From IMG/VR virus record IMGVR_UViG_3300027754_003435: 64,000 nucleotides of DNA; one strand, written 5' to 3'. The notes below the pieces were generated by a model. The model saw nothing but the letters and a program-made list of their open reading frames with translations, was not told the origin of the DNA and did no database searches. This stretch comes from a virus. The translations under genes and the position numbers were made by a program. This document shows positions 1 through 64,000 of the stretch, in pieces (position 1 is the stretch's first letter; every line of letters starts with the position of its first letter).

Positions 1-1
1 A

Positions 2-376
2 ATCTATTACACCGTATTGGTTTACGGACGATTGCATTATCTTGAAAGCGTTTGGATTTTTGATAGCAAGTGAATCTGGATTTGTTTGATACTCCTTCAA
101 TACCTGCGATACGTTTAGTATTTTAGTACCATCATATTCTGCTGCATATAAATTATTAGTTTTAACCATATGCTCAACTTTTGTTAAGTCTGTATAGTAA
201 AATACTCTTGGTACTTTCGATAATTTATAATCGTTACGTGACCAAGAAGATGGACGTTGACTTGATAATGCTGGATCGAGAACTGCTACATTTCCTAAAT
301 CTTCTTTTGAAAAGTGATATAACATAACTCTACCACTAAGAGTAAATGCTTCCATTATCAAGTCTTTTAGTTTCAT
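2..376 (-). CDS. Hypothetical protein, 3'-truncated by window edge (MKLKDLIMEAFTLSGRVMLYHFS...)
   Basis: Hand-translated, absent from the ORF track. ATG at 376 overlaps the metK stop (ATGA); the frame stays open to the window edge. Confidence 0.7.
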   Translation of the reverse strand, partial: MKLKDLIMEAFTLSGRVMLYHFSKEDLGNVAVLDPALSSQRPSSWSRNDYKLSKVPRVFYYTDLTKVEHMVKTNNLYAAEYDGTKILNVSQVLKEYQTNPDSLAIKNPNAFKIMQSSVNQYGVID

Positions 377-1530
377 CCAATTTTCTCCCATTCTAAATCT
401 TTATTTCCAAAATGACCATACTTGGCAGTCTGTAAATAAATAGGAGTTTTTAATTTTAATCTTTCAATGATTCTACTTGGAGTTAAATCAGCGTGAGTAA
501 ATTTACCAAGTCCATATTCTTTGCCAGTTGTTGGATCAAATATACGATATGAAACAGGAAACTCTTCACCGATTGCATATGCTAATTGAACTTTAATTTT
601 ATTTGCTTCTTCATTTTCATGAAGTGTTGTTATAGCGATATGACGAGCCATATACGCTGCACTTCTATCAACTTTACTTGGGTCTTTGCCAGAGAAAGCA
701 CCACCACCAATTTCACAATCAGCACCGTATTGATCAACTACAATCTTTCTACCTGTTAGTCCACAATCAGAAACTGGACCACCAACATTCCATTCACCTG
801 CTGGATTTATATGGTAAACAGTTTTATCTGTAAATAGTTCCGCAAGTTCTTCTGGAATACTTTCTAATACCGTTGGTAAAATATCAGAATGGAAATACTT
901 TCTAAGTTGTTCAAGTGAAATCATTTCAGAATGACAAGTTGAAAATACAACAGAATGAATATCTACTGCTTTATTATCTTTATACGTAACAGACACTTGA
1001 CTCTTCATATCGGGACGAAGTTTCTGTACATGACCTAATTTACTACCTTTTTTTCTAATATCTGTTGCAACTTCAATTAGTTTTTTAGCCAAGTAAATTG
1101 CTATCGGCATATATGTTGGAGTTTCACGAGTAGCATAACCAAACATAATACCTTGGTCTCCTGCTGTAACAACATCACCTTTATCAACCGCTCGGTTAAT
1201 CTCTGATGATTGAGTTGATATATTAAAGTGAATACGGCAATACTCTGAATTGAAGAATGGTGATTCTTCTTTTGTATAGCCAATGTCTTTTATAAGTCCT
1301 TTAATTAATCTAGTTAGTGATAATTCTAAAGTTCTTTTATCTTTATCAACCGTTGATTTTATTTCACCAGAAACATAAACATCACTATCCTTTACCATAA
1401 CTTCACACGCAACCTTTGCGTCTGGATCTCTTTGTAAATACCAATCAAGAATTGCATCTGAAATTTGGTCAGCTATTTTATCAGGATGACCTTCACTTAC
1501 ATATTCTGAAGTCCATATATATGTACTCAT
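373..1530 (-). CDS. metK: S-adenosylmethionine synthetase
   Basis: Motifs SEYVSEGHPDKIADQISD, GDQGIMFGYA, GLTGRKIVVDQYG, GGGAFSGKDPSKVDRSAAY, YGHFG. Start placed at 1530 (MSTYIW), TAATG-coupled to the upstream gene. Confidence 0.97.
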   Translation of the reverse strand: MSTYIWTSEYVSEGHPDKIADQISDAILDWYLQRDPDAKVACEVMVKDSDVYVSGEIKSTVDKDKRTLELSLTRLIKGLIKDIGYTKEESPFFNSEYCRIHFNISTQSSEINRAVDKGDVVTAGDQGIMFGYATRETPTYMPIAIYLAKKLIEVATDIRKKGSKLGHVQKLRPDMKSQVSVTYKDNKAVDIHSVVFSTCHSEMISLEQLRKYFHSDILPTVLESIPEELAELFTDKTVYHINPAGEWNVGGPVSDCGLTGRKIVVDQYGADCEIGGGAFSGKDPSKVDRSAAYMARHIAITTLHENEEANKIKVQLAYAIGEEFPVSYRIFDPTTGKEYGLGKFTHADLTPSRIIERLKLKTPIYLQTAKYGHFGNKDLEWEKIG

Positions 1531-1913
1531 TATTTCCCCCATTTACCAGATTGAACAAGTTGTGCGATAATTCCATAAACAGAAATATCTTTGAATGTGT
1601 CATATAAGGATTCACCAACTGCATCTTGTGAACCAAACATAATCATTTGTTTGTAACGATTTATTTTATCGTTAATACGAAAGAATAAACCTTGTAAAGA
1701 AAGTTTTCTGTCTTCCTCTCTTTCTAATGTTGTACCCATTGATATATTATCTGGACCATAGTTTTTTTGTTTTGCACAGAATAGTTCGTACTGTTCTTGT
1801 TGAATACGTTTAAATTCTTTAGTCATAGTAGGAAACTTTTCTTCCATTTCAGAAACAACACCAATTTGTTTTCTACCTAAGTCTATTTCTTTAATTGACA
1901 TTTTATTCCTCAT
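1530..1913 (-). CDS. DUF1599 / nucleotide-modification-associated domain 1 protein
   Basis: Pattern K-x-K-x-YG ... RINDKINR ... ESLYDTFKDISVYGII matches my recollection of this all-helical family. Confidence 0.7.
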   Translation of the reverse strand: MRNKMSIKEIDLGRKQIGVVSEMEEKFPTMTKEFKRIQQEQYELFCAKQKNYGPDNISMGTTLEREEDRKLSLQGLFFRINDKINRYKQMIMFGSQDAVGESLYDTFKDISVYGIIAQLVQSGKWGK

Positions 1914-2365
1914 TTTATAGTCTTCAATTTCTTTTCAAAATCTTTTATTGCGTCTTCTTTAGTACCGTACTTCTTTAGTATAGTAGTAAGTTCGGTTGGA
2001 TTAGTAGTTTTCAGAAAACGAATATACTCAAACACTTCGCTCTTTCCAAGTTGAAAATGGTTACAAAATAAAGTAATCATTTCTGGTTCTATGTTAACTC
2101 TATTCTTAGCTTTAACATATTTTAGAAAGAACGAATGCTTTGGTAGAGTATCCGATAATAGTTTATAATAATCTTCTGATGATAATATTCCGTTCGAGTA
2201 TTTTTGAAATTCATTTATAACTTCCACAAGTTCCGGCTCCATAGAGAAGAAACGTGAAATCATATAATTGTTCCAACTCTTCTTATCTTCTTCAGATAAG
2301 TCTTCCCACTTTGTCTTACGAAGTGTAACACCTTTTAAATGGTCGAATATATTCTTAGCAGACAT
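1910..2365 (-). CDS. Clamp loader small subunit (T4 gp62-like)
   Basis: WNNYMISRFFSM and YYKLL..LPK..FLKYVK resemble gp62; lies next to the gp44-like gene. Confidence 0.65.
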   Translation of the reverse strand: MSAKNIFDHLKGVTLRKTKWEDLSEEDKKSWNNYMISRFFSMEPELVEVINEFQKYSNGILSSEDYYKLLSDTLPKHSFFLKYVKAKNRVNIEPEMITLFCNHFQLGKSEVFEYIRFLKTTNPTELTTILKKYGTKEDAIKDFEKKLKTIK

Positions 2366-2378
2366 TATTAAAATCCTA

Positions 2379-2648
2379 TTAATCGTTTAGTTGTTGTCTT
2401 TTTGATGGTAAAAATTCTTCATTAATATTTCCACACTCAAGACAAGCATACGTTGGAATTGGAATAATTCCTTCTTGTCCAGTTGGTGAAAGTAATGCAG
2501 AAATCTTTTTAAAGAATGTTACTGCATGAAAAAACTTCCCGCCACAATTAGAACAAACAATATCACTTGCTTGATTTAAGTCAACATTAATTCTTTGTCC
2601 TTCTTGTCCCGATGGTTGCCCACCTGCATTAATATCAAATACACTCAT
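2379..2648 (-). CDS. Small zinc-ribbon protein
   Basis: CSNC...CLEC Cys pairs; sits between the two clamp-loader genes; AGGA upstream. Confidence 0.6.
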   Translation of the reverse strand: MSVFDINAGGQPSGQEGQRINVDLNQASDIVCSNCGGKFFHAVTFFKKISALLSPTGQEGIIPIPTYACLECGNINEEFLPSKRQQLND

Positions 2649-3589
2649 CCTTTCCTCCTTTGTTCAATTTCCATAATAATTTGAATAAACATTGCCATTG
2701 CATTTATTTCGTGGTCAACCACAAAACTATCTTTATATTGTGTTTCTGCAATGATTAAAATAATAGTTGATACAAAACCGCTTGCGTAACTGTCTACATT
2801 ATCATAGAGATAACGAAACAGTTGATTAAAATCTCTCGCATGATTGTCTGCAAGTATCTGACGAATACCTTCAAACTTCTCTTTTTTGTTTTTATTTGAT
2901 TTCAGTAAATCAACAATAGTTGAAAAGTAATTAGTTTCCACTAATGTTGATTCATCTAATTTCAGTTTACCATCGATTACGCATCGTTGAGTTGTATTAA
3001 TAACTCTACGAATATCAGGATAGTTTGAATTGATAATACTAACAAGATGTTCTTTGTTATATGTAACTTTTTCGCTCTCCAAAATGCTTACGATGTGTTG
3101 TGCAACTTCTTTCTTTGATGGTGGTACTATGTTAAAGATTTGACAACGAGATTGAATCGGGTCAATAATCTTTTCAACATAGTTACACGTTAAAATGAAA
3201 CGAGTAGTTTTACTGAATGTTTCAATTACATTACGAAGTGCTGCTTGAGCATTGGGTGTAAGATAATCACTTTCATCGAGAATAATAAGTTTTAATCCAC
3301 CAAATCCAATTGAAGAAGCAAACTGTTTGATTTTATCACGAACAGTATCTACGGAGTTTTCGTCTGACGCATTGATGTAAATATAATTATCTTTTGCGAT
3401 AGAGTTCGCAACAATCTTAGCGAGTGTTGTTTTACCACTACCGGCATCGCCATACAACAGTAAGTGTGGTACATCATTTGTTTTAATATATTGTTCAAAC
3501 GTTTCTTTAACTGTTGGATTCCCAACGTAAGTTTCAAGTGTTTCGGGACGATACTTTTCGTTCCAAATTGTATGAGATGTGTTAAACAT
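2645..3589 (-). CDS. Clamp loader AAA+ subunit (T4 gp44 / RFC-like)
   Basis: WNEKYRP, Walker A GDAGSGKTT, INASDE, LIILDESD, FILTCN, IQSRC. Confidence 0.95.
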   Translation of the reverse strand: MFNTSHTIWNEKYRPETLETYVGNPTVKETFEQYIKTNDVPHLLLYGDAGSGKTTLAKIVANSIAKDNYIYINASDENSVDTVRDKIKQFASSIGFGGLKLIILDESDYLTPNAQAALRNVIETFSKTTRFILTCNYVEKIIDPIQSRCQIFNIVPPSKKEVAQHIVSILESEKVTYNKEHLVSIINSNYPDIRRVINTTQRCVIDGKLKLDESTLVETNYFSTIVDLLKSNKNKKEKFEGIRQILADNHARDFNQLFRYLYDNVDSYASGFVSTIILIIAETQYKDSFVVDHEINAMAMFIQIIMEIEQRRKG

Positions 3590-3621
3590 ACATAACCTAT
3601 ATTTTTAATAATTAATTTCTA

Positions 3622-3652
3622 CAAATATACGAATTTATTCCTTATCTACCAA
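3622..3652 (-). promoter_or_regulatory. Bacteroidota-type sigma-A promoter (TTGG-N19-TATATTTG)
   Basis: Minus strand TATATTTG fits the TAnnTTTG -7 consensus; about 32 nt upstream of the clamp loader. Confidence 0.6.
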
Positions 3653-3656
3653 CGAC

Positions 3657-5312
3657 TTACGAAATATAAAAATTTGCCCACGGCTTACGAAATATAAAAA
3701 TAGGTTCTTGTTTCCACCATTGACCTTTATGAAAAACTTTATTAGAAGTTCTTTCTGCTAATTTTTCTTGGTCAGAGTTTCCAATCATTCTACCCATCGC
3801 CATTCCAAATTTACCTACATACTCCATTCCCAATGATTCTAATATATCAATTGAATCTTTTTCAAGGTGAACTATTTTGTTAGTTGAAATTCTAATATCA
3901 GCTATATTCCAACAAAGGTAACGGTCTGATTTCAAATAAGTAACCGCAGTTTCTAATGTTGGGCGTAAAAAGTTATCACGCCAATCCGCATACTCACTAT
4001 GTGCTTTATACGATTGAGTTACATCATCGGAATACATTTCTCTGTTAAAGTATGGTGGTGAAGTAAAAACAAAATCTAACTTACCTTTATACTTTTGAAA
4101 TTTAGGATTGAATTGAATTGTTTCTGAACCATCTTGAAAAAGTTCGTATGTATGATTTTCATTTGTAACAAAGAAGTTTGAAGATACATTTGTGCCTCGC
4201 TCGCCTATTGATTTTAGAAAAAAGTCTGCAAGGTATTCATAACGACTTATTTCTAATTCATCAATAAAGTTATCTGTATTTGGGTCTGTTCCAACATAAT
4301 GCATTGGGCGACCAACAGACATAGCACCGAGTATCCTTCCACCCCAACCAGAACTTGGATCATATACCGTTACTGTTTCACTTGCAGGTATATGTTTTGT
4401 AAAGTGTTCATAAAGAAACTTTGCGGTCATAGGTGGAAAGTTTACAGCCGGTTGACAAAATGACATACGAAATACTTGTATTGCACTTGGAAATAGTTTT
4501 ATATTCTTTTCGTAAACACGAACAATATAAACATTTGCCCTCGGTTCAGAACCTTCTTTTTGTATATTAAATGTATCAGTTAAATCCGCTGGACTACCCA
4601 AAGTAAATAACATGAAGTCATCAATCAAACCTTCTGCTAAGAACTGTCTAATCTCATCTACCTTTATAGTTAAATACTTTTTGTATTTTTTACTTTGAGT
4701 TTGTAGAGTGCATGATATTTTAGAAATACGAACACCTTGTCCATCGAATCTTCCATCACCATTTTTATACGCCATGAAGAAATCACGAAGAGTTTCACCT
4801 TCTTTGAAGTAAGGATTCTTTACTTGATTTGAAGATAAAGACTTGCTGTACAAATACATAGAATCGTTGTAAACACTTCTCTTCATAATATGATGAAATG
4901 TTTCTTTCATAGAGTCTGTAAAATAATCGTAAATCGATTTACCAGAATCACTTCCCATGCCAGATGCAATTTTAGTTTTTAGCATTGTTGGAAAGAATTG
5001 ATTTGCAGCAGAACCAATTTTTGTGAAATTAGCAATGACTCCAATCATATCAGAGTCATTGCCGTCTTCCACACTATGAAAAATAGATGAAGCGTTGAAC
5101 TGACGGAGTTTCGAGAATGATTGATTAATCTCTTCCTCAGTTCTACCAACGACTGGTGGTTTCCCATTGTTATCCCAATCAGTTAGAATCCTCATTCGTA
5201 AATCTTCTGCCCATTCATAAAACCTGTTATCGTCAAATGTAACCAGTTCACCATACGTTATGTTTGATGGCCAGGACAGAATATCACTTTTTTCATAGAA
5301 ATACTTTTTCAT
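3657..5312 (-). CDS. SAM-dependent amino-type DNA methyltransferase (SPPY), long form
   Basis: Motif I VYDPSSGWGGR followed by motif IV FVFTSPPYF; C-terminal WKQEPIFIFRK. Confidence 0.75.
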   Translation of the reverse strand: MKKYFYEKSDILSWPSNITYGELVTFDDNRFYEWAEDLRMRILTDWDNNGKPPVVGRTEEEINQSFSKLRQFNASSIFHSVEDGNDSDMIGVIANFTKIGSAANQFFPTMLKTKIASGMGSDSGKSIYDYFTDSMKETFHHIMKRSVYNDSMYLYSKSLSSNQVKNPYFKEGETLRDFFMAYKNGDGRFDGQGVRISKISCTLQTQSKKYKKYLTIKVDEIRQFLAEGLIDDFMLFTLGSPADLTDTFNIQKEGSEPRANVYIVRVYEKNIKLFPSAIQVFRMSFCQPAVNFPPMTAKFLYEHFTKHIPASETVTVYDPSSGWGGRILGAMSVGRPMHYVGTDPNTDNFIDELEISRYEYLADFFLKSIGERGTNVSSNFFVTNENHTYELFQDGSETIQFNPKFQKYKGKLDFVFTSPPYFNREMYSDDVTQSYKAHSEYADWRDNFLRPTLETAVTYLKSDRYLCWNIADIRISTNKIVHLEKDSIDILESLGMEYVGKFGMAMGRMIGNSDQEKLAERTSNKVFHKGQWWKQEPIFIFRKPWANFYIS

Positions 5313-6031
5313 TAATTGTTTTCCAATTTTACTAAGAAATATCTTGATTCAAAATCGTCAATATCAAATTCAACTTTTGCTAAACCTTGCGAGGAAACTT
5401 TCATTGAACCACCGTTCAAATCTTTATTTGCTGATAGAATTTCTTTGAAATACTTTGCTGAAAAAGAAATTGGTTCAAAATCTTGTTCACAAATACAATC
5501 AATATCAATTGAAATTCTATTGGAGTTTATGTTAGCATAACCAATTACAATTTGCCATTTATTAGTCTTACCGTTTTTAAGAATAGTAAACTTCTCAATA
5601 TCAGATAAAGCAGATTTAGCTTTGATAAATTTATCAATAAAATCTTTTGTAATTGACATTTCTAATTCAAATGGTGGAAGTTCTTTCAACTCTGGTGCCG
5701 GTGGAATAACTGCCAAATCGGCTAACATATAATTAACAGTTGTGGATTTATCGCTTAACGTTAAAGCGAATGCTTTATCGTCTGCACCATTAATTTTAAA
5801 TTCAATAGTGTTACCAAGAACACCAAGAAGACTTGTAAGTAAGTTTGTATCATACACACCAAACTTTGCTACTTGACCGCTGAAACTTTTTAACTTAACT
5901 TCCCCTACTACACATTTGTCATCAGAAATAAAACGAGTTGCTAATCCACCGTTTGCATTCCAAGCAACAGATTGAACTAATTTACCCAAGTGATATTTAC
6001 TAATGAAGTTTAATAACTTTGATTTTTCCAT
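5312..6031 (-). CDS. Sliding clamp (T4 gp45-like)
   Basis: FGVYDTNLL, FSAKYFKEIL, KVSSQGLAKVEF; 239 aa; located between polymerase and clamp loader. Confidence 0.8.
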   Translation of the reverse strand: MEKSKLLNFISKYHLGKLVQSVAWNANGGLATRFISDDKCVVGEVKLKSFSGQVAKFGVYDTNLLTSLLGVLGNTIEFKINGADDKAFALTLSDKSTTVNYMLADLAVIPPAPELKELPPFELEMSITKDFIDKFIKAKSALSDIEKFTILKNGKTNKWQIVIGYANINSNRISIDIDCICEQDFEPISFSAKYFKEILSANKDLNGGSMKVSSQGLAKVEFDIDDFESRYFLVKLENN

Positions 6032-6062
6032 AACACGAATCCTTTTATAATAATAATTTCCA

Positions 6063-6070
6063 CAAATATA
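6063..6070 (-). promoter_or_regulatory. Bacteroidota-type -7 promoter element TATATTTG
   Basis: Context AATAATTCAGTATATTTGTG matches the elements at 3622 and 14924; upstream of the clamp gene. Confidence 0.55.
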
Positions 6071-6079
6071 CTGAATTAT

Positions 6080-8596
6080 TTAGAAAGTAAAAAACTTTTG
6101 TGCAACCTTTTTACTTTCCGTTGGGAACTCCCACTTCATTGATTCATAGAAACCTCTTAGTTTACCATCCAACTCCGATACAAATAATTCGTTTGCATCA
6201 AAGTAATTTTTAATAAATTCTATAATTTCTACTGGATCTGAATCTCCTCTGAATGCTAATAGTTCTAAACCGTATGAGTTATTTTTTAAATATACCCACT
6301 TAACTTTATCACCGTTTTTAATTGCTGGAAACTTCGGTGGACAATTAAATAACTTTAATAGGTTATTATAATTCATCGCTGCTTTAATATGTGCAGGCGT
6401 TCCTTTTCCAAACTTACCCAAAACATCAACTGTTAAACGTTCTTGATATTTCTTAATATCTTTTATAGAAGAGTTCTTTGCCAACTCACCATACAGAACT
6501 GTACCTAAATCTCGTTTGAATTTTATAATATCTTCATCTAATTCTACTTTATCTCTACCTTTCAGAATATCAATTAGTACCGCCTTCATAAACTTCTGAA
6601 ATGATTTTGGAAATGAAGAGCGAACAATATCCAATCCCTTAACTTCTAACTTGTCCATCGGAACACCGTTGTCAGAAATAATCCATAATGCATATCGCTT
6701 TTTCTTTTGCCAGAAACCTGTACGTCCAATCATCTCTTGTTTAATTTCTAAGCGATGTTTATCCGTGTTGAATACTTTCTTTGCAAATATATTGTAGAAC
6801 TCATTTACATAATCTTGAACTTCGGTTGCAATCTCATAAATCTTTGGAGTCATCAACTCAATATCGTTAGTATCAATATCAGGAAATCTATTCTTTACCA
6901 ACGGTAAACAAGAAACAAACACAGAATCGGTATCAACATATTGTACGTAATCAATATTATCTGTTATCAGTTCTTTATTATACTTCATGTTAATCGCTGC
7001 TTCAGTTTTCTTAATTACAGTCTGACCAGAAAGTGTAACTGCTTCCGCATTATCAATATCATAGAAGCGAAATGCAGGCAAACCAAGCACACCATAGAGT
7101 GAGTTGAGTAGAATCTTTTGAACAAGTTGTCTTTTCTTATAGAATTCATACTTCGCTGTATCACCTTCTTTACCCCATTTTTTCATTTCATCTTTATACT
7201 GAACCCGCTTGTCAAACCAATCACTTAGAATTGCAGGAATCAATCCAACCTTATCGGAACTATACATCACCCCATTGGAAGCAACGGTATATTTGTATTT
7301 ATCCAAAAACGCTTTTAACTTTTCTTTTGAAACCATTTCACCAGCAACGGAATATTCTTCAATGTTACCACGAATAAAATCTTCAGCAGACCAGTTATCG
7401 ATTTTAGCAATCTTTGTTTCTGGAGAAATATTCAAAGTCATAATAATGGATGGATACAGAGAAGTTAAATCTAAGTCATACATCCATTCGTAGCGGCCGG
7501 GAATTGGGTCTTTAACAAAAGCACCAATAAAACCTTGTTGACCACTCTCTCGTAACTCTGCCATCTTCTCTTGTCTATCCGCTGGCTTATTCGGTGCTAC
7601 AACACTTCCAACATTTTTCAGATACGATAACAACGCACCCTCAAGATACTTTGAAGAGTAAACAAAATCCTCGTATGGAACATGACCAACGTGACAAATA
7701 CCACGCACTAAGTCTATATACTGCAACTTCTTGTCTAATTCAAGAACAAGTTCAACGTCAGTTATATTATATTCTATAAAAGTTTCAATATCGTTTTCCA
7801 TCAAATCATCTAAGTTACCTTCATACTCAACCTTACCACGTCCTAACTCAGTCATACAAACCGCATTAAGTGCATACGATGGTAGTTCTTTATAAGAGAA
7901 CTTTTTATAAACAGTCATGTAATCTAATACAGAAATACCAGCAATACTCCATCGGTTTCTATAAGGCGAAAAATACATTTCATTTATAGGTGACATACGA
8001 TGCGCTTGCTTCTTACCAAGAACTCTCTTTATTCTATTATGCAAATATGGAATATCGAATGCATCACAATTCCAACCAGTCATAATGTGCGGTTGAATTT
8101 CTTCTATCCCTGCTAAGAATTTAAGTAGAAGTGTTTTTTCATCTGGACAAGAAACTATTGTTTTATTATCCGTAGTTCTATTTCTCAATCGCTTCTGTTT
8201 ATCCAACACTAACATAGTGTAATGGTTAGTTGCTGAATCATGGTAAGCGATAGAAGTTATTTCATTGTTACCCTCAGTTGCATCTGGTGTACCTGTAATC
8301 ATTTCAACCTCAATATCGAATGCCATTGTAACAATTCCTTTCGATGGAATATCGGATTCATGGTACATATCAACAAGAATGCGCGTAGTTTCAGCAACAT
8401 CAGATTCAAATAAGTCTGGATCATTCTTTGTGAATTCAGTTATCTTAGATAATTTATCGCCATACAATGAAACAAACTTACCGTTTGAATCTCTACGGTA
8501 GGCATATGGAGTATAGTTAAAATACAAAAGTCCTTTAGTATCATCCCATACCCACGCTTCTTTTGTATTTGTTTTAACAAATATATTTTGATACAT
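6080..8596 (-). CDS. Family B DNA polymerase (T4 gp43-like)
   Basis: Exo FDIE, GWNCDAFD, YNITD; pol DLTSLYPS, KILLNSLYG, YVDTDS. Start placed at 8596 (MYQNIF), 1 nt after the upstream stop. Confidence 0.97.
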   Translation of the reverse strand: MYQNIFVKTNTKEAWVWDDTKGLLYFNYTPYAYRRDSNGKFVSLYGDKLSKITEFTKNDPDLFESDVAETTRILVDMYHESDIPSKGIVTMAFDIEVEMITGTPDATEGNNEITSIAYHDSATNHYTMLVLDKQKRLRNRTTDNKTIVSCPDEKTLLLKFLAGIEEIQPHIMTGWNCDAFDIPYLHNRIKRVLGKKQAHRMSPINEMYFSPYRNRWSIAGISVLDYMTVYKKFSYKELPSYALNAVCMTELGRGKVEYEGNLDDLMENDIETFIEYNITDVELVLELDKKLQYIDLVRGICHVGHVPYEDFVYSSKYLEGALLSYLKNVGSVVAPNKPADRQEKMAELRESGQQGFIGAFVKDPIPGRYEWMYDLDLTSLYPSIIMTLNISPETKIAKIDNWSAEDFIRGNIEEYSVAGEMVSKEKLKAFLDKYKYTVASNGVMYSSDKVGLIPAILSDWFDKRVQYKDEMKKWGKEGDTAKYEFYKKRQLVQKILLNSLYGVLGLPAFRFYDIDNAEAVTLSGQTVIKKTEAAINMKYNKELITDNIDYVQYVDTDSVFVSCLPLVKNRFPDIDTNDIELMTPKIYEIATEVQDYVNEFYNIFAKKVFNTDKHRLEIKQEMIGRTGFWQKKKRYALWIISDNGVPMDKLEVKGLDIVRSSFPKSFQKFMKAVLIDILKGRDKVELDEDIIKFKRDLGTVLYGELAKNSSIKDIKKYQERLTVDVLGKFGKGTPAHIKAAMNYNNLLKLFNCPPKFPAIKNGDKVKWVYLKNNSYGLELLAFRGDSDPVEIIEFIKNYFDANELFVSELDGKLRGFYESMKWEFPTESKKVAQKFFTF

Positions 8597-8597
8597 T

Positions 8598-9758
8598 TTA
8601 TGCCTTTTTGAATACCCACATTGGTTCTGCAAATTTTGCTTTATCATCACAATCTATGCCAGTATCGTTCGGCCGTACTGCCATTTCCATACCCATCGTT
8701 CCTTCATATATACAATCAGATTTTTCTTTCATGTATTCTACCATAGGTTCACATATTTTCAAATACGACTTTGCTGGTCTATTATAAATGTCTGCAATAT
8801 TTACAATCATTGTACCACCGGATTTAAGAGTAGCCCATACATTATCCAACGCCTTATGTAAAAAGTTTTTGTTCCAAGAATCTATATTCTTGTACCGAAC
8901 CCAACTTTGTTTATCATCGTTTGAATATCGTTCTGTATCAAAGTAAGGAGGCGATGTAAATATTAAATCAACTTTACCTATCCACTCTGAATTATCCCAA
9001 TCTTCTGCGGGTGCTTCGTATAAATGTACTGATTTTTTCGTATCAAACCAACCTAATTGTTTAGAATAAAATTCAGATTGTTGTTTATAAACTTCATGAT
9101 TATTTGGTGCTGGATCTATTCCAATATATGTTTCTGCTTTATCCGATGCATAGAAACCACATAATCTATCACCCCAACCTGCTGAGAAATCCAATATTGT
9201 TTTAGCACCATACATATCGTATAATGCTTTTGCAACATTTGGTTTGAATTGAGAACAAACATATTTTCTAAGACTTAGTGAAGAACGAACCGCTGCTTTA
9301 TCAATCTTTTTAAATTTCAATGTATAGAACGCTTTCGATAAAGAAATCATAGAACGAAGAGAAATCCAACTTCTTACTGGACCAGGTGAGTATGCAGCAT
9401 CAACTTTCCAACGGTTTATTTGTTGAAAATAATTTGATGCAGAGTTACCTACATTACTTCTTGAAAAGTATAACGGTTTTCCGTTCCATTCAAAATCTAA
9501 ATTATAACTGTGTCTAGCTTTCCACTTACCTTCTTTCAGCATTTCTTTCCACTTAATCGCCTTCAACTTTTGAAACTCAGAAGTTGTATCTTCAATTGTA
9601 ATATCAGCATAAGGCAATGGGTATGTCATCGCTATTTCAGCGAGACGGTCTTTGACATATTCTTTATCAAATGTTTCTTGAATATACTTCCATTCTATTT
9701 CATCAATCGCAAGGTAAGGACTCATTCCTTTGAACTTGTCAAAGTAATCTAAATACAT
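8598..9758 (-). CDS. SAM-dependent amino-type DNA methyltransferase (SPPY), short form
   Basis: SQFKP, ILDFSAGWGDRL, LIFTSPPYF, EPMWVFKK; clear paralog of 3657..5312. Confidence 0.75.
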   Translation of the reverse strand: MYLDYFDKFKGMSPYLAIDEIEWKYIQETFDKEYVKDRLAEIAMTYPLPYADITIEDTTSEFQKLKAIKWKEMLKEGKWKARHSYNLDFEWNGKPLYFSRSNVGNSASNYFQQINRWKVDAAYSPGPVRSWISLRSMISLSKAFYTLKFKKIDKAAVRSSLSLRKYVCSQFKPNVAKALYDMYGAKTILDFSAGWGDRLCGFYASDKAETYIGIDPAPNNHEVYKQQSEFYSKQLGWFDTKKSVHLYEAPAEDWDNSEWIGKVDLIFTSPPYFDTERYSNDDKQSWVRYKNIDSWNKNFLHKALDNVWATLKSGGTMIVNIADIYNRPAKSYLKICEPMVEYMKEKSDCIYEGTMGMEMAVRPNDTGIDCDDKAKFAEPMWVFKKA

Positions 9759-9770
9759 AACATTCCTAAA

Positions 9771-10115
9771 TTAATCGTCTGCTAAAAAGTTACCAACTTT
9801 ATTTCGGTTATCATAAACCACTTCGTACTTTTCCAAGAATTGCTTTTCTGAATAAATGGAATACCCTCTACTTTCGTTAACAATATATTGACCAGGTAAG
9901 CACTCTTCTCTCGATGCTTCAAACTTCAAAACCCATTTATCCTTATAACTGTTACTTGCAGTCATAACACATGGCCACTTTAAGCATGCTTCATTTGCTG
10001 CTTCAGTTGTGCCATCATACAAATAAGCAGTAAACTTATTTGTTTTCGGTTCTACTAATAAAACTTCCATAACAATTACTTCCTCATGATTTTTTTCTTT
10101 AATTTTTTTAGCCAA
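9771..10115 (-). CDS. Hypothetical protein
   Basis: 114-aa ORF in operon order. Confidence 0.6.
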   Translation of the reverse strand: MAKKIKEKNHEEVIVMEVLLVEPKTNKFTAYLYDGTTEAANEACLKWPCVMTASNSYKDKWVLKFEASREECLPGQYIVNESRGYSIYSEKQFLEKYEVVYDNRNKVGNFLADD

Positions 10116-10360
10116 TCTTCATCATTTTCATTTTCAGTTATATCCCAATAAGTTTTTCCATCTTTCGATGAATTCCAAGGATTAGAAATTTCATCGTCTT
10201 TTGGCATCATTATTTCTTCTAACAATTCTAAATTACCATGTGTTGCTGTAATATGGTCTTTGATATATTTTCTACTCTTACGATGTGCTATAATTTTATC
10301 CATTTTTTCAGAAGAACCAGCATTTCCAATTATGGAAGTTTTTCTATATGAACGACTCAT
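10076..10360 (-). CDS. Small basic hypothetical phage protein (MSRSYRK...)
   Basis: AAGGT upstream; N-terminus resembles a small phage protein family I recall. Confidence 0.6.
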   Translation of the reverse strand: MSRSYRKTSIIGNAGSSEKMDKIIAHRKSRKYIKDHITATHGNLELLEEIMMPKDDEISNPWNSSKDGKTYWDITENENDEDWLKKLKKKIMRK

Positions 10361-10382
10361 AGTAATACCTTTAATATTAAAA

Positions 10383-11012
10383 TTAAATTTCTATATCTTT
10401 CCAATTTTTATTTGCAATAGTTTTCATTGCCCACTTACCCATGTTGTTTGCAACACTATAATAGTTATGGTTTCCAATTTGTTCAAGCAAGTCAGATTCA
10501 AATATAAAAGGTCTGCCTTTTACTTTTGTCATGAATTGCCCACCTTTGCCCATTTGTCTATCATTGAATTGCATTGTTCTTCCATATCCTGGATAATCTG
10601 AACACTGGTTTGTACCGATTAGAATAGAACCATCACCACCCCTTGGTATAAGCAAAATAGAATCTTGCATATACTCTTCACCCAATCTTCTTAAATCTGC
10701 TTCAAGTTTTCCTTTATCTTGTAAATCAACAACAAAGAAAACATCTTCACGTACTTCAATTGCTTCAGGTGTTCCGTAGTTTTCAATGTAAGCACCTTTA
10801 ACTGCTGTTGTTCCATACCCCATCATTTCAAGTTTTGCTTTTAATTGCGCATTTCTTTTTTTGTTATCCTGTAATGCGTAGGGTAAATCTTCAGGTAAAC
10901 CACACCCTTCTTTAGAGCGGAAGGCTGTAATTGTACCGCAATCGTGCATTTCCATGTGGTAAACCAATCTCGATAAACCACTTTCTTTTAATATGTTACT
11001 TAGTTTTGACAT
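10383..11012 (-). CDS. Conserved large-phage protein with KLxxILxE leader
   Basis: SGLSRL..H...CGTITAFR and Y.QDSIL motifs; preceded by the late-type motif. Confidence 0.65.
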   Translation of the reverse strand: MSKLSNILKESGLSRLVYHMEMHDCGTITAFRSKEGCGLPEDLPYALQDNKKRNAQLKAKLEMMGYGTTAVKGAYIENYGTPEAIEVREDVFFVVDLQDKGKLEADLRRLGEEYMQDSILLIPRGGDGSILIGTNQCSDYPGYGRTMQFNDRQMGKGGQFMTKVKGRPFIFESDLLEQIGNHNYYSVANNMGKWAMKTIANKNWKDIEI

Positions 11013-11045
11013 AATGCTTCTCTATGAGTAAACGAATTTGTTTAC

Positions 11046-11053
11046 TATAAATA
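11046..11053 (-). promoter_or_regulatory. Putative late promoter motif TATTTATA
   Basis: About 33 nt upstream of the 11012 start; recurs upstream of structural genes. Confidence 0.45.
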
Positions 11054-11059
11054 TATAAT

Positions 11060-11566
11060 TTATTGTTTATCCGTTGAACCAAACCCACCTTGGCCACGGT
11101 TTGTATCGGATAGTTTCTCTACTTCTACGAATTTTACTCTTGGATACGGAATAATAACCAATTGTGCAACTCTATCGCCAACAACTGGAATAGTTCCTTC
11201 TACCGCTCCTGAATAAGGCAATTCAAATCTCACAAGGATTTCACCACGATAATTTGAATCTATAACTCCAACTGAATTTTTCAATGAAACTCCGGCTGCT
11301 GCTTTTGTGATTGAACTTCTTGGAAATAAAAGTCCAACATGATTCGCTGGAATCTGTACCGCAATACCAGTTCCAAATTCCATAAAAGTATCTGTAACTC
11401 TAAATGAAGTCGCTGTTAAATCCATACCAGCATCACCGTCTTGTGAGTATTCTGGTTTAACTGCGTCTGGACTTAACTTTACATACGTAATAGGTAAATT
11501 TAATCTGTTCTTAAATGATTCCTCAGCCAAACTCTCATCCCATCTTCTTTGCCACGTCTGTACCAT
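11060..11566 (-). CDS. dut: Trimeric dUTPase
   Basis: DAGMDL, PRSS, GVIDSNYRGEI, RVAQL, RGQGGFGST. Start placed at 11566, 8 nt after AAGGAG. Confidence 0.95.
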   Translation of the reverse strand: MVQTWQRRWDESLAEESFKNRLNLPITYVKLSPDAVKPEYSQDGDAGMDLTATSFRVTDTFMEFGTGIAVQIPANHVGLLFPRSSITKAAAGVSLKNSVGVIDSNYRGEILVRFELPYSGAVEGTIPVVGDRVAQLVIIPYPRVKFVEVEKLSDTNRGQGGFGSTDKQ

Positions 11567-11588
11567 TTTCATAACTCCTTTATTTATA

Positions 11589-12428
11589 TTAAATCGATTG
11601 TAAATATGAACCGCCAATATTCCAAAATAATACTTTTCCGTCTAATTTCCCAATGTTTTCTTCTAACCAGAACCACATTTTTTTATCCCAAAACTCATTA
11701 CAATCAAACGGTACTGAATAATCCAACATCATATCGTCAAAAGCAAATGGCGATTTATAAATGTGAATATTATTATTACCACCTGCTCCATTTTGTTCTA
11801 ATATTTTTCTTGTTGATTTTATCGATGACATTGTAATACCATGAACTTGCCTTCTGTTACTAACAACATCTCGCCAATCTGTATAATGTAAGAATGAATT
11901 TATAAGTCCAGAACACGTTACACCACTACCCATAGAAACAACTAAGTGGTCAAAGTCATTATCCGCCAATACTTCTTTCATTCTACTACCCATGTATGCA
12001 ATATACATTGGATGATTGAATGCGTATGGTAACATTTGCCATCCATTCTCTGCTGCTTGTTTCTTTACACGATTGTTTAGTATCGCCATTATGTTTGGTT
12101 TAAGTGGATTTAATTTTCCACCGTTACCCAATACTTTTTCAATTAAGTTTGGAGGAAACTTCTTTGTTTCCGGATAAGAAGAAATAAATTCTATGCCTTC
12201 TTCTTTACAAAGTCCAGATAGAACCCAACCTGTCCAACTTCCGTATACTGAAAGGTGTGTTAGTGGTTTGCTTTTATCAACAGCAGGACTTCTTAGAATT
12301 TGTTTAATTCCTTCTATCTTTGCCCACCTTGGATAATTTATTCCATCACCAACTAAATCATCACGCTTAACCCAAACTTTCTTTCCTTTGAGTTCGTATT
12401 CTTCAATCGGTGTTTGTATTAAATCCAT
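11589..12428 (-). CDS. Fold-type-II PLP-dependent enzyme (ACC deaminase / D-cysteine desulfhydrase-like, divergent)
   Basis: TPIE..WVKRDD, putative Schiff-base Lys in RWAK, phosphate loop SMGSGVT, C-terminal VLFWNIGG. Confidence 0.75.
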   Translation of the reverse strand: MDLIQTPIEEYELKGKKVWVKRDDLVGDGINYPRWAKIEGIKQILRSPAVDKSKPLTHLSVYGSWTGWVLSGLCKEEGIEFISSYPETKKFPPNLIEKVLGNGGKLNPLKPNIMAILNNRVKKQAAENGWQMLPYAFNHPMYIAYMGSRMKEVLADNDFDHLVVSMGSGVTCSGLINSFLHYTDWRDVVSNRRQVHGITMSSIKSTRKILEQNGAGGNNNIHIYKSPFAFDDMMLDYSVPFDCNEFWDKKMWFWLEENIGKLDGKVLFWNIGGSYLQSI

Positions 12429-13924
12429 TTGAATATTCCACTATTATTACCAATAAGTTCGCCCTTCATTTTCTTATGTGAGAATCCATGAATCTTTTCA
12501 AAGTTATCACCAATTACATGAAGCATCTTTTTTCTATTACGAAAGTTTATTTCTTTATCATTTAGAATTATATCTTCAATATATCCTTTGAAGTTTGTAC
12601 CTTTTTGAAAAGCACGTTTCTCTTGTTCAATAACTTCTTTAGGCAAGTACGGTCTGAATGCATCTGCGAGTGGAAGTTTCCATTGAGATTTATCAGATAA
12701 AAATTCGTTCGTTAAGTTAGTAGTGTAATCTAAAAAATCAATATCGAAAAACGGGCAACGTAATTCTATTGTTCCATAATACATGAAAACAGTATTACCG
12801 CGTAATAAATTACCATAGTATTGCTTTTCAAATAATTTCTTTCTAATATCCGACCAGTCTGGCTTCTTACTAAACATCCGTATCATTCCATAAGAACCAT
12901 ACGCTTCATCAGATCCTTCACCACTAAACGCAACTTTTATTCCATCCTTTGCCATCTGTTCCGCTATAAACGATTGTAGAATACCAACTTGCATTTGAAC
13001 TGTAGATGGATATTCAATAACTCGTATTGATTCTAAAAATCTTTGCTTCAAGAGTTCCACGTTTCTTGGAACTAAAACTTCAACCAATTGAACACCTAAA
13101 TGTTTTGCAACTATTCTTGCGTATTTCAAGTCAGGTGAATCTTCATCAAAAGCAATTGTATACGCTTTTAAGTTTGGTATTTTAGTAGATAATAAATACG
13201 TTATAACAGCGGAATCAATCCCACCAGACAACGAAGTTGCAATAGGTACATCAGATAACAATCTTTTACTTACCGCGTTCTCCAGTAGATTGTACGTTGT
13301 TGTACTGCATTCTTCATGTGTTTCGGGTGAAGTTGTTTCGTTTGAAAAGTTAAAATAGTAATCTTTATGAACTATTATTTTATCGGTACTCAGATCAATT
13401 TCAATCAAAGAATTTTTCGGTACAAACTTAATGTCAGCGTTCGGTAATTGTTTAACAATAGATTTTATTTCACTTGCAATAATGTAAGTGTTATTGTTAA
13501 AAATATAGAGTGGTAACTTACCAACCCAATCACGTGAAAGAATTAGCTTTCCGTTATCCCAAATAACAAAAGAAAACATACCGTTAAGTCTTTTCAATTC
13601 TTGTTCTTTGTACACAAACAGTATAAGTTCTGAATCTGAATTTGATTTAAACTTATATCCCCTTTCTTCGTATTCTTTTCTTAGTTCAGGATAATTCCAT
13701 ATTTCGCCATTAACTACTAAGTGAATACCTTTCCATTCCATCGGTTGATTGCCTGCGGCAGAAGTATCGTTAATGGCAAGGCGATTATGTCCAAGTATAA
13801 CTTTTCTATCGCCCCAAGAAAATTCTTTTATACCACGGTTATCTTTACCACGGTGAGCGATGGTTTCCAACATATTATCAACATCAGTTTTAGTATAACC
13901 GACGGTTGCTATTATACCGCACAT
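12419..13924 (-). CDS. Asparagine-synthetase-B-like glutamine amidotransferase / ATP-dependent amide ligase
   Basis: Ntn Cys2 (MCGI), HNRLAI, NGEIWN, RDWVGKLPLY, PP-loop SLSGGIDS, SGEGSDE, ELRCPFFD. Confidence 0.9.
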   Translation of the reverse strand: MCGIIATVGYTKTDVDNMLETIAHRGKDNRGIKEFSWGDRKVILGHNRLAINDTSAAGNQPMEWKGIHLVVNGEIWNYPELRKEYEERGYKFKSNSDSELILFVYKEQELKRLNGMFSFVIWDNGKLILSRDWVGKLPLYIFNNNTYIIASEIKSIVKQLPNADIKFVPKNSLIEIDLSTDKIIVHKDYYFNFSNETTSPETHEECSTTTYNLLENAVSKRLLSDVPIATSLSGGIDSAVITYLLSTKIPNLKAYTIAFDEDSPDLKYARIVAKHLGVQLVEVLVPRNVELLKQRFLESIRVIEYPSTVQMQVGILQSFIAEQMAKDGIKVAFSGEGSDEAYGSYGMIRMFSKKPDWSDIRKKLFEKQYYGNLLRGNTVFMYYGTIELRCPFFDIDFLDYTTNLTNEFLSDKSQWKLPLADAFRPYLPKEVIEQEKRAFQKGTNFKGYIEDIILNDKEINFRNRKKMLHVIGDNFEKIHGFSHKKMKGELIGNNSGIFKWI

Positions 13925-13925
13925 A

Positions 13926-14624
13926 TTATTTATTGAGTATGGTTAATAATTCTTTAGTTTTTTTAAGTTCATTGTTCATCTTACCGATGTGGCAGGAACA
14001 CGCTAATACACTAACCTTTCCTAATTCTAAATCACTTTCTTTTGCTAAAAACTTACCCATACTAACTAAAGCAGAATAATCAGCGTAACCACTCTTAGAA
14101 ACTCTATTGGAACGTAGAACAGAAGTTAAATACAACTTACCATTCCGTGGCTTCAAGTCAATCATTAACATACAAGGTTGAGAATACGGATTGCGTGAAT
14201 CACGTGATGGGTCAAATATAATTAACTCACAACGTTTAACTGCTTTACCTTGTTTCAAAATCTTAATAACGTTTTCAACTTGATTAAACGTACCTTGCCA
14301 ACTAATCATTCTTCCCCAATAGGACTGATGCCAATGATCTTTAATGAACTGGTATTCCAATCCTTCTTCTACTTGAAAGAAATCGTTAATTGGTTTTTTA
14401 GGTTTAGGTTCTACGAAAGTAACCGAAGAAGCAAAATCAATTCTATCATCACCCATTATTTCTCTGAAGTGTGAATCAAACCAATCATCACTTTCAAATT
14501 GAGTAATTTCCATCATTACATTTAATTCTTCAATTAATTCACCGACTTTTTCCCCTTTTTCTAACAAATGCTTAGAAACTTTTACCCAAGCGTCACCGGG
14601 AGATACCGCTTCTATAACTGTCAT
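13926..14624 (-). CDS. Thymidylate-synthase-fold pyrimidine C5 transferase (dCMP-hydroxymethylase-like, atypical)
   Basis: YWGRM, catalytic PC (SQPCML), RSNRVSKSGYADY with Asp at the specificity position, SCHIG in place of the HxY motif. Confidence 0.75.
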   Translation of the reverse strand: MTVIEAVSPGDAWVKVSKHLLEKGEKVGELIEELNVMMEITQFESDDWFDSHFREIMGDDRIDFASSVTFVEPKPKKPINDFFQVEEGLEYQFIKDHWHQSYWGRMISWQGTFNQVENVIKILKQGKAVKRCELIIFDPSRDSRNPYSQPCMLMIDLKPRNGKLYLTSVLRSNRVSKSGYADYSALVSMGKFLAKESDLELGKVSVLACSCHIGKMNNELKKTKELLTILNK

Positions 14625-14633
14625 ATATCACCA

Positions 14634-14891
14634 TTATAAATTTTCAATTGCAATTTCGTAATTTCTTTTAGAAACTAAACCAGTAATTCTGTTTACTTCA
14701 ACACCGTTTTTCATAAATATTACAGTAGGAACTCCACGAACACCATGCATCGATGCTTCATCTGGATTATTGTCCACATCAATAAGTTTATAATTGACAT
14801 TTGGACGTTTAAGTAAGATTTCACTCATAATGGGTTTAAGTTGTTTACATGGCATACACCAAGAGGCTGTGTAATGTTTAATGGTAATCAT
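14634..14891 (-). CDS. Thioredoxin
   Basis: WCMPC, VRGVPT; 85 aa. Confidence 0.93.
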   Translation of the reverse strand: MITIKHYTASWCMPCKQLKPIMSEILLKRPNVNYKLIDVDNNPDEASMHGVRGVPTVIFMKNGVEVNRITGLVSKRNYEIAIENL

Positions 14892-14923
14892 ATCCGTCCT
14901 TAAATGAAAATGAATTATTTATA

Positions 14924-14931
14924 CAAATATA
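14924..14931 (-). promoter_or_regulatory. Bacteroidota-type -7 promoter element TATATTTG
   Basis: Context AATAATTCCGTATATTTGTA; heads the thioredoxin-TS-AsnB-PLP-dut operon. Confidence 0.6.
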
Positions 14932-14960
14932 CGGAATTATTTTGAGATAATTAATTTTAA

Positions 14961-15227
14961 TTATTCTTCATAATCGTGTATCTTCACATCAACTGGTCTT
15001 TCTTGTAACTGCCGAAACGCAGTATACATATCTTCTAAACTTTCACTCATTAAGGTTGGAGAGCCATTTGGGTACAATGGCACTTGTTTTTCATCGGTTA
15101 TAACTTCATATACCTTGGTGTCATATACAATAAGGTGTCCGATATAATCACCATCTAAATCATTTGGATCAACGTAGTTGTACAATTCTACAATTTTACC
15201 CAGCTTGAATAATTCAGAATTAGTCAT
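14961..15227 (-). CDS. Hypothetical acidic protein
   Basis: 88-aa ORF; AGGA upstream. Confidence 0.6.
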   Translation of the reverse strand: MTNSELFKLGKIVELYNYVDPNDLDGDYIGHLIVYDTKVYEVITDEKQVPLYPNGSPTLMSESLEDMYTAFRQLQERPVDVKIHDYEE

Positions 15228-15254
15228 CTCTAAAGTCCTATATTAATAATAATT

Positions 15255-18002
15255 TTATATACTAAGTCTTATATGCACGTTTACTTCATTGTGTAAAGTT
15301 TTCTTTACAGGTCTACTCAATTTTGCAATGGCGAGTAAGTTTCCTATATCATCATACAAACCAATAGTTGTTATATACACAACTGGATCTTGTATAAAAC
15401 ATGGATATTTTAAAACTTTTATATTTTCAAAATTTACACCTTCGATGAATGTAGTACCACCAGTTTTAAGAGTTACAACTTTTGGCTTGGAAAAAGTTGG
15501 ATTATTACTGAAGTTACTTACATAAACTGGAACTTTAACAGAATAATGTGATGTATTTTTATAAACTACATTTCTAGCTTTCATAGGATAGCCCAATGCT
15601 GCTGCACCACTTATTGCGGTATGTATTTTGAATGCGTTATCACCTTCAATATTACTACCAGTAACCGTGTTAAAGTTTAAGTACGAATTTAACATATTTG
15701 CATCTAATTGTATAATGCCTAATTGAGGAAATACTTTTCCGTATGTTGTGAACTGAGGATTTGTATCTATACTGCCAGTGCCATTGTTATATATACCGTT
15801 ACCTAAACTACCACTTACTATATCATATGAAAATACATTTGGAGAATCTAAGGAAACTTGGTCAGTATTATCTAATGAATTATCAATTAACTGTAATATT
15901 TTACCCTGATTGTTCACTTTTACATTACTGCCAGTATGGTAATTATTCGCAAAGAAACTACCAGATAACTCAGCTAAATTTATTTGAAAATTACCAACAT
16001 CCAATTTATCACCGAACCACTTATTGCGGAAATTTATTAAATAAATATCATTTGAAACAGAAGAAGTAGTGTTATTATAATAAGTAAAATCTTGGCTATA
16101 ATCTTCGGTACATAGTAATCTATACTGTGAATAGGTTGATCGTGTTGCTGTATTCTTTGGTGAAAATTCATCATGTAACGAACCAGAACCATTTTTATTA
16201 CCGTAAACAACTGAAAAATAAGGTGTCTGTGTACAAGAATCACAATCTTCTATATCATAAAAATATGAACTACTGCTTGTTGAGCCGGTAATATAGCAAT
16301 TTAATTCGTCAACACCATTAAAAAGTCCATTAACAGTTCGTAATAAAGTATTTTTTATTATATCATTCGCATCAAATCTTACAACAGTTTTGTGCAAGGA
16401 TGGTGGAAATTTACATGGATACGAACTAACAAGAAAAGAAGATAACGGCTTTAGTAAATCTGAGTTTGTAAGATTTACGGTATTGCCATTCAGTTGAGTT
16501 GGAACGGGCAATAGTTCGTGTAATTCAAGTGGCGTTTGTCTTCCTTTCTTATATTGACTAAAGACTTCTGCTTTTACTTGGTCTGGACAAATACGATACG
16601 TTTCTTCATACGCTACTAATCTACAACCACACTCAGCAAATTCTTTAGCAACTGCTGGTTGAAGATATTTAATATCTATACAAGAACAACCTTGTAAATC
16701 TCTGTTGAGTTTTTGATCATCATATTCTATGATTGTTTTTAGTACGGTTTCAATACTAGAAGAATAGAACGTTGTATAATTTACACCATCTTCTTGCATA
16801 TCCGCTGTTATGCCAGGTAATAATGTCTCATTTACTGTAGGTGATCCAACGAAATTTGGATTTCTAATTGAAGCGTCACCTATACATACTTTTTTGTAAT
16901 ATACCTTATAGGTTTCTGTAGTTGTATACGTTGCTTCAAGTCCATCATAACAAGTTCTATATGGAATAGGTACTCTTCGTTGAATATTAACCAACATTCT
17001 AGTTGGAGAAAATATTTGCACATCATCGTCATCTGGTAATTTTACATAATCACGTATTTTATTTAACGTGTAGGATATATCTTTTAAATTATTTGCTTTT
17101 TTTATACTATCCAATAAATCTAAAGATATATTGTATGCGTTTGTTGTAAGAAAAGAAGAGAGTATTTTATCTTTATTGAATAGATTAGGGATTAATGCCA
17201 ACACATCATCTTGTGTTATTAAATTATTATTTGAATCCGCAAATCTGAATTTTGGAAAACCACTACCAACGGGATAATAAGCATTGTCTGGTTGAACTTC
17301 AATGTAAATTTTCCAAGTATCATCAGTAGTTGTTACACCATTTCTTATTATTGTGTATATTACACCCTCATTAGTCCACAAACCAAGTGGATTATTTGCC
17401 CGTAAGTCATTTGGCTTTTGATTATAAATCGGTGCTATTGTATTCAATGACCATTGCCAGCGTGTACCATCTTCTTTTAATATAGAAGTATCATCTTCTA
17501 CAATGTGAACCCCATTAGTATCTTTCTTTCTAAACTTGAAATCTCTAGCTAGAATAGCAACTGTTTTGAACGTAGATACAAAACGACCACCTGTTTGAGT
17601 ATCAGTCCAATTTAAAGTAGTAACCAAATCTGAGTATGGAAATCCACCGTCAAACCAGATAGAACCATCAGACAATATTATATAATGATTACCATTTTCT
17701 AACTTACCGTTTATAGCATCTGTGATACTCAAATCATTTATAGTAGCGTTATCATACAAATACGGTAAGTTAACAGAAATCAACGCCCCATCTTTTGCAT
17801 ATAATTTTTTATCAATAGTAATCGGTGTAGTATCTGCTAATGTGGATCTTACCAATTTCTGCTTAGAAACCAAATACTTGATAGGTAATGTATATCTCCA
17901 ATTACCATTAAAATCCGTTAGTTCTGATTGGAATGGTAAATTTTCTCTTTCATATTCTACCCATGGGGTATATTGACACAATGATATATTTTGATCTGCC
18001 AT
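15255..18002 (-). CDS. Large virion structural protein (baseplate/tail-associated, putative)
   Basis: C-terminal YITTIGLYDD.GNLLAIAKLSRP resembles collar/baseplate attachment domains; N/S/T-rich. Confidence 0.6.
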   Translation of the reverse strand: MADQNISLCQYTPWVEYERENLPFQSELTDFNGNWRYTLPIKYLVSKQKLVRSTLADTTPITIDKKLYAKDGALISVNLPYLYDNATINDLSITDAINGKLENGNHYIILSDGSIWFDGGFPYSDLVTTLNWTDTQTGGRFVSTFKTVAILARDFKFRKKDTNGVHIVEDDTSILKEDGTRWQWSLNTIAPIYNQKPNDLRANNPLGLWTNEGVIYTIIRNGVTTTDDTWKIYIEVQPDNAYYPVGSGFPKFRFADSNNNLITQDDVLALIPNLFNKDKILSSFLTTNAYNISLDLLDSIKKANNLKDISYTLNKIRDYVKLPDDDDVQIFSPTRMLVNIQRRVPIPYRTCYDGLEATYTTTETYKVYYKKVCIGDASIRNPNFVGSPTVNETLLPGITADMQEDGVNYTTFYSSSIETVLKTIIEYDDQKLNRDLQGCSCIDIKYLQPAVAKEFAECGCRLVAYEETYRICPDQVKAEVFSQYKKGRQTPLELHELLPVPTQLNGNTVNLTNSDLLKPLSSFLVSSYPCKFPPSLHKTVVRFDANDIIKNTLLRTVNGLFNGVDELNCYITGSTSSSSYFYDIEDCDSCTQTPYFSVVYGNKNGSGSLHDEFSPKNTATRSTYSQYRLLCTEDYSQDFTYYNNTTSSVSNDIYLINFRNKWFGDKLDVGNFQINLAELSGSFFANNYHTGSNVKVNNQGKILQLIDNSLDNTDQVSLDSPNVFSYDIVSGSLGNGIYNNGTGSIDTNPQFTTYGKVFPQLGIIQLDANMLNSYLNFNTVTGSNIEGDNAFKIHTAISGAAALGYPMKARNVVYKNTSHYSVKVPVYVSNFSNNPTFSKPKVVTLKTGGTTFIEGVNFENIKVLKYPCFIQDPVVYITTIGLYDDIGNLLAIAKLSRPVKKTLHNEVNVHIRLSI

Positions 18003-18051
18003 AATATAACTTTTTATCTATTAAATGTATTAAAAACGTAACAATTCATAT

Positions 18052-18405
18052 TTAACCAATTGCAGAATATATTACACCGAACTCTTGTGAGCTAAATTGT
18101 TCTTTTGCAGCAGATAATAATATGCTTTTAATTTCTGTTATATATTGATCGATGAAATAGTGTGAGCCTTCTTCTGCTTTTACGATTTCTTTTACCGCTT
18201 CTAATACTTTTTGGTATTTTTTATCACCAACTAATTTTGCAAGTTCAAGAAGTCCTGATACCATGTCTTTATCTTCTTCACAGAACTTAATTATTTTTTT
18301 AACAGAAGTTTCTACTTTTTTATCGAGGCCTTCAACTTCTTCACGAATCTGTTTTAATACATCACCTGCTTCTGCTAACAGTTGTGTTCTTGATGATATG
18401 TTCAT
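18052..18405 (-). CDS. Hypothetical helical protein, paralog of 19286..19657
   Basis: Shares the pattern V.K..KF...L.ELAK...KK.Q..L.A...I...EGS. Confidence 0.65.
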   Translation of the reverse strand: MNISSRTQLLAEAGDVLKQIREEVEGLDKKVETSVKKIIKFCEEDKDMVSGLLELAKLVGDKKYQKVLEAVKEIVKAEEGSHYFIDQYITEIKSILLSAAKEQFSSQEFGVIYSAIG

Positions 18406-18408
18406 TTT

Positions 18409-18615
18409 TTAACTCCTACGAGATAAGATAAAATAAAGTCCAAAAAATAATAGAGCTACCGAATAAAATATAATATCGGTAAGTATGTAGCTCCCCGTAA
18501 ATTTCATCACTAAAGCAAAAGCCGCATCGAATCCAAGAGGATTGAAGAATGTCCCAAGCACTAAACATATTTTTGCCAATACATTTCTGTATTCTTTTTG
18601 TTTTTTTTCTGACAT
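18409..18615 (-). CDS. Small multi-pass membrane protein
   Basis: 68 aa with 2-3 hydrophobic segments and basic termini. Confidence 0.55.
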   Translation of the reverse strand: MSEKKQKEYRNVLAKICLVLGTFFNPLGFDAAFALVMKFTGSYILTDIIFYSVALLFFGLYFILSRRS

Positions 18616-18664
18616 TCCACCATCCCATTTAGAGTTGCCTTAATGTGATAAATACGATTGTATC

Positions 18665-18672
18665 TATAAATA
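18665..18672 (-). promoter_or_regulatory. Putative late promoter motif TATTTATA
   Basis: Directly downstream of a terminator and upstream of 18615. Confidence 0.4.
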
Positions 18673-18681
18673 TGGGATAAA

Positions 18682-18709
18682 TAAAAAAGGGTGATGTTTC
18701 CATCACCCT
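18682..18709 (-). terminator. Rho-independent terminator
   Basis: AGGGTGATG-GAAA-CATCACCCT followed by a T-run on the minus strand. Confidence 0.8.
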
Positions 18710-18714
18710 AATTT

Positions 18715-18894
18715 CTATTGCTTTGCTACCTTAGCTTCCGTCACAGAAGCCTGGTTATACGGTGTAATTAATTTCTTAATTCCACCTGCTGCTTTACGAG
18801 CAATTGCAGCGTCTTTCTTTTTTGTTGAATTGTGAGCTACCACAAACTCATTGAACAAATTTGAAATCTGTTCAAATAATTCTTGTTTAGTCAT
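18715..18894 (-). CDS. Histone H1-like Hc1-family DNA-binding protein (59 aa)
   Basis: Hand-translated MTKQELFEQISNLFNEFVVAHNSTKKKDAAIARKAAGGIKKLITPYNQASVTEAKVAKQ; AGGAG upstream, terminator downstream; below the ORF-track cutoff. Confidence 0.7.
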   Translation of the reverse strand: MTKQELFEQISNLFNEFVVAHNSTKKKDAAIARKAAGGIKKLITPYNQASVTEAKVAKQ

Positions 18895-18960
18895 AACAAG
18901 TCTCCTAACTTATAAAAAATGTGTGTTATAGTTCTATGGATTCATTTTAAAAATTATTAT

Positions 18961-19233
18961 TTATTTTACTTTATCCAATCCATCAATTCTTTCATGTAAG
19001 AATTTTATTTCTTTTTCAATCTTTGAACCGAAACTGTCAATTCTGGAATCTAGTGTTCTTCTGATTTCTCTTTCATTATCAACAATAATTCTATCCATCG
19101 TATCTTGGTTTCTAACTAAATTATTTAGTTCTTTGTTTGTTTTGTTTATTCTGAACATACCCACAACTACAACTGCAACTGCCGTTAAAACTGTAACTGC
19201 ACATATACCCATAAAAAATGATGTAATATCCAT
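18961..19233 (-). CDS. Single-TM coiled-coil protein
   Basis: N-terminal hydrophobic helix followed by heptads; AAGGAG upstream. Confidence 0.65.
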   Translation of the reverse strand: MDITSFFMGICAVTVLTAVAVVVVGMFRINKTNKELNNLVRNQDTMDRIIVDNEREIRRTLDSRIDSFGSKIEKEIKFLHERIDGLDKVK

Positions 19234-19285
19234 AACTATACTCCTTCATTATTCCAAAGAACTATAACACCTTTAACTATTTAAT

Positions 19286-19657
19286 TTACATCGAACCCAT
19301 AATAGCAGAATACTCTTTAGCATTCATACTTTTTTTAGCGAGTGCTGTCAATTCATCATATATACGATCTCTATATTTACTAATTTCACTTGGTAGAGAA
19401 CCTTCTACTTCATGAATATCATCAATTGCTTGCAACAAAAGTTGATGTTTTTTTGATTTTAAATGTTTTGCCAATTCACTCAATGTATCGGTATGTTGAT
19501 TATTATCTGTAAATTTTTCCATTTTATTCACAAGATTTCTTATTGGTGAAGAAACTTCTTCTTGAGCGGCTTCTTTTACCATCTTTGAAAATTTACTTGT
19601 TACTCTGTTTTGCAGTTCTCTGCCTTCATTAACTAAATCTCTCACTATATTCTCCAA
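19286..19657 (-). CDS. Hypothetical helical protein, paralog of 18052..18405
   Basis: See paralog; TTG start, uncertain. Confidence 0.6.
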   Translation of the reverse strand: MENIVRDLVNEGRELQNRVTSKFSKMVKEAAQEEVSSPIRNLVNKMEKFTDNNQHTDTLSELAKHLKSKKHQLLLQAIDDIHEVEGSLPSEISKYRDRIYDELTALAKKSMNAKEYSAIMGSM

Positions 19658-19699
19658 ATTAATTACTGTGATGTTTACATATACAATAACTATATAAAA

Positions 19700-21553
19700 T
19701 TATTTTATCTCACACGCACCACCTGCACACGCTAATTCACCAGACAAATCAGTATTGTCATCCATTTCTATAATTTTTGATAAATCAACATCGTGTAGTG
19801 TTTCTAGTAACTGATTATACTTTTCTTCTGAAATGTCTTCAAATGGTGCTTGAATATACGAGCCACCATCATAGTTAAGAACAGAAAGTCCGTTGAAATG
19901 TTCTTTGTTTTCCCACATCCAATTACCTACCGCATCCCATTCATGTTCACGAATAGAAACTGTTGCAGAAATATTATGAGTGTTCATACCAGTTCTATGT
20001 CCTGGTTTTATCCATTGTTGATTAAACAATTTTACTCTTTCTAATAATTGTAATGGTGATTCACTACGAAGAATCGATCCCTCTGGTGCTTTTTGTGGAA
20101 CACCAATTACCGCAGTATCATGTGGTCTGAAGTATTCATCTTCAACCAGCTCTGGATGATTGATTGCAAGATAAGAATAAATTGCTTCATTCTTTCCAAC
20201 ACGAACTCTACGTAAATAAAATTCATTATGCCATGCATGAATACCAGATGAACACCCAAGAGTTAAAGATGATGTACCTGCTGGTTTAATTGTTGTTGTA
20301 CGAGCAGATTTATTAATATCAAGTATGGAAGCAACTCTTTCATTTTCTTCTCTTGATACTTTAGCTGCTGCTTTTAAATCCAGTTTCGTTACTTTACCAG
20401 AACCAATACCTGTCATACCAACACCGAGTAGAGCATCTTTCTCAGTTGTTCTTTGCCAAATAGGGCGAAGATAATGGAAGTCTGTATAACCAGCTTGAAG
20501 TGTACCAATGAATGTAGCAGCACGTACTCTTGCTTCTAAATCTTCTTGGTCAGCAACATCTGATACATTTACTTCACAGAGGTTACAAAATTGGAAAGGA
20601 CGAAGTGCAATTTCACAACATGGATTTGTTCCCCAATCTTTATCGTTAGAAAGATAAATACCAGGTTCACCTGCGTTAGATAATTCTATTTTCTTCCAAA
20701 GTGATTTGAAGAATTCTTCAGATACTTTACTACGAAGAAGAACGGCAGAATTATTTGCTCTACCACGTTGCGGATCTAATTCCCACCAGTTTCCAAACTT
20801 ACATGAAATCATATCGTCATCATCTGCGGAGAAAAGAGAAATGAGAGCAGCACGACGAATACCACCTGCAAGAACTGCATCTGCAATATGGCAAACAATA
20901 TCATGTACTTCAATCGGTGAAAGTTGTTCACCATCGCCTTTCAAATCAAGAATAGCACGAATTTTTTCAATACAAATTTTAAGTGGTTCAGGACCAGGTG
21001 CTTTACCACCACTTGTAATTAAACGAGCACCTTTCTGACGAATATCTGAATAATCAAATCGAATAGAAGAACCACCTGTGAAATAAGACTTTAGTAGTGC
21101 CTTAACCGCATCAGCCCAACCTTCAATTGAATCACCAATAAGATAACGACGTTCTTTAGATTTTGGTTTATGAATAGGAGGAAGTTGTTCTACATGGTGC
21201 TTTTGAACTGAATAACCTACACCTGTACCGCCAAGTAAAAGAAACATTACTTCAGCAAATGCGCGCCAATCATCAATTGGTAAATACGCACAGTTGTAAA
21301 TTCTATTTGGTGAAATTTCAATTGGCTTACCACCAAATTGAAGTGAACGCATCGATGGAAGTACTTTTTTATCATAAACAAACTTATAGACATTTTCAAT
21401 TTCATCTACTAGTTTAGGGTATTTACGTTGGTGCATTTCTTTGTTTCTTGTTACTAACTCCGTCCAAGTTTCTCTTCTATTTACTTCTGGTAAGTAACGA
21501 GCATATTTCATATATACTGTTATCTCAGAAAGAATTCTATTGCTAATATTCAT
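19700..21553 (-). CDS. nrdJ: Class II (adenosylcobalamin-dependent) ribonucleotide reductase, monomeric type
   Basis: RIYNCA, TNPCCEI, CNLCEVN, TTIKPAGT, C-terminal CAGGAC; FDYSDIR.KG..L.TSGGKAPGP insert; no NrdB in the window. Confidence 0.9.
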   Translation of the reverse strand: MNISNRILSEITVYMKYARYLPEVNRRETWTELVTRNKEMHQRKYPKLVDEIENVYKFVYDKKVLPSMRSLQFGGKPIEISPNRIYNCAYLPIDDWRAFAEVMFLLLGGTGVGYSVQKHHVEQLPPIHKPKSKERRYLIGDSIEGWADAVKALLKSYFTGGSSIRFDYSDIRQKGARLITSGGKAPGPEPLKICIEKIRAILDLKGDGEQLSPIEVHDIVCHIADAVLAGGIRRAALISLFSADDDDMISCKFGNWWELDPQRGRANNSAVLLRSKVSEEFFKSLWKKIELSNAGEPGIYLSNDKDWGTNPCCEIALRPFQFCNLCEVNVSDVADQEDLEARVRAATFIGTLQAGYTDFHYLRPIWQRTTEKDALLGVGMTGIGSGKVTKLDLKAAAKVSREENERVASILDINKSARTTTIKPAGTSSLTLGCSSGIHAWHNEFYLRRVRVGKNEAIYSYLAINHPELVEDEYFRPHDTAVIGVPQKAPEGSILRSESPLQLLERVKLFNQQWIKPGHRTGMNTHNISATVSIREHEWDAVGNWMWENKEHFNGLSVLNYDGGSYIQAPFEDISEEKYNQLLETLHDVDLSKIIEMDDNTDLSGELACAGGACEIK

Positions 21554-21595
21554 TTATTTCTCCATCATTTTTTTTATTGAAAACGTCATTTTTAT

Positions 21596-21639
21596 TATAA
21601 AAATCAAAACCACATACGAATAAGTATATGGTTTTGATT
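21596..21639 (-). terminator. Long stem-loop / terminator
   Basis: 16-bp stem AATCAAAACCATATAC / GTATGTGGTTTTGATT (one G-U) followed by Ts. Confidence 0.6.
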
Positions 21640-21662
21640 AAAAAAATTGGGTTTTAATAAAA

Positions 21663-22265
21663 TTATTTCATAACCCATTTTTCACCGTCCCACCACTCAA
21701 AATTAGGTAATTCTGCTTTATAAGCAAACTCATCATACCACTCTGAAATATACACATACGGATAAGAGTGCTCTCTTAACTTATTTAAAAAGAAGTAGTG
21801 AACCATTGGTGTTATACCACTTTTATTCAATCTACCCCCAAATGAAGTAGATACATATGGTATATCATCAAACCATTGCAATATCGCAAAAACAGAATCG
21901 TCGAAGTAATAGATTTCATGTGGAAGTAAAACAGTATACGCTACCTCATCTAAGACTACGGCAGGATATAAATGCTTACAATTTTCCAATATCTGTTTGT
22001 AATCACCGTCAGTTGATACTTTTATTTTGTTCAACCTACGCCTTCTGTTACCAGAAATAGGAGCAATTTTTACTCTAGATGATCTTGACTGATACCATTT
22101 TCCATCACGGGTTGGCAACCAACCACTTTCAAACAATTCTTTATTAGATTCACCATCAGGAAAACAAAACAATTCACATAAAGTCGCGCCACTTTCTAAG
22201 TCATACTTACCGTTTACGTGACTTACCATTGTTTTCATTCTGTACTCTCGTTTGTGAATAATCAT
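21663..22265 (-). CDS. Aminoacyl-tRNA-protein transferase (ATE1/Bpt)-like GNAT protein
   Basis: LFESGW..R...WYQ.R resembles the ATE N-domain; YPYVYISEW...AYKA resembles the ATE C-terminal YxYLGYW..MxYK. Confidence 0.5.
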   Translation of the reverse strand: MIIHKREYRMKTMVSHVNGKYDLESGATLCELFCFPDGESNKELFESGWLPTRDGKWYQSRSSRVKIAPISGNRRRRLNKIKVSTDGDYKQILENCKHLYPAVVLDEVAYTVLLPHEIYYFDDSVFAILQWFDDIPYVSTSFGGRLNKSGITPMVHYFFLNKLREHSYPYVYISEWYDEFAYKAELPNFEWWDGEKWVMK

Positions 22266-22315
22266 GTATTATTCGTAACAACGAAACATGATAAAACGAT
22301 AGCATTGTATAAGTA

Positions 22316-23668
22316 TTAGAATCCTTCTAATTCTTTGAATTTTTGTGAAAGTGCTTTCTTTACATTCTTTTCCCCTTTCATAGTAACCGTTACAGTTTTA
22401 CCCATATCGGAGTTAGGTTCGTATATTTCTATATGGCCAGTCATTGTGTTTACCTTACTTGGAAATGTCATACCATCTGGACCAAACCTATTTTTAATAA
22501 TATGCCATCTACCTGTACCACCAACTTTATCATCTAACTTTCTTGATAGTGACATTACAAAGTCAGCAATCATCATTTTATTATATGATTCTGAAACCTT
22601 ACCACCTTCGATAACATCGTCTTCCAATGAAGAACGATTTGCTTGTGAAGCAGTCCAAATTGGAAGTTGATATAAACCTGCAATTCCTCTAAGGTCTTCG
22701 TAAATATCGTTTAACTCTAATCTCTTATCACCTGCTTTTGCGGGTTTAATCAAGTCTGCGTAATCAACAATAATCAAATCGGGTGGTTTGCCTTGACTAA
22801 TACATTTCTCTATATGAGAAGTGAGTGTGTTAATCGATGGAGTTTTTGTTGGATAATATTTAACAATCAATTCACCTTTTAAGTTCTCCATTGCTGATTT
22901 AATTTTTTCTTGTGCGTGTTCTTCGGCTAAGTTTTGAAAAGCAATCTTTGTGAAGTAAGCATCGAATCTTCTTGCAACATAATGTTGATTCAATTCAAGT
23001 GTATAATAAATAACACGTTTACCTGCTTTAACTGCATTTGCAGCAACACTTACTAAGCCCCATGACTTACCACCACCTGCTGGTGCAACTAGTACACCAA
23101 GTTCTCCTTCTGCTAACCCACCTGACATAATGTCATTTATAATATTCCAACCAGTTGGAACACACACTCTCGCACCTTCTGCATAGCGAGATATTACATC
23201 AATTTTATATTCATGTCCAATATCTTTGTCCGCTCCTGCTTTAAGTGCATTATCAATTTTCTTTTTAATCAAATCATACTTACCACTTCTTAACAAATCA
23301 ACTGATTCTAATATCGCTATTTTCATCTTTTGATTTTTACAAAATTCAAGTACAGTATTTTTAACATATTCATCATCTGAATTGTCTGTGTACTTTTTTA
23401 CTTGTTTAAGTGCATCAACTACCGTTGTTTTCAATATTTTATCTTCTACCACTAGTAATTCAGATTTGAATACATCTGATGTTGGTGGGCTTTTATATTT
23501 CTCATAATAAGAAATAATCTTCTCAACTAACCAAGAGTTTGCCTGTGATTCAAAATAAGTTGGATCTATAAGGTCTGACACTTGTTGTAAGAATTCTCTA
23601 TCTTTCAATAGTGAAATAATTACTTTTGTTTGAAACGTTTGACCGTATTGGGATAAATTATCCTGCAT
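22316..23668 (-). CDS. Replicative helicase (T4 gp41 / DnaB-like)
   Basis: APAGGGKS, YYTLEL, IIVDYADL, WTASQANR, IKNRFG. Confidence 0.95.
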   Translation of the reverse strand: MQDNLSQYGQTFQTKVIISLLKDREFLQQVSDLIDPTYFESQANSWLVEKIISYYEKYKSPPTSDVFKSELLVVEDKILKTTVVDALKQVKKYTDNSDDEYVKNTVLEFCKNQKMKIAILESVDLLRSGKYDLIKKKIDNALKAGADKDIGHEYKIDVISRYAEGARVCVPTGWNIINDIMSGGLAEGELGVLVAPAGGGKSWGLVSVAANAVKAGKRVIYYTLELNQHYVARRFDAYFTKIAFQNLAEEHAQEKIKSAMENLKGELIVKYYPTKTPSINTLTSHIEKCISQGKPPDLIIVDYADLIKPAKAGDKRLELNDIYEDLRGIAGLYQLPIWTASQANRSSLEDDVIEGGKVSESYNKMMIADFVMSLSRKLDDKVGGTGRWHIIKNRFGPDGMTFPSKVNTMTGHIEIYEPNSDMGKTVTVTMKGEKNVKKALSQKFKELEGF

Positions 23669-24701
23669 ATATATTCCGAATCGTATTTAGATTTCCAAAA
23701 TTTCTTTGTAACCAGTGTTCAAAATTAGGTATAGCAGTGTATAATTTATCTACTATAAATAATTTGTCCAATTCAATTTTATTTAGTTTTTGGATTTCAC
23801 CATCGACCATGCCACGTATAGATGATTTAAAACTTTGTGAAATATCAACATCGTGTAATTGCATAATCTTATAGTTAGTTTCTAATACACTAATGTTATT
23901 TTTGAGTTCATTGACTGCTTTAGATTTATTATCATACAATTTACAAAATTCTACGAACATATCTAAATCAATTTTTCTTTTTTCTGAAAGTATTGGGAAG
24001 TGTTTCAATATTGTTTTTTCACCAAACCCACTAATACCTTTAATGTTATCACTCTTATCGCCTAATAATGCTTTGAATAAAATAAAATTCTCACACCATA
24101 CTCCAGTTTCTTCTAATAGATTTTCTGGTGTATATAACTTTTTTTTCGTTGGTAAATACACAGAAACTTGTTCTGATACCAACTGTAAAAAATCTCTATC
24201 ATTCGATAATATAACAGATTTTTCTTTCAAATAAAAAGAAAGGTAGGCAATAACATCATCGGCCTCAATATTATCCATCGATATAATGGTTAATGGCAAA
24301 TTCTGTAAATAAGTAAACAGACGAAACAGTTGAAACCTCATAGACTTTTGTTCATCCTCAAGATTCTCAAAACCCGCAACCCTATTTAATTTAGATTTAT
24401 TTGCTCTACCTTCCTTGTAGTTTGAATATATTTTTTTTCTTCTTAGTGAACCACCCTTCCCGTCAAAGACCACAACAACCCGCGTGGGATTAACCATACG
24501 GACTGTTGCAGCGAGTGATTGGAGAAAACCAGAAAGACCACCGATATGTTGCCCATCCTCGTTAAGAGTAGGAATAGCTGAAAATGTTCTTATAAATAAG
24601 TTCATTCCATCTACAATCAAAACCTTACTATCACGGTGTAAATTACCTTGTAGTTCTTTCTCAGTTTCTATTTCTTGAAGTAGTTTCTGATACTTGTTCA
24701 T
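23658..24701 (-). CDS. 5'-3' exonuclease / flap endonuclease (T4 RNase H-like)
   Basis: LIVDGMN, VVFDG, YKEGR, EADDVIA, SNDRDFLQL, GDKSDNIKG. Confidence 0.93.
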   Translation of the reverse strand: MNKYQKLLQEIETEKELQGNLHRDSKVLIVDGMNLFIRTFSAIPTLNEDGQHIGGLSGFLQSLAATVRMVNPTRVVVVFDGKGGSLRRKKIYSNYKEGRANKSKLNRVAGFENLEDEQKSMRFQLFRLFTYLQNLPLTIISMDNIEADDVIAYLSFYLKEKSVILSNDRDFLQLVSEQVSVYLPTKKKLYTPENLLEETGVWCENFILFKALLGDKSDNIKGISGFGEKTILKHFPILSEKRKIDLDMFVEFCKLYDNKSKAVNELKNNISVLETNYKIMQLHDVDISQSFKSSIRGMVDGEIQKLNKIELDKLFIVDKLYTAIPNFEHWLQRNFGNLNTIRNIYAG

Positions 24702-25846
24702 TATAATTCGTCATCAATTGACTGATTTGAAATAATTACTTCATCAATACGAGCAGAGTCAAGTTGTTGGTATTTCATAATTACCTTTTCTGCAATTTCA
24801 TCATAAACCATTTCTTTTAATTTTGGATGATTCATAATTTTTTCAACAAAATCTTTCGATTGAAATTTAATAACTTCGCCCGTTTCTTTGTTTGTCCATG
24901 AATACCAAGCACCTGCTTGTGCAACAAGGTTATAATCTTTCATCGTGGTAAGCCAACTACTATAGTCATCTATGCCAGAATCAAAATAAATCTCGTATTC
25001 ACATTCTCGTAGTGGTGGACCAACTCTGTTCTTTACTAATTTAGCCTTTACTCTTGAACCAACGATTTCATCATGTCCTTCAACCTTTACTTTAATTGAA
25101 CCGATTGAAGAGAGACGAATACGAACGGAAGCATGAAACGGAAGTGCTTTACCACCGGGTGCTGTCCATTGATCTGAAAATGCAGGTGCATTTAGTTTTT
25201 GACGAAGTTGATTTGTGATAATAAGACAAATGCGTTCTCTACCGATTAAATTTGTTATTTTTCTCATTGCCTTTGAAATGATAAGTGCCTTTGCAGTAGC
25301 ATAACCATCTTTATCAAAATCTGCAGCCATCTCTGTTTTAGTAGATGCACCGGCAATAGAATCAATAACTATTGTAACCAATTTATTTTTATCGGAAGAA
25401 CGAACCTTCTCAATAATAACCTCAACCGCTTCAAACACATCTTCCATTGTATCCAATGGAATGTAGAGCATGTCTTTAAGGTTCAAACCAATTGCGGTTA
25501 GATATTCAGTAGAGATAGCATTTTCTGTGTCTATGTAAACTGCAAGTCCACCTTTTCTCTGAGTGTTTAGTAGAGCATGTGCTGCTAATAGAGATTTACC
25601 TGATTGTTCTAATCCTGTTATTTCACACACTCTACCTACTGGAAATCCACCATTCTTACGATTTGAAATTGCCAAATCAAGAATTGTTGAGCCAGTACCA
25701 ACCCATTCTTTTACAATCGTGGGTGCATCACTATCACCCTCAAGAAAATAAGCGGTTTTAAAATGCTGTTCTTTGAACTTTTTATTTATTGTTTCTGCAA
25801 TAACTCCACCGAGTTCATCGGATAAGTCACTCTTTGATTTTGCCAT
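24701..25846 (-). CDS. uvsX: RecA/UvsX recombinase
   Basis: GLEQSGKS, YIDTENA, IVIDSIA, TNQLR, PGGKALPFHASVRI, KNRVGPP. Confidence 0.93.
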   Translation of the reverse strand: MAKSKSDLSDELGGVIAETINKKFKEQHFKTAYFLEGDSDAPTIVKEWVGTGSTILDLAISNRKNGGFPVGRVCEITGLEQSGKSLLAAHALLNTQRKGGLAVYIDTENAISTEYLTAIGLNLKDMLYIPLDTMEDVFEAVEVIIEKVRSSDKNKLVTIVIDSIAGASTKTEMAADFDKDGYATAKALIISKAMRKITNLIGRERICLIITNQLRQKLNAPAFSDQWTAPGGKALPFHASVRIRLSSIGSIKVKVEGHDEIVGSRVKAKLVKNRVGPPLRECEYEIYFDSGIDDYSSWLTTMKDYNLVAQAGAWYSWTNKETGEVIKFQSKDFVEKIMNHPKLKEMVYDEIAEKVIMKYQQLDSARIDEVIISNQSIDDEL

Positions 25847-25860
25847 AACGTATATCCCTA

Positions 25861-26631
25861 TTAAAATAAGTCATCGAAAGAAGAAGCAACTGTTGAAGAA
25901 GTTACCGCTTTTGTATGTTCTTCTGAATTACTGGTTTTACCCTGTGTGTTGTTTGTAGAACTTTTTACAACGTCTTCGTGTGTAGTTCCCATCCAAGTTT
26001 GTAATTGTGATTTTAATTCATCATAAGTTGGCTCTGGATAAAGTTCATTGATTTTTGGTTGCTGTTTAACTTTCTCAAGAACCGCAGGATTTTCTGTAAG
26101 TGGTGTTTGTTTTGGTTTAACACGAATAGATGTTTCTGCATACGACTTACCGATTTCTTCTGCTGACTTAACAGTAACTACAATATCACGCCCATTTTTA
26201 GGATCGGATAAATCACCGTAATCTTCATCAGCAAAAAATGTTAAAAGTTCTTCATAAATCATTTTACCAAATCCCCAAAACTTTACACCCTCGGATTCTT
26301 GCCCACGGATAATAACTGGTAAATATGTTCTCATTTTTGGTTCGAGCTTTCTTCCCATTAGCCAATCTTCTTTGTCACCTGTTTGTTTTAACTTCTCAGC
26401 AAACTCAAGAATAGGGTCAGGGCGACCATATGTTACAGGAGAAAGAATAGACCGCTTTCCTATGTTGTAATGAAAGTAAAGGTCAATGAATGGATTTTCT
26501 AAGTTGTGAACATAAGGAACAATTCTAATTTGATGTTCACCTGGTTCTGGTTTCCAAATGTTTGAAACACGATTGTTTGTGTTTTTTAATGAAGACAAAC
26601 GATTTTTAATTGCATCAAGATTGATAGCCAT
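25861..26631 (-). CDS. Single-stranded DNA-binding protein (gp32-like)
   Basis: WKP..GEHQIRIVP, KFWGFGK, D..DPKNGRDI, acidic tail FDDLF. Confidence 0.8.
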   Translation of the reverse strand: MAINLDAIKNRLSSLKNTNNRVSNIWKPEPGEHQIRIVPYVHNLENPFIDLYFHYNIGKRSILSPVTYGRPDPILEFAEKLKQTGDKEDWLMGRKLEPKMRTYLPVIIRGQESEGVKFWGFGKMIYEELLTFFADEDYGDLSDPKNGRDIVVTVKSAEEIGKSYAETSIRVKPKQTPLTENPAVLEKVKQQPKINELYPEPTYDELKSQLQTWMGTTHEDVVKSSTNNTQGKTSNSEEHTKAVTSSTVASSFDDLF

Positions 26632-26691
26632 GATGTAACTCCTTAATAAATAATAAATAATGTTGAACTCATATCGTTCAATATGTTAGTA

Positions 26692-26723
26692 CAAATATAA
26701 TGTTTTAATGTTTAATATTCAAA
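26692..26723 (-). promoter_or_regulatory. Consensus Bacteroidota sigma-A promoter TTTG-N20-TATATTTG
   Basis: Exact -33 TTTG and -7 TAnnTTTG upstream of the SSB-RecA-exonuclease-helicase operon. Confidence 0.75.
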
Positions 26724-26730
26724 TCTTATG

Positions 26731-26760
26731 TAAAATAAACATGGGGACAAAATGTCCCCA
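26731..26760 (-). terminator. Rho-independent terminator
   Basis: TGGGGACA-TTT-TGTCCCCA followed by a T-rich tail. Confidence 0.7.
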
Positions 26761-26843
26761 GTGATTTTATTTATTTCTGTTGTTATACCGTAATAGTTCT
26801 TTGAATCGATTAGTTAATTTAATAATGTTATGTAAAATAATAT

Positions 26844-27995
26844 TTACTTGACTAATGATTTAAGATGAGCCTTTACTGCCTTTGCTGTATCTCCTCTCCA
26901 TGCAGAAGCATTAGAAAGAAAATAAAGAACAATAGTTTTAGCATCATCTGCACCATATCTATCTGATATATTAGTAAGCTTACTCATTGCATCAAGATAC
27001 GGTTTAGCACCGAAATAAACATTCTTCCAATCTTTCCTAATAAGGGCTGCAATGTCATGCAATGGAGTTTCTTTAGTTAATTTTGGGGTTAGCATCTGAG
27101 TTCTAATTATTTCTTTGATTTTCTTACGTAGTTTGTTCTTCAATCGCTCATTTACATTAGACTCTAGTATCTTTACTTGTAATATATCTTTTTTATCTAT
27201 GGTATCTCCATTGAAAACAAAATTGCCATACATCTTGGCAACTGAACCGTTGATTCCTTTTTTGGTCTTGGTATCTATTGATAATTTTTTATTCATTCTA
27301 TTAAAATAACTCAACATATCATAATCTAGATCCTTAGCACCTACTATTTCTCCTGGACCTGGAAAGTTTTCATTCGTAGGTTGAATTTTATTTTTCAATC
27401 GCTCATTTACTTTCCCTTCTACTTTTGGAGCTTCAATTGGTTTTACTGGTTCTTTCTTGGGTTCTTCCTTCGGTTCTGCTTTTGGTTTTTCTTCTTCTGG
27501 AGACTGAACCGATAATTTTAATTCAGAATCAATTTCCCCTGCAATGTTATTAGCAACATTATTAATTACATTTACAAATTTTTCAATTAATTCTGCATCG
27601 CCATCAGTAAGTCTTTTACGAATAAACAATCCAATTTTATCAATGATTTTCTGAATATCTTTTTCCCTTTGTTCTTTTTCTGCTTCGGGTAACGGTGTTG
27701 ACTTTAATGCGTTCAATGATTTGTATAATACTTTTAATGCAACCATATCAGAAAAACGAGAACCGAGAGCCATCAACTTTTCTTTGGATTCACCGTACTT
27801 ATCATTTAATGAAATTTTTGAAAACCATTTTTTAATAATAGCAGAGTTTGTTGATGGAAACATACTTTTTATTAAACCACGTTTATTCTCTAAAACATTT
27901 GAAGCATCAACTAATACTGAATATCCAAGTGGACTAATTGCTCCCGCTGATATTGCTTCTTTTAATTGCTTTTTATTGCTTCTGTGTTTTTTCAT
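26844..27995 (-). CDS. Modular hypothetical protein (possible head protein)
   Basis: Pro/Glu linker, duplicated VNERLKNK, C-terminal IRKDWKNVYFGAKPYLDAM...WRG domain resembling standalone small phage proteins. Confidence 0.7.
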   Translation of the reverse strand: MKKHRSNKKQLKEAISAGAISPLGYSVLVDASNVLENKRGLIKSMFPSTNSAIIKKWFSKISLNDKYGESKEKLMALGSRFSDMVALKVLYKSLNALKSTPLPEAEKEQREKDIQKIIDKIGLFIRKRLTDGDAELIEKFVNVINNVANNIAGEIDSELKLSVQSPEEEKPKAEPKEEPKKEPVKPIEAPKVEGKVNERLKNKIQPTNENFPGPGEIVGAKDLDYDMLSYFNRMNKKLSIDTKTKKGINGSVAKMYGNFVFNGDTIDKKDILQVKILESNVNERLKNKLRKKIKEIIRTQMLTPKLTKETPLHDIAALIRKDWKNVYFGAKPYLDAMSKLTNISDRYGADDAKTIVLYFLSNASAWRGDTAKAVKAHLKSLVK

Positions 27996-28002
27996 TAATA
28001 TC

Positions 28003-28329
28003 TCACGGTAATAAGGTTATTTTATTTTGATTTTGAACTATATACAAACTTATACTTGTTTTCTTGTTAAAAAAGTGAAGTTTGTTACCTATTGGTTTTC
28101 TATATATATACCCCATTTCTTTTAGGGCATCAACTACCTCATGTTCTTTGTATCCATCAACACCTATAACATTATCAGGCAGTATAGTGATATTAGAGAG
28201 TTTATTTTTTAACTGTGTAAATATAGAATCAAACCCACTACTTTCTGTGAGTTGTGAAATTTCACGTAGTTTTTTAACTACTTCTTTTAATACAGTTTCT
28301 ACTATGTCAGTGCTTTTATTTTTTTTCAT
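28003..28329 (-). CDS. Hypothetical protein
   Basis: 108-aa ORF after the late-type motif. Confidence 0.6.
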   Translation of the reverse strand: MKKNKSTDIVETVLKEVVKKLREISQLTESSGFDSIFTQLKNKLSNITILPDNVIGVDGYKEHEVVDALKEMGYIYRKPIGNKLHFFNKKTSISLYIVQNQNKITLLP

Positions 28330-28355
28330 GATTAATTTAATTTAGTATAATAATA

Positions 28356-28363
28356 TATAAATA
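28356..28363 (-). promoter_or_regulatory. Putative late promoter motif TATTTATA
   Basis: About 26 nt upstream of 28329. Confidence 0.4.
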
Positions 28364-28378
28364 TAGTATAAATTTAAT

Positions 28379-28768
28379 TTATAATGTATAAACGTTAACT
28401 AATATTATTTTTACAACACGAAATCCATCACGGTTTTTTAACAAAGCGCAATTTCTGTATCTCTCCCATTCAATTGGATATTTTTTATCCAATACACCAT
28501 TATTTAGATTCATAATAAGTTCGTTCAACGCGTTTATCGTGTAGATAGTGTTGGTTTCTTTTTTCTGATGAACCATAATAGAATTCGGTAAAAATTTCTT
28601 ATATGTATCCATTACTATATTATATGATAATATAGAATCCTCTTTTGTGTCAAATGACTTAAATAAGAAGACTTTATTATTTAATATAGAAAAGTTTTCT
28701 TTTATACTTTGTAAAGTATCATTTATTTGATACTTTCTCGTGAAAGTGCATACCAGTTGTGTTTTCAA
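28379..28768 (-). CDS. Conserved hypothetical phage protein
   Basis: TQLVCTFT, HQKKETNTIYTINALN; TTG start with GAGG upstream. Confidence 0.65.
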   Translation of the reverse strand: MKTQLVCTFTRKYQINDTLQSIKENFSILNNKVFLFKSFDTKEDSILSYNIVMDTYKKFLPNSIMVHQKKETNTIYTINALNELIMNLNNGVLDKKYPIEWERYRNCALLKNRDGFRVVKIILVNVYTL

Positions 28769-28785
28769 TACCTCTCTCTAATGTA

Positions 28786-28983
28786 CTAATAAAAATTATC
28801 GTCAGAACTTAAATCAACTCCCAATAATACTTTAATCATACCATCTATGAGCTCGTCATCATCTATATTTCTATGAAGTATTTCAGTAAGTACTAATCTC
28901 TGTTCTTCATTATTAACGTCAGGAATTTCAACCTTCGTAATATCACTCCACTCCTGCGCTATTTTTAAAAAATCAATTTCCAT
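28786..28983 (-). CDS. Small acidic hypothetical protein
   Basis: AGGAG upstream. Confidence 0.6.
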   Translation of the reverse strand: MEIDFLKIAQEWSDITKVEIPDVNNEEQRLVLTEILHRNIDDDELIDGMIKVLLGVDLSSDDNFY

Positions 28984-29015
28984 AAAACACTCCTATGATT
29001 CTGTTATCAACTAAT

Positions 29016-29023
29016 ATAAATAT
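29016..29023 (-). promoter_or_regulatory. Putative late promoter motif TATTTATA
   Basis: About 32 nt upstream of 28983. Confidence 0.4.
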
Positions 29024-29027
29024 CAAA

Positions 29028-30248
29028 TTAAATTCTTTTAATAGCACCAAAGTCATCACCAGCATAAACTTTTAATGTCATTCCATCAGTTTCAAAAATA
29101 TTTTTTAATAAATTTATTAGGTTTTCTTCGTCTGGATGTATATCAAACACGAACGCATCGTACAAATACATAGAGAAAATGGACTTTTTATCGTTAATAA
29201 CAGGTAAAACAGTTTTAATCTTTTTCACATTATATTCAGTTTCTAACGATTGAAGTATATAATTAAATACTTTATTCGGTGTTGGATCTTGAATACCCCT
29301 GAATAGTTTGCCATAGAAGTGAGAATCAACATAACCATCCTTTTCATACCCTTCCCACAACTGATCTATAACCACTTGTACACGTTGGAAGAATGGATGT
29401 TGAATAAAGTCTGATGTTATTCTACCATAGATGTTTTGAAACACTCTTGTTTTGAATGCGTCATACTCACCATTCATTCCTAATTCTACTTTTATTTGTT
29501 CATATGGGTGGTAGTCAAATTTATAATCTAAAATCCTTGCTAATAACTTAATATGGAAAGCGTCATAATCAAACTGAACTATTTTCCCACCTTCAAATCT
29601 TGAGTGAATTTTATTCCGTGTACCGTCTTTTTTATTCAATGCAGAAAAGTTAAAGTTATTCCAAGCATTGCTCGGTCTACTTGTTGCGGTATACCACATA
29701 TAATTTTGCTTTTTACGTTCATCACCAACAAGAATTTCATTCTTTTCTATTTCATAAAACACATTTGTAAAGTCATTGCAATAATCAATACATTGTTCGG
29801 TTATTGTCATTTCACTTCTAAACTGTTCAAACCCCAAAACATATTCCCCAATCTTCTTTGCCCACTCCAATTGATTCGCCAACGGTATAACATGACCTAA
29901 ATCTTCTATTCTAAAGAACTTAGTGGATAAAACTTCCATCCCCTTTGGATAAAATTCTCTTGGATTAATACTATCACCAGCGTAATAATGTAAATATGAA
30001 TTCAAATCAATACCTTCATTGAACCCATGATAAAGCATCGCTTTCTTGTTAAACACAAGAGAAGTTGGCGATAACTTAATATGAGTTAATTGAATATCGG
30101 AATCGAGTTCATCTGGATGTGTAAAGTTAATATACCTATCTGTACCATCGGTTAATCGAAAGTACAGACCAATTACTGTGGTATCAGAAGAATGCTTGTT
30201 CCAATTTGAAAGTAATGGAACACAAACGCACGATTTATCTTGAAACAT
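29028..30248 (-). CDS. Divergent family A DNA polymerase-like protein (polymerase domain only)
   Basis: TATSRPSN (TxTGRLSS-like), motif A FDYDAFH, motif B FKTRVFQNIYG, motif C YLYDAFVFD. Confidence 0.65.
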   Translation of the reverse strand: MFQDKSCVCVPLLSNWNKHSSDTTVIGLYFRLTDGTDRYINFTHPDELDSDIQLTHIKLSPTSLVFNKKAMLYHGFNEGIDLNSYLHYYAGDSINPREFYPKGMEVLSTKFFRIEDLGHVIPLANQLEWAKKIGEYVLGFEQFRSEMTITEQCIDYCNDFTNVFYEIEKNEILVGDERKKQNYMWYTATSRPSNAWNNFNFSALNKKDGTRNKIHSRFEGGKIVQFDYDAFHIKLLARILDYKFDYHPYEQIKVELGMNGEYDAFKTRVFQNIYGRITSDFIQHPFFQRVQVVIDQLWEGYEKDGYVDSHFYGKLFRGIQDPTPNKVFNYILQSLETEYNVKKIKTVLPVINDKKSIFSMYLYDAFVFDIHPDEENLINLLKNIFETDGMTLKVYAGDDFGAIKRI

Positions 30249-30276
30249 AAAGGTCAGTTAATATAAAACTAAAAAA

Positions 30277-30936
30277 TTATACGTCATATATACTAAATTC
30301 TCTTGGATTATTTAGTAGTGTTGGTAATATACGAGATTTTATTGAATATCTCTCAACAATTCTTAAATTAGTATCAACCACACCTGGTTTTATCAATAAA
30401 CCGTCTTTATTGAAAACATCATATTCTGGTCCTACTATTTTCCAGGGAACTTCTATCAACTCATACAAATATCTGTTTATGCCCATTTCGTCAGAACCAT
30501 ATCCAGCTGTTTGAGAGTAATCTATTTCAAAAAATACACGATTTGGCTCATTTCTTTTTGAAATAAAAAATCTTCTCATCTTTCCATCTTTTAATTCAGA
30601 TTCATTTATAACTCTACGAACTGCTCTTGGTGCTTGATATTTATAGAGTTGATGACTACCACCTTGCATTATTTTTTTCTTCTGACCTTTTACAACAGTA
30701 AATTGTTTCAAATCTAAATATCTGAAATATGTTTCAGTTCTATCTTTATATCTAATTAACCGTTTTGAACGAATTGGATCCCAATCTGGCTCACTAAAAA
30801 CTTCGCCAGTAGTGTATCTATGATAAAATCCAACATACTCTTCCCAATTCTCTAATGCCATAAATTCTTTTTCATTAGCAAACAAGTTTCTTTTTATTTG
30901 ATTTTCAGAATAATATATCTTAGCTCTTAAAGCCAT
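30277..30936 (-). CDS. Hypothetical protein, probably baseplate-associated
   Basis: Follows the hub gene; AGGAG upstream. Confidence 0.6.
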   Translation of the reverse strand: MALRAKIYYSENQIKRNLFANEKEFMALENWEEYVGFYHRYTTGEVFSEPDWDPIRSKRLIRYKDRTETYFRYLDLKQFTVVKGQKKKIMQGGSHQLYKYQAPRAVRRVINESELKDGKMRRFFISKRNEPNRVFFEIDYSQTAGYGSDEMGINRYLYELIEVPWKIVGPEYDVFNKDGLLIKPGVVDTNLRIVERYSIKSRILPTLLNNPREFSIYDV

Positions 30937-30962
30937 TCAAATACTCCTATTAATTTACTATT

Positions 30963-33095
30963 TTACTTTGGGAAAGCGCTCTTAAATCTAGCTGCTGTAT
31001 TTAATGTTGTTTCCCAACCAGCAGCACTTACTTTATGTTGTATAGTTGTTATCGTGAAAAACATTATACCTGCATAATGGGACGGAATTAAATTTGTACT
31101 TACTGCGTCTCCGAATTTCCAACCAGAACAACCATCCATTGTTACAGAAAAATCTATTGGATACAGAGCACGCTCCAACCAAGCGCCATCACTTCTGTTT
31201 TTCTTTTTTTCTGCCAATGCAGCTTTATACGCGTCACCCCATTGATTATTAAAACCTGTGTCTATTAATTGAACCACTAAATCAGCAAGAGTTTTATCAG
31301 CTTCTGAATCTTTCCCTACTCCACCTTTAATAGAAACATCACCATCGCCAGTACCACCACCTCTTGTTGTAAATGCTGCTGTAGCAAATTCAGCCGGTGC
31401 TTTACAAGATATTGAAACCGATTTAATCATCGGTTTTGCCATACTTGCAATAATTGAAGTAACACCAATATTCGGAGTAAAATATGTATCTTCGACTGAT
31501 AATGATGATCGTTTTACTCCTACACCACCACATGTACTAACTTCATCTACAAGCGTTACTGATAAAGCATAGTGTCCTCCTGCTGCATCATTTACTATTT
31601 TTACTAATCCATTCAAGAATCCAGTTAAATTTTTCTCATTAATATCAGTTGCACTATCGAGAAAGTGCTGTTTATACATTTCTTTAACATGATCACATGA
31701 TATTAAAATGTCACCTATATTTGTTACTCCAGTTGTTGTAGCTGTCCTAAATGTGCCAATTCCTGGATTTTGAAAAGTAGTTGCACCATATACTGCTCCA
31801 GCGCTATTAAACCACATACATTTCATGGGATAAGCAGATACTATTTCATACCCACTTGTCCAATTTTGATCTATATCAACTTGAGTGATCTTCCCTAAAT
31901 GAGTCGCTTGCACGGCCTTATCAATAAATTCGCCAATATCTCCAAGTTTTACATACCAAAATTTCTTAACTGGTGGTATAGCGGTAACAGGTGGTGTACC
32001 AGGTGGTGTACCAGGTGGTGGAGGTGGTGGTGGAGGTGGAGGTGGTGTACCGGGTGGTGGTGGAACCGCATCAATTGGTGGCACAACCTCTTCGGTTGTT
32101 GGTGGATCTGGTTGCCACGGCACACCCAACCAATAATATGTAGGTATCCATTTCGATGTACTAGGACCAGTACCAGACTGACCTGCCGTAACAGGAGTTG
32201 CAGTTGGTGGTGTACCAGGTGCACCGGCTGGTACTGGTGGAGGTGGTGGTGGTGTTCCAGGTGCACCTGGTAATGCGGTTGGAACAATAGGATTTAAGGT
32301 TGCCATATCTTCATCGATAACCGAAGGTAAGTTTCTACCGTTTATCGATAATTGTTTTGGGTCTAATGGTCCAGAAGCAGGCGGCGTACCAGGTGGTGTA
32401 CCAGGTGGTGTTCCAGGTGGTGTTCCAGGTGGTGTTCCAGGCGCACCTGCTCCTGCTGCTCCTGTTGCTCCTGTTGGAGGACCACCTGCTTTACCAACTG
32501 TACTCGTATCACCTGATTTTCCCAATGCAACGGCAGAAGCGGATACTACTGATGTTGTTGCACTAACAGACATATCAGTATTCACATTCCAATTAAAATT
32601 TGTTGTTATTCCTGTAAAGCCGAATCTCGATGCACAAGCAACTGCTGCAAATGTTGACCAACCAAACGCTATCCCAATTGGTCTTCCTGGACTAAAGTAG
32701 TTTTTCTCAATACCGCCTAAATTCATACCACCCATAGTCACCAATGGATAAACAGTAAAAGAAAAAGAACCTTTTATCATTGAACCCATGGGTCCTTCGT
32801 TTGTAACATCTATACTAGTTAGTAACGGAAATTTCGGTAAGTTACGAGTTTCAGAATACATAGTCAACTTACCTGATGAATCTGACATCAACGGTGAATG
32901 TGCAAACCCCAAACCAGTAGGACCTCCTCCAATTTTACCCCAACTTTTTTTACCGTATGCCCAATATAAACCACTTCCAACTCCATCACCTGGTGCTCTA
33001 ACTTTAGCACCCAATATAGCACCACGTGCGTTTGCTTCTGCAGCACCTGCACCTGCTACCTTTATAAAAACATTATCGTTATTTTTAAAAGCCAT
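30963..33095 (-). CDS. Baseplate hub / tail protein (gp27-like, putative) with Pro-rich inserts
   Basis: Lies downstream of the LysM wedge gene; C-terminal FSVTMDGCSGWKFGD...FTITTIQHKVS..GWETTL is typical of hub proteins. Confidence 0.55.
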   Translation of the reverse strand: MAFKNNDNVFIKVAGAGAAEANARGAILGAKVRAPGDGVGSGLYWAYGKKSWGKIGGGPTGLGFAHSPLMSDSSGKLTMYSETRNLPKFPLLTSIDVTNEGPMGSMIKGSFSFTVYPLVTMGGMNLGGIEKNYFSPGRPIGIAFGWSTFAAVACASRFGFTGITTNFNWNVNTDMSVSATTSVVSASAVALGKSGDTSTVGKAGGPPTGATGAAGAGAPGTPPGTPPGTPPGTPPGTPPASGPLDPKQLSINGRNLPSVIDEDMATLNPIVPTALPGAPGTPPPPPPVPAGAPGTPPTATPVTAGQSGTGPSTSKWIPTYYWLGVPWQPDPPTTEEVVPPIDAVPPPPGTPPPPPPPPPPPGTPPGTPPVTAIPPVKKFWYVKLGDIGEFIDKAVQATHLGKITQVDIDQNWTSGYEIVSAYPMKCMWFNSAGAVYGATTFQNPGIGTFRTATTTGVTNIGDILISCDHVKEMYKQHFLDSATDINEKNLTGFLNGLVKIVNDAAGGHYALSVTLVDEVSTCGGVGVKRSSLSVEDTYFTPNIGVTSIIASMAKPMIKSVSISCKAPAEFATAAFTTRGGGTGDGDVSIKGGVGKDSEADKTLADLVVQLIDTGFNNQWGDAYKAALAEKKKNRSDGAWLERALYPIDFSVTMDGCSGWKFGDAVSTNLIPSHYAGIMFFTITTIQHKVSAAGWETTLNTAARFKSAFPK
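31990..32066. repeat. Coding low-complexity poly-Pro/GTPP repeat
   Basis: GGT/GGA triplet arrays encoding PPPPGTPPPPPPPPPPPGTPPGTPP. Confidence 0.9.
32383..32441. repeat. 12-nt tandem repeat (GGTGGTGT[A/T]CCA) x5 encoding GTPP
   Basis: Directly visible in the sequence. Confidence 0.9.
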
Positions 33096-33097
33096 AA

Positions 33098-33433
33098 CTA
33101 CCTCTCATCATTAAAAACATTCAGAATTGCTGCTAAGCCAGTATACTCATCATAAAACGGTATTCTCAAAATAATACCAGATGGAACATTTAACGTGCCT
33201 TTTCCCAAGTTATTAACACGTGCAATAATAAACCAAAGACTTTCATCACCATAATATTCTTTTGCAAGAATATCAAGTCTATCACCTTGCTGTGATAATA
33301 TCTGAACATCTTTGTTATTTCTATAATCTGGATATAATAAAGAAGATAATCTTCTAACCCGTACAACATTACCATCTGATTCTGTTTTTTTTGAGTTGGG
33401 TATTATAGCAGATGAGTGGTATCTATTTGGCAT
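33098..33433 (-). CDS. LysM-like baseplate wedge protein (gp53 / tail X-like)
   Basis: GDRLDILAKEYYGDESLWFIIARVN...G..LRIP. Confidence 0.85.
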   Translation of the reverse strand: MPNRYHSSAIIPNSKKTESDGNVVRVRRLSSLLYPDYRNNKDVQILSQQGDRLDILAKEYYGDESLWFIIARVNNLGKGTLNVPSGIILRIPFYDEYTGLAAILNVFNDER

Positions 33434-33467
33434 AATCTACTTTTAAATTAATTGTACATTTTATAGA

Positions 33468-33475
33468 TATAAATA
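33468..33475 (-). promoter_or_regulatory. Putative late promoter motif TATTTATA
   Basis: About 34 nt upstream of 33433. Confidence 0.45.
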
Positions 33476-33623
33476 TCATTTTTTTCTATAATTTGTTGAA
33501 CTTCTTGTACAATAAAGCCAATTTGTATATCACCTATTTGGCCATGGGATAATTATAAACTATTTTAATGTCTATGTTAGTTTTCAGACTAAAAATAGAA
33601 AGAATTCAACCCATGACAATTCG

Positions 33624-36600
33624 TCACGGGGGAACGGTTGGGGGCGGACCAGATGATGGATCTATAATGGGAATTTCATTTACAGGTTTACCAAACTCTG
33701 CATCGAGTACAGGATTAGCAGCACCACCACTTGGCGGCAATGTTGGTGCAGCCTGTGTTAGTGCTTTAGTTGGGTCAACGTCCGCTAACACCGCGTCACT
33801 TAATTCAGCAACATTTGCTGCATCTAATGGACCAACATCATCGTATGTTCTAAAGTAACTAACTTTGTCACCAGATTTTGGAAGTAAACCATTGTTAGCA
33901 GAAGAATCATCATATAATGAGTAGAACGTACCACCTTTTTCTGGTCTATATACACCAACTGGAGTAAATCCAACGGAAACTTGTATAATTTTTGGTAATT
34001 GTAATGCACCAGGTGCTGATATGTCAGCTCCCTGTGCTAGTTTATCTTCAGGCAATTGAGCGGTTTCCCAATATCCATTAACATTATCAAATGAATAACT
34101 CAGAGAACTAATAAATCCTGGCATTTTTTTGAACAAATTACCAATATTCAATCTACATAATGGAGCTTTCATAAAACCAGATGCATATTCTGGTGCAGTA
34201 TATCCAGCTAAGAAGTTTAATTTACGCCAAGTTGCTTTCATCTCATCACGAGAACCTATATGTATTGTAAATCCAAAACTAACATCTCTTTCATATCCAT
34301 CATACATATAAATTGGGTCTCCACGTCCCATGTACTTGATCGGACTCCATGATGGCTTATGATTATCAGTTATAGTATCAAACGACGCTCTAAACACAAT
34401 TATTTCTGCTGGTTTGTTAGCTGTACCAACTATGTTCAAACTTGAAAAATAGAATTCTATTAAATCATGAGCACCTGGTATATTTGGATTATTGTATGCT
34501 CCAGTTTCATATACAACGTCAGAATTTATAAAACCAGAAGTATGTCTCTTAAAATCAATTATATTAATTCTGTCACCTCTAAACTTAGCACTACCGCCAC
34601 CAACTGTTTTTAATACAGGTACAGACCTACCACCAGAATTCTTATAAGAAACATTGGAAAGAAACGGAAGATTTTTTTGATTTTCTTGTTGTCCATGTTT
34701 CCCAAATCCATGCTTATCTTCTATATTGTTAGTATGATAGCGAGCAACTTTTGGATCTGTTGAAAAATATGCAGCCTTTTTTGTGTCTACCAAATCATGT
34801 CTAAAGTCATTAAAATCTCTTGACCTACCATTCTCACCACGTTTTACTTTTTGTAATTTACTATAGTTCAATGTCATGTATTGTTTTATTTTTTCTGCAT
34901 TCTCATCATAGTTACCGTCTGATAAAAGTTTACCATTTCTATCTGCCATATCTTTAGTTCTTGCCTTAACCCTATCTGCAATACTATCGTATCTTGGTTC
35001 AAATACTTTTGCTTTTTTTAAAAATTCTAATCTATCTGCTTGAACATAACCATCGGCACCAGCGCTAGATGCAGTATCATTTTCGTACTTAGCACCGTTC
35101 AATATGTATACCAAAGAATTCAAAATACCAAAATACTTACCGTCAGACGCCGCTTGTTTTGAAAGTACATCATGGTATTTTTTGTCAGTTAATGCACCAT
35201 AAAATATGTTTACCTTCATCGTGCTTGGAGTAAGATCACCATCTTTTAAAAATATAGGAGACGTTGTATAAACACCAAGATATGGGTGTGTTGCTCTATT
35301 AATAATCGTCGCACCATCACCAAGAGCAGAACCCGGACCACCGTTTTCACTTGAAATTCTAAGAATACTTACATTTCTATTATCGGAAGAGTCCTTTGTT
35401 AAAGTATTAAATGCGTTCGGTAATAATTCTTTCATCAATCCAACTAGTCTGTTATAATTTGTTTTATCGGAAGATGTTGGAGTTGCAAGCCCTGTATACA
35501 CTGATATATCTGTTTTTTCTCTACTTAATGTACTAATCTCATACTTGTTCAATGAATTTTCAGTATCTTCTGTATGAGCAGAACCATGTCTTGATATTCT
35601 TTTTAAAGCACTTAATGCACTTGTATTTTGTATCGTCTGTGTCAATGACAATTTATTATAGAACTGATTTATAGGTTTGCCACTCACCGAAGTACTACCT
35701 TGATTTGGATCAAAATCAACTATTGGATTCATTGCGTATAGTTTACTTTGACGGTCTTCCCATGCCTTTCCTTTGATAGTAGTTAGCCATTTCGATACGC
35801 GTTCAAAATCCCTATTACCTCTATCTTCAACAACTCCAGTACTTGCTCTAAGAAAACCAAATAAAGTATCTGCACCGCTTCCCCATCGCTGTGGGGTTTT
35901 TCTTCCTTTTGTTTGAATACCACGAGTAACAAACGGTTCACGTTTATCACCTGCTTCCAAATTCCAAGCAGCATCTACTAAATAAAATTTATCATATTGC
36001 TCATCTAATTTACCATTATTTACTGCCCATTTTCTTAAATGTCCAAAAACTTCACCTTGAGTATTAGTTGATTGTTTCAAATTAGTTTCATACGTTTCAG
36101 AATAAGAACCTGGCCTTGCTCCAGTTTTTATATTTGGAATCTGATTTTCTAATGTTGATGCAAGCGTACCATCTGCCCACGGTCTTTTACCGAGTGATAA
36201 TGGTGCAAAGTTCTCGCCATCTCTTGTAGTAGTACCAGAACTTCTTGATAATTGAATACCAAGCCTTTCTTGCGCTGTATTCGTATATTTTAAAACAGGT
36301 GATACTATTGGATATAAAGTTCCATCTGATACACTCATGTTTGTTAAGAAACCTCTACGTTCACTTGGTATAAAACCAAAGAAATTAGTAGTAGGTATAT
36401 CAATAACAGCCGACTTCGGAGATCCAGTTTCAGTAGAGTACGAAGAGTACCTAGAGTTAAGTTTAGTTTGTCCTTTATCTATAAAAAATTTAGTAAAGCC
36501 CAACGCATTTGAAAGTATAGATTGACCAATCGCTGTAAAATATTTTGTAGTTGGTGCTTTTACTCTACTTCCATTCCAATCAAATCGTGAGGAGTCTTTT

Positions 36601-39600
36601 AAATATCGTGATAAATCAGAATTTACTGTTAATTCCGATTGATCTGCTAAAGAGTGGAAACCTTTTTTAGTAAATTTATTTTCTTTATCAAAGAAATTAA
36701 CCTCTGGTGAATCTATCCGCTTACCATCCCAATCAAACCTTGATGATTCAGGTATATATTTAGTTGGTTCTTGTTGTTGTGCTAAAGCGTGGAAACCTTG
36801 TTTGGTGAATTGTTTTGTTATATCAAAGAAATTAACCTCTGGAGCAGTTTGACGAGTACCTGTCCAGTCAAATGTTGATGACTCTGGTACATACTTACTT
36901 TCTTCGCTTGTTTCTGCTAATCGGTGAAACCCCGATGTGGTAAATCTATTAGTTATATCAAAGAAATTAACCTCTGGTGAATCTATCCGCTTACCATCCC
37001 AATCAAACCTTGATGATTCAGGTATATATTTAGTTGGTTCTTGTTGGATTGCTAATCTGTGAAATCCACTAGTTGTATATTGACCACTTATATCAAAGAA
37101 GTTTATAGTGGGTGCAGAATTTCTTTTACCATTCCAATCAAACTCTGACGATTCTGGTACATACTTACTTTCTTCTTTAGTTTTAGCCAATCTGTGAAAT
37201 CCACTCGTTGTAAACTTACCAGTTATATCGAAGAAATTAACCTCTGGTGCTGAATTACCCTTCCCATCCCAATCAAACTCTGAAGATTCGGGTACATACT
37301 TACTTTCTTCTTTAGTTTGAGCTAATCTATGAAACCCACTCGTTGTAAACTTACCAGTTATATCAAAGAAATTAACCTCTGGTGCTGAGCTACCTACACC
37401 ATCCCAATCAAATTCTGATGATTCTGGTACATATTTACTTTCTTCTTTAGTTTTAGCCAATCTGTGAAAACCCTGTGCAGTAAATTGACCACCTAGATCA
37501 AAGAAATTCACTTCGGGTGATGAGCCACGTCCTCCATCCCAATCGAACCTTGAAGATTCCGATATATATTTAGTTGGTTCTTGTTGGATTGCTAATCTGT
37601 GAAAACCACTCGTTGTAAATTTACCAGATAAATCAAAGAAATTAACTTCGGGCGCTTTTGGACGAGTTCCATCCCAATCAAACCTTGAAGATTCAGGTAC
37701 ATACTTTGTTAGCTCTTGTTGTAATGCTTTTCTATGGAAACCTTTTTTAGTGAATTTACCAGTTATATCAAAGAAATTTACTTCGGGTGAATTATCAGTT
37801 GTACCGTCCCAATCAAATTCAGAGGATTCTTTTATGTATTTAGATTCGTATTTTTTAGCAAAGTTATGAAATCCATCTTCTGTGAATTTATTTGTCAAAT
37901 CAAAATAATTAACAGCAGGTGCTTCTTTTGTTACACCATCCCAATCAAATATCGATGAGTTTGGTTTATATTTAGTTGGTTCTTGTTGAATTGCCAATCT
38001 ATGAAAACCGTCAGTTGTATATTGTTTATTCAAATCAAAATAATTTACAGTTGGTACACCACTTGGTTGCCCATCCCAATCAAACCTTGAAGCACCATCT
38101 ATATATTTAGTATCTAAATTTTGATGAAATGTACTAAATCCGGCTGTTGTAAATCTGTTACTCGAATCAAAGAAATTTACTCTAGGTGCATCTGTTTTGT
38201 TACCATCCCAATCAAACGTGGAAGCGTCTTCAACATACATCGTTTCTAACCGTCTACTAAAAGAGTTAAATCCGTTTGTTGTATGAGTGTTCTCCAAATC
38301 GAAATAATTTACAGTTGAGGCATTTCTACGTGTGCCATCCCAATCAAACCTTGAAGCATCTTTTTTATATTTTGAGTCAAATAGTTCGTGAAATGTACTA
38401 AATCCTTTTTTTGTAAAATCTTTAATTGTATCAAAGAAATTAACAGCAGGTGAATTTGCATAACCACCTTTCCATGTATAATCGGAAGATTCTGGTATGT
38501 ATTTACTATCCAATCTGATTGGTAACTTACCGAACCCTTCTGTTGTATTAGCACGAGTCCAATCTAAAAAGTCAACAGTTGGTGCTTGTTCCCTATTACC
38601 AATCCAACCATACGTAGAAGAATCTAAAACAAAAGCACTTGAAAGTCTTTCAGTAAATATTTGAAATCCAGTATTTGTATACTGATTTGCTATATCAAAA
38701 AAATTAACGGGAGTTAGTTTCTTAAAAGTTAATTGTGAAGAATCCGTATTAAATTTAGTATCACCAATCTTTGCAAATTTTAAGAATCCCTCCGCATTAA
38801 AATCACTCATAAAGTTAACAGATGGTGAAGACTTTATTCCACCAGTCCAACCATATAATGATTTTCTTTTACCAGGTGTATCGTAATTTGTAACCATCAA
38901 TTGTGCATTAGAAATAAATCCATCAACGTGTATGTCAGAAAACATATTAACACTTTGAACACCGTTGGTTGAAAACAAAGACTTACTTGCAATATCGTTT
39001 CTACCTGATAAGCGTTGTGGAGCTAATCGCATAAGACTTAATTGACTTTCTTCTTGATCATACTTTGTACTTGTATTATAATTTCTTTTACCGGCAAGTA
39101 TGGTAGATTTAGGTACAGTTACTCTCGAACTTGCAACAAATTTTATTGGCTTTCCATCTAAATTCAATTCACTAATATCTTTTAATTTGTCTGTATTACT
39201 TTCTAACCTCAACACTTTAGTATTTGGATTTACAACAAGTCCTTCTTTAATAGTATCAGTTATTATGTTTGGTGTACTTGCTGCTCTTTCAAATGTAAGT
39301 TCTTTTTTTTGAAGTGCAATTTCTGGATCAATTATATTATTAATGGGAGAAAATAACTCTTTATTTATTATTATAAAGTTTGAATTCTTTTCAAACGATA
39401 ACGGTACTGAATTGATTTTTATATTTGGATTTGTTATATTATCGGTAGAGGAAACAGTATCAGTATTTATTTCTGGTGATTCTATATTTCTATCATAAGT
39501 TAAATTTGTTTTATTTATTTTCGTTTCTGGATTAACAACATTGTTTGATGTATTACCAGAATTTGGAGATTTATTTGGTGTTTTATACTCTTCCAATGAT

Positions 39601-40310
39601 GAAACCAATAATTGATTTGGTATTATATTGGATTTATTATTATTTTCACCTATAACTGTTTTTACTATTTCAATATTAGAGTTATTCAATTTACTAACAA
39701 ATTTTTCAATTTGTATATTTGAAAACTTAGATGCTATTTGTTCAAGCGGAACATTATTTAGTCCAGTTCTTAATATTTCTGTATTTTGTGGTGAATATAT
39801 TGAAACCGAATTAATAAGTAAATCTAAACTCTCTGGATTTCGTTTATCATCAACCTCAGTTGAAATCTGTCTTTCTTCTAATGGTAATTTATTTTTTGTA
39901 GGTGGTTTTGATTCTACTTTAGAAGAATTATATCTTTCCTCTAAACTCATAGATTTTGATTTTACTATATCATCCAAATTAGTAGAATCCAATCTATCTT
40001 CTAACTTTATATCATTTTTTATTTTTTTTATTTCATCTAATTTAGTTAAACCAAGTTTGTTGGCTAAACTTGGTTGCATATTTGATTTTTTTATATCATC
40101 TAATTTAGTTTTACTTAAACTATCAACTAATTGTTTAGGTGCAGGTTTTTTAATATCTGGAATTTTATTAATCAAAGAATCAGTTATTGGTTGAGCTGTT
40201 GCAAAGTTTTTATTGCCAGTTGCACTCGATGCTTCTGGAGTATTTTTCTCTTCATTAGAAACTTGCGCTCTATATTTAGAAAGGTCGGATTTTAAATCTA
40301 CTAAAGACAT
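33624..40310 (-). CDS. Giant repeat-containing virion protein with C-terminal tube-initiator/baseplate-like domain
   Basis: 2228 aa directly downstream of the tape measure; C-terminal YMGRGDPIYMYDGYERDVSFGF...PLCRLNIG...PGFISSLSYSF...W..P. Confidence 0.7.
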   Translation of the reverse strand: MSLVDLKSDLSKYRAQVSNEEKNTPEASSATGNKNFATAQPITDSLINKIPDIKKPAPKQLVDSLSKTKLDDIKKSNMQPSLANKLGLTKLDEIKKIKNDIKLEDRLDSTNLDDIVKSKSMSLEERYNSSKVESKPPTKNKLPLEERQISTEVDDKRNPESLDLLINSVSIYSPQNTEILRTGLNNVPLEQIASKFSNIQIEKFVSKLNNSNIEIVKTVIGENNNKSNIIPNQLLVSSLEEYKTPNKSPNSGNTSNNVVNPETKINKTNLTYDRNIESPEINTDTVSSTDNITNPNIKINSVPLSFEKNSNFIIINKELFSPINNIIDPEIALQKKELTFERAASTPNIITDTIKEGLVVNPNTKVLRLESNTDKLKDISELNLDGKPIKFVASSRVTVPKSTILAGKRNYNTSTKYDQEESQLSLMRLAPQRLSGRNDIASKSLFSTNGVQSVNMFSDIHVDGFISNAQLMVTNYDTPGKRKSLYGWTGGIKSSPSVNFMSDFNAEGFLKFAKIGDTKFNTDSSQLTFKKLTPVNFFDIANQYTNTGFQIFTERLSSAFVLDSSTYGWIGNREQAPTVDFLDWTRANTTEGFGKLPIRLDSKYIPESSDYTWKGGYANSPAVNFFDTIKDFTKKGFSTFHELFDSKYKKDASRFDWDGTRRNASTVNYFDLENTHTTNGFNSFSRRLETMYVEDASTFDWDGNKTDAPRVNFFDSSNRFTTAGFSTFHQNLDTKYIDGASRFDWDGQPSGVPTVNYFDLNKQYTTDGFHRLAIQQEPTKYKPNSSIFDWDGVTKEAPAVNYFDLTNKFTEDGFHNFAKKYESKYIKESSEFDWDGTTDNSPEVNFFDITGKFTKKGFHRKALQQELTKYVPESSRFDWDGTRPKAPEVNFFDLSGKFTTSGFHRLAIQQEPTKYISESSRFDWDGGRGSSPEVNFFDLGGQFTAQGFHRLAKTKEESKYVPESSEFDWDGVGSSAPEVNFFDITGKFTTSGFHRLAQTKEESKYVPESSEFDWDGKGNSAPEVNFFDITGKFTTSGFHRLAKTKEESKYVPESSEFDWNGKRNSAPTINFFDISGQYTTSGFHRLAIQQEPTKYIPESSRFDWDGKRIDSPEVNFFDITNRFTTSGFHRLAETSEESKYVPESSTFDWTGTRQTAPEVNFFDITKQFTKQGFHALAQQQEPTKYIPESSRFDWDGKRIDSPEVNFFDKENKFTKKGFHSLADQSELTVNSDLSRYLKDSSRFDWNGSRVKAPTTKYFTAIGQSILSNALGFTKFFIDKGQTKLNSRYSSYSTETGSPKSAVIDIPTTNFFGFIPSERRGFLTNMSVSDGTLYPIVSPVLKYTNTAQERLGIQLSRSSGTTTRDGENFAPLSLGKRPWADGTLASTLENQIPNIKTGARPGSYSETYETNLKQSTNTQGEVFGHLRKWAVNNGKLDEQYDKFYLVDAAWNLEAGDKREPFVTRGIQTKGRKTPQRWGSGADTLFGFLRASTGVVEDRGNRDFERVSKWLTTIKGKAWEDRQSKLYAMNPIVDFDPNQGSTSVSGKPINQFYNKLSLTQTIQNTSALSALKRISRHGSAHTEDTENSLNKYEISTLSREKTDISVYTGLATPTSSDKTNYNRLVGLMKELLPNAFNTLTKDSSDNRNVSILRISSENGGPGSALGDGATIINRATHPYLGVYTTSPIFLKDGDLTPSTMKVNIFYGALTDKKYHDVLSKQAASDGKYFGILNSLVYILNGAKYENDTASSAGADGYVQADRLEFLKKAKVFEPRYDSIADRVKARTKDMADRNGKLLSDGNYDENAEKIKQYMTLNYSKLQKVKRGENGRSRDFNDFRHDLVDTKKAAYFSTDPKVARYHTNNIEDKHGFGKHGQQENQKNLPFLSNVSYKNSGGRSVPVLKTVGGGSAKFRGDRINIIDFKRHTSGFINSDVVYETGAYNNPNIPGAHDLIEFYFSSLNIVGTANKPAEIIVFRASFDTITDNHKPSWSPIKYMGRGDPIYMYDGYERDVSFGFTIHIGSRDEMKATWRKLNFLAGYTAPEYASGFMKAPLCRLNIGNLFKKMPGFISSLSYSFDNVNGYWETAQLPEDKLAQGADISAPGALQLPKIIQVSVGFTPVGVYRPEKGGTFYSLYDDSSANNGLLPKSGDKVSYFRTYDDVGPLDAANVAELSDAVLADVDPTKALTQAAPTLPPSGGAANPVLDAEFGKPVNEIPIIDPSSGPPPTVPP
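36560..38870. repeat. About 16 tandem 132-135-nt coding repeats (44-45 aa)
   Basis: Consensus SSxFDWDGxxxxAPEVNFFDxTxxFTTxGFHRLAxxxExxKYxPE; TCCCAATCAAA anchors recur at 135-nt spacing (e.g. near 37268 and 37403). Confidence 0.92.
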
Positions 40311-40334
40311 TTGCTCATTCTTCCATTAGTTTCA

Positions 40335-40342
40335 TATAAATA
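40335..40342 (-). promoter_or_regulatory. Putative late promoter motif TATTTATA
   Basis: About 24 nt upstream of 40310. Confidence 0.45.
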
Positions 40343-40361
40343 TAAACATAAAAATATTATG

Positions 40362-43300
40362 TTAAATTCTACGACCATACGAATTATCAGCATTCGATGT
40401 ATACGATTTTTTCAAGTTTAATTCTGTACTAATCGTATCAATTATTTTATCACCAAACTTAATAATTGTTGGTTGAGAAACCGCGGCTGTAAGTACTGAT
40501 ATTAACTGATCTAGTTTTTTCTCAACACCAGACATATTAGCACCACTTGTTGCAGCAGCTACTCCTCCACCTACACCGGTTGTTGGGGCAGGATTAGCGG
40601 TGGTTGTAGTTTGTTGTACCGTAGAAACAGCACCCGCTAAAACAGGTGTACCCGCATTAGATGTTGGTTTTATGGTTGACGTTCTTTTTTCTGCTCCCTT
40701 TTCCCCTTCTTTTGTATCTGCTTCCCCACCCCCAAACATTGAGCCAATACCACCCACAATCGAATCCATTACTTTTGACGCTTTAGAAGCAAGTGAACCC
40801 TGATTCATTTTTTCAAATACTTGACCAAGTTTTTCAATATCCAAGCCTGCAATAGTATCGGCAAGAGTTTTTAATGAAGTGGAGACTTCAATTAAACTCT
40901 TTGCAGAAGCAGATAATTTTTCTGGACTCAATTTATCCAATAAATTATTTATCTGAGATAATGGACTATCACCGCCTAATAACTTACCAACCCCTTCCAT
41001 TAAAGCACTACTCCCCATACTTTCAAGTAAAGACACAAGTGCATCTTTGAATTCATCAAGTTTTCCTGTATCAATACCACCAAGATTCTCTGCCATCATT
41101 TTCATAGCAGAAGACATAGCAACTATTGCCGTCGCTGCAGTTGTTAATTTTTCAGGTTCTAATTCTTTTGTTATTTTAACAATTTGTTCTATTGGACTCT
41201 CCCCTCCTAATAATGAACCAAGTCCAGCTAATCCGGCACCGATGCCTCCACCTGCACCAAACGCTGCAATAGCAACACCTAACGCAGTTACGCCAAGTGC
41301 AACTTTTCCTAAGTTTTCTCCATCAAGATTAGCCAGTCCCATTAACTTGTCAATTATTCCTATTATACCACCTGCAACTGCATTAATTATTTTAACAATA
41401 GCTTCACCAACTACTGTTATTATACCACTTATTCCGTTAAATGCAGTTTCCATGAGTGGCACAACACCTTCCATTGCTTTACCGAGAATCCACATTGCAC
41501 CTGCAAATACTATAAGAGCAACTCCTAATACAGCAAGAACACCTGCTCCCACGAGAAATAGTGGGGCAAATGTGCCTAACAACGCTGCAATACCAACCAA
41601 TCCAAGAAGAGCAATCCCTGCTTTTGCTAAATCTTCCCATGCAATTGACGCGAATAATTGTAGTGCAAGACCAACAACACCTAAAGCAACCCCAAGTATT
41701 AACATTGCGGCTGCACCTTTTATCATTTCTGTACTTGCCTTACTCATCAAATATGCTATTGCAGCCAAACCGAGAAGAGCAACACCTGCTTTTGCCATTG
41801 CATCCCAATCTGTTTTCATAAATTCTTGAACAGCTTTTGCAGTAATAAACAATGCAACAGAAAGAATAACCAATGCAGCGGCACCTTGAATCATTTTTTT
41901 TGCATCTATTTTATTAAATGCTTCTACCAAAGAATCCATGAAACCACCACCCTTTGCACCTTTTGCATCTGGCATTTTTGGTATTTTAGCCCCTCCACCC
42001 TTTCCTAACGCTTTACCTGCAACCTTTCCAAATTTACCACCCACTTTACTAAGTGAACCACCAATATTTTTTAATACTGATTTACCAACATCTGCTGCTT
42101 TGTCCTTCAACATATCCATACCTTTACCAAGTAATGCCTTACCAGCAAAAGCAGCTCCAATCGCAGTTACAACACCAAGGATTCCACCAAAACTGGATTT
42201 AACTGTTTCAACCTGATCAGTCAAGTTACCTGCTGCATCTTTTACATGAACAGTAGATGCACCAATATTTGAGATAAATCCAAGTATAGACATAAGTGGT
42301 GTAACTATGGCAGAGATAAATCCAAATACAGATTTAATTATAGGAACAATCGCTTTAACAGAACTCCCTACCATATCCATAGTATCACCTAATGAATCAC
42401 CTGCCATTAAACTATCAAGCAAAACAGTTGCGATTTCTAATAACGGTGCAATAATTTTCATTGCCTGTTCTTTCAACTTAGTCATTGCATTAGTCATTTT
42501 CTCTTGTAATGTTGCAGATTCTTTGTCTGCTGCCAATTTTTCTATATATGCTTTTTTAGCAGCATCAGTAGTTGTAGATGCTTCTTTTCTTAAATCTGCT
42601 GCATTCTTCAACTGTAATTCTTCTAATTTAGTTGAGTCTAAATGAGCGTCTTTCAATTGCTGTGCCTTCGTCAACATTTCTGTCATCTCTTCAACTTCCA
42701 TTCCCATTGCTTTTGCCATTGACTTCTGTTGTAGACGATTCATAGACTGAAAGTCCGCTAAAGAACCTGCTTGATGTAATAACTCGTCTTGTAATCCGGC
42801 AATATCACCCTGTAATGCAAATTGACGTGCAGCATCAAGATTCAAATTTTTACCAGTTATAACCCTAGCTTCCATTTCCGCTGCAAGTGATGATTCAATA
42901 TCCAACATACCATCACCAATACTTTGAACTTTTTTCAAATCCATACCCAACATTTTAGCTTTTTGTGCTGCAGCGACTAAAGCCACACTTCCACCTTTAA
43001 ATGCAACTGCAACTTCCTTTGGTACGGAAGCAAGAGTTTTCATTGCTGCTTTATCAGTCATTAAGCCCTTTGCCATACCTTGACTTTTATTAACAAGTGA
43101 ACCCATTGATTCACCTGTAAGTGTAGCAAGTGATTTTATGTTTCCAATTTCTTCTGTACTCAATCCAAATTTTTCACTAAGAACGGTAGCATCTTTTGTA
43201 AATTGCTCTAACGCTGTATTTCCACTTTTTATCTGAGCAGCTACATCAAGACCACCGTATAACTCACTAACAGTACCCATTCCTTTAACAACTTGCATAG

Positions 43301-44525
43301 TATTAACACCAACAAGTCCCATATCGGAAGCCAATTTTTGTGCAGCACCTTGAGTTGCAAAAGCCTGTTCTTTTGTTCCACCCATTTCTTTTTGTATGTC
43401 TGATACTTGTTGGTCTGCTTCACCAAACAAATCAACTAACATACTAAGACCTTGTGTTAATAAACCAATTCCAAGTGCAGCAGAAAATTTACCAGCAAGA
43501 CCTATCATAGATTTCAACCCACCACCTGCTGCAGCAAATGCTTTACCAAAGTCTTTTTCATTGAAAGCAGCATTTGCTGCTTCTTTGAATTTTGTCTTCA
43601 TATTTTTGGCAGTTTTATCTATACCCATTAATTTACCAACTTTATCAAAGGATGGCAATCCAGTAAAAATGTTTGATACTGCGTCCGTAACTCCTGCAAA
43701 AGCATCTTTAACAACACCCATTTTTGCAGCCTGTTGTTCTAACGCTTTATTTTCGATTTCTATATCGGTAATTCTACCCTTCATCAGATTTAAAGTTTCT
43801 TGTGCTGCCTTATATTGTTCAGCAGTCATTTTATCTTTTTCTTGAATTAACTTTTGTTCATTTACTCTTAAATCTAATTCCAATTGAGTTAAATCTATAC
43901 TCTCATATATACCGTTCGTTGCATTTGCTTTTGCTTTGATCAAACGGTCTTCATAGTTAATCATATCAGCTGCCAAATCACCAGAACGAATCTGTGTACC
44001 AAGGAAGGTTTCTTGCTGTTTTGCTGAACCAATCTGTAATCTTTCGGTAATTTGCATTGAATTTGTGATTGCAGTATATGCTAGGTTTTGGTCATTGGTG
44101 TATTGCGCTACTTTTTCTGAATCTTTACCTATTGCTTTCATTAAAGCAGATGAGGATGATTGATCCTCGATAACAGATTTTTGTGAATTTTGTAGTTGTA
44201 CTGTTAGTGATGATAATCTCGATGTTAAATCAAACAGTTCATTTGTATTATCATTAATTGTTTCCGTGGTGTCTATTGTTTTCTTACTTCTTTTTTCCGA
44301 ATCGGTTTCTATCTTTTCAATTTTTTTACGAACTTCCTCTTCTTTACCCACATTATTTAATCTGAGTGCATCTAATTTTATCAACTCTTTAATAGTTGAA
44401 ACAGAGGTTTTTTCCTGACCAACAATACTTTCTTTTAATTTCAGTATTTCTTTTTCAAGACCAATCCGCTCTTGAGTAAGTTTTTTTATTTCTTGCTCTA
44501 ATTTTTTTTCGTTTTCGGATGCCAT
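40362..44525 (-). CDS. Tape measure protein
   Basis: 1387 aa; Ala/Gly/Lys-rich helical sequence with hydrophobic periodic repeats; follows tube and chaperone genes. Confidence 0.88.
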   Translation of the reverse strand: MASENEKKLEQEIKKLTQERIGLEKEILKLKESIVGQEKTSVSTIKELIKLDALRLNNVGKEEEVRKKIEKIETDSEKRSKKTIDTTETINDNTNELFDLTSRLSSLTVQLQNSQKSVIEDQSSSSALMKAIGKDSEKVAQYTNDQNLAYTAITNSMQITERLQIGSAKQQETFLGTQIRSGDLAADMINYEDRLIKAKANATNGIYESIDLTQLELDLRVNEQKLIQEKDKMTAEQYKAAQETLNLMKGRITDIEIENKALEQQAAKMGVVKDAFAGVTDAVSNIFTGLPSFDKVGKLMGIDKTAKNMKTKFKEAANAAFNEKDFGKAFAAAGGGLKSMIGLAGKFSAALGIGLLTQGLSMLVDLFGEADQQVSDIQKEMGGTKEQAFATQGAAQKLASDMGLVGVNTMQVVKGMGTVSELYGGLDVAAQIKSGNTALEQFTKDATVLSEKFGLSTEEIGNIKSLATLTGESMGSLVNKSQGMAKGLMTDKAAMKTLASVPKEVAVAFKGGSVALVAAAQKAKMLGMDLKKVQSIGDGMLDIESSLAAEMEARVITGKNLNLDAARQFALQGDIAGLQDELLHQAGSLADFQSMNRLQQKSMAKAMGMEVEEMTEMLTKAQQLKDAHLDSTKLEELQLKNAADLRKEASTTTDAAKKAYIEKLAADKESATLQEKMTNAMTKLKEQAMKIIAPLLEIATVLLDSLMAGDSLGDTMDMVGSSVKAIVPIIKSVFGFISAIVTPLMSILGFISNIGASTVHVKDAAGNLTDQVETVKSSFGGILGVVTAIGAAFAGKALLGKGMDMLKDKAADVGKSVLKNIGGSLSKVGGKFGKVAGKALGKGGGAKIPKMPDAKGAKGGGFMDSLVEAFNKIDAKKMIQGAAALVILSVALFITAKAVQEFMKTDWDAMAKAGVALLGLAAIAYLMSKASTEMIKGAAAMLILGVALGVVGLALQLFASIAWEDLAKAGIALLGLVGIAALLGTFAPLFLVGAGVLAVLGVALIVFAGAMWILGKAMEGVVPLMETAFNGISGIITVVGEAIVKIINAVAGGIIGIIDKLMGLANLDGENLGKVALGVTALGVAIAAFGAGGGIGAGLAGLGSLLGGESPIEQIVKITKELEPEKLTTAATAIVAMSSAMKMMAENLGGIDTGKLDEFKDALVSLLESMGSSALMEGVGKLLGGDSPLSQINNLLDKLSPEKLSASAKSLIEVSTSLKTLADTIAGLDIEKLGQVFEKMNQGSLASKASKVMDSIVGGIGSMFGGGEADTKEGEKGAEKRTSTIKPTSNAGTPVLAGAVSTVQQTTTTANPAPTTGVGGGVAAATSGANMSGVEKKLDQLISVLTAAVSQPTIIKFGDKIIDTISTELNLKKSYTSNADNSYGRRI

Positions 44526-44543
44526 AATTTCTTCGGTGGTTCT

Positions 44544-44580
44544 AAAAAAAATAGTTCGTATAAATAAATATACGAACTAT
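44544..44580 (-). terminator. Perfect 12-bp inverted repeat plus T8 tail, overlapping a TATTTATA motif (44559-44566)
   Basis: ATAGTTCGTATA-N6-TATACGAACTAT. Confidence 0.7.
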
Positions 44581-44582
44581 GA

Positions 44583-44819
44583 TTATTTTCTTCTAAATGA
44601 AGGTACTGGTGGTGAAGCAAGACTCTGTTGCTTTTTATATTGCTCACTATTTTTATTTTCATCATCTATTGCTTTATTTATACTTCGTATATAAAAACGT
44701 CTAAGATGAATTGGCATATTATAGACTTCGTTCCAAGTAAAACCACCTTTTCCATAATAACATAAAGAAAATACTTCTTCGTGAAGTCCTAGCTTATAAT
44801 CAATTGCCAGGCCAAAAAA
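44583..44819 (-). CDS. Frameshift extension of the tail assembly chaperone (lambda gpGT-like), 78 codons
   Basis: Open frame FFGLAIDYKLGLHEEVFSLCYYGKGGFTWNEVYNMPIHLRRFYIRSINKA...FRRK with no early ATG; overlaps the T7 run at the end of the chaperone gene. Confidence 0.7.
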   Translation of the reverse strand, partial: FFGLAIDYKLGLHEEVFSLCYYGKGGFTWNEVYNMPIHLRRFYIRSINKAIDDENKNSEQYKKQQSLASPPVPSFRRK

Positions 44820-45669
44820 ACGATACCCCCATGGGTATCTCCATCTCCTTTACCTCACCTGTAACATCTGAGATAAACGTAAACGTTAAATCTAAGTCAG
44901 GTGAAATCGCTTTAACATATTGTCTTAAAGCACGAGAATCTGCTGCAAATAATTCATTATCAACGAAATTATTAACAGCTGCTCTACCATGCTCACCATC
45001 TACTGCAATAATAAAATGTTTGAGTCTTGTTGTAAGCTCCCTATCAATACCAGATCTTACAATTGTTTTGTTCATAGTCTTTAATTCGGATTGAACTTCT
45101 TTCTCGATACCATGTGTCATTAGGCGGAACGTTACTACTCGTTTAGAAATTGGTAATTCATAATCAAACTCATTAACATGGTTCTCAAATAAGCTGTAAT
45201 CGACCTCCTTGTGCTCGATTTGAGTTAAATCTACTGTTAATGATTGTTTTGTTCCTGATGAAAAGGGGTCTTCCACTTCTACTTGATAATCTTTACCATA
45301 GCCCAACACCCTGGCTGCAATCATGATTGCGTTCTTATCACCAACATATAAGTCATTGTAATTGACTGGAGTTACAATCAATGACTCAAACAACTTGTCT
45401 AACACAACTCCTTGTTTAATAAGGTTTTGTGAAGTTAAAATATCTTCGTCTTTTGCAGTCATGTATTTCATTTCAATAACACCACTTGCTAATGGATGAT
45501 TTTCTGGATAAATTAAACCCCTGGATGGAAGTGGTATCATTTCTGTAGGAAAATTTGTTCTTTTTACTTCTGCGTGTTTATGACCAGACAACAGTCTTTC
45601 TTTAATTTCCGAATCTGTCATTTCTCCATCAACTTTTGGCATTTCATAGCCCGTTGGTACTTTTGACAT
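44800..45669 (-). CDS. Tail assembly chaperone / T4 gp26-like baseplate hub assembly protein
   Basis: LPSRG..Y, MKYMTAKDEDIL, LYVGDKNAIMIAAR..GYG, LPISK; lies between tube and tape measure; ends FFWPGN. Confidence 0.75.
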   Translation of the reverse strand: MSKVPTGYEMPKVDGEMTDSEIKERLLSGHKHAEVKRTNFPTEMIPLPSRGLIYPENHPLASGVIEMKYMTAKDEDILTSQNLIKQGVVLDKLFESLIVTPVNYNDLYVGDKNAIMIAARVLGYGKDYQVEVEDPFSSGTKQSLTVDLTQIEHKEVDYSLFENHVNEFDYELPISKRVVTFRLMTHGIEKEVQSELKTMNKTIVRSGIDRELTTRLKHFIIAVDGEHGRAAVNNFVDNELFAADSRALRQYVKAISPDLDLTFTFISDVTGEVKEMEIPMGVSFFWPGN

Positions 45670-45710
45670 AACTAATTCCTATAACAATTTATAATATAAC
45701 ATCTTTGTAA

Positions 45711-45751
45711 CAAATATAAATATAGGTACATTAAAAATAATGTACCTATAT
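45711..45751 (-). terminator. Perfect 13-bp inverted repeat after the tube gene, overlapping TATTTATA and TATATTTG motifs
   Basis: ATATAGGTACATT-N6-AATGTACCTATAT (45720-45751). Confidence 0.55.
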
Positions 45752-45800
45752 ATTTCTTTTTATATCTAAAATATAACTTACCATTACTATCAAATACATA

Positions 45801-46289
45801 TTAGTATTGAAGAATAGCGTAATCGTATGCTAATGTGAGAGAAATCTCAACAAACGCATCATTCGCCCAATCCATATCCCCAAATGTTGTTGCTGTAATG
45901 AAAGCACCTTTCAATGTCCATTCTTCAATTTTATCACCAACTGGTCCAAGTGTGTGTAAGGTAATATCTTTCTTATAGAAGTCAGAGTAACCATCACGAC
46001 CCGTTACAGATTCATGTGATAAACGAACCCATTCCATTACCGCTTGTGCACCAGATGGTACAATTGGATCATACAATTTAATAGTAATATCTTGCCATTC
46101 ACCCTTACCTTTAACTTTTCTCTTAATATTGATATGATCAAGTGTGATAGGGTTAAAGCTAATGTTAGGTCTACCAGCGCCCTTTACTAAATAAGAAGGT
46201 ACACCTTCGATGTACATAACAAATCTATTTTGTAGTTTAGGCTCAAACGGAGTAAAAAAGATCTCCGTGGAATTGAGTAGTTCAGCCAT
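45801..46289 (-). CDS. Tail tube protein (T4 gp19-like)
   Basis: EPKLQNRF, WQDITIKLYDPI, YKKDITL..LGPVG..IEEW.LKGAF. Confidence 0.92.
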   Translation of the reverse strand: MAELLNSTEIFFTPFEPKLQNRFVMYIEGVPSYLVKGAGRPNISFNPITLDHINIKRKVKGKGEWQDITIKLYDPIVPSGAQAVMEWVRLSHESVTGRDGYSDFYKKDITLHTLGPVGDKIEEWTLKGAFITATTFGDMDWANDAFVEISLTLAYDYAILQY

Positions 46290-46319
46290 TTATATCTCCA
46301 AATTTAAAATATTCTTTTA

Positions 46320-46327
46320 CATAAATA
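46320..46327 (-). promoter_or_regulatory. Putative late promoter variant TATTTATG
   Basis: About 30 nt upstream of the tube gene, right after the sheath terminator. Confidence 0.4.
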
Positions 46328-46337
46328 TATTGTTTAT

Positions 46338-46369
46338 AAAAAATGTGGGGAGAATATTTAACTCCCCAC
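46338..46369 (-). terminator. Rho-independent terminator after the sheath gene
   Basis: GTGGGGAG-N9-CTCCCCAC followed by a T-run. Confidence 0.75.
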
Positions 46370-46382
46370 CGTTAATTTAATT

Positions 46383-48821
46383 TTATGCACCAGGGAAAGC
46401 AGCACCTGTTGATTGAATATTAAAGTCAAGAATAATAAATTCTGCTGTTTTAGCCGGCTGTAAGAACAACTGACCGTAAAGAATGTTACGATCTATAATA
46501 TCAGGGGTATTATTACTTTCATCCATGATAACACGGAATGCGTATATACCTTGACGTTGTTGAATTGACTCAAGATACGGTGTCACTATATTCAAGAAAC
46601 GAGTTCTTGTTTGTGAAGTGTTTTGTTCAAACACTAAGTATCTTGTAGAAGAAGCGATAAACTTCTTAGCTGCAATCAACAATCTACGAACATTGATGCG
46701 GTCAAGAGCAGATGGACGACCTTGAAGTGTTTTTTGACCCCATACACATACGCCAGTTGATGGAAATACTGCGATAGGATTAATACGTGCTTCATATAGT
46801 GTATCACGCTCTGATTGTGTTAATCTGGATCTTACTTCAACTACCTCTGTTAAACCGCCACGATTCAAACCTGCGGGCGCAAACCATTCAGCAGACACAC
46901 GGTCATTGAATGCTATTACACCAGGAAGAACTACTGATGGTGGAACCCAGATTGGTTTATTTCTATCAGAATCAAGAATTTTAACCCAAGGATAATATGT
47001 TGCTGCGTAATTAGAATCAAATCCTTCTGTTGCAGAAGTTGCAGTTGAAATATTATCTTCTAATCCGTTTGCATCCATTACATAGAAAGCATCACCACGA
47101 TTTTCACACATATCTTTTGCGTATGTTGTTACTGCAGAGTGAAGTGTATGTAATAAACCAGGTGCTACAACCATGTTAATATCAAATTCATCTGCATTTG
47201 ATATTGCATCAATTGCTTTCTTATATGATGTATAACCGCTTGCAGAAGTATTTGAAACATCAAATCCTTGTGTATTACCGGCTAAAATATGATAACCAAC
47301 TTTCTTTTGAAGATTTGGCTTATGACCGTCGAATCCACCTTGGAACGGTACAATGAACTTACGAGAATCTAACGCTGTATTTGTTGTTAAGTCTATAGAT
47401 GAACTATACGCAGTTGCAGATGATGGGAAACTTGCACCAGGATTTTGTTGAAAATTACCAAGATAAAAATCTACATTCGAACCAGTTGATTGATTTGCTA
47501 CAATTGGTAATGAACGTAAATAGTTAAAATTATCTGTGTTTGCAAAATCAAAATTAAAGCCCCAATATACACGTCTGTTATATGCACTACCAGCAGTTTG
47601 ATCTGTTACATAAGTAGTTGCAGCAGGTTGTGTGAACGCACTTGGTATTGGTGATTTTAAAGCACGGAATCCAAAAGGAACTAAGTTCTCAGAAACACCA
47701 CCATTCTTAACACCTTCAGTAACTTCAACACGAATATATTTTGATTTATTAGAGTAGTCCCCGTTAACAACAACTTTACCCTCATCGGTAACTGTAATAT
47801 ATCTATCACCGATTACTCTACCAATGAATTTTGGAGAATTTGGATCTAAGTTACATTTGAACTGTTCAATAACAGCAGGTCTTAAATCATCATCTTCAAA
47901 AGTGAATGGTGTGGTTGGTAATTTAGATTGATCAACGTGTCTAACAATAACATCAAAGTCACCAAAAAGTGAACCAGCAATTGTTCCAGCAGGACGAATG
48001 TTTGAAATACCAACTTTTACTTCATAGTTTGAATGAATACCATGTGATAATGTGGAGAATTTGAACAAGTCAGTTGCAAAAGAGCCTACTTTTTGTGATG
48101 TAACCCACGGAGTAGATGCTTCAAGATAATCGTTTGTAAAGTCCCATGGAGAACCAGCAGAGCCAGTTTCTATAAGTATAGTTGTAGCACCATCTGCTGC
48201 AATAGAAGCAGACGCCTGCTTTTTGAAGTTCACGTAATTGTAAACTGCATGTGTACCATACGGATTATATCCATAAATATCACCGATATATGCAGTATTT
48301 TCTGGATCAATAGACGCACTAAATGGAAGACCGTTTTCACTTGTAGCGTTTGTAAAAGTTGATGTGTCTGTTGTGAACGTACCAGAAACGTTTAATACAA
48401 AAGAACCACTTTTATTTGATGTAACTAGTGATTTAGCAAACAAAGAAGTTGAGTCTGAATCTGTTACAACAAATGTTGGATGAAGAAACGAAATAAGTTT
48501 TTTACCCCATGAGCCAGTTGCAACAATTGCGATTGGATGTTTCAAAGAGTAACCACCAGAACCCAACACTCTTACGATTGTTGCACTTCCAGCATTATTC
48601 AAATAACTTTTAGCGGTATATGGCAAATACGATTGCTCATACGAACCACCAAATTTTGTTACAAAGTCTGCGTACCCTTCTACCATAGTTGGAACGAAGG
48701 CCGGGCCTTTTAGTGTTGGTCCAACAAGAGCAGCTCCAATTGCACCAATTCCTTGTGGAAGGAATGATTGGTCCATTTCATTGGTAAAAACTCCAGGACT
48801 TACAATTCTTTCGTTAGCCAC
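46383..48821 (-). CDS. Tail sheath protein (T4 gp18-like)
   Basis: SPGVF..E.D, GPTLKGPAF.P, WFAPAGLNRG, WGQKTLQ..SALDRINVRRLL. GTG start at 48821 with GGAG upstream. Confidence 0.96.
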   Translation of the reverse strand: MANERIVSPGVFTNEMDQSFLPQGIGAIGAALVGPTLKGPAFVPTMVEGYADFVTKFGGSYEQSYLPYTAKSYLNNAGSATIVRVLGSGGYSLKHPIAIVATGSWGKKLISFLHPTFVVTDSDSTSLFAKSLVTSNKSGSFVLNVSGTFTTDTSTFTNATSENGLPFSASIDPENTAYIGDIYGYNPYGTHAVYNYVNFKKQASASIAADGATTILIETGSAGSPWDFTNDYLEASTPWVTSQKVGSFATDLFKFSTLSHGIHSNYEVKVGISNIRPAGTIAGSLFGDFDVIVRHVDQSKLPTTPFTFEDDDLRPAVIEQFKCNLDPNSPKFIGRVIGDRYITVTDEGKVVVNGDYSNKSKYIRVEVTEGVKNGGVSENLVPFGFRALKSPIPSAFTQPAATTYVTDQTAGSAYNRRVYWGFNFDFANTDNFNYLRSLPIVANQSTGSNVDFYLGNFQQNPGASFPSSATAYSSSIDLTTNTALDSRKFIVPFQGGFDGHKPNLQKKVGYHILAGNTQGFDVSNTSASGYTSYKKAIDAISNADEFDINMVVAPGLLHTLHSAVTTYAKDMCENRGDAFYVMDANGLEDNISTATSATEGFDSNYAATYYPWVKILDSDRNKPIWVPPSVVLPGVIAFNDRVSAEWFAPAGLNRGGLTEVVEVRSRLTQSERDTLYEARINPIAVFPSTGVCVWGQKTLQGRPSALDRINVRRLLIAAKKFIASSTRYLVFEQNTSQTRTRFLNIVTPYLESIQQRQGIYAFRVIMDESNNTPDIIDRNILYGQLFLQPAKTAEFIILDFNIQSTGAAFPGA

Positions 48822-48885
48822 TAGTATCTCCAAAAAATTAGAAAATTAAATATACAAATTAACCATAACAATGATCATATACTCA

Positions 48886-48893
48886 TATAAATA
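48886..48893 (-). promoter_or_regulatory. Putative late promoter motif TATTTATA
   Basis: In the intergenic region upstream of the sheath gene. Confidence 0.45.
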
Positions 48894-48912
48894 TAGATTA
48901 AAAATCTCTAAA

Positions 48913-49209
48913 CTATTGTGTAGATGGAATAAATTTACCAGAGTCTAAATCAAGAACACCATCGCCATATTTATCATTTAACGATGCTACAAGTTCTTTT
49001 TCTTGTTTCTGTAATGATTCATACTCTTCAAATAACTTCGTACGTAACTCTTGCATATTCTTCAATCTATCATTTAGAAGATACAATTCAATTTCAACTT
49101 GTCCAATTCTTGCAGTTGTTGCCGCATAATTCGATTGGAGTGATTTCACAATTTCAATATCATCTTGTGAAAATTCTTGTTCCATAACATTTTCTTGCTC
49201 GTCTGCCAT
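48913..49209 (-). CDS. Coiled-coil hypothetical protein
   Basis: Heptads, KYGDGVLDLDSGKF; GAGG upstream. Confidence 0.7.
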   Translation of the reverse strand: MADEQENVMEQEFSQDDIEIVKSLQSNYAATTARIGQVEIELYLLNDRLKNMQELRTKLFEEYESLQKQEKELVASLNDKYGDGVLDLDSGKFIPSTQ

Positions 49210-49242
49210 ATAAAACCTCTTAAAAAAATAAAAAATATAACA

Positions 49243-50253
49243 TTAATCTTCCGTTTCAGATGGATAAACACCTGGTGCTTTACTATCTGAAATATCAAAC
49301 ATTCGTTGTTTTTTGAGTTCCCATTCTGATAATAGTTCACTCTTATTCTGATTTATATTACCGAATCCTATTCCGCCTCCGTTTCCATCATATACTGCAT
49401 TTGGGTTCATCATGGAGTTGATGTCACCGAACATTTCAGATACAAAAGATATTCTGTTTGGAGAAACAAGTCTTTTTGTAGTTGATTCTGCAGCAACGTG
49501 CTTTGGTAATAAATATCCGTGAACAGTAAGTTGAAATGTAGCCTTTACAATTCTATCCTGTCCTGTTGCATTAACATCTTCAATTCCAACCGAATCTAAC
49601 ATTGTTGCAAACTTAAAAAAGTTCTTGTCACCGAAAGATTGTCCACCATAATATATAAAATTTTCAATTATAGTATTCAATTGAACTTGATATTCACACC
49701 ATACTATAAAATCATAAGAAACATCCACATAATCAGGCATAGGAGTTGCAAAATACTCATATTGTCTTTTTTTAGAGTATTGTGTACTAAACTTATCATA
49801 AGGCGTCATTGTATTATATTGTTGTTGTAGAATATAAGCAATTTGTTTGGACGATGCTACCTTATTTCTTTTTATAGTTGAATTCAAATTAACACTCGAA
49901 CGTCTGAACGTTATAAGTGGTGCAATTGTTTTTCCTTTTTTATCACGAATGAATCCATCCTTCTGAATTGAAGCCCACTTTTCAGCGTTTGCATAAATAC
50001 TTGGAACTGCTATAAATTCACCATTATCTTCAATTTTTAATTGCATTGTTTTATCAATGAACGATTTTACAGCGAAATCTATATCATATAATGTAACACC
50101 AACATTTCTAACTCTATCTTTATCTCTACGTATCTGAGAGCCACGATCTATACCAAGATCCACTCTCGGTTGTTGTTGTAGATTTTTATCATCTATAAAA
50201 GAATCCCGTGTTCTTCTTAGTGGTGGTTTTCTATATCTGGAAGAGTTTTGCAT
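49243..50253 (-). CDS. Tail terminator / sheath stabiliser (T4 gp15-like)
   Basis: IYANAEKW, PLITFRR, P.YVDVSYDF; follows the neck genes. Confidence 0.6.
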   Translation of the reverse strand: MQNSSRYRKPPLRRTRDSFIDDKNLQQQPRVDLGIDRGSQIRRDKDRVRNVGVTLYDIDFAVKSFIDKTMQLKIEDNGEFIAVPSIYANAEKWASIQKDGFIRDKKGKTIAPLITFRRSSVNLNSTIKRNKVASSKQIAYILQQQYNTMTPYDKFSTQYSKKRQYEYFATPMPDYVDVSYDFIVWCEYQVQLNTIIENFIYYGGQSFGDKNFFKFATMLDSVGIEDVNATGQDRIVKATFQLTVHGYLLPKHVAAESTTKRLVSPNRISFVSEMFGDINSMMNPNAVYDGNGGGIGFGNINQNKSELLSEWELKKQRMFDISDSKAPGVYPSETED

Positions 50254-50777
50254 TATATGTTACTCGGTAAATCATTTGAATCTGTGATTACACCTGGTCT
50301 AAATTCTTCTATATGAATTCTTGAACGTCTTGTTAAGTGAGTGTTGGCAATAATAGAAACATTATGTCCCCATCTTTCCGTTGCAAACGAATAATCTGGA
50401 TTTTTTCCACCAAAGTATTGATTTTCTTGAATTGCATCAATTTCCCACCATTCACCATTATACTCAACTACATCACCAACCTCTACAAATAAATCATAGT
50501 CTTTTAATAGTTCACGAATAAAAGCAAAATCACATACTTGATTATAATCTTGTCCAAATTCACTTCCCTCATACGTCTGAGGTTGACGGTTTATTAAGGC
50601 AGATATTTTCACAGGACTATGATATACCTTTTTATCAGATTCATTGTATATATTAGTTTTTGTATTATCTATTGACAATTTATACAACGCAACTTCCGTA
50701 TCTATAATGTCAACAATAAGTTCCATGTTAAACTTATGAACAAGTCCTGCGTCTCTTTGTCCGTGAAATAATGGCAT
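50253..50777 (-). CDS. Neck / head-closure protein (T4 gp14-like)
   Basis: EVGDVVEYNGEWWEID and position in the neck cluster. Confidence 0.6.
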   Translation of the reverse strand: MPLFHGQRDAGLVHKFNMELIVDIIDTEVALYKLSIDNTKTNIYNESDKKVYHSPVKISALINRQPQTYEGSEFGQDYNQVCDFAFIRELLKDYDLFVEVGDVVEYNGEWWEIDAIQENQYFGGKNPDYSFATERWGHNVSIIANTHLTRRSRIHIEEFRPGVITDSNDLPSNI

Positions 50778-50780
50778 AAA

Positions 50781-51911
50781 TTATCCTATATAAATTGCTA
50801 AAGGTGTGCCATTCAAAGAAACATTCAAGTGTTCTGTTTCTGCTCTTTTTGCTTCTAACAATTTTGAACGTGTCATTGATTCTAAAATAGTTCTTAGTTC
50901 AGTAACAAGAGCTTGTTTTTCTGCTGTTGCAGCAGAAAGTAAATCAGCAGAGTTTAGTGTTGTTTCACCATTTGGAATTGGAATATTACCATACTTACCA
51001 CGAATATATCCTAACATTTCTTTTGCTAGAGCAAGTGTATACGCAAATATCCATCGATGACCAACTGAATTTATACCCACATAGTTCATAAGCGAATACG
51101 GTGCATTTGAAATATCGGATACTTGACCGACTGGATATTTAAGTGGGTTTGACCGTTCTTCTTTTACTATGTATTCAATCCATAAAGTAAAATCTTTAAT
51201 AGGAAGTGGAAATATTCTAAGTTCATTATTTATTAATTCAAATGAGTAAGAAGATTTTCGCATCATATCGTTAAACTCAATCGCTTGAACCCGCAATAAA
51301 TCTGCGTACATAGGCATCAACGTAAAAGAAACACCAGTAGAATAAGCACCAAATCCGAATGTATCCAACATCGCTTGATTACCTAAATATGGATCATAGA
51401 AACGCATGGAAGCAGGTGGTGCATAGTGATGAACTCGTTTTATTTCTATCGAACCAGTTGGTGCTGCAATGTCTCTTATCAACGTATTCAACTTATATTT
51501 CTGCTGATTTGTTTTTACCGCTATTGAAGCAGTATGAAATGTTACATTTCCGTTAGTAAATGTTTCACTACCATACTCAGTTGCTAATTGAATCAACGGT
51601 CCCATATTAGTTGAAATATTTCTATGAGTTAGATTCGATGCAGTAGGTGAACCCATGATACTCAACATATTTTGTTGAATATTATATTGATTAACGTGAT
51701 TTGAATATTCTGCTACTGCTTCTTCAAAACAGGCATAAAAGTTTGCAGACTGTAATTCAATATCAACTAGTGGATAACCAAGTCTTTTAGCACACCAATC
51801 AGAAACGTTATCAGCGTCTGTACGAAAACTTGCCTCAGAATCAAAGTAACCAAAAGGCGTACTACCAGTTGTAAAACTAGATGAACCCGGCCAAATTGGA
51901 ATTTCTGTCAT
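50781..51911 (-). CDS. Neck / head-tail adaptor protein (T4 gp13-like)
   Basis: RLGYPLVDIEL, WIFAYTLALAKEMLGYIRGKY.NIPIP, LN..DL. Confidence 0.8.
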   Translation of the reverse strand: MTEIPIWPGSSSFTTGSTPFGYFDSEASFRTDADNVSDWCAKRLGYPLVDIELQSANFYACFEEAVAEYSNHVNQYNIQQNMLSIMGSPTASNLTHRNISTNMGPLIQLATEYGSETFTNGNVTFHTASIAVKTNQQKYKLNTLIRDIAAPTGSIEIKRVHHYAPPASMRFYDPYLGNQAMLDTFGFGAYSTGVSFTLMPMYADLLRVQAIEFNDMMRKSSYSFELINNELRIFPLPIKDFTLWIEYIVKEERSNPLKYPVGQVSDISNAPYSLMNYVGINSVGHRWIFAYTLALAKEMLGYIRGKYGNIPIPNGETTLNSADLLSAATAEKQALVTELRTILESMTRSKLLEAKRAETEHLNVSLNGTPLAIYIG

Positions 51912-52634
51912 TTACTTCTCGGTTTTTGTATCTTCAAAATATTGTAATATACTGTCAACAATAGGATGGCGATGATTTGTTTTTAATTCATATACCCCCA
52001 ATCCTTCAATTTTATTCTTCATATTATATAAATATGGTAAACCAGAATCTTTCTTTTGTTTTAAGTCAATTTGATTTGCATCACCGGTAAGAATCATCTT
52101 AGAATTAACACCAAGTCTTGATAAAATCATCTCCATTTGTGCTTTAGTTACATTCTGTGATTCATCAACGATTACACATGAATTAACAAACGTTCTACCG
52201 CGAAGAAAACTTATAGGAGCAATTTCTATAACATCTTCTTGCATTAATTTTTCAATCTTTTGTTTACTATATAACATATTCATATTTGCTTGTATCGGAG
52301 ATACCCATGGGTCCATTTTTTCTTTCATATTACCAGGTAAAAACCCAATGTCTTCATTTGAAACAGTAGGTCTTGTTATAATTATTTTTTCAACTTCACG
52401 ATAGAAAAGATATTCCAAAGCTATTTGCGTTGCCAACAAAGTTTTTCCCGAACCTGCTTTTCCCACAAATACAGATATTGTATCGTTTAAAACACTTGAT
52501 TTTATATTTTTCTGTTCTTCATTTAATTTTAATTGAAATTCTATCTTATTCTTTATTACCCGTCTTCCTTTTTTAATGCCAGAAGTATTTACACCAGTAA
52601 TTTCTTCGTTGTGTTCATCATGTGTAGTGGCCAT
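51912..52634 (-). CDS. phoH: PhoH-family ATPase
   Basis: GKAGSGKT, ITRP, GFLPG, LRGRTF, DESQN, SRLG, GD..QID. Start at 52634 after AGGAG. Confidence 0.95.
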   Translation of the reverse strand: MATTHDEHNEEITGVNTSGIKKGRRVIKNKIEFQLKLNEEQKNIKSSVLNDTISVFVGKAGSGKTLLATQIALEYLFYREVEKIIITRPTVSNEDIGFLPGNMKEKMDPWVSPIQANMNMLYSKQKIEKLMQEDVIEIAPISFLRGRTFVNSCVIVDESQNVTKAQMEMILSRLGVNSKMILTGDANQIDLKQKKDSGLPYLYNMKNKIEGLGVYELKTNHRHPIVDSILQYFEDTKTEK

Positions 52635-52642
52635 GCTCACTC

Positions 52643-53242
52643 CTATAATAATTTAGAAAGGGTTTCTCCTAATGCCTTAACATCTTCTTCGATTTTTGAA
52701 AAAACACTATCAAGTTTTTCAGTCTTATGTGTCCATTCAAAACCAACTAACGCTATTAATTCTTTACCTTTGTTGATTGGATATACGACTGCAGATTTTG
52801 AACCCCTCTGTAAAAAAAATGCTTTGGTTATTAAATCATCAATATTATCCACATTTGGATAAACTGCCTTATGATTTACCACATCTTCTATAAACCTGGA
52901 ATATAATGATATAGGTAAGTTTTGGTATTCTTTGAATTCTGTACTTACACCTTCTTCCAACGATTCAAATGAAGTTGAAATTTTAGACATTGATTTACCA
53001 GTTTGATATTTACCACCGTTATGACGTTGAAAAATAAATCCGCGTTGGCATTTATATTCAGTCAATAGTTGGTCAAGTATTGTTTGAATAAGTTTTGAAT
53101 GGGTAATTTCTTGAGTAAGTTTTTTTTGTTTGTACTCACCATATTTGTATTTGAGAAACCACGAAAGTAACACACCTAACAGAGTTGCTGCAGATGATAT
53201 GCCTAATCGTATTATGTCTATATATTCAATATGATTTTCCAT
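52643..53242 (-). CDS. Single-TM protein with GAF-like domain (T4 holin T-like, putative)
   Basis: N-terminal TM, then R.FIFQ.HNG...K.S..FE...GVS...YQNLPISLY; topology like T4 gpt. Confidence 0.45.
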   Translation of the reverse strand: MENHIEYIDIIRLGISSAATLLGVLLSWFLKYKYGEYKQKKLTQEITHSKLIQTILDQLLTEYKCQRGFIFQRHNGGKYQTGKSMSKISTSFESLEEGVSTEFKEYQNLPISLYSRFIEDVVNHKAVYPNVDNIDDLITKAFFLQRGSKSAVVYPINKGKELIALVGFEWTHKTEKLDSVFSKIEEDVKALGETLSKLL

Positions 53243-53265
53243 TTGTAATAAATAGAATTAAGCAT

Positions 53266-53293
53266 AAAAAAAGGTAACGAATTAGCTACCTTT
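53266..53293 (-). terminator. Rho-independent terminator
   Basis: AAAGGTAGC-N6-GTTACCTTT followed by a T-run. Confidence 0.6.
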
Positions 53294-53313
53294 GTAAAAT
53301 TTAATTTCATTAA

Positions 53314-53850
53314 TTACTGTTTTGTAAATATGTTGTCAAGTTCTTTTTCAAAGAAAGCACCGAGGTTTCCAAACTTAATAGAATATAAAATATCTTTTAT
53401 TTTTTCTCGAATATCACTATCCCACCAAATACGCTTTAATCGCATGAATGCAGCAAATAAACCTGGAGCATCCATTGCTACATGAAATCCAATTGAAGTT
53501 ATAATAACAGCGAATACGGAATTAGCTATTTTTTGTTTTTTATCCATCGGAACTTTATCAAAGCCAGGTACACCAACGTTCAACATTCTCATAATATCAT
53601 TTATATAAAATTGATGCAATTTATCTGCACCAGTCCTCAGTAATTCTGCTGCTTTAGTTTTATCGCCAATACCAATTTCTTTTGAAATAAAATCTATACC
53701 GTCAGCAGTAACTCTTGCAACATCAGGTGCTGAAAGTGCAACCGCGGTAACTGTTAATGGATCAAATGAAAATTCCTTAACTAAATTAGAAGACTCCTCG
53801 ACTTTTATTTCATCGAGGAGTTTCTTTAATTTTATGGTATTTTTATTCAT
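53314..53850 (-). CDS. Hypothetical protein with IKLKKLLDE leader
   Basis: ATG at 53850 preferred over the upstream TTG; one hydrophobic segment. Confidence 0.6.
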   Translation of the reverse strand: MNKNTIKLKKLLDEIKVEESSNLVKEFSFDPLTVTAVALSAPDVARVTADGIDFISKEIGIGDKTKAAELLRTGADKLHQFYINDIMRMLNVGVPGFDKVPMDKKQKIANSVFAVIITSIGFHVAMDAPGLFAAFMRLKRIWWDSDIREKIKDILYSIKFGNLGAFFEKELDNIFTKQ

Positions 53851-53862
53851 TTTTGATTGCAA

Positions 53863-55209
53863 TTATTCTGTAATAAATAATAAATTACCGTTCTGCATTT
53901 TAAATTCACCCTTTGGTGAATATGATTCTGCCTTAGGAGCAGCACCACCTGCTTTTTGAAGAAACGGAACAATATTAATTGCAATAGTTGCAATAGTCCA
54001 TACCATCAAACAACTTTTTACTGTTTTTATAAGTGTCTCTGCTGCTAATATAATTGGACCAAGTCCTGGAATAAAGAAAGCAGCAATTGCAGGACCAGAT
54101 GGTGTGATTGCCTTAACAGCAAGTTCTATAAGTTCGGAAAGAATACCACCAATTATTACAAATTTAAAAGCGCCAGGGCCACCTAATAACTTTACGGATT
54201 CGGAATATTTTGGTAACACTTCTTTACCAACAGCAGCAGCAACTGTTTGTGCAATTTTTGCAATAGGAATAAACAATGCCTGTAATATTTTTACTGACCA
54301 TTCAACTACACCTTTTAAGAAAGGATTTTTGATAGCACCTTCAATGTGAGAAAATCCACCACCTTCAGCGATGAATAATCTTCTTTCTGAACTGTTGAAT
54401 AATTCATTAACAACATCAGAATTTGAAAGTAACTTGTTTCTTTCTTTGATTATATTCGCATTCATTTTACGAATAGATTCCATTGTTTTCAAATCTTCTA
54501 AACCACCTTCTGCCTTAGCTGGTTCAACTTTTACGTCTTCGGTGGGTGTTGCATTACCAGCAATCATATCCTTTTCCCATTCCGGAGCACCAAACCATTT
54601 GGTATAGAATGTTTTTGTTATGTAAGTGTTCGTATCTGTCATTTCTTTAACTTCTTTTAAGAAAGCATTTTTATCAGTTATCTTTGCAAGACCTTCTTTT
54701 GCACCGTCTGTGACTTTAGCAGATGCACCTTTTGCCTTATCTGCAAAAGAACCAAATGCCTTGACAAATCCATCTTTACAAGCACTTGCAACTTCTGTTA
54801 CCAAATCTTTGAACTCGCTCCAAACCGCTTTTACTTTTGACCAACCACCGGAAAGTGCTTCTTTTGCTTTGTCACCAAGACCTTTAAGACCATCCCATAT
54901 ATCACCGAAGAAACCTTCAGACAATACTGCATCACCTTCAACTGATTCAACGATAGTCTTTACACTTTTATCAAGTTTCTTAATTGTTGATTCTGTTAAT
55001 GTCTTTGTTTTTGTTTTTGAAAAAAGTATTCTAATAGCATTAGATTCATTTATTGTAAAAACATCACATTTCAATAATGAATTGATTACAGATTCATCTA
55101 ATGCAGTAAATTTAATAGTATTAGCATTGATTTTTTGTGTCATTCTTTTTTCTGAAATAACTTCGTTCATAAGGTATTTCAAAGAATTTGTGTCTTTGAT
55201 GGTTGCCAT
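53863..55209 (-). CDS. Hypothetical protein with amphipathic/TM C-terminal half (possible ejected protein)
   Basis: Several L/I-x-E motifs (LMNE, ISE, LSE), GFFGDIW; GGAG upstream. Confidence 0.65.
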   Translation of the reverse strand: MATIKDTNSLKYLMNEVISEKRMTQKINANTIKFTALDESVINSLLKCDVFTINESNAIRILFSKTKTKTLTESTIKKLDKSVKTIVESVEGDAVLSEGFFGDIWDGLKGLGDKAKEALSGGWSKVKAVWSEFKDLVTEVASACKDGFVKAFGSFADKAKGASAKVTDGAKEGLAKITDKNAFLKEVKEMTDTNTYITKTFYTKWFGAPEWEKDMIAGNATPTEDVKVEPAKAEGGLEDLKTMESIRKMNANIIKERNKLLSNSDVVNELFNSSERRLFIAEGGGFSHIEGAIKNPFLKGVVEWSVKILQALFIPIAKIAQTVAAAVGKEVLPKYSESVKLLGGPGAFKFVIIGGILSELIELAVKAITPSGPAIAAFFIPGLGPIILAAETLIKTVKSCLMVWTIATIAINIVPFLQKAGGAAPKAESYSPKGEFKMQNGNLLFITE

Positions 55210-55254
55210 TATTGCTCCAATATAAAAATATATTTTTTTATTTACATAGTCTAT

Positions 55255-55262
55255 AATAAATA
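55255..55262 (-). promoter_or_regulatory. Putative late promoter variant TATTTATT
   Basis: Right after the MCP terminator, about 45 nt upstream of 55209. Confidence 0.35.
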
Positions 55263-55273
55263 TAACATAAAAT

Positions 55274-55300
55274 AAAAAAGGAGTGATTTCTCACTCCTTT
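55274..55300 (-). terminator. Rho-independent terminator after the major capsid gene
   Basis: AAAGGAGTGA-GAAA-TCACTCCTTT followed by Ts. Confidence 0.85.
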
Positions 55301-55324
55301 AATTTTTCAACTAACTATCTAATA

Positions 55325-56968
55325 CTAGATGTCACCTAAAGACTCGATTTGAATCAAACCGTAGAATTCAGGACGAACTATTTTCTTTGCATAGCGTGTC
55401 AACACGCCTTTTCTTGGTGTGAAGTTAGTTGGATCGTAAACCAATGGTGTCATTACAAGTGGAATATATGGTGCATAAACCGCGCCAGTTTCTAGGAATT
55501 GTGTTCCACGGAAACCAACTAAGATTTGGTTTTCTAACATATATGGGTTCTTGTAAACTGTGATGCGGCCATTTAATTGACCAACTTTTTGTACACCCAT
55601 TGCGAATTTCATACCTTCACCATCAACTGCATAGCCAGGCATAGATTCAAGAATTGTAGCAACTTGTGGAGAACATACTAAGAAGTTTGCACCACCACGT
55701 AATGTTTTCTGATGAATTATGTTTGATACTTTTTGAATCTTTGTACCTAATGTTTGGAACCAAGTTTGTTGGTTGAATGCAGAAGCTGCACCTTGTGCTG
55801 TTGAGTAGTCAGTAAATGTATTCAAATATGCATCATATGCTCGACCGATACGTGCTGACCATTTTTCTGTTGTTTGTGCATTCTTAATCAACATATCAAG
55901 AATTTCTAAGTCAATTTCTTGAGAGATATACTCAGATAACATAGAAGTTAATTCTGCTTCTGCGTCAATTGAGTGATATGCATTCAAATCTTGTGCGAAT
56001 TCAGGTGTCCATACTGCTTTCAACTTACGTGTTTTAGCAACAATGGATTCTGAACGTAATTCTAAGTTGATCTCTGGAACACCTAAGTCTGAACCAGCTG
56101 CATTTTCTTCAAAGTCACCACGAGTTGTTGCTGTAGGTTGCTTTTCGTATGCAATACCAACTGTTGCAGGAGCTGCTGATGCAGAAACAACAAAAGTAAT
56201 TGTTGAATTATTGTTTGCTGTTGTTGTATATTGTGGGAAATAACCTAAGATGGTTGAACCACTAACTTTGAATGCGCGAACTGCTTCAAAATCAGGTGAT
56301 GATAATGATGCAGACTGAACAGTAATTGTCATGATTTTACCAGCTACAAGAGATGCAGAGTAAGCATTAAGAAATTCTGAATCATGTTGGTAAAGAGATG
56401 GTGTTGTTATTGATACAGAGCCAGTAACAAAATAAGATCCAGATGTATTTAATCCAGCCGCTTTATCTGCAAGGATACTTGCTTCATTGATTGAATAACC
56501 AAAGCGACCTGCACCATAAAGACCACCTGATGCATCAGCATCTTTTGCTTCTGCACCTGTCACACCAAATACAGAGTCAGTTTGTGAATCTTTACCTGCA
56601 CCTGTTGTGAAGCCAGGTTGTGCTGTACCGTATTTAAAATCTAAGAAGAATACAAGACCAGATGGTAAGTTCATTGGTTGAACAGAAACAAAATCTTTCG
56701 CAGCAATTTCAGAGAAAATACGGCGAACCAATGGAAGTGCAACACCTGCCCATTCTTCTGCGCCAGCTGCTGTACCTGTACGGTTTGATTCATCAATAAG
56801 TTGTTTTGCTTGGTTTTCTAAAAGAACTGCAATAGAGTTCTTTTCATAGTCATTGTTTAAGTTATCAAGTAAACCAGTCTTTGCCCATTTGTTGACAATT
56901 TGACGGTTTTCATTGATAAGTGCTTTGTGGGGACTCCCAGAAGCGTTTAATAAAGATTTTACACTCAT
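55325..56968 (-). CDS. Major capsid protein (T4 gp23-like)
   Basis: LLENQ, LPLVRR, VQPM..PSGLVF, AKTRKLKA.WT.E.AQDL, EID.EI, YAPYIPL, TRYA. Confidence 0.97.
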   Translation of the reverse strand: MSVKSLLNASGSPHKALINENRQIVNKWAKTGLLDNLNNDYEKNSIAVLLENQAKQLIDESNRTGTAAGAEEWAGVALPLVRRIFSEIAAKDFVSVQPMNLPSGLVFFLDFKYGTAQPGFTTGAGKDSQTDSVFGVTGAEAKDADASGGLYGAGRFGYSINEASILADKAAGLNTSGSYFVTGSVSITTPSLYQHDSEFLNAYSASLVAGKIMTITVQSASLSSPDFEAVRAFKVSGSTILGYFPQYTTTANNNSTITFVVSASAAPATVGIAYEKQPTATTRGDFEENAAGSDLGVPEINLELRSESIVAKTRKLKAVWTPEFAQDLNAYHSIDAEAELTSMLSEYISQEIDLEILDMLIKNAQTTEKWSARIGRAYDAYLNTFTDYSTAQGAASAFNQQTWFQTLGTKIQKVSNIIHQKTLRGGANFLVCSPQVATILESMPGYAVDGEGMKFAMGVQKVGQLNGRITVYKNPYMLENQILVGFRGTQFLETGAVYAPYIPLVMTPLVYDPTNFTPRKGVLTRYAKKIVRPEFYGLIQIESLGDI

Positions 56969-56990
56969 TTTTTCTTTTCCTATAATAAAA

Positions 56991-58010
56991 TTATTTTAAA
57001 CCTGCTAATTTGCGTAAACGAGTTGCCATAACATCACCTTCATTCAAAATATTACGTGAAGGACGTGTACTTGCAATTGGTTTAGATGCAAAAGATTCTT
57101 TGATTTGTTTTGTAGTACCTTTTGCTGTTTTTAATGCTTCCGAAAGTGTTGCGAATACTAACTTGACTTCACGAAGACTTGCTGCGCGGTCAAAGTTTTC
57201 AATTACTGTCATCTTTTGGCTTTCAGATAAAGAATGTTTTCTGAAAAGTTTGTTTGAGAACAATAACTTAGAATTTAGTAAATTAACCTCATTGATTTTT
57301 GAGCGAAGGAATTGAATAACTGCATAAGCTTCACGAAGTTTAGCTTCTGCAACTTTTTCTTCTTCTTTTTCTTCTTCTTCCATTGCTGGTTCTTCGTCTT
57401 CTTCTTCACGAAGAGCACGTAAAACTTCTTTGATGTCAACTTCTTCTTCTTCTGCTTCTTCAATAGGAGCTTCTGCTTCTTCTTCTTCACGAAGAGCGCG
57501 TAAAATCTCTTGGATTTCAGCAACTTCTTCTGTTTCTTCGTCTTCTTCTTCCACTAATTGAACCAACTTTTCTCCTTTCATTTGTGTTGATGCAGATGAT
57601 GCTTTTGGAGCTGGTTTTTTATTGTCACCACCACCGATGTCAGACGATACTAAATCTTCTTCAAGTTGACGGATTATTTCCATCAAATCTTCGTCCATTG
57701 GTTCTTCTTCATCTTCTGCTTCTTCCATTGCTGGTTCTTCTTCTTCTGCTTCTTCCATTGCTGGTTCTTCAGTTTCTTCATCGCCTTCTTCCATTGCTGG
57801 TTCTTCTTCTTCGTCTGCTTCATTGTAGAAACCGTATTCTTCAACAGGTTCTTCTGTTTCTTCGGCTTCTGCTTCTTCAGAAAGTTTCTTAGAAAGCATA
57901 GACTGTAGACGAGGTGTGAACGCCTCTTCCAAAGCGAGTTTTGCGTTTGCAAGTGCTACTTCCTTAACGGCTTTAGCATCTGCGATTGCTTCTTTCAGTA
58001 AATCATTCAT
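56991..58010 (-). CDS. Prohead scaffold/core protein (T4 gp22-like)
   Basis: Very acidic, directly upstream of MCP; start 58010 after GGAG. Confidence 0.8.
   Translation of the reverse strand: MNDLLKEAIADAKAVKEVALANAKLALEEAFTPRLQSMLSKKLSEEAEAEETEEPVEEYGFYNEADEEEEPAMEEGDEETEEPAMEEAEEEEPAMEEAEDEEEPMDEDLMEIIRQLEEDLVSSDIGGGDNKKPAPKASSASTQMKGEKLVQLVEEEDEETEEVAEIQEILRALREEEEAEAPIEEAEEEEVDIKEVLRALREEEDEEPAMEEEEKEEEKVAEAKLREAYAVIQFLRSKINEVNLLNSKLLFSNKLFRKHSLSESQKMTVIENFDRAASLREVKLVFATLSEALKTAKGTTKQIKESFASKPIASTRPSRNILNEGDVMATRLRKLAGLK
57378..57806. repeat. Four copies of the 18-nt unit TTCCATTGCTGGTTCTTC (EEPAMEE) within the scaffold gene
   Basis: Copies start near 57378, 57723, 57753 and 57789. 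Confidence 0.85.
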
Positions 58011-58138
58011 TAAAATCTCCAACTATTCTAGCGTTATTGTTAACGTCTAATTAATATAAAAATAGTATATGCCCCTATACGTTGAAGATATTGTTTAATT
58101 CTTCATAGGGTATTATATTAAATAAGTATGGTGTATTA

Positions 58139-58276
58139 TTATTTTTTTATTTTTTTTGTAATTTTTTTTTCATCGGATGGGATACCAAGAATAGAACTAA
58201 CATCAGAATCCGTATATATGAATCGTATGTCTCTGTCTTTAGTATCGATTTTCTTTTCTTTTTTTTCATCAGCCAT
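58139..58276 (-). CDS. Small 45-aa basic ORF (MADEKKEKKIDTKDRDIRFIYTDSDVSSILGIPSDEKKITKKIKK)
   Basis: Hand-translated; GGAG 7 nt upstream; overlaps the ART stop codon. Confidence 0.45.
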   Translation of the reverse strand: MADEKKEKKIDTKDRDIRFIYTDSDVSSILGIPSDEKKITKKIKK

Positions 58277-59282
58277 TGTTTTGCTCCACTAATACTTTAT
58301 AAATATTGCGGGTTTCGTTATATCCGTGGATTGTAAATTTACAATTTCTCGGTAGGGTAATTTCTGTTTCGTGACAGTAATCATTTATTTTACATGGTAA
58401 TGTTAGTACAGATGAACCGGCTGGAATTAACATTTCAATAAGCGGTAATCTTTTTTCGTTCATACCTTCAGCAACCAATGGGTTTAATGAAGTTGAAACA
58501 TATCCATTATCAATCCAAGTACCAGCACTCAATAGTTTTTGTAAAACATCATCATTTTCAACAGTTCTATACAACACTATATTAAAATCCAATCGTTGTA
58601 ATTCTTCTCTGAATGCAAAGTCTAAATTATAAACCGTCATTCCTTGCATCGCATTCATATATTCTGGCATACGTGTATCATCTTTTTTAGGTTTGCCCAT
58701 TTTAAGTTGTTGGCGTATTTCTTTTTCAGAATCTAATTCAATTTGGGAACGAACTAATTCATTTATATCTTTAGTATTTTTATAGTAATATTGTAACGCT
58801 ATTATAGTTTCGTTATTCAATACTTTTTTACTAATCAAATTACTTTTAGTAATCGCTATTGCTTGTACCTTTTTTGCTATCTTCTTTAATGTTGATTTTG
58901 CTTCTTCATCATCTTTCTTAGAAATGTTTAAATCATACGCATCTAAAATTTCTTCGTAATCATAACTTAAAAGTTTTTCTTGTGATTGTGGTGATATTGA
59001 TGTAGATTTCTTTTTCCAACTATCCGCTTCTACTGGACTTACTAAATCAACGGTTTTTAATCCAGTTGGTGTTTCTTCCTCTGATTTATCTTCCTTTTTT
59101 TCTTTATCTTCACCGCCTTCTTCAGCAGGTTCTTCTTCTGGCTTTTCTTCTTCTTTTGGCGTGGGTTCTTCTGCTGCAGGTGCTTCATCCTCTCCTTCTA
59201 TTAAATAAGAAGAATTAGTCATATCTTCAATGATTTTCCGTATTTCTTCACGAATAATTTCTTCGATATAATGCGAGGTCAT
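58269..59282 (-). CDS. ADP-ribosyltransferase (VIP2/T4 Alt-like R-S-E class) with acidic N-terminal region
   Basis: VLYR, GYVSTS, HETEITLPRN (E-x-E). Confidence 0.75.
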   Translation of the reverse strand: MTSHYIEEIIREEIRKIIEDMTNSSYLIEGEDEAPAAEEPTPKEEEKPEEEPAEEGGEDKEKKEDKSEEETPTGLKTVDLVSPVEADSWKKKSTSISPQSQEKLLSYDYEEILDAYDLNISKKDDEEAKSTLKKIAKKVQAIAITKSNLISKKVLNNETIIALQYYYKNTKDINELVRSQIELDSEKEIRQQLKMGKPKKDDTRMPEYMNAMQGMTVYNLDFAFREELQRLDFNIVLYRTVENDDVLQKLLSAGTWIDNGYVSTSLNPLVAEGMNEKRLPLIEMLIPAGSSVLTLPCKINDYCHETEITLPRNCKFTIHGYNETRNIYKVLVEQNNG

Positions 59283-59301
59283 TAAAAATACTCCTGCTAT
59301 G

Positions 59302-59529
59302 TTAGATATTTTCTACGTCTAATTTTCGCTGTCTTCTAATAGCAGCGTTTCTTTTTTCAGCTTTTTTCTTTGATGGTTTAATATATTCCATACGATTTTT
59401 ATATTCTTCAAGAATACCTGCTTCTTTTACTTTACGTTTGAATATTTTAATCATAACATCAACCGGCATACCTGTATTTTTTACTTTTACATGAGCCGAA
59501 TTAGAGTGTGTATATACTCTATCATTCAT
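59302..59529 (-). CDS. rpsU: Phage-encoded ribosomal protein bS21
   Basis: VKVK...VDVMIKIFKRKVKEAGILEEYKNRMEYIKPSKKKAEKRNAAIRR fits the bS21 pattern (FKR..K.G...E...R..Y.KPS). Confidence 0.88.
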   Translation of the reverse strand: MNDRVYTHSNSAHVKVKNTGMPVDVMIKIFKRKVKEAGILEEYKNRMEYIKPSKKKAEKRNAAIRRQRKLDVENI

Positions 59530-59541
59530 AACTTTCTTTCC

Positions 59542-60153
59542 TTATTGTTTATTAATCTCTTTTATCTCATAGAATTTACTGAGATTTTTACCTATATTCT
59601 CGTAAATTGATTCCAAAGTTCTTTGTAGTTTTACAATCTTTTGTGTTGTTTGTTCAAAAACTTTCACAGATTCTTTTAACTGCTTTGAACTTCTTCTATG
59701 AGAAACACCTTCAAACCAATCACCAGATTCTTCAACCATATTTTTACTTGCGAATTCAACCATTCTTTTAATTTCAGACACAACTTCTGGTAGTTGTTTT
59801 GAACGATGAACTACTGCACGATATTCATTGTATCTACCGATTGATTCTATATACATTCTTTTTTGTTCTGATGTAAGAACTTTTGTACTAAATCTCTCTT
59901 TCATTACTTCTTGAACAGCATCGGCAACTAATTGATTTAATTCTTCTTTTGTTAATGTTGTTTTACTTTCACCAACTTTTTTTGGAAGCCCTTTGTGTTT
60001 TGTTGCTGCAAACTTTTCAATATCTTTCTCAGTCATTGATTTTGCAAGTTGTTCAATAGATTTATTAACTTTTGAAGCAGGAATTTGACCACGTTTAACT
60101 GCTAAAGCAAGTCCCATTAATTTTTGTTGTTTTTGTGAAAGTGCGGGCATCAT
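59542..60153 (-). CDS. Protein with N-terminal DUF3008-like domain plus helical C-terminal domain
   Basis: MPALSQKQQKLMGLALAVKRG...SMTEKDIEKFAATKHKGLP resembles DUF3008. Confidence 0.6.
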   Translation of the reverse strand: MMPALSQKQQKLMGLALAVKRGQIPASKVNKSIEQLAKSMTEKDIEKFAATKHKGLPKKVGESKTTLTKEELNQLVADAVQEVMKERFSTKVLTSEQKRMYIESIGRYNEYRAVVHRSKQLPEVVSEIKRMVEFASKNMVEESGDWFEGVSHRRSSKQLKESVKVFEQTTQKIVKLQRTLESIYENIGKNLSKFYEIKEINKQ

Positions 60154-60812
60154 TTATCTCCAAATATACATTCACAAATATTTCCAATTTCACAAATAAT
60201 ATTTGTAATATTGTTGTTAATACGTTGAATTTTAGGATCAATCTTAGAAATAGTTTCTAAACTAACACCCTCCCTAATCAAACCTTCGTTCTGATGACCA
60301 TCTGCATACATGAATGCACCTTGTGTGGATGGATTCGATACAAAGTCCCAACCTATTAATTCAAAGTCCTCTTGTACTTCAACTGTATTCTCACTTATTT
60401 CTTCAACCGAACCTAAACCACGAGAAGAAATACCAAGGCGAATTCCTGCACCAAGCAGTTGTTTTAGAATGTTACCAGATGGGGTTGGGAGTATCTCTAC
60501 TGTACCAATTACATCATTGCCTTTCCAATCTACACTCAATACATTATGAGAAACATTTCTTAAATTAATAACAGAAGAATCTGGATGATCTAACTCACCC
60601 AACGCTCTATTTTCTTTAATATTTGTTTCAGCATATTTTTTTACTTCACGCATTAAAATCTTTTTTGGGTAAACTCTACCATTTTGATTTTTTACTTCTG
60701 CTCTTTGTAAAACACCCGAAACTATAACTTTACCATCGTTTTTCTTTTCAGATTCTGCAATCATTCTTGGACTTGCACTAAATAGTATAGTATCTACGAG
60801 TAATTGTTTCAT
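60150..60812 (-). CDS. Prohead core protease (T4 gp21-like)
   Basis: NQNGRVYP, GELDHP, VSH, GISSRGLGS, DFVSNPS. Start 60812 after AGGTG. Confidence 0.95.
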   Translation of the reverse strand: MKQLLVDTILFSASPRMIAESEKKNDGKVIVSGVLQRAEVKNQNGRVYPKKILMREVKKYAETNIKENRALGELDHPDSSVINLRNVSHNVLSVDWKGNDVIGTVEILPTPSGNILKQLLGAGIRLGISSRGLGSVEEISENTVEVQEDFELIGWDFVSNPSTQGAFMYADGHQNEGLIREGVSLETISKIDPKIQRINNNITNIICEIGNICECIFGDK

Positions 60813-60813
60813 T

Positions 60814-61311
60814 TTAAGCACCTAATTCGTGTATTTTTTTACTAATTCTATTAATTCGTTCTGATATTTTTACAAGACGATTACGTGATTCTCCCCAAAG
60901 AGTTCTTTGATCAACCGCCATTTCTGTTTTTAATCGTGAAGCATGTTCTACTACTTTCTCAACTTCATACATAATTCTATTTATACTTTTAATAGAATCA
61001 TTTATTTTTCTGTTTGTAGTTCTTGTTTCATCTTTACGGAATTCTTTATATGACGCTTCGTTCAACGCACCCATTGCTTGAACATAGGTAGATTCATAAT
61101 TTCTTTTTTTAGTTTTTGGAACAAGTTTATATCCGTAAACTTCCGCAGTTTCTTTATTGTGTTCTTCAAAATCATCTTCATTAGCAGCAAATGCCTTTGG
61201 AGTTTCATATCCAGCCACCATACCGGTTACACTAATTTCATCAAGTTCTTCCTGAAACTGTTTGAATTCTTCGGACTCTTTTATTTTATGTATGAAAGTG
61301 TTTACATTCAT
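60814..61311 (-). CDS. Hypothetical head-region protein
   Basis: LDEIS.TG.V.GY.TP.AF, ALNEASY; lies between portal and protease. Confidence 0.65.
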   Translation of the reverse strand: MNVNTFIHKIKESEEFKQFQEELDEISVTGMVAGYETPKAFAANEDDFEEHNKETAEVYGYKLVPKTKKRNYESTYVQAMGALNEASYKEFRKDETRTTNRKINDSIKSINRIMYEVEKVVEHASRLKTEMAVDQRTLWGESRNRLVKISERINRISKKIHELGA

Positions 61312-61315
61312 GTGA

Positions 61316-61636
61316 TTACCTAATCACTTGATTACGAACTAATGCGTATACAGTACCACTATCTACCGTAACACTACTCAATGATAGTTCATGAGCAGTT
61401 TGTGTTGTTGCTAGTGTAGCAAGTGCTACTGTTCCACCACCAGATAGAGATGCAGTTCCCGTAGTACTAGTTGCTACAATAACCCCACCAACGCCAAAAT
61501 TAGAGCCAGTAAATGCAGTTGAACCAGTTGTACAAGTAATTGATTTAAACCATTTTCCTGGATTACCAAATCTTTCAAAATCAGATGCTTGTGAAGCAGG
61601 AAAATTATAAGGATGTATTTCGTTTATGCCTGGCAT
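61316..61636 (-). CDS. Small beta-rich (Thr/Gly/Ser) hypothetical protein
   Basis: 106-aa ORF translationally coupled to the upstream gene. Confidence 0.6.
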   Translation of the reverse strand: MPGINEIHPYNFPASQASDFERFGNPGKWFKSITCTTGSTAFTGSNFGVGGVIVATSTTGTASLSGGGTVALATLATTQTAHELSLSSVTVDSGTVYALVRNQVIR

Positions 61637-62478
61637 TATTTACTCCATGATAAATCGTCTATTAAACTGTAATAACGAAGAAGTGCAGATATATGGTTTT
61701 CTTCTACTTTCTTAATTGTTTTGTATTCATCTAAAAGGTTTATCACTTCTGTTAATTTTATCTTTAGTGATTTATCTTTTACTTTATTTATGTTTTTAGC
61801 AAATATTTTCTTTATACAAATAGCTTCAGTTTGTAGTAAAGACTTTAAATTGTTTGTATTACTAACATTTCCCATATATTCCCGCAAAAGAACTTTTTGT
61901 GATTCACTCAAATCACCATATTTTTTGTTGAATTTCTCAACCAAATATGAGTAAGCAAGTAAGCGAATTTCTTTTGGTTCATTGACAATAGACAGATCGT
62001 CAGATATAAGTTTTTCTTTATTGTTTGATGTTATGTTTTCAAGTATTGTTATGCGATATTTAGTAAATTCAATTGGGTTATCAAATTCATTATTTTCAAA
62101 TACCTGATAGATTGAAGCAAGTAATTTATAGTTTTGAACTTTTGTTTGAAAAAATGCATCAATATCAAAATTCTCTTTAATAGTTTTAATCAATTGATAT
62201 TTTTCTTCACTCAATTTCTTTTTATTTAACCCACGTCTTGCTCTTAAAGCAGCATCTATAAGCATACCTGCCTTATTTTCTGATTTTAATCTTTCATCGC
62301 AAAGTGTTTTATATAACTTATATTCTTTTATAAGTTCAGTATGTCTGTTGAAATACTTCTTCAAAATCTGTATCGCTATTGATTCATTTGAAGAAATAAT
62401 ATCGGATGTTATTTGACGAGTTAATAGTTCAAATAACATCGCGGTATTTTTAAACTTTGAATGTTTTATTTTTTTCAT
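61636..62478 (-). CDS. Conserved hypothetical protein downstream of portal
   Basis: KHSKFKNT..LFELL.RQIT; AGGT upstream. Confidence 0.7.
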   Translation of the reverse strand: MKKIKHSKFKNTAMLFELLTRQITSDIISSNESIAIQILKKYFNRHTELIKEYKLYKTLCDERLKSENKAGMLIDAALRARRGLNKKKLSEEKYQLIKTIKENFDIDAFFQTKVQNYKLLASIYQVFENNEFDNPIEFTKYRITILENITSNNKEKLISDDLSIVNEPKEIRLLAYSYLVEKFNKKYGDLSESQKVLLREYMGNVSNTNNLKSLLQTEAICIKKIFAKNINKVKDKSLKIKLTEVINLLDEYKTIKKVEENHISALLRYYSLIDDLSWSK

Positions 62479-62512
62479 TTTTACTTATACCTAATAAATG
62501 TACACTTCATAT

Positions 62513-62520
62513 AATAAATA
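62513..62520 (-). promoter_or_regulatory. Putative late promoter variant TATTTATT
   Basis: About 34 nt upstream of 62478. Confidence 0.35.
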
Positions 62521-62529
62521 TAACAAAAA

Positions 62530-63999
62530 TCATAATTCATCTAATAAATTATTTTCATTCAACATATCTGGCTCAATTTCCTCTTTAACAGTTGGTTTAA
62601 GACTTTCCGAAATGATTTTTTTAGTCTTTATTTTTATTCCAGACATACTATTAATTAAATTTCCAAGGTCTTTATTTTCTAAAGAAAGTGGAGAACCAGA
62701 TTTATTCTCTGGTCTTATAGTTTTTGTTCTTGATAATGTTCTACCTAAATCTTTACTACCGATTGGATCTCTTCCCATTGGATGATTATCCGTTGCATAA
62801 TTTAGATTTTTAGCAGGTCTACCAGCACCTGGCCATCCACCATCTGGAACTTCTACGTCATTTATTAATTTTCCACCACCTTTAATTTGCATACTAGCAA
62901 TATCGTGTGGTGTACCAAACGATTCTTTCGTTATAGCTGGATCATTTCCTTCACTTTCAATTTGTTTCTGACGGAAAGCATGTTTAATATCTTCGAGAAC
63001 TTCATTTTTTTCAAATTCTGCCTCATCTTCCGAAAGATTGAATATGTTTGCATAAATATATTTCATTGAGAATAACTTCTTTTCAATTAAAGAACCGGCT
63101 AAATCAACACGTTCTTTCATTAAAGCAACTTTTTCTTGTTCGTATATAATAGAAGGACCAGTTAAATTTAATTCAAAGTTTACCAAATCTGCATTCTCAT
63201 AACCTTGTGCATACAAATGGACAATCGCAATCTTGGTTAATTCAGAAACAACAATTCTTTGTATTCTTTCAATTGTTCTTGCAAAACGAATATCTAATGC
63301 GGCAAGTGTTGCTTTACCTTCCGCTTTTTCATCATATCCCAAAAACGGCTTTGGTACTTTAAGAGCAGCAAATAGTTTACTTTTAAGGTATTCCACATCC
63401 TCAATTGCTTGATATTGTAAACCAGCAAGAGTTTCAATAGAAGTACCAGATTGTCCACCACGAACTGGTAAGTAAAAATCTTCTAATAAGTTTTGCATAT
63501 TGAAACGTAAATTATAATCACCAGTTTGCTCATTCATAACCGGAGTTTTCTTCATACGATTCATAATGTTTTGCATATATTGATCAACTTCAGCGGGTGG
63601 AATATTACCAATATCAACTTTGAATATACGTTTCTCAGGAGCTCTCATAATTCTATGAATTAACATAGCGTCTTCCATAAGAACTAATTGTTTATACAAT
63701 TTTCTTCCACCTTCAATCATTGATTTACCATACGGAAGATAATTTGTATCACCGAGTAAACGAAAATGAGCTATTTCATAATTTTGAAATTCACCCTTTC
63801 CAAGTGGACCCTCATATATAAACTTAGTCATGTAAATATGTTCTGGATCTGTTCCTTCTTCACGTTGCATTTCATATGGAGAAAAAGGAACAACGTTAGT
63901 TACACCCAATTCATCTTTTACGTCCAAATACAAATAAAAATCCCCATACTTAACTAAATTACGAACCCATGGCCATAAGTTATATTCTATATTCAAAAC
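62530..63999 (-). CDS. Portal protein (T4 gp20-like), 5'-truncated by window edge
   Basis: EDAMLIHRIMRAPEKRIFKVDIGN.P, EDFYLPVRG, I.TL.G, F...LKVP, IRF.R.I.RIQ. Confidence 0.96.
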   Translation of the reverse strand, partial: VLNIEYNLWPWVRNLVKYGDFYLYLDVKDELGVTNVVPFSPYEMQREEGTDPEHIYMTKFIYEGPLGKGEFQNYEIAHFRLLGDTNYLPYGKSMIEGGRKLYKQLVLMEDAMLIHRIMRAPEKRIFKVDIGNIPPAEVDQYMQNIMNRMKKTPVMNEQTGDYNLRFNMQNLLEDFYLPVRGGQSGTSIETLAGLQYQAIEDVEYLKSKLFAALKVPKPFLGYDEKAEGKATLAALDIRFARTIERIQRIVVSELTKIAIVHLYAQGYENADLVNFELNLTGPSIIYEQEKVALMKERVDLAGSLIEKKLFSMKYIYANIFNLSEDEAEFEKNEVLEDIKHAFRQKQIESEGNDPAITKESFGTPHDIASMQIKGGGKLINDVEVPDGGWPGAGRPAKNLNYATDNHPMGRDPIGSKDLGRTLSRTKTIRPENKSGSPLSLENKDLGNLINSMSGIKIKTKKIISESLKPTVKEEIEPDMLNENNLLDEL

Positions 64000-64000
64000 A

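Follow-up and report, generated by a model that had tools for sequence, protein, structure and literature searches.

A conserved, virus-restricted module of TS-fold, AsnB-like and PLP enzymes as a candidate pathway for a hypermodified cytosine in phage DNA

In Pseudomonas phage M6 and Salmonella phage ViI, a pathway of thymidine hypermodification has been described (PMC8989533, PMC5889632), and its PLP enzyme in M6, gp52, decarboxylates C-alpha-glycinylthymidine in DNA (PMC8989533). Synechococcus phage S-B43 has a CmoA/CmoX/CmoY system for 5-carboxymethylcytosine, in which CmoY, an asparagine synthetase homologue described in 2025 as an AsnB-type enzyme of phage DNA modification, is proposed to convert a carboxylate to an amide on the C5-modified cytosine (PMC12783734). 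The flavin-dependent 5-hydroxy-dCMP synthases, HY126 AfhB (9iqu/9iqc) and RB69 gp48, have also been described; here Asp at the position of ThyA N177 is the mark of cytosine enzymes, while the position of ThyA D169 holds Asp in methylases and hydroxymethylases and Asn in hydroxylases (PMC13326640). We analysed a module of a TS-like enzyme, an AsnB-like amidotransferase and a PLP enzyme which, as judged from sequence and with a probability of roughly 0.6, would constitute a virus-specific pathway for a hypermodified cytosine in phage DNA. A novel modified base is probable because the linked enzymes are confined to viruses, their closest studied relatives all decorate phage DNA bases and the combination was found in no paper; our literature search returned no description of it, in agreement with the preliminary description, which had not recognised it from characterised pathways.

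The module lies in the 177-kb genome of an uncultured phage, of which a 64,000-nt piece (the window) was analysed. The features are given below.

3657..5312, minus strand: second, longer SPPY methyltransferase-like paralogue
8598..9758, minus strand: SPPY methyltransferase-like gene (motif I DFSAGWG, motif IV SPPY)
11060..11617, minus strand: dUTPase (PF00692, E 1.9e-16)
11589..12428, minus strand: PLP enzyme, PALP-like (PF00291 below cut-off; phrog_7093, E 1e-25)
12419..13924, minus strand: AsnB-like (GATase_7, E 1e-32, and Asn_synthase, E 2e-42)
13926..14624, minus strand: TS-like (PF00303, 26.7 bits against a cut-off of 24.3)
14634..14891, minus strand: thioredoxin, Trx (WCMPC motif; PF00085, E 1.7e-15)
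14924..14931, minus strand: promoter-like motif TATATTTG, upstream of Trx

All five ORFs from Trx to the dUTPase are on the minus strand; a single nucleotide separates the TS-like stop from the AsnB-like start, and the AsnB-like and PLP genes overlap by 10 nt. The five genes, the gap, the overlap and the motif are all positioned as originally reported. The TATATTTG motif resembles the Bacteroidota -7 element TAnnTTTG and occurs 17 times in the window against 7.75 expected, a count reached by none of 100 shuffles, and several copies are placed upstream of genes. Replication genes surround the module, with PolB adjoining.

The AsnB-like protein led to 63 IMG/VR viral loci (60-100% identity), in which gene order was surveyed. 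In all 52 loci with room for it, the TS-like gene stood directly upstream of the AsnB-like gene, and the PLP gene was the immediate downstream neighbour in 58 of 58 loci. Such linkage far exceeds chance. The synteny, overlapping genes included, was invariant although the proteins had diverged to 45-60% identity. TS-like, AsnB-like and PLP genes, proposed earlier to belong together, thus co-occur in related phages as a conserved, virus-restricted module. It is frequent in aquatic viromes, where its proteins form hundreds of clusters at 90% identity and the genomes reach ~290 kb. Cultured phages, searched with the cassette at the DNA level, gave no match.

The preliminary description had treated all five genes as one unit. 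While the triad was conserved, Trx and the dUTPase were not constant partners, and the conserved core is TS-like, AsnB-like and PLP enzyme, not a five-gene operon. In relatives, Trx is located directly after ribonucleotide reductase genes, apart from the triad; it belongs with these and is merely co-transcribed here. The dUTPase, the only one in the genome, is of the canonical trimeric type with all five dUTPase motifs, probably starts at the ATG at 11572, and adjoins the module only in the closest relatives. Both genes serve ordinary nucleotide metabolism and share no more than a transcript with the module. The SPPY methyltransferase-like gene, on the other hand, had been placed outside the operon but was found nearby in 36 of 38 loci, and is a member of the module. 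Its product carries the motifs I and IV of N4/N6 amino-methyltransferases (PF01555, 29.9 against a cut-off of 26.7, the match covering motif IV alone), and a sequence search of the PDB returned no relative. In distant loci such as L032, an orthologue of the longer paralogue (44.5% identity in L032) lies directly upstream of the TS-like gene.

More distant variants of the module keep the TS-like gene and an Asn-synthetase-type gene, often without the glutaminase domain, and have a radical-SAM enzyme, itself with only a marginal PDB sequence match, in place of the PLP enzyme. One variant encodes a TS-like::radical-SAM fusion, one has a PNP oxidase gene adjoining the PLP gene and at least one has a Dam-like methyltransferase instead of the SPPY type. 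The invariant core across variants is the TS-like and Asn-synthetase pair. An apparent TS-like/AsnB fusion in L030 proved to be an in-frame deletion which had removed the C-terminal helix from the TS-like part and the nucleophile Cys2 from the AsnB part, and was therefore dropped as a Rosetta-stone argument.

The regular presence of the methyltransferase-like gene, together with its direct coupling to the TS-like gene in L032-type loci, could be envisaged to mean that the SPPY protein is the real installer, placing a non-methyl SAM group such as 3-amino-3-carboxypropyl on a DNA base, which the PLP enzyme would decarboxylate or the AsnB-like enzyme amidate (compare diphthamide), while the TS-like enzyme would account for a C5 change of its own. 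An aminocarboxypropyl group bears a free amine and a carboxylate, and would thus offer the former to the PLP enzyme and the latter for amidation; the phage, moreover, encodes its own SAM synthetase. However, motifs I and IV are as in ordinary amino-methyltransferases, and what persists across variants, at least one of them with the Dam-like enzyme, is the TS-like and Asn-synthetase pair, which makes such a role quite unlikely. The preferred reading remains a cytosine pathway begun by the TS-like enzyme.

Membership of the TS-like protein in the PF00303 superfamily was borne out by its fold, a Cys in a Pro-Cys motif and a phosphate-binding Arg-Ser. Foldseek analysis of its AF2 model (pLDDT 80) gave a probability of 1.0 and TM values of 0.63-0.69 to 9iqc, 9iqu and MilA, the phage dCMP 5-hydroxylases 9iqc/9iqu ranking top, followed by MilA and then T4 dCMP hydroxymethylase. 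An exhaustive search yielded only 13 full-length clusters of this subfamily, and P150, C151 (the catalytic nucleophile), R171 and S172 did not vary among 21 sequences or across the 13 clusters. Also invariant was D182, the base-specificity residue, which is of the cytosine type, aligns with the MilA Asp and corresponds to ThyA N177. As the genome encodes its own ThyX (158 bits), the TS-like enzyme is dispensable for dTMP synthesis, and this, together with Asp182, suggests that its target is probably cytosine. The atypical TS-fold enzyme postulated previously was thus upheld as to its fold and distinct subfamily, with cytosine as its probable target in place of pyrimidines at large.

The position of the folate-binding Asp, ThyA D169, is occupied by Arg174. 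Arg was found here in 9 of the 13 clusters and Ala in 4, and since all four Ala174 clusters have Arg214 the Arg appears to have been relocated. By this residue the protein is neither a canonical ThyA, nor a T4 gp42-type enzyme, nor a 5-hydroxy-dCMP synthase, and the nearby segment is a polar SKSGY which replaces hydrophobic folate-contact residues. The usual use of methylene-tetrahydrofolate seems unlikely because Arg replaces the folate-binding Asp, and an Arg at this position suggests that the co-substrate or the product is anionic and may carry a carboxylate. Tentatively, the TS-fold protein might be a new pyrimidine C5-alkylating enzyme, which would employ a non-folate carboxylate co-substrate via the relocatable Arg to place a carboxyalkyl or amino-acid side chain on dCMP, with the PLP or radical-SAM enzyme supplying or reshaping this chain and the AsnB-type enzyme amidating it; we regard this more specific proposal as possible but doubtful. 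A complex prediction with two TS-like copies and the AsnB-like protein scored 0.00 in a run without controls, a value that speaks neither for nor against a complex.

Searched by sequence against the PDB, the TS-like protein matched best to MilA, a CMP hydroxymethylase of nucleoside-antibiotic synthesis (E 1.4e-6), and the HxY sugar-contact motif has lost its Tyr (Gly214), which leaves ribo- versus deoxyribo-specificity uncertain. The module could therefore be envisaged to produce a free modified nucleotide or nucleoside, for instance a MilA-like 5-substituted cytidine acting as inhibitor, signal or anti-defence molecule, or to modify RNA or tRNA rather than virion DNA. MazG-type dCTPase, dCMP deaminase and thymidylate-kinase-type dNMP kinase were not found in the genome; T4-style complete replacement of dC is thus unsupported, and the missing dCTPase and dedicated dNMP kinase are consistent with a free product. 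Against this, the module lies among replication genes next to PolB, DNA methyltransferase-like genes nearly always accompany it, and the nearest relatives of the PLP and AsnB-like proteins are enzymes for which action on DNA has been shown or proposed. A product outside virion DNA is thus unlikely, and we favour a modified cytosine in the phage genome.

In the AsnB-like protein both the Ntn glutaminase (Cys2) and the PP-loop synthetase domain (SGGIDS, SGEGSDE) are intact, and C2, R48, N72-G73-E74, D97 and S233-S238 are invariant. Free aspartate may be a substrate, since the protein scored above the cut-off of TIGR01536, a curated model of asparagine synthase (291.6 against 267.1), and retains the acidic SGEGSDE pocket, which in human ASNS binds the aspartate amino group (PMC6748925). 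The E. coli-type model NF006949 was missed (250.9 against 499). The segment aligned to TTIRAST of the E. coli enzyme reads STVQMQV and is without the Arg, a residue which we take to be of functional weight. Among cultured phages, the protein comes closest to gp124 of Streptomyces phage TurkishDelight (32% identity, E 3e-71), the gene of which is flanked by a C5-methyltransferase-family gene and a CmoA-like gene, an arrangement that corresponds to the 5-carboxymethylcytosine system (PMC12783734). By sequence, the AsnB-like protein is closest to the glutaminase-bearing CmoY branch, of which TurkishDelight gives an example, and an AsnB-type role of this kind has its precedent in CmoY (PMC12783734).

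The PLP enzyme is a full-length homologue of M6 gp52 (29% identity over 96% of the length, BLASTP E 7e-27), which bears out its presumed kinship to hypermodification enzymes. Its Lys37, invariant in 30 sequences, aligns with the gp52 Schiff-base Lys36, and residues 4-272 match phrog_7093 (E 1e-25), the family of PLP-dependent DNA-base decarboxylases that includes M6 gp52 and ViI gp226. The model (pLDDT 91) is of fold-type II, with the D-Cys desulfhydrase/ACC deaminase family as top fold matches. Arg34 was considered as a replacement for the PLP lysine and rejected, since in profile as well as pairwise alignments it is the invariant Lys37 that falls on the Schiff-base position.

In source databases the PLP protein is annotated as cysteine synthase or as ACC deaminase-like, and the AsnB-like protein scores above the TIGR01536 cut-off, as mentioned above. 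Both would be in keeping with ordinary metabolic genes, either chance neighbours or auxiliary metabolic genes; the AsnB-like protein would then be a true asparagine synthetase, the TS-like protein either a dCMP hydroxymethylase or an alternative thymidylate synthase, and the PLP enzyme one of the cysteine or threonine type. This is very unlikely, however, given the invariant synteny with overlapping genes at 45-60% protein identity, a TS-like enzyme without the folate-binding Asp in a genome with ThyX, and variant modules in which synthetase-only homologues without the glutaminase domain replace AsnB. A search of 185,579 prokaryote species genomes, furthermore, returned no relative of the PLP family.

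Turning to the whole 177-kb genome, tblastn with M6 gp51, gp53 and gp54 gave no match at E <= 1, and it holds no homologue of the M6 hmdU kinase, amino-acid:DNA transferase or radical-SAM isomerase; the absence of the kinase and the transferase, originally noted for the window, thus extends to the genome. TIGR00740 (CmoA) and PF00145 (C5-methyltransferase) likewise had no match. The genome is therefore without the known starter enzymes of both the M6/ViI and the CmoA/CmoX pathways.

From homology, we propose the following route to a hypermodified cytosine. Cys151 of the TS-fold enzyme would attack a cytosine mononucleotide (dCMP being the likeliest) at C6, and the enzyme would attach a carbon substituent at C5. 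The AsnB-type enzyme would then adenylate a side-chain carboxylate and convert it to an amide with ammonia from glutamine, a step modelled on CmoY relatives acting on 5-carboxymethylcytosine. The side chain would have an alpha-amino-acid portion as target for the gp52-like PLP enzyme, which would either remove CO2, as gp52 does, or help to build the chain through beta-replacement; one carboxylate cannot serve both amidotransferase and decarboxylase. These two steps may occur on the nucleotide or on DNA, and the SPPY methyltransferase-like proteins would finally act on DNA, at the modified base or beside it. The product is likely to be a cytosine with an amide- or amine-bearing substituent at C5, which would protect the phage genome from host nucleases.

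If, in addition, the TS-fold protein is the C5-alkylating enzyme tentatively considered above, a widespread group of aquatic jumbo phages would contain a new base, for example a cytosine with a 5-substituent of the carbamoylmethyl or alaninamide type. Hypermodifications of phage DNA determine which restriction and CRISPR systems can cut it, and supply enzymes for DNA labelling and sequencing technology. As the module combines TS-fold nucleotide chemistry, a gp52-type PLP enzyme and CmoY-type amidation, identification of the product would probably add a natural DNA base and might reveal a new TS-fold reaction.

The module thus shares with the M6/ViI pathway a TS-fold enzyme at its start, a gp52-family fold-type II PLP enzyme, a location among nucleotide-metabolism and replication genes and, in some relatives, radical-SAM partners. 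In contrast to that pathway, it has no 5-hmdU DNA kinase, aGPT-Pplase2 transferase or gp53-type radical-SAM isomerase, its TS-fold enzyme is of the cytosine type rather than a dUMP hydroxymethylase, and an AsnB-type amidotransferase is obligate. With the Cmo system it has in common an AsnB-like protein resembling TurkishDelight gp124, which is encoded between CmoX-like and CmoA-like genes. CmoA and a C5-methyltransferase are absent, however, and the match is one of homology to a protein from a CmoY context only; the C5 chemistry would come instead from a TS-fold enzyme on a mononucleotide, and the module additionally has a PLP enzyme and SPPY amino-methyltransferase-like proteins. Finally, while the TS-like enzyme has the fold, catalytic Cys, phosphate-binding Arg and Ser and specificity Asp of T4 gp42, MilA and the 5-hydroxy-dCMP synthases, it differs from all of these in the Arg, or Ala with Arg214, at the ThyA D169 position, in the polar SKSGY segment and in the loss of the HxY Tyr.

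The five open reading frames of the cassette were confirmed in both coordinates and families, as was the spacing given in the preliminary description, in which the TS-like stop codon lies 1 nt from the AsnB start and the AsnB-like and PLP genes overlap by 10 nt.

Features of the window
11060-14931, minus strand: cassette of Trx, TS-like, AsnB-like, PLP enzyme (PALP-like) and dUTPase genes
14924-14931: TATATTTG, upstream of Trx, where it had been placed
8598-9758, minus strand: SPPY methyltransferase-like gene
3657-5312, minus strand: longer paralogue of the methyltransferase-like gene

The window contains more copies of TATATTTG than expected (17 versus 7.75), and we take the motif to be like the -7 promoter element of Bacteroidota. 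Neighbours were mapped in 63 viral loci retrieved via the AsnB-like protein (60-100% identity), each neighbour being counted over the loci with room for it. The suggested co-occurrence of the triad was borne out, with the TS-like gene directly upstream of the AsnB-like gene in 52/52 loci and the PLP gene directly downstream in 58/58, and a homologue of the methyltransferase-like gene was found within 6 kb in 36 of 38, immediately ahead of the TS-like gene or immediately behind the PLP gene, and often coupled. In relatives Trx follows the ribonucleotide reductase genes, often apart from the triad, and the dUTPase, which has all five canonical motifs and is the sole dUTPase of the genome, adjoins the module only in the closest relatives. 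Thus, the functional module consists of the TS-like, AsnB-like and PLP genes plus the methyltransferase-like gene; the five-gene operon originally envisaged as a unit stands for the triad but not for Trx and dUTPase, which are ordinary nucleotide-metabolism genes sharing the transcript. No paper describing the combination of TS-like, AsnB-like and PLP enzymes was found in the literature.

The Pfam match on the TS-like protein covers residues 98-226 only. The best PDB match of a 21-member TS-like profile was MilA, a CMP 5-hydroxymethylase (E 1.4e-6), and the folds nearest to the AF2 model (pLDDT 80) were 9iqc and 9iqu, both phage flavin-dependent dCMP 5-hydroxylases, followed by MilA and T4 dCMP hydroxymethylase. 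The diagnostic residues are invariant in the family, save those at 148 and 214.

Diagnostic positions of the TS-like enzyme (E. coli ThyA numbering first), as listed in PMC13326640
C146: Cys151, catalytic nucleophile kept
R166 and S167: Arg171 and Ser172, phosphate-binding pair retained
N177: Asp182, as in cytosine enzymes
D169: Arg174, in place of Asp or Asn
L143: Ser148, a non-acidic residue
Y209: Gly214, loss of the Tyr that contacts the sugar

Since the genome encodes a good ThyX (158 bits) and no second TS homologue, the TS-like enzyme is not its thymidylate synthase. When 1.84 billion representative proteins were searched exhaustively with a profile, 1,104 matched, and only 13 full-length clusters among them (E <= 1e-44) constitute the subfamily. 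Cys151, Arg171, Ser172, Lys177, Tyr180, Asp182 and His212 are kept in all 13, and position 174 is Arg in nine and Ala in four, exactly those four having Arg at 214; in more distant homologues 174 is mostly the canonical Asp and 182 mostly Asn. We read this as a co-substrate pocket that would need an arginine, suppliable from either 174 or 214. The pocket in question is the pterin site of TS, and because the arginine sits there, the co-substrate is likely to be anionic and not a folate.

In the AsnB-like enzyme the glutaminase site (Cys2, Arg48, Asn72-Gly73-Glu74, Asp97) and the synthetase site (SGGIDS, SGEGSDE) are both intact and invariant, and the protein scores above the cut-off of TIGR01536, the general model for asparagine synthases, but below that of the E. 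coli-type model. The acidic pocket that in human ASNS binds the aspartate amino group (PMC6748925) is thus retained, and its presence makes a substrate carrying a nearby protonated amine likely, with free aspartate itself a possible one.

The PLP enzyme falls below the cut-off of the PALP model and matches phrog_7093 end to end. Its AF2 model (pLDDT 91) is of fold-type II, with D-cysteine desulfhydrase and ACC deaminase as its nearest structural neighbours. By tblastn it matches 64 cultured-phage records, mostly Pseudomonas M6/YuA-type and Bordetella phages, and more than 300 homologues were found in metagenomes; no member of the family turned up when the genomes of 185,579 prokaryote species were scanned. 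The match in M6 is gp52, shown by Lee et al. to be a PLP-dependent decarboxylase that forms 5-aminoethyl-dU from C-alpha-glycinylthymidine in DNA; Lys36 is its proposed Schiff-base residue (PMC8989533). The two proteins share 29% identity (E 7e-27), and Lys37 of the PLP enzyme, invariant in 30 homologues, aligns on Lys36.

We propose, with a probability of about 0.6, that the module is a cytosine C5 hypermodification pathway. The TS-fold enzyme would modify a cytosine mononucleotide, the Asn-synthetase-type enzyme would amidate a side-chain carboxylate and the gp52-like enzyme would handle an alpha-amino-acid moiety, with DNA as the presumed target of the methyltransferase-like proteins. Two less likely rivals are a product of the module that is not in DNA and a SAM-derived aminocarboxypropyl route through the methyltransferase-like protein.

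Genomic context was taken for 12 of the 13 TS-like clusters, and neighbours were classified by BLAST.

Module variants in related loci
L079: methyltransferase-like, synthetase-only Asn-synthase homologue, possible ATP-grasp, TS-like::radical-SAM fusion (676 aa)
L080, L082: synthetase-only homologue, TS-like, radical SAM, a methyltransferase
L083: methyltransferase-like, TS-like, synthetase-only homologue, PLP enzyme, PNP oxidase
L086: methyltransferase-like, TS-like, PLP enzyme, synthetase-only homologue
L085: TS-like, full AsnB, PLP enzyme
L084, L087: TS-like, then radical SAM (short contigs)
L081: TS-like alone (too short a contig for partners to be seen)
L034, L028 (close relatives): triad with an added radical-SAM gene of that same family

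On every contig of sufficient length, an Asn-synthetase-type adenylating enzyme accompanies the TS-like gene, whereas the PLP and radical-SAM enzymes either replace each other or occur together. A third rival explanation is plain metabolism; the forms with a synthetase domain only cannot act as glutamine-dependent asparagine synthetases, which argues, by analogy with CmoY, that the role of this family would lie within the module.

The fusion protein (P0148, L079:6001-8031) joins a TS-like domain (residues 1-218) to a radical-SAM domain with CxxxCxxC, which shares 38% identity with the separate radical-SAM ORF beside the triad in L034 and L028. At L034:2447-3868 a radical-SAM gene forms an insertion that parts the AsnB-like gene from the PLP gene, and its first ~16 residues copy the PLP protein N-terminus, as if the insertion had duplicated the PLP gene start. 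A 710-aa TS-like/AsnB-like ORF (L030:5350-7482) was rejected as a fusion; the two genes are joined there by an in-frame deletion in which the C-terminal helix of the TS-like protein and the Cys2 nucleophile of AsnB are lost, and the ORF probably reflects faulty assembly or a defective copy. The pyridoxamine 5'-phosphate oxidase gene directly after the PLP gene (L083:8402-9013) fits a need for PLP supply. In more distant loci (L032:8415-9188 and relatives) the PLP gene is followed by an HD-domain protein (HHDLGK motif) that has no Pfam match and no counterpart in this genome. Upstream of one variant module, a viral contig carries three ADP-ribosyltransferase-like genes in tandem (PF03496, L086:1-2259).

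The source record (177,312 bp, viral, rated complete by CheckV; G+C ~33%) carries nearly all genes on the minus strand and belongs to a contractile-tailed phage, encoding tail sheath, major head protein, PolB, class II ribonucleotide reductase, DnaB-like helicase, RecA/UvsX, gp32, clamp loader and SAM synthetase. The SAM synthetase (MetK, window 373-1542) is accompanied by an S-AdoMet lyase family protein (PF23780, E 1e-10, 10383-11012); MetK makes SAM and the latter would destroy it, and the two may act at different times or on different targets. Next to MetK, at 1530-1913, there is a weak match below threshold to DUF1599 ('nucleotide modification associated domain 1', E 5e-4). Just upstream of the cassette, a 915-aa ORF (15255-18002) matched no Pfam or PHROG family and looks like a swapped or fast-evolving gene, since its identity is only 31-35% in relatives that share 95-100% identity in the cassette genes. 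Far from the module and unlinked to it, a 262-aa Zeta-toxin/AAA_33-like P-loop kinase (genome 129412-130200; L077:5412-6200, minus strand) might phosphorylate nucleotides or DNA bases.

The genome lacks the starter enzymes of every published pathway. It encodes no MazG-type pyrophosphatase, dCMP deaminase or thymidylate-kinase-type kinase, and nothing points to the complete exclusion of dC known from T4. In contrast to the M6 thymidine pathway, no homologue of gp51 (amino-acid:DNA transferase), gp53 (radical-SAM isomerase) or gp54 (5-hmdU kinase) was found. The closest cultured-phage relative of the AsnB-like protein is gp124 of Streptomyces phage TurkishDelight (32% identity, E 3e-71), flanked by a C5-methyltransferase-family gene and a CmoA-like gene, with two ParB genes adjoining, which is the arrangement of the 5-carboxymethylcytosine system. 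The present genome differs from that system, as neither CmoA nor a C5-methyltransferase was found in it. In the 5-carboxymethylcytosine system CmoY, an asparagine-synthetase homologue, ligates glycine to the carboxymethyl group, and a second, glutaminase-bearing CmoY cluster has been proposed to make the primary amide (PMC12783734).

What the first reader, a model, noticed from the sequence alone, without database searches (positions are those of the whole stretch)
13926..14624. TS-fold enzyme has a cytosine-type specificity Asp and has lost two canonical residues
Seen: RSNRVSKSGYADY aligns position-for-position with E. coli ThyA RSCDVFLGLPFNI and T4 gp42 RSNDVVFGFRNDY (reference motifs recalled from memory). 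Position 12 is Asp as in dCMP hydroxymethylase, not the Asn of dUMP enzymes. The normally conserved RSxD Asp is Arg, and the sugar-binding HxY is H-I-G. The catalytic PC is intact. Inference: dCMP-like substrate and possibly a non-folate, anionic C5 donor (Arg could bind a carboxylate made by the neighbouring PLP enzyme), or an altered sugar or polymer substrate.
Basis: partly seen in the sequence, partly recalled or inferred. Interest (0 to 1): 0.78.

Follow-up and report, generated by a model that had tools for sequence, protein, structure and literature searches.

The report
Rewired phage thymidylate-synthase-like cytosine modifier
An uncultured 177-kb aquatic phage that already has a normal thymidylate synthase (ThyX) also carries a remodelled thymidylate-synthase-fold enzyme, built for cytosine and lacking the usual folate contact, in a virus-only gene module that most likely makes a DNA cytosine modification nobody has described chemically.

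Summary
ORF 13926-14624 (-) is a compact, confidently modelled TS fold (pLDDT 90.5; Z 20 to AfhB and MilA). It keeps Pro-Cys (C151 = E. coli C146) and R171/S172. It has Asp at the base-specificity position (D182 = N177), Arg at the folate-binding Asp (R174 = D169) and Gly at the 3'-OH Tyr (G214 = Y209).

The protein belongs to a monophyletic, almost entirely viral family:
- D182, C151, K177 and H212 are invariant.
- Position 174 is Arg (10 of 14 representatives) or Ala (4 of 14), never Asp.
- The Tyr position is free to vary.

The phage has a separate ThyX, so this enzyme is not its dTMP synthase. In 47 of 48 well-flanked relatives it sits next to two other genes:
- an Asn-synthetase-like amide ligase, homologous to S-B43 CmoY, which amidates 5-carboxymethylcytosine in DNA;
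- an SPPY methyltransferase-like gene.

44 of 48 also have a PLP enzyme homologous to phage M6 gp52, a decarboxylase of amino-acid-modified bases in DNA.

Best reading (0.55): it is the first enzyme of an undescribed cytosine C5 hypermodification pathway, acts on dCMP, and does not use folate in the canonical way. The donor and the product are unknown.

The scan has already met this module in several other genomes, and those notes reached the same conclusions.

The parts
13926..14624 (-). TS-fold enzyme, 232 aa: the finding. Signature: PC (C151), RS-N-R (R171, S172, R174), SKSGYADY (K177, D182), H-I-G (H212, G214). The N-terminal half carries the family hallmark FRxI[FM]G[DE][DE]RID.
   Evidence: Pfam PF00303 scores 26.7 bits (cut-off 24.3) over residues 98-226 only. 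TIGR03283 scores 72.8 bits, below its cut-off of 174.55. AF2 pLDDT is 90.5. VIA gives Z 20.4 to AfhB, 20.0 to MilA and about 18 to ThyA. Residue map.
12419..13924 (-). AsnB-like glutamine-dependent amidotransferase, 501 aa. It has the N-terminal Cys2 of a class-II GATase and the SGGIDS PP-loop. Its start codon lies 1 nt after the TS-like stop codon.
   Evidence: Pfam Asn_synthase 146 bits, GATase_7 113 bits. TIGR01536 scores 291.6 bits but matches residues 2-353 only. Residues 213-473 align with S-B43 CmoY over CmoY's whole length (23% identity, E 6e-9). 53% identical to the orthologue in L003, where the TS-like genes are only 34% identical.
11589..12428 (-). Fold-type-II PLP enzyme, 279 aa. 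Homologue of phage M6 gp52. The predicted Schiff-base Lys is kept (K37 = gp52 K36). It overlaps the AsnB-like gene by 10 nt.
   Evidence: The best phage hit is M6 YP_001294560. Pairwise BLASTP gives 29% identity over residues 6-272 versus 6-277, E 7e-27. gp52's function comes from PMC8989533.
8598..9758 (-). SPPY methyltransferase-like protein, 386 aa. Motif I reads DFSAGWGDR and motif IV reads SPPYF. Together with its paralogue family it is, with the ligase, the most constant neighbour of the TS-like gene.
   Evidence: Pfam N6_N4_Mtase 29.9 bits. Orthologues lie next to the TS-like gene in L003 (37% identity), L005 (34%) and L002 (27%). Invariant motifs in A4. AF2 pLDDT 89.6. The highest-identity matches (18-20%) in a flat top tier at Z about 15, shared with O-methyltransferases, are the exocyclic-amine MTases Trm11, TrmN and METTL5.
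3657..5312 (-). Second SPPY methyltransferase-like paralogue, 551 aa, between the clamp and clamp-loader genes. In the relatives at about 48% identity, this type lies directly upstream of the TS-like gene.
   Evidence: Pfam N6_N4_Mtase 27.3 bits. tblastn positions.
14634..14891 (-). Thioredoxin. Backbone gene directly upstream, not module core.
   Evidence: Pfam 57 bits. Present at the same place in Mel-JY01, which lacks the module.
11060..11617 (-). dUTPase. A neighbour only in the closest relatives, not module core.
   Evidence: Pfam 60.5 bits. Found within 6 kb of the TS-like gene in 3 of 80 loci.
10383..11012 (-). SAM-lyase-family-like protein, 209 aa. A neighbour only in the closest relatives, not module core.
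   Evidence: PF23780 42 bits, cut-off 28. Found in 2 of 80 loci.

Best explanation
The protein is the entry enzyme of an undescribed phage pathway that hypermodifies cytosine at C5.

Inferred mechanism. It acts like every known TS-fold enzyme. It is presumably a dimer. Cys151 adds to C6 of a cytosine mononucleotide, most likely dCMP, and the activated C5 attacks an electrophile. The electrophile is not methylene-tetrahydrofolate bound in the canonical way. It is probably a donor that leaves a carboxyl-bearing or amino-acid-like substituent.

Downstream steps. After phosphorylation and incorporation by the phage polymerase, the side chain is finished on DNA by three kinds of enzyme:
- the AsnB/CmoY-like ligase, which would form an amide from Gln-derived ammonia;
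- the gp52-like PLP enzyme, which would decarboxylate or otherwise act on the alpha-carbon of an amino-acid moiety;
- the SPPY methyltransferase-like proteins, which would N-methylate.

What is shown: the fold, the retained nucleophile and phosphate/ribose contacts, the cytosine-type Asp, the loss of the folate Asp, the separate ThyX, the conserved module, and the homology of the neighbours to enzymes that act on modified bases in DNA.

What is inferred: the substrate (dCMP), the non-folate donor, the order of steps and the product.
For: 1. Fold and catalytic core. AF2 pLDDT is 90.5, with Z 20.4 / 20.0 to AfhB and MilA. P150-C151, R171, S172, Y102 and H212 are conserved.

2. Cytosine type. D182 is invariant at the N177 position. 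The rule is documented in PMC13326640, PMC8670742 and PMC5175136.

3. Deoxyribose type. S172 is invariant and corresponds to TS S167, which is Ala in the CMP-preferring MilA.

4. Not the dTMP synthase. The genome has a ThyX at 158 bits.

5. Non-canonical cofactor. D169 is R or A in the whole clade, and the sister clade also lacks it. The precedent is the D169N enzymes, which use flavin.

6. Conserved module. Of 48 loci with at least 4 kb on both sides, 47 have an Asn-synthetase-like gene, 47 an SPPY MTase-like gene and 44 the PLP enzyme. All but one of those without it have a B12-type radical SAM enzyme. TS-like identity across these loci runs from 100% down to 34%. One relative fuses the TS-like domain to the radical SAM domain (P0127).

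7. Translational coupling. The TS-like, AsnB-like and PLP genes are separated by a 1-nt gap and a 10-nt overlap.

8. The module is an insertion. The closest isolate is Microcystis phage Mel-JY01 (PolB 62% identical). Its thioredoxin is followed by only two small ORFs before PolB. None of the module genes gave a tblastn hit in it.

9. The neighbours' characterised homologues act on DNA-borne side chains. These are M6 gp52 and S-B43 CmoY.

10. Virus-only. Only 1 of 185,579 species genomes has a relative, and that is on a MAG contig carrying the same module.
Against: - No experiment exists for any member, and the product is unknown.
- The genome shows no T4-gp1-type dNMP kinase, no MazG-type dCTPase and no dCMP deaminase. 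The helper enzymes of the classical pre-replicative route were therefore not found. Host enzymes could serve.
- The AsnB-like protein passes the broad TIGR01536 asparagine-synthase cut-off, so a metabolic role cannot be formally excluded.
- Amidation and decarboxylation both need a carboxylate. A single simple side chain does not obviously satisfy both enzymes.
- R174 is not invariant.
- The N-terminal half, where the catalytic Glu58 and the folate contacts lie in ThyA, could not be aligned reliably. Residual folate use is therefore not excluded.
- The 80 loci are not phylogenetically independent.
Confidence: 0.55

Rival explanations
1. It is a flavin-dependent dCMP 5-hydroxylase (5-hydroxy-dCMP synthase) like HY126 AfhB, RB69 gp48 and DLP3 gp80. 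The 5-OH group would then be decorated by the neighbouring enzymes.
For: AfhB is the best structural match (Z 20.4, rmsd 2.6 over 196 residues). The two share small size, loss of the D169 Asp, Asp at N177 and loss of the Y209 Tyr. Flavin chemistry in this fold is documented in PMC13326640.
Against: The published diagnostic residues are not met. Position 169 is R/A rather than N, and position 143 is S/G/R/K/L rather than E. The family is a separate clade far from RB69 gp48. No glycosyltransferase or sugar-activation genes lie in the module. Instead there is a carboxylate-dependent ligase, which a 5-OH group does not feed.
Confidence: 0.15
2. It is still a folate-dependent dCMP hydroxymethylase or methylase of the T4 gp42 / MilA type with a drifted folate pocket. 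The neighbours would elaborate 5-hydroxymethylcytosine or 5-methylcytosine.
For: Pfam and PHROG call it a thymidylate synthase. MilA is a top sequence and structure hit. The closest curated model is the methanogen-type TS, which uses a different pterin, showing that the pocket is adaptable.
Against: D169 is Asp in the three folate-dependent references aligned here (ThyA, T4 gp42, MilA) and in most of the nearest superfamily relatives, but it is replaced in this whole clade. The acidic residue at the L143 position typical of hydroxymethylases is absent. The module has no kinase or amino-acid:DNA transferase of the kind that activates a hydroxymethyl group in the M6/ViI pathways.
Confidence: 0.12
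3. It works on a different class of substrate. One possibility is a cytosine already in DNA (flipped out). Another is a ribonucleotide or nucleoside feeding a small-molecule product, as MilA does.
For: Several mononucleotide contacts are weakened. Y209 is lost, R126 is Lys, and R127 and the R21 region vary. No phage dNMP kinase or dCTPase was found. All characterised homologues of the neighbours act on DNA.
Against: Every characterised TS-fold enzyme named in this report uses a mononucleotide. R171, S172 and K130 are invariant, as expected for a 5'-phosphate site. S172 argues against ribose. AfhB lacks the Tyr too and uses dCMP. The placement beside the replisome genes argues against a secondary metabolite.
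Confidence: 0.1

Closest known systems
Flavin-dependent 5-hydroxy-dCMP synthases: HY126 AfhB (PDB 9iqu, 9iqc), RB69 gp48, DLP3 gp80 (PMC13326640)
   Same: Compact TS fold of about 235 aa. Cys nucleophile kept. Asp at the N177 position. The folate-binding D169 is lost, and so is the Y209 Tyr. Best structural match (Z 20.4). Each is the first step of a phage cytosine hypermodification.
   Different: Position 169 is Arg or Ala here, not the diagnostic Asn. Position 143 is Ser/Gly/Arg/Lys/Leu, not Glu. The family is a separate clade. Its neighbours are an amide ligase, a PLP enzyme and SPPY MTases, not arabinose or hexose activation genes and glycosyltransferases.
T4 gp42 dCMP hydroxymethylase and Streptomyces MilA CMP hydroxymethylase
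   Same: Same fold, Cys nucleophile, RS motif and Asp at the specificity position. Lys at the R126 position, as in MilA. MilA is the best sequence hit in the PDB (E 4.8e-8 with the family profile).
   Different: Both keep D169, the HxY Tyr and an acidic residue at the L143 position, and both use CH2-THF. This family has none of these three residues. It keeps Ser167, unlike MilA's Ala.
CmoA/CmoX/CmoY pathway of Synechococcus phage S-B43 (5-carboxymethylcytosine and its glycine amide; PMC12783734)
   Same: An Asn-synthetase-type ATP-dependent ligase stands next to the enzyme that functionalises cytosine C5. The short ligase in relative L005 is 31% identical to CmoY over its full length. A Gln-amidase-bearing ligase class was predicted there to use ammonia, and the window's protein is of that kind.
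   Different: No CmoA and no C5-methyltransferase-fold CmoX occur in this genome or in any of 80 related loci. A TS-fold enzyme occupies that role, so the carboxyl handle, if there is one, must be made by other chemistry and probably at the nucleotide level.
Thymidine hypermodification pathways of Pseudomonas phage M6 and Salmonella phage ViI (PMC5889632, PMC8989533)
   Same: A TS homologue starts the pathway. A gp52-type fold-II PLP enzyme (29% identical, colinear, Schiff-base Lys kept) finishes an amino-acid-derived side chain on DNA. Radical SAM enzymes appear in variants.
   Different: The TS homologue is cytosine-type here, not a dUMP hydroxymethylase. There is no 5-HMUDK kinase, no aGPT-Pplase amino-acid:DNA transferase and no gp53-type radical SAM isomerase. 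The radical SAM enzymes here are of the B12-binding methylase type.

Membership tests
Canonical thymidylate synthase ThyA (dUMP + CH2-THF -> dTMP) | TS alpha/beta fold | tested here: met
   AF2 pLDDT 90.5. Z about 18, rmsd about 2.9 over about 198 residues to many ThyA structures.
Canonical thymidylate synthase ThyA (dUMP + CH2-THF -> dTMP) | Catalytic Cys in the Pro-Cys motif (C146) | tested here: met
   P150-C151, invariant in the family.
Canonical thymidylate synthase ThyA (dUMP + CH2-THF -> dTMP) | Asn177, which selects uracil | tested here: not met
   D182, invariant Asp.
Canonical thymidylate synthase ThyA (dUMP + CH2-THF -> dTMP) | Asp169 of RSxD (pterin contact) | tested here: not met
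   R174. The family has R (10) or A (4), never D.
Canonical thymidylate synthase ThyA (dUMP + CH2-THF -> dTMP) | His207 and Tyr209, which hold the 3'-OH | tested here: not met
   H212 is kept and invariant. Tyr is replaced by G214 and the position varies freely in the family.
Canonical thymidylate synthase ThyA (dUMP + CH2-THF -> dTMP) | Curated family score | tested here: inconclusive
   Pfam scores 26.7 against a cut-off of 24.3 and covers only half of the protein. The NCBIfam TS equivalogs are far below their cut-offs: 72.8 against 174.55 and 16.6 against 327.
Canonical thymidylate synthase ThyA (dUMP + CH2-THF -> dTMP) | Supplies the genome's dTMP | tested here: not met
   A separate ThyX at 158 bits lies at G000:C1:133737-134294. 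The functional test, thyA complementation, cannot be done with these tools.
Folate-dependent cytosine hydroxymethylases (T4 gp42, MilA) | Asp at the N177 position | tested here: met
   D182 corresponds to T4 D179 and aligns with MilA's Asp in the HMMER alignment.
Folate-dependent cytosine hydroxymethylases (T4 gp42, MilA) | Retained D169-equivalent, and an acidic residue at the L143 position | tested here: not met
   R174 and S148. The signature is described in PMC13326640.
Flavin-dependent 5-hydroxy-dCMP synthases (AfhB / RB69 gp48) | D169N diagnostic residue | tested here: not met
   R174, with R or A across the family. RB69 gp48 has N186 in the same column.
Flavin-dependent 5-hydroxy-dCMP synthases (AfhB / RB69 gp48) | Glu at the L143 position | tested here: not met
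   S148. RB69 gp48 has E160.
Flavin-dependent 5-hydroxy-dCMP synthases (AfhB / RB69 gp48) | Flavin binding and O2-dependent hydroxylation | not testable with these tools
   Needs purified protein. The structural paper on AfhB is not in the searchable library.
Flavin-dependent 5-hydroxy-dCMP synthases (AfhB / RB69 gp48) | Genomic link to sugar activation genes and DNA glycosyltransferases | tested here: not met
   The module neighbours are a ligase, a PLP enzyme and MTases.
CmoA/CmoX/CmoY 5-carboxymethylcytosine system | CmoY-type Asn-synthetase-like ligase | tested here: met
   Window protein against SpCmoY: 23% identity, E 6e-9, over the whole of CmoY. The L005 orthologue-position protein: 31% identity, E 2e-34.
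CmoA/CmoX/CmoY 5-carboxymethylcytosine system | CmoA Cx-SAM synthase and CmoX C5-carboxymethyltransferase | tested here: not met
   No TIGR00740 or PF00145 match in the genome. No tblastn hit to SpCmoA or SpCmoX in 80 loci.
M6/ViI thymidine hypermodification system | gp52-type PLP enzyme | tested here: met
   29% identity, colinear, K37 = K36.
M6/ViI thymidine hypermodification system | 5-HMUDK kinase, aGPT-Pplase transferase and a dUMP-type TS homologue | tested here: not met
   No tblastn hit to M6 gp51, gp53 or gp54 in 80 loci. The TS homologue is Asp-type.

The most novel reading that the evidence does not exclude
The TS fold has been recruited a third time to a new co-substrate, after folate and flavin. 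Cys-activated C5 of dCMP would attack a carboxylate-bearing carbon electrophile, for example a 2-oxo- or aldehyde-acid, or a SAM-derived group. The donor would be held by the family-specific basic residues K177, R174, R54, R61 and R105. This would install in one step the handle that S-B43 makes with CmoA plus CmoX, and that M6 makes with a hydroxymethylase, kinase, transferase and isomerase. The handle would then be amidated, decarboxylated and N-methylated on DNA, giving a new natural DNA base that is widespread in aquatic phages.
Probability: 0.3. Interest if true: 0.9.

Novelty: new variant of a known kind. Interest (0 to 1): 0.72.

Why it matters
TS-fold enzymes are the gateway to most known pyrimidine hypermodifications of phage DNA. 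Until 2025 all of them were thought to be folate enzymes. The flavin-dependent 5-hydroxy-dCMP synthases showed that losing Asp169 marks a change of chemistry.

This family loses the same Asp in a different way, by replacing it with Arg or Ala. It is virus-only and abundant: hundreds of 90%-identity clusters from marine and other metagenomes, on genomes of 170-375 kb. It is locked to homologues of enzymes from two other, separately discovered pathways (CmoY and gp52).

Working out its product would probably add a new natural DNA base and a new co-substrate class for a textbook enzyme fold. It would also give a sequence signature, RS-x-[RA]-x-SK-[SA]-GY-[AG]-D, for predicting modified genomes. 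That matters for restriction and CRISPR evasion, for sequencing bias in viromes, and for enzyme tools.

Tried and rejected
- Megablast of the 6.8-kb block against isolate phages found nothing.
- hhalign against a 3-sequence template shifted the helix-J register by two compensating gaps. I rejected it in favour of the ungapped HMMER and 119-sequence alignments and the model's helix start.
- Full-text searches for thymidylate synthase together with asparagine synthase or synthetase, phage and DNA modification returned nothing.
- The PDB codes 9IQU and 9IQC, and 'AfhB', are not in the paper library.
- PMC12801897, a cyanophage paper, was irrelevant.
- Searches of the phage's own genome found no radical SAM, dCMP deaminase, MazG, T4 gp1 kinase, CmoA or C5-MTase.
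- tblastn of the AsnB-like protein and of a short ligase against isolate phages did not retrieve S-B43. Homology to CmoY showed only in direct pairwise comparison.
- The SPPY MTase-like model matched generic class-I methyltransferases. The highest-identity matches in that flat top tier were the Trm11, TrmN and METTL5 exocyclic-amine MTases, and no specific function followed.
- The ESM Atlas returned only 'thymidylate synthase' clusters.
- A homodimer prediction was requested three times, but the machine could not be reached, so there is no result.
- Thioredoxin, dUTPase and the SAM-lyase-like gene were considered as module members and rejected. Thioredoxin is present in Mel-JY01, which lacks the module. 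The other two occur only in the closest relatives.
- No model coordinates were available to scripts. Residue-level superposition on AfhB, ThyA or gp42 could therefore not be done, and neither could a pocket map of the family-specific residues.
Full report
**Setting**

The window is bases 11483-75482 of a 177,312-bp IMG/VR virus record judged complete. It has about 32% G+C and all genes lie on the minus strand. It carries PolB, clamp and clamp loader, gp32-like, RecA/UvsX-like, a DnaB-like helicase, a class-II RNR and MetK genes. By PolB the closest isolate is Microcystis phage Mel-JY01, at 62% identity.

**The observation**

ORF 13926-14624 (-) encodes 232 aa.
- Pfam sees thymidylate synthase only marginally: 26.7 bits against a cut-off of 24.3, over residues 98-226.
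- The best curated model is the methanogen-type TS, at 72.8 bits and far below its cut-off.
- An AF2 model built on 17 family members is confident, with pLDDT 90.5. The whole protein is one TS fold.
- VIA-align gives Z 20.4 to HY126 AfhB (9iqu; rmsd 2.6 over 196 residues), 20.1 to 9iqc, 20.0 to MilA (5b6e) and about 18 to many ThyAs.

I fetched E. coli ThyA, T4 gp42 and RB69 gp48 from annotated records.

The stretch is aligned without gaps in two independent ways: by HMMER alignments of the family profile to MilA and AfhB, and by a 119-sequence MAFFT alignment of the nearest superfamily members. The resulting map is:
- Y102 = Y94
- K130/R131 = R126/R127
- S148 = L143
- P150-C151 = P145-C146
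- M152 = H147
- R171/S172 = R166/S167
- R174 = D169
- D182 = N177
- H212 = H207
- G214 = Y209

One hhalign run shifted the register by two compensating gaps. The model's helix begins at K177, which fits the ungapped alignment.

**The family**

- A scan of 1.84 billion cluster representatives found 13 at E <= 1e-30.
- The word-indexed search found more than 200 clusters at 90% identity, from JGI, ENA, Logan and Tara data, on contigs of up to 288 kb.
- In a FastTree of 119 superfamily members, the 14 representatives form one clade with support 1.0. Its sister group also lacks D169. RB69 gp48, T4 gp42 and ThyA are distant.
- Within the family, C151, R171, S172, K130, K177, G179, Y180, D182, H212 and E219 are invariant.
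- Position 174 is Arg in 10 representatives and Ala in 4. Position 214 (the Tyr site) is G/A/R/H/K/S/F. Position 148 is mostly Gly or Ser.
- Only one of 185,579 prokaryotic species genomes has a relative. It lies on a 44-kb MAG contig that carries the same module. The family is in effect viral.

**What the residues say**

- Base. Asp at the N177 position is the established determinant for cytosine over uracil. See PMC13326640, PMC8670742 with its citations of the 1992 mutagenesis papers, and PMC5175136.
- Sugar. MilA prefers ribose because TS Ser167 is Ala and Arg126' is Lys. This family keeps the Ser (S172) and has the Lys (K130). The Ser argues for deoxyribose. By analogy with MilA, the Lys may take over the 3'-OH contact of the missing Tyr, but that is inference.
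- Lost Tyr. This is not diagnostic of a new sugar. RB69 gp48 reads H-V-F in A3, AfhB reads H-V-F in the HMMER alignment, and the 9iqu/9iqc structures hold dCMP.
- Cofactor. Losing D169 is the striking change. Lee et al. 2026 showed that TS homologues with D169N (plus N177D and L143E) are flavin-dependent 5-hydroxy-dCMP synthases, and they use D169N as a predictive signature. Here the Asp is replaced by Arg or Ala and position 143 is not acidic. The enzyme therefore fits none of the ThyA, gp42/MilA or AfhB signatures.
- N-terminal half. In ThyA this half holds Glu58 and the folate contacts. Here it is replaced by a family-specific conserved block, FRxI[FM]G[DE][DE]RID, with conserved R54, R61 and D63, which I could not align reliably.

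**Genomic context**

The phage has a bona fide ThyX (158 bits), so the TS-like gene is not needed for dTMP.

The TS-like, AsnB-like and PLP genes are translationally coupled, with a 1-nt gap and a 10-nt overlap.

In Mel-JY01 thioredoxin is followed by two small ORFs and then PolB. None of the module genes gave a hit in it. The module is therefore an accessory insertion.

I fetched 76 IMG/VR loci plus four others, with TS-like identity from 100% down to 34%, and mapped reference proteins onto them. Among the 48 loci with at least 4 kb on both sides:

| Neighbour within 6 kb | Loci (of 48) |
|---|---|
| Asn-synthetase-like gene | 47 |
| SPPY MTase-like gene | 47 |
| PLP enzyme | 44 |
| B12-type radical SAM enzyme | 4 |
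| CmoA, CmoX, M6 gp51 / gp53 / gp54 or T4 gp1 homologue | 0 |

- The Asn-synthetase-like gene usually lies directly downstream. It is either a full GATase-AsnB form or a synthetase-only form of about 290 aa.
- In all but one of the loci lacking the PLP enzyme, a B12-type radical SAM enzyme is present (PhpK / BchE-like).
- One relative fuses the TS-like domain to that radical SAM domain (P0127).
- The loci are not independent samples, but they span several genome backbones.

**The neighbours**

- PLP enzyme. It is colinear with phage M6 gp52 (29% identity, E 7e-27), and the predicted Schiff-base Lys is kept. gp52 decarboxylates C-alpha-glycinylthymine in DNA (PMC8989533).
- AsnB-like protein. 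It has an intact N-terminal Cys and PP-loop. Its synthetase domain aligns with all of S-B43 CmoY (E 6e-9). The short ligase of relative L005 is 31% identical to CmoY (E 2e-34). CmoY adenylates the carboxyl of 5-carboxymethylcytosine in DNA and adds glycine. A Gln-amidase-bearing class was predicted to add ammonia (PMC12783734).
- SPPY proteins. They have intact SAM and (S)PPY motifs. They have the class-I methyltransferase fold, and among the tied top matches the most sequence-similar are exocyclic-amine methyltransferases such as Trm11, TrmN and METTL5.

**Interpretation**

The module joins homologues from two separately discovered pathways to a third kind of entry enzyme, and it lacks the entry enzymes of both. 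The ligase needs a carboxylate and is present in 47 of the 48 well-flanked loci. The simplest reading is therefore that the TS-like enzyme installs a carboxyl-bearing, possibly amino-acid-like, substituent on C5 of dCMP, and that the group is then amidated, trimmed and methylated on DNA.

The details do not hold:
- R174 is dispensable, because four family representatives have Ala there.
- The PLP enzyme looks like a downstream tailoring enzyme, and it is absent from some variants.

Three weaknesses remain:
- No dNMP kinase, dCTPase or dCMP deaminase was found.
- Amidation and decarboxylation compete for a carboxylate unless the side chain has two.
- Nothing has been tested experimentally.

I put 0.55 on the general reading, 0.15 on an AfhB-like hydroxylase, 0.12 on residual folate chemistry and 0.10 on a non-mononucleotide substrate.

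**Prior notes of this scan**

Look-ups show that the same TS-like family and module were flagged in at least six other genomes. Follow-up agents reached the same verdict. One of those notes gave me the lead to the S-B43 paper, which I then checked myself. I found no publication describing this family or module in the searchable library.

Noticed in passing
G000:C1:133737-134294 (outside the window; locus L011): A bona fide flavin-dependent thymidylate synthase ThyX (PF02511, 158 bits) is encoded elsewhere in the same phage genome.
   Followed up: partly
L002:7088-9118: A natural fusion of the TS-like domain to a B12-binding-type radical SAM domain (P0127, 676 aa). It is flanked by a synthetase-only Asn-synthase homologue, a weak ATP-grasp-like protein and an SPPY MTase-like gene.
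   Followed up: partly
proteins P0163, P0167, P0176, P0187, P0202, P0204, P0211, P0222, P0233, P0235, P0236: The sister clade consists of TS-like proteins that also lack Asp169, with Y/H/F/R/L/K/T at that position. Most have Asn at the specificity position and no His207. This is another uncharacterised TS-fold lineage.
   Followed up: no
window 10383-11012 and 373-1542: The phage encodes both a SAM synthetase (MetK, 404 bits) and a protein matching the SAM-lyase family (PF23780, 42 bits). This pairing is odd. The SAM-lyase-like gene occurs only in the closest relatives.
   Followed up: partly
L003:6766-7944 and 8825-9361: In one distant relative, an IS605 OrfB/TnpB-type gene sits between the MTase-like and TS-like genes. 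A DUF723 / PvuRts1I-like (homing-endonuclease-like) ORF sits between the TS-like and AsnB-like genes. The RecA gene nearby carries intein-like segments.
   Followed up: no
L005:1044-4259: Three tandem paralogues (a fourth cut at the locus end) matching the ADP-ribosyltransferase family PF03496 lie a few kb upstream of the module in a phage contig.
   Followed up: no
L096 (CAIOZA010000025.1, binned as an Ignavibacteria MAG): This is the only hit in 185,579 species genomes. It is a 44-kb contig carrying the MTase-like gene, the TS-like gene, a short Asn-synthase homologue and a B12-type radical SAM gene in a row. It is probably a phage contig placed in a bacterial bin.
   Followed up: partly
window 11060-11617: The dUTPase ORF, as listed from its first TTG, overlaps the PLP gene by 29 nt and has an N-terminal extension of about 50 aa without a family match. 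The true start is probably further downstream.
   Followed up: no
window 1530-1913: A small ORF next to MetK matches DUF1599, 'nucleotide modification associated domain 1', but below the cut-off (20.8 bits against 25).
   Followed up: no
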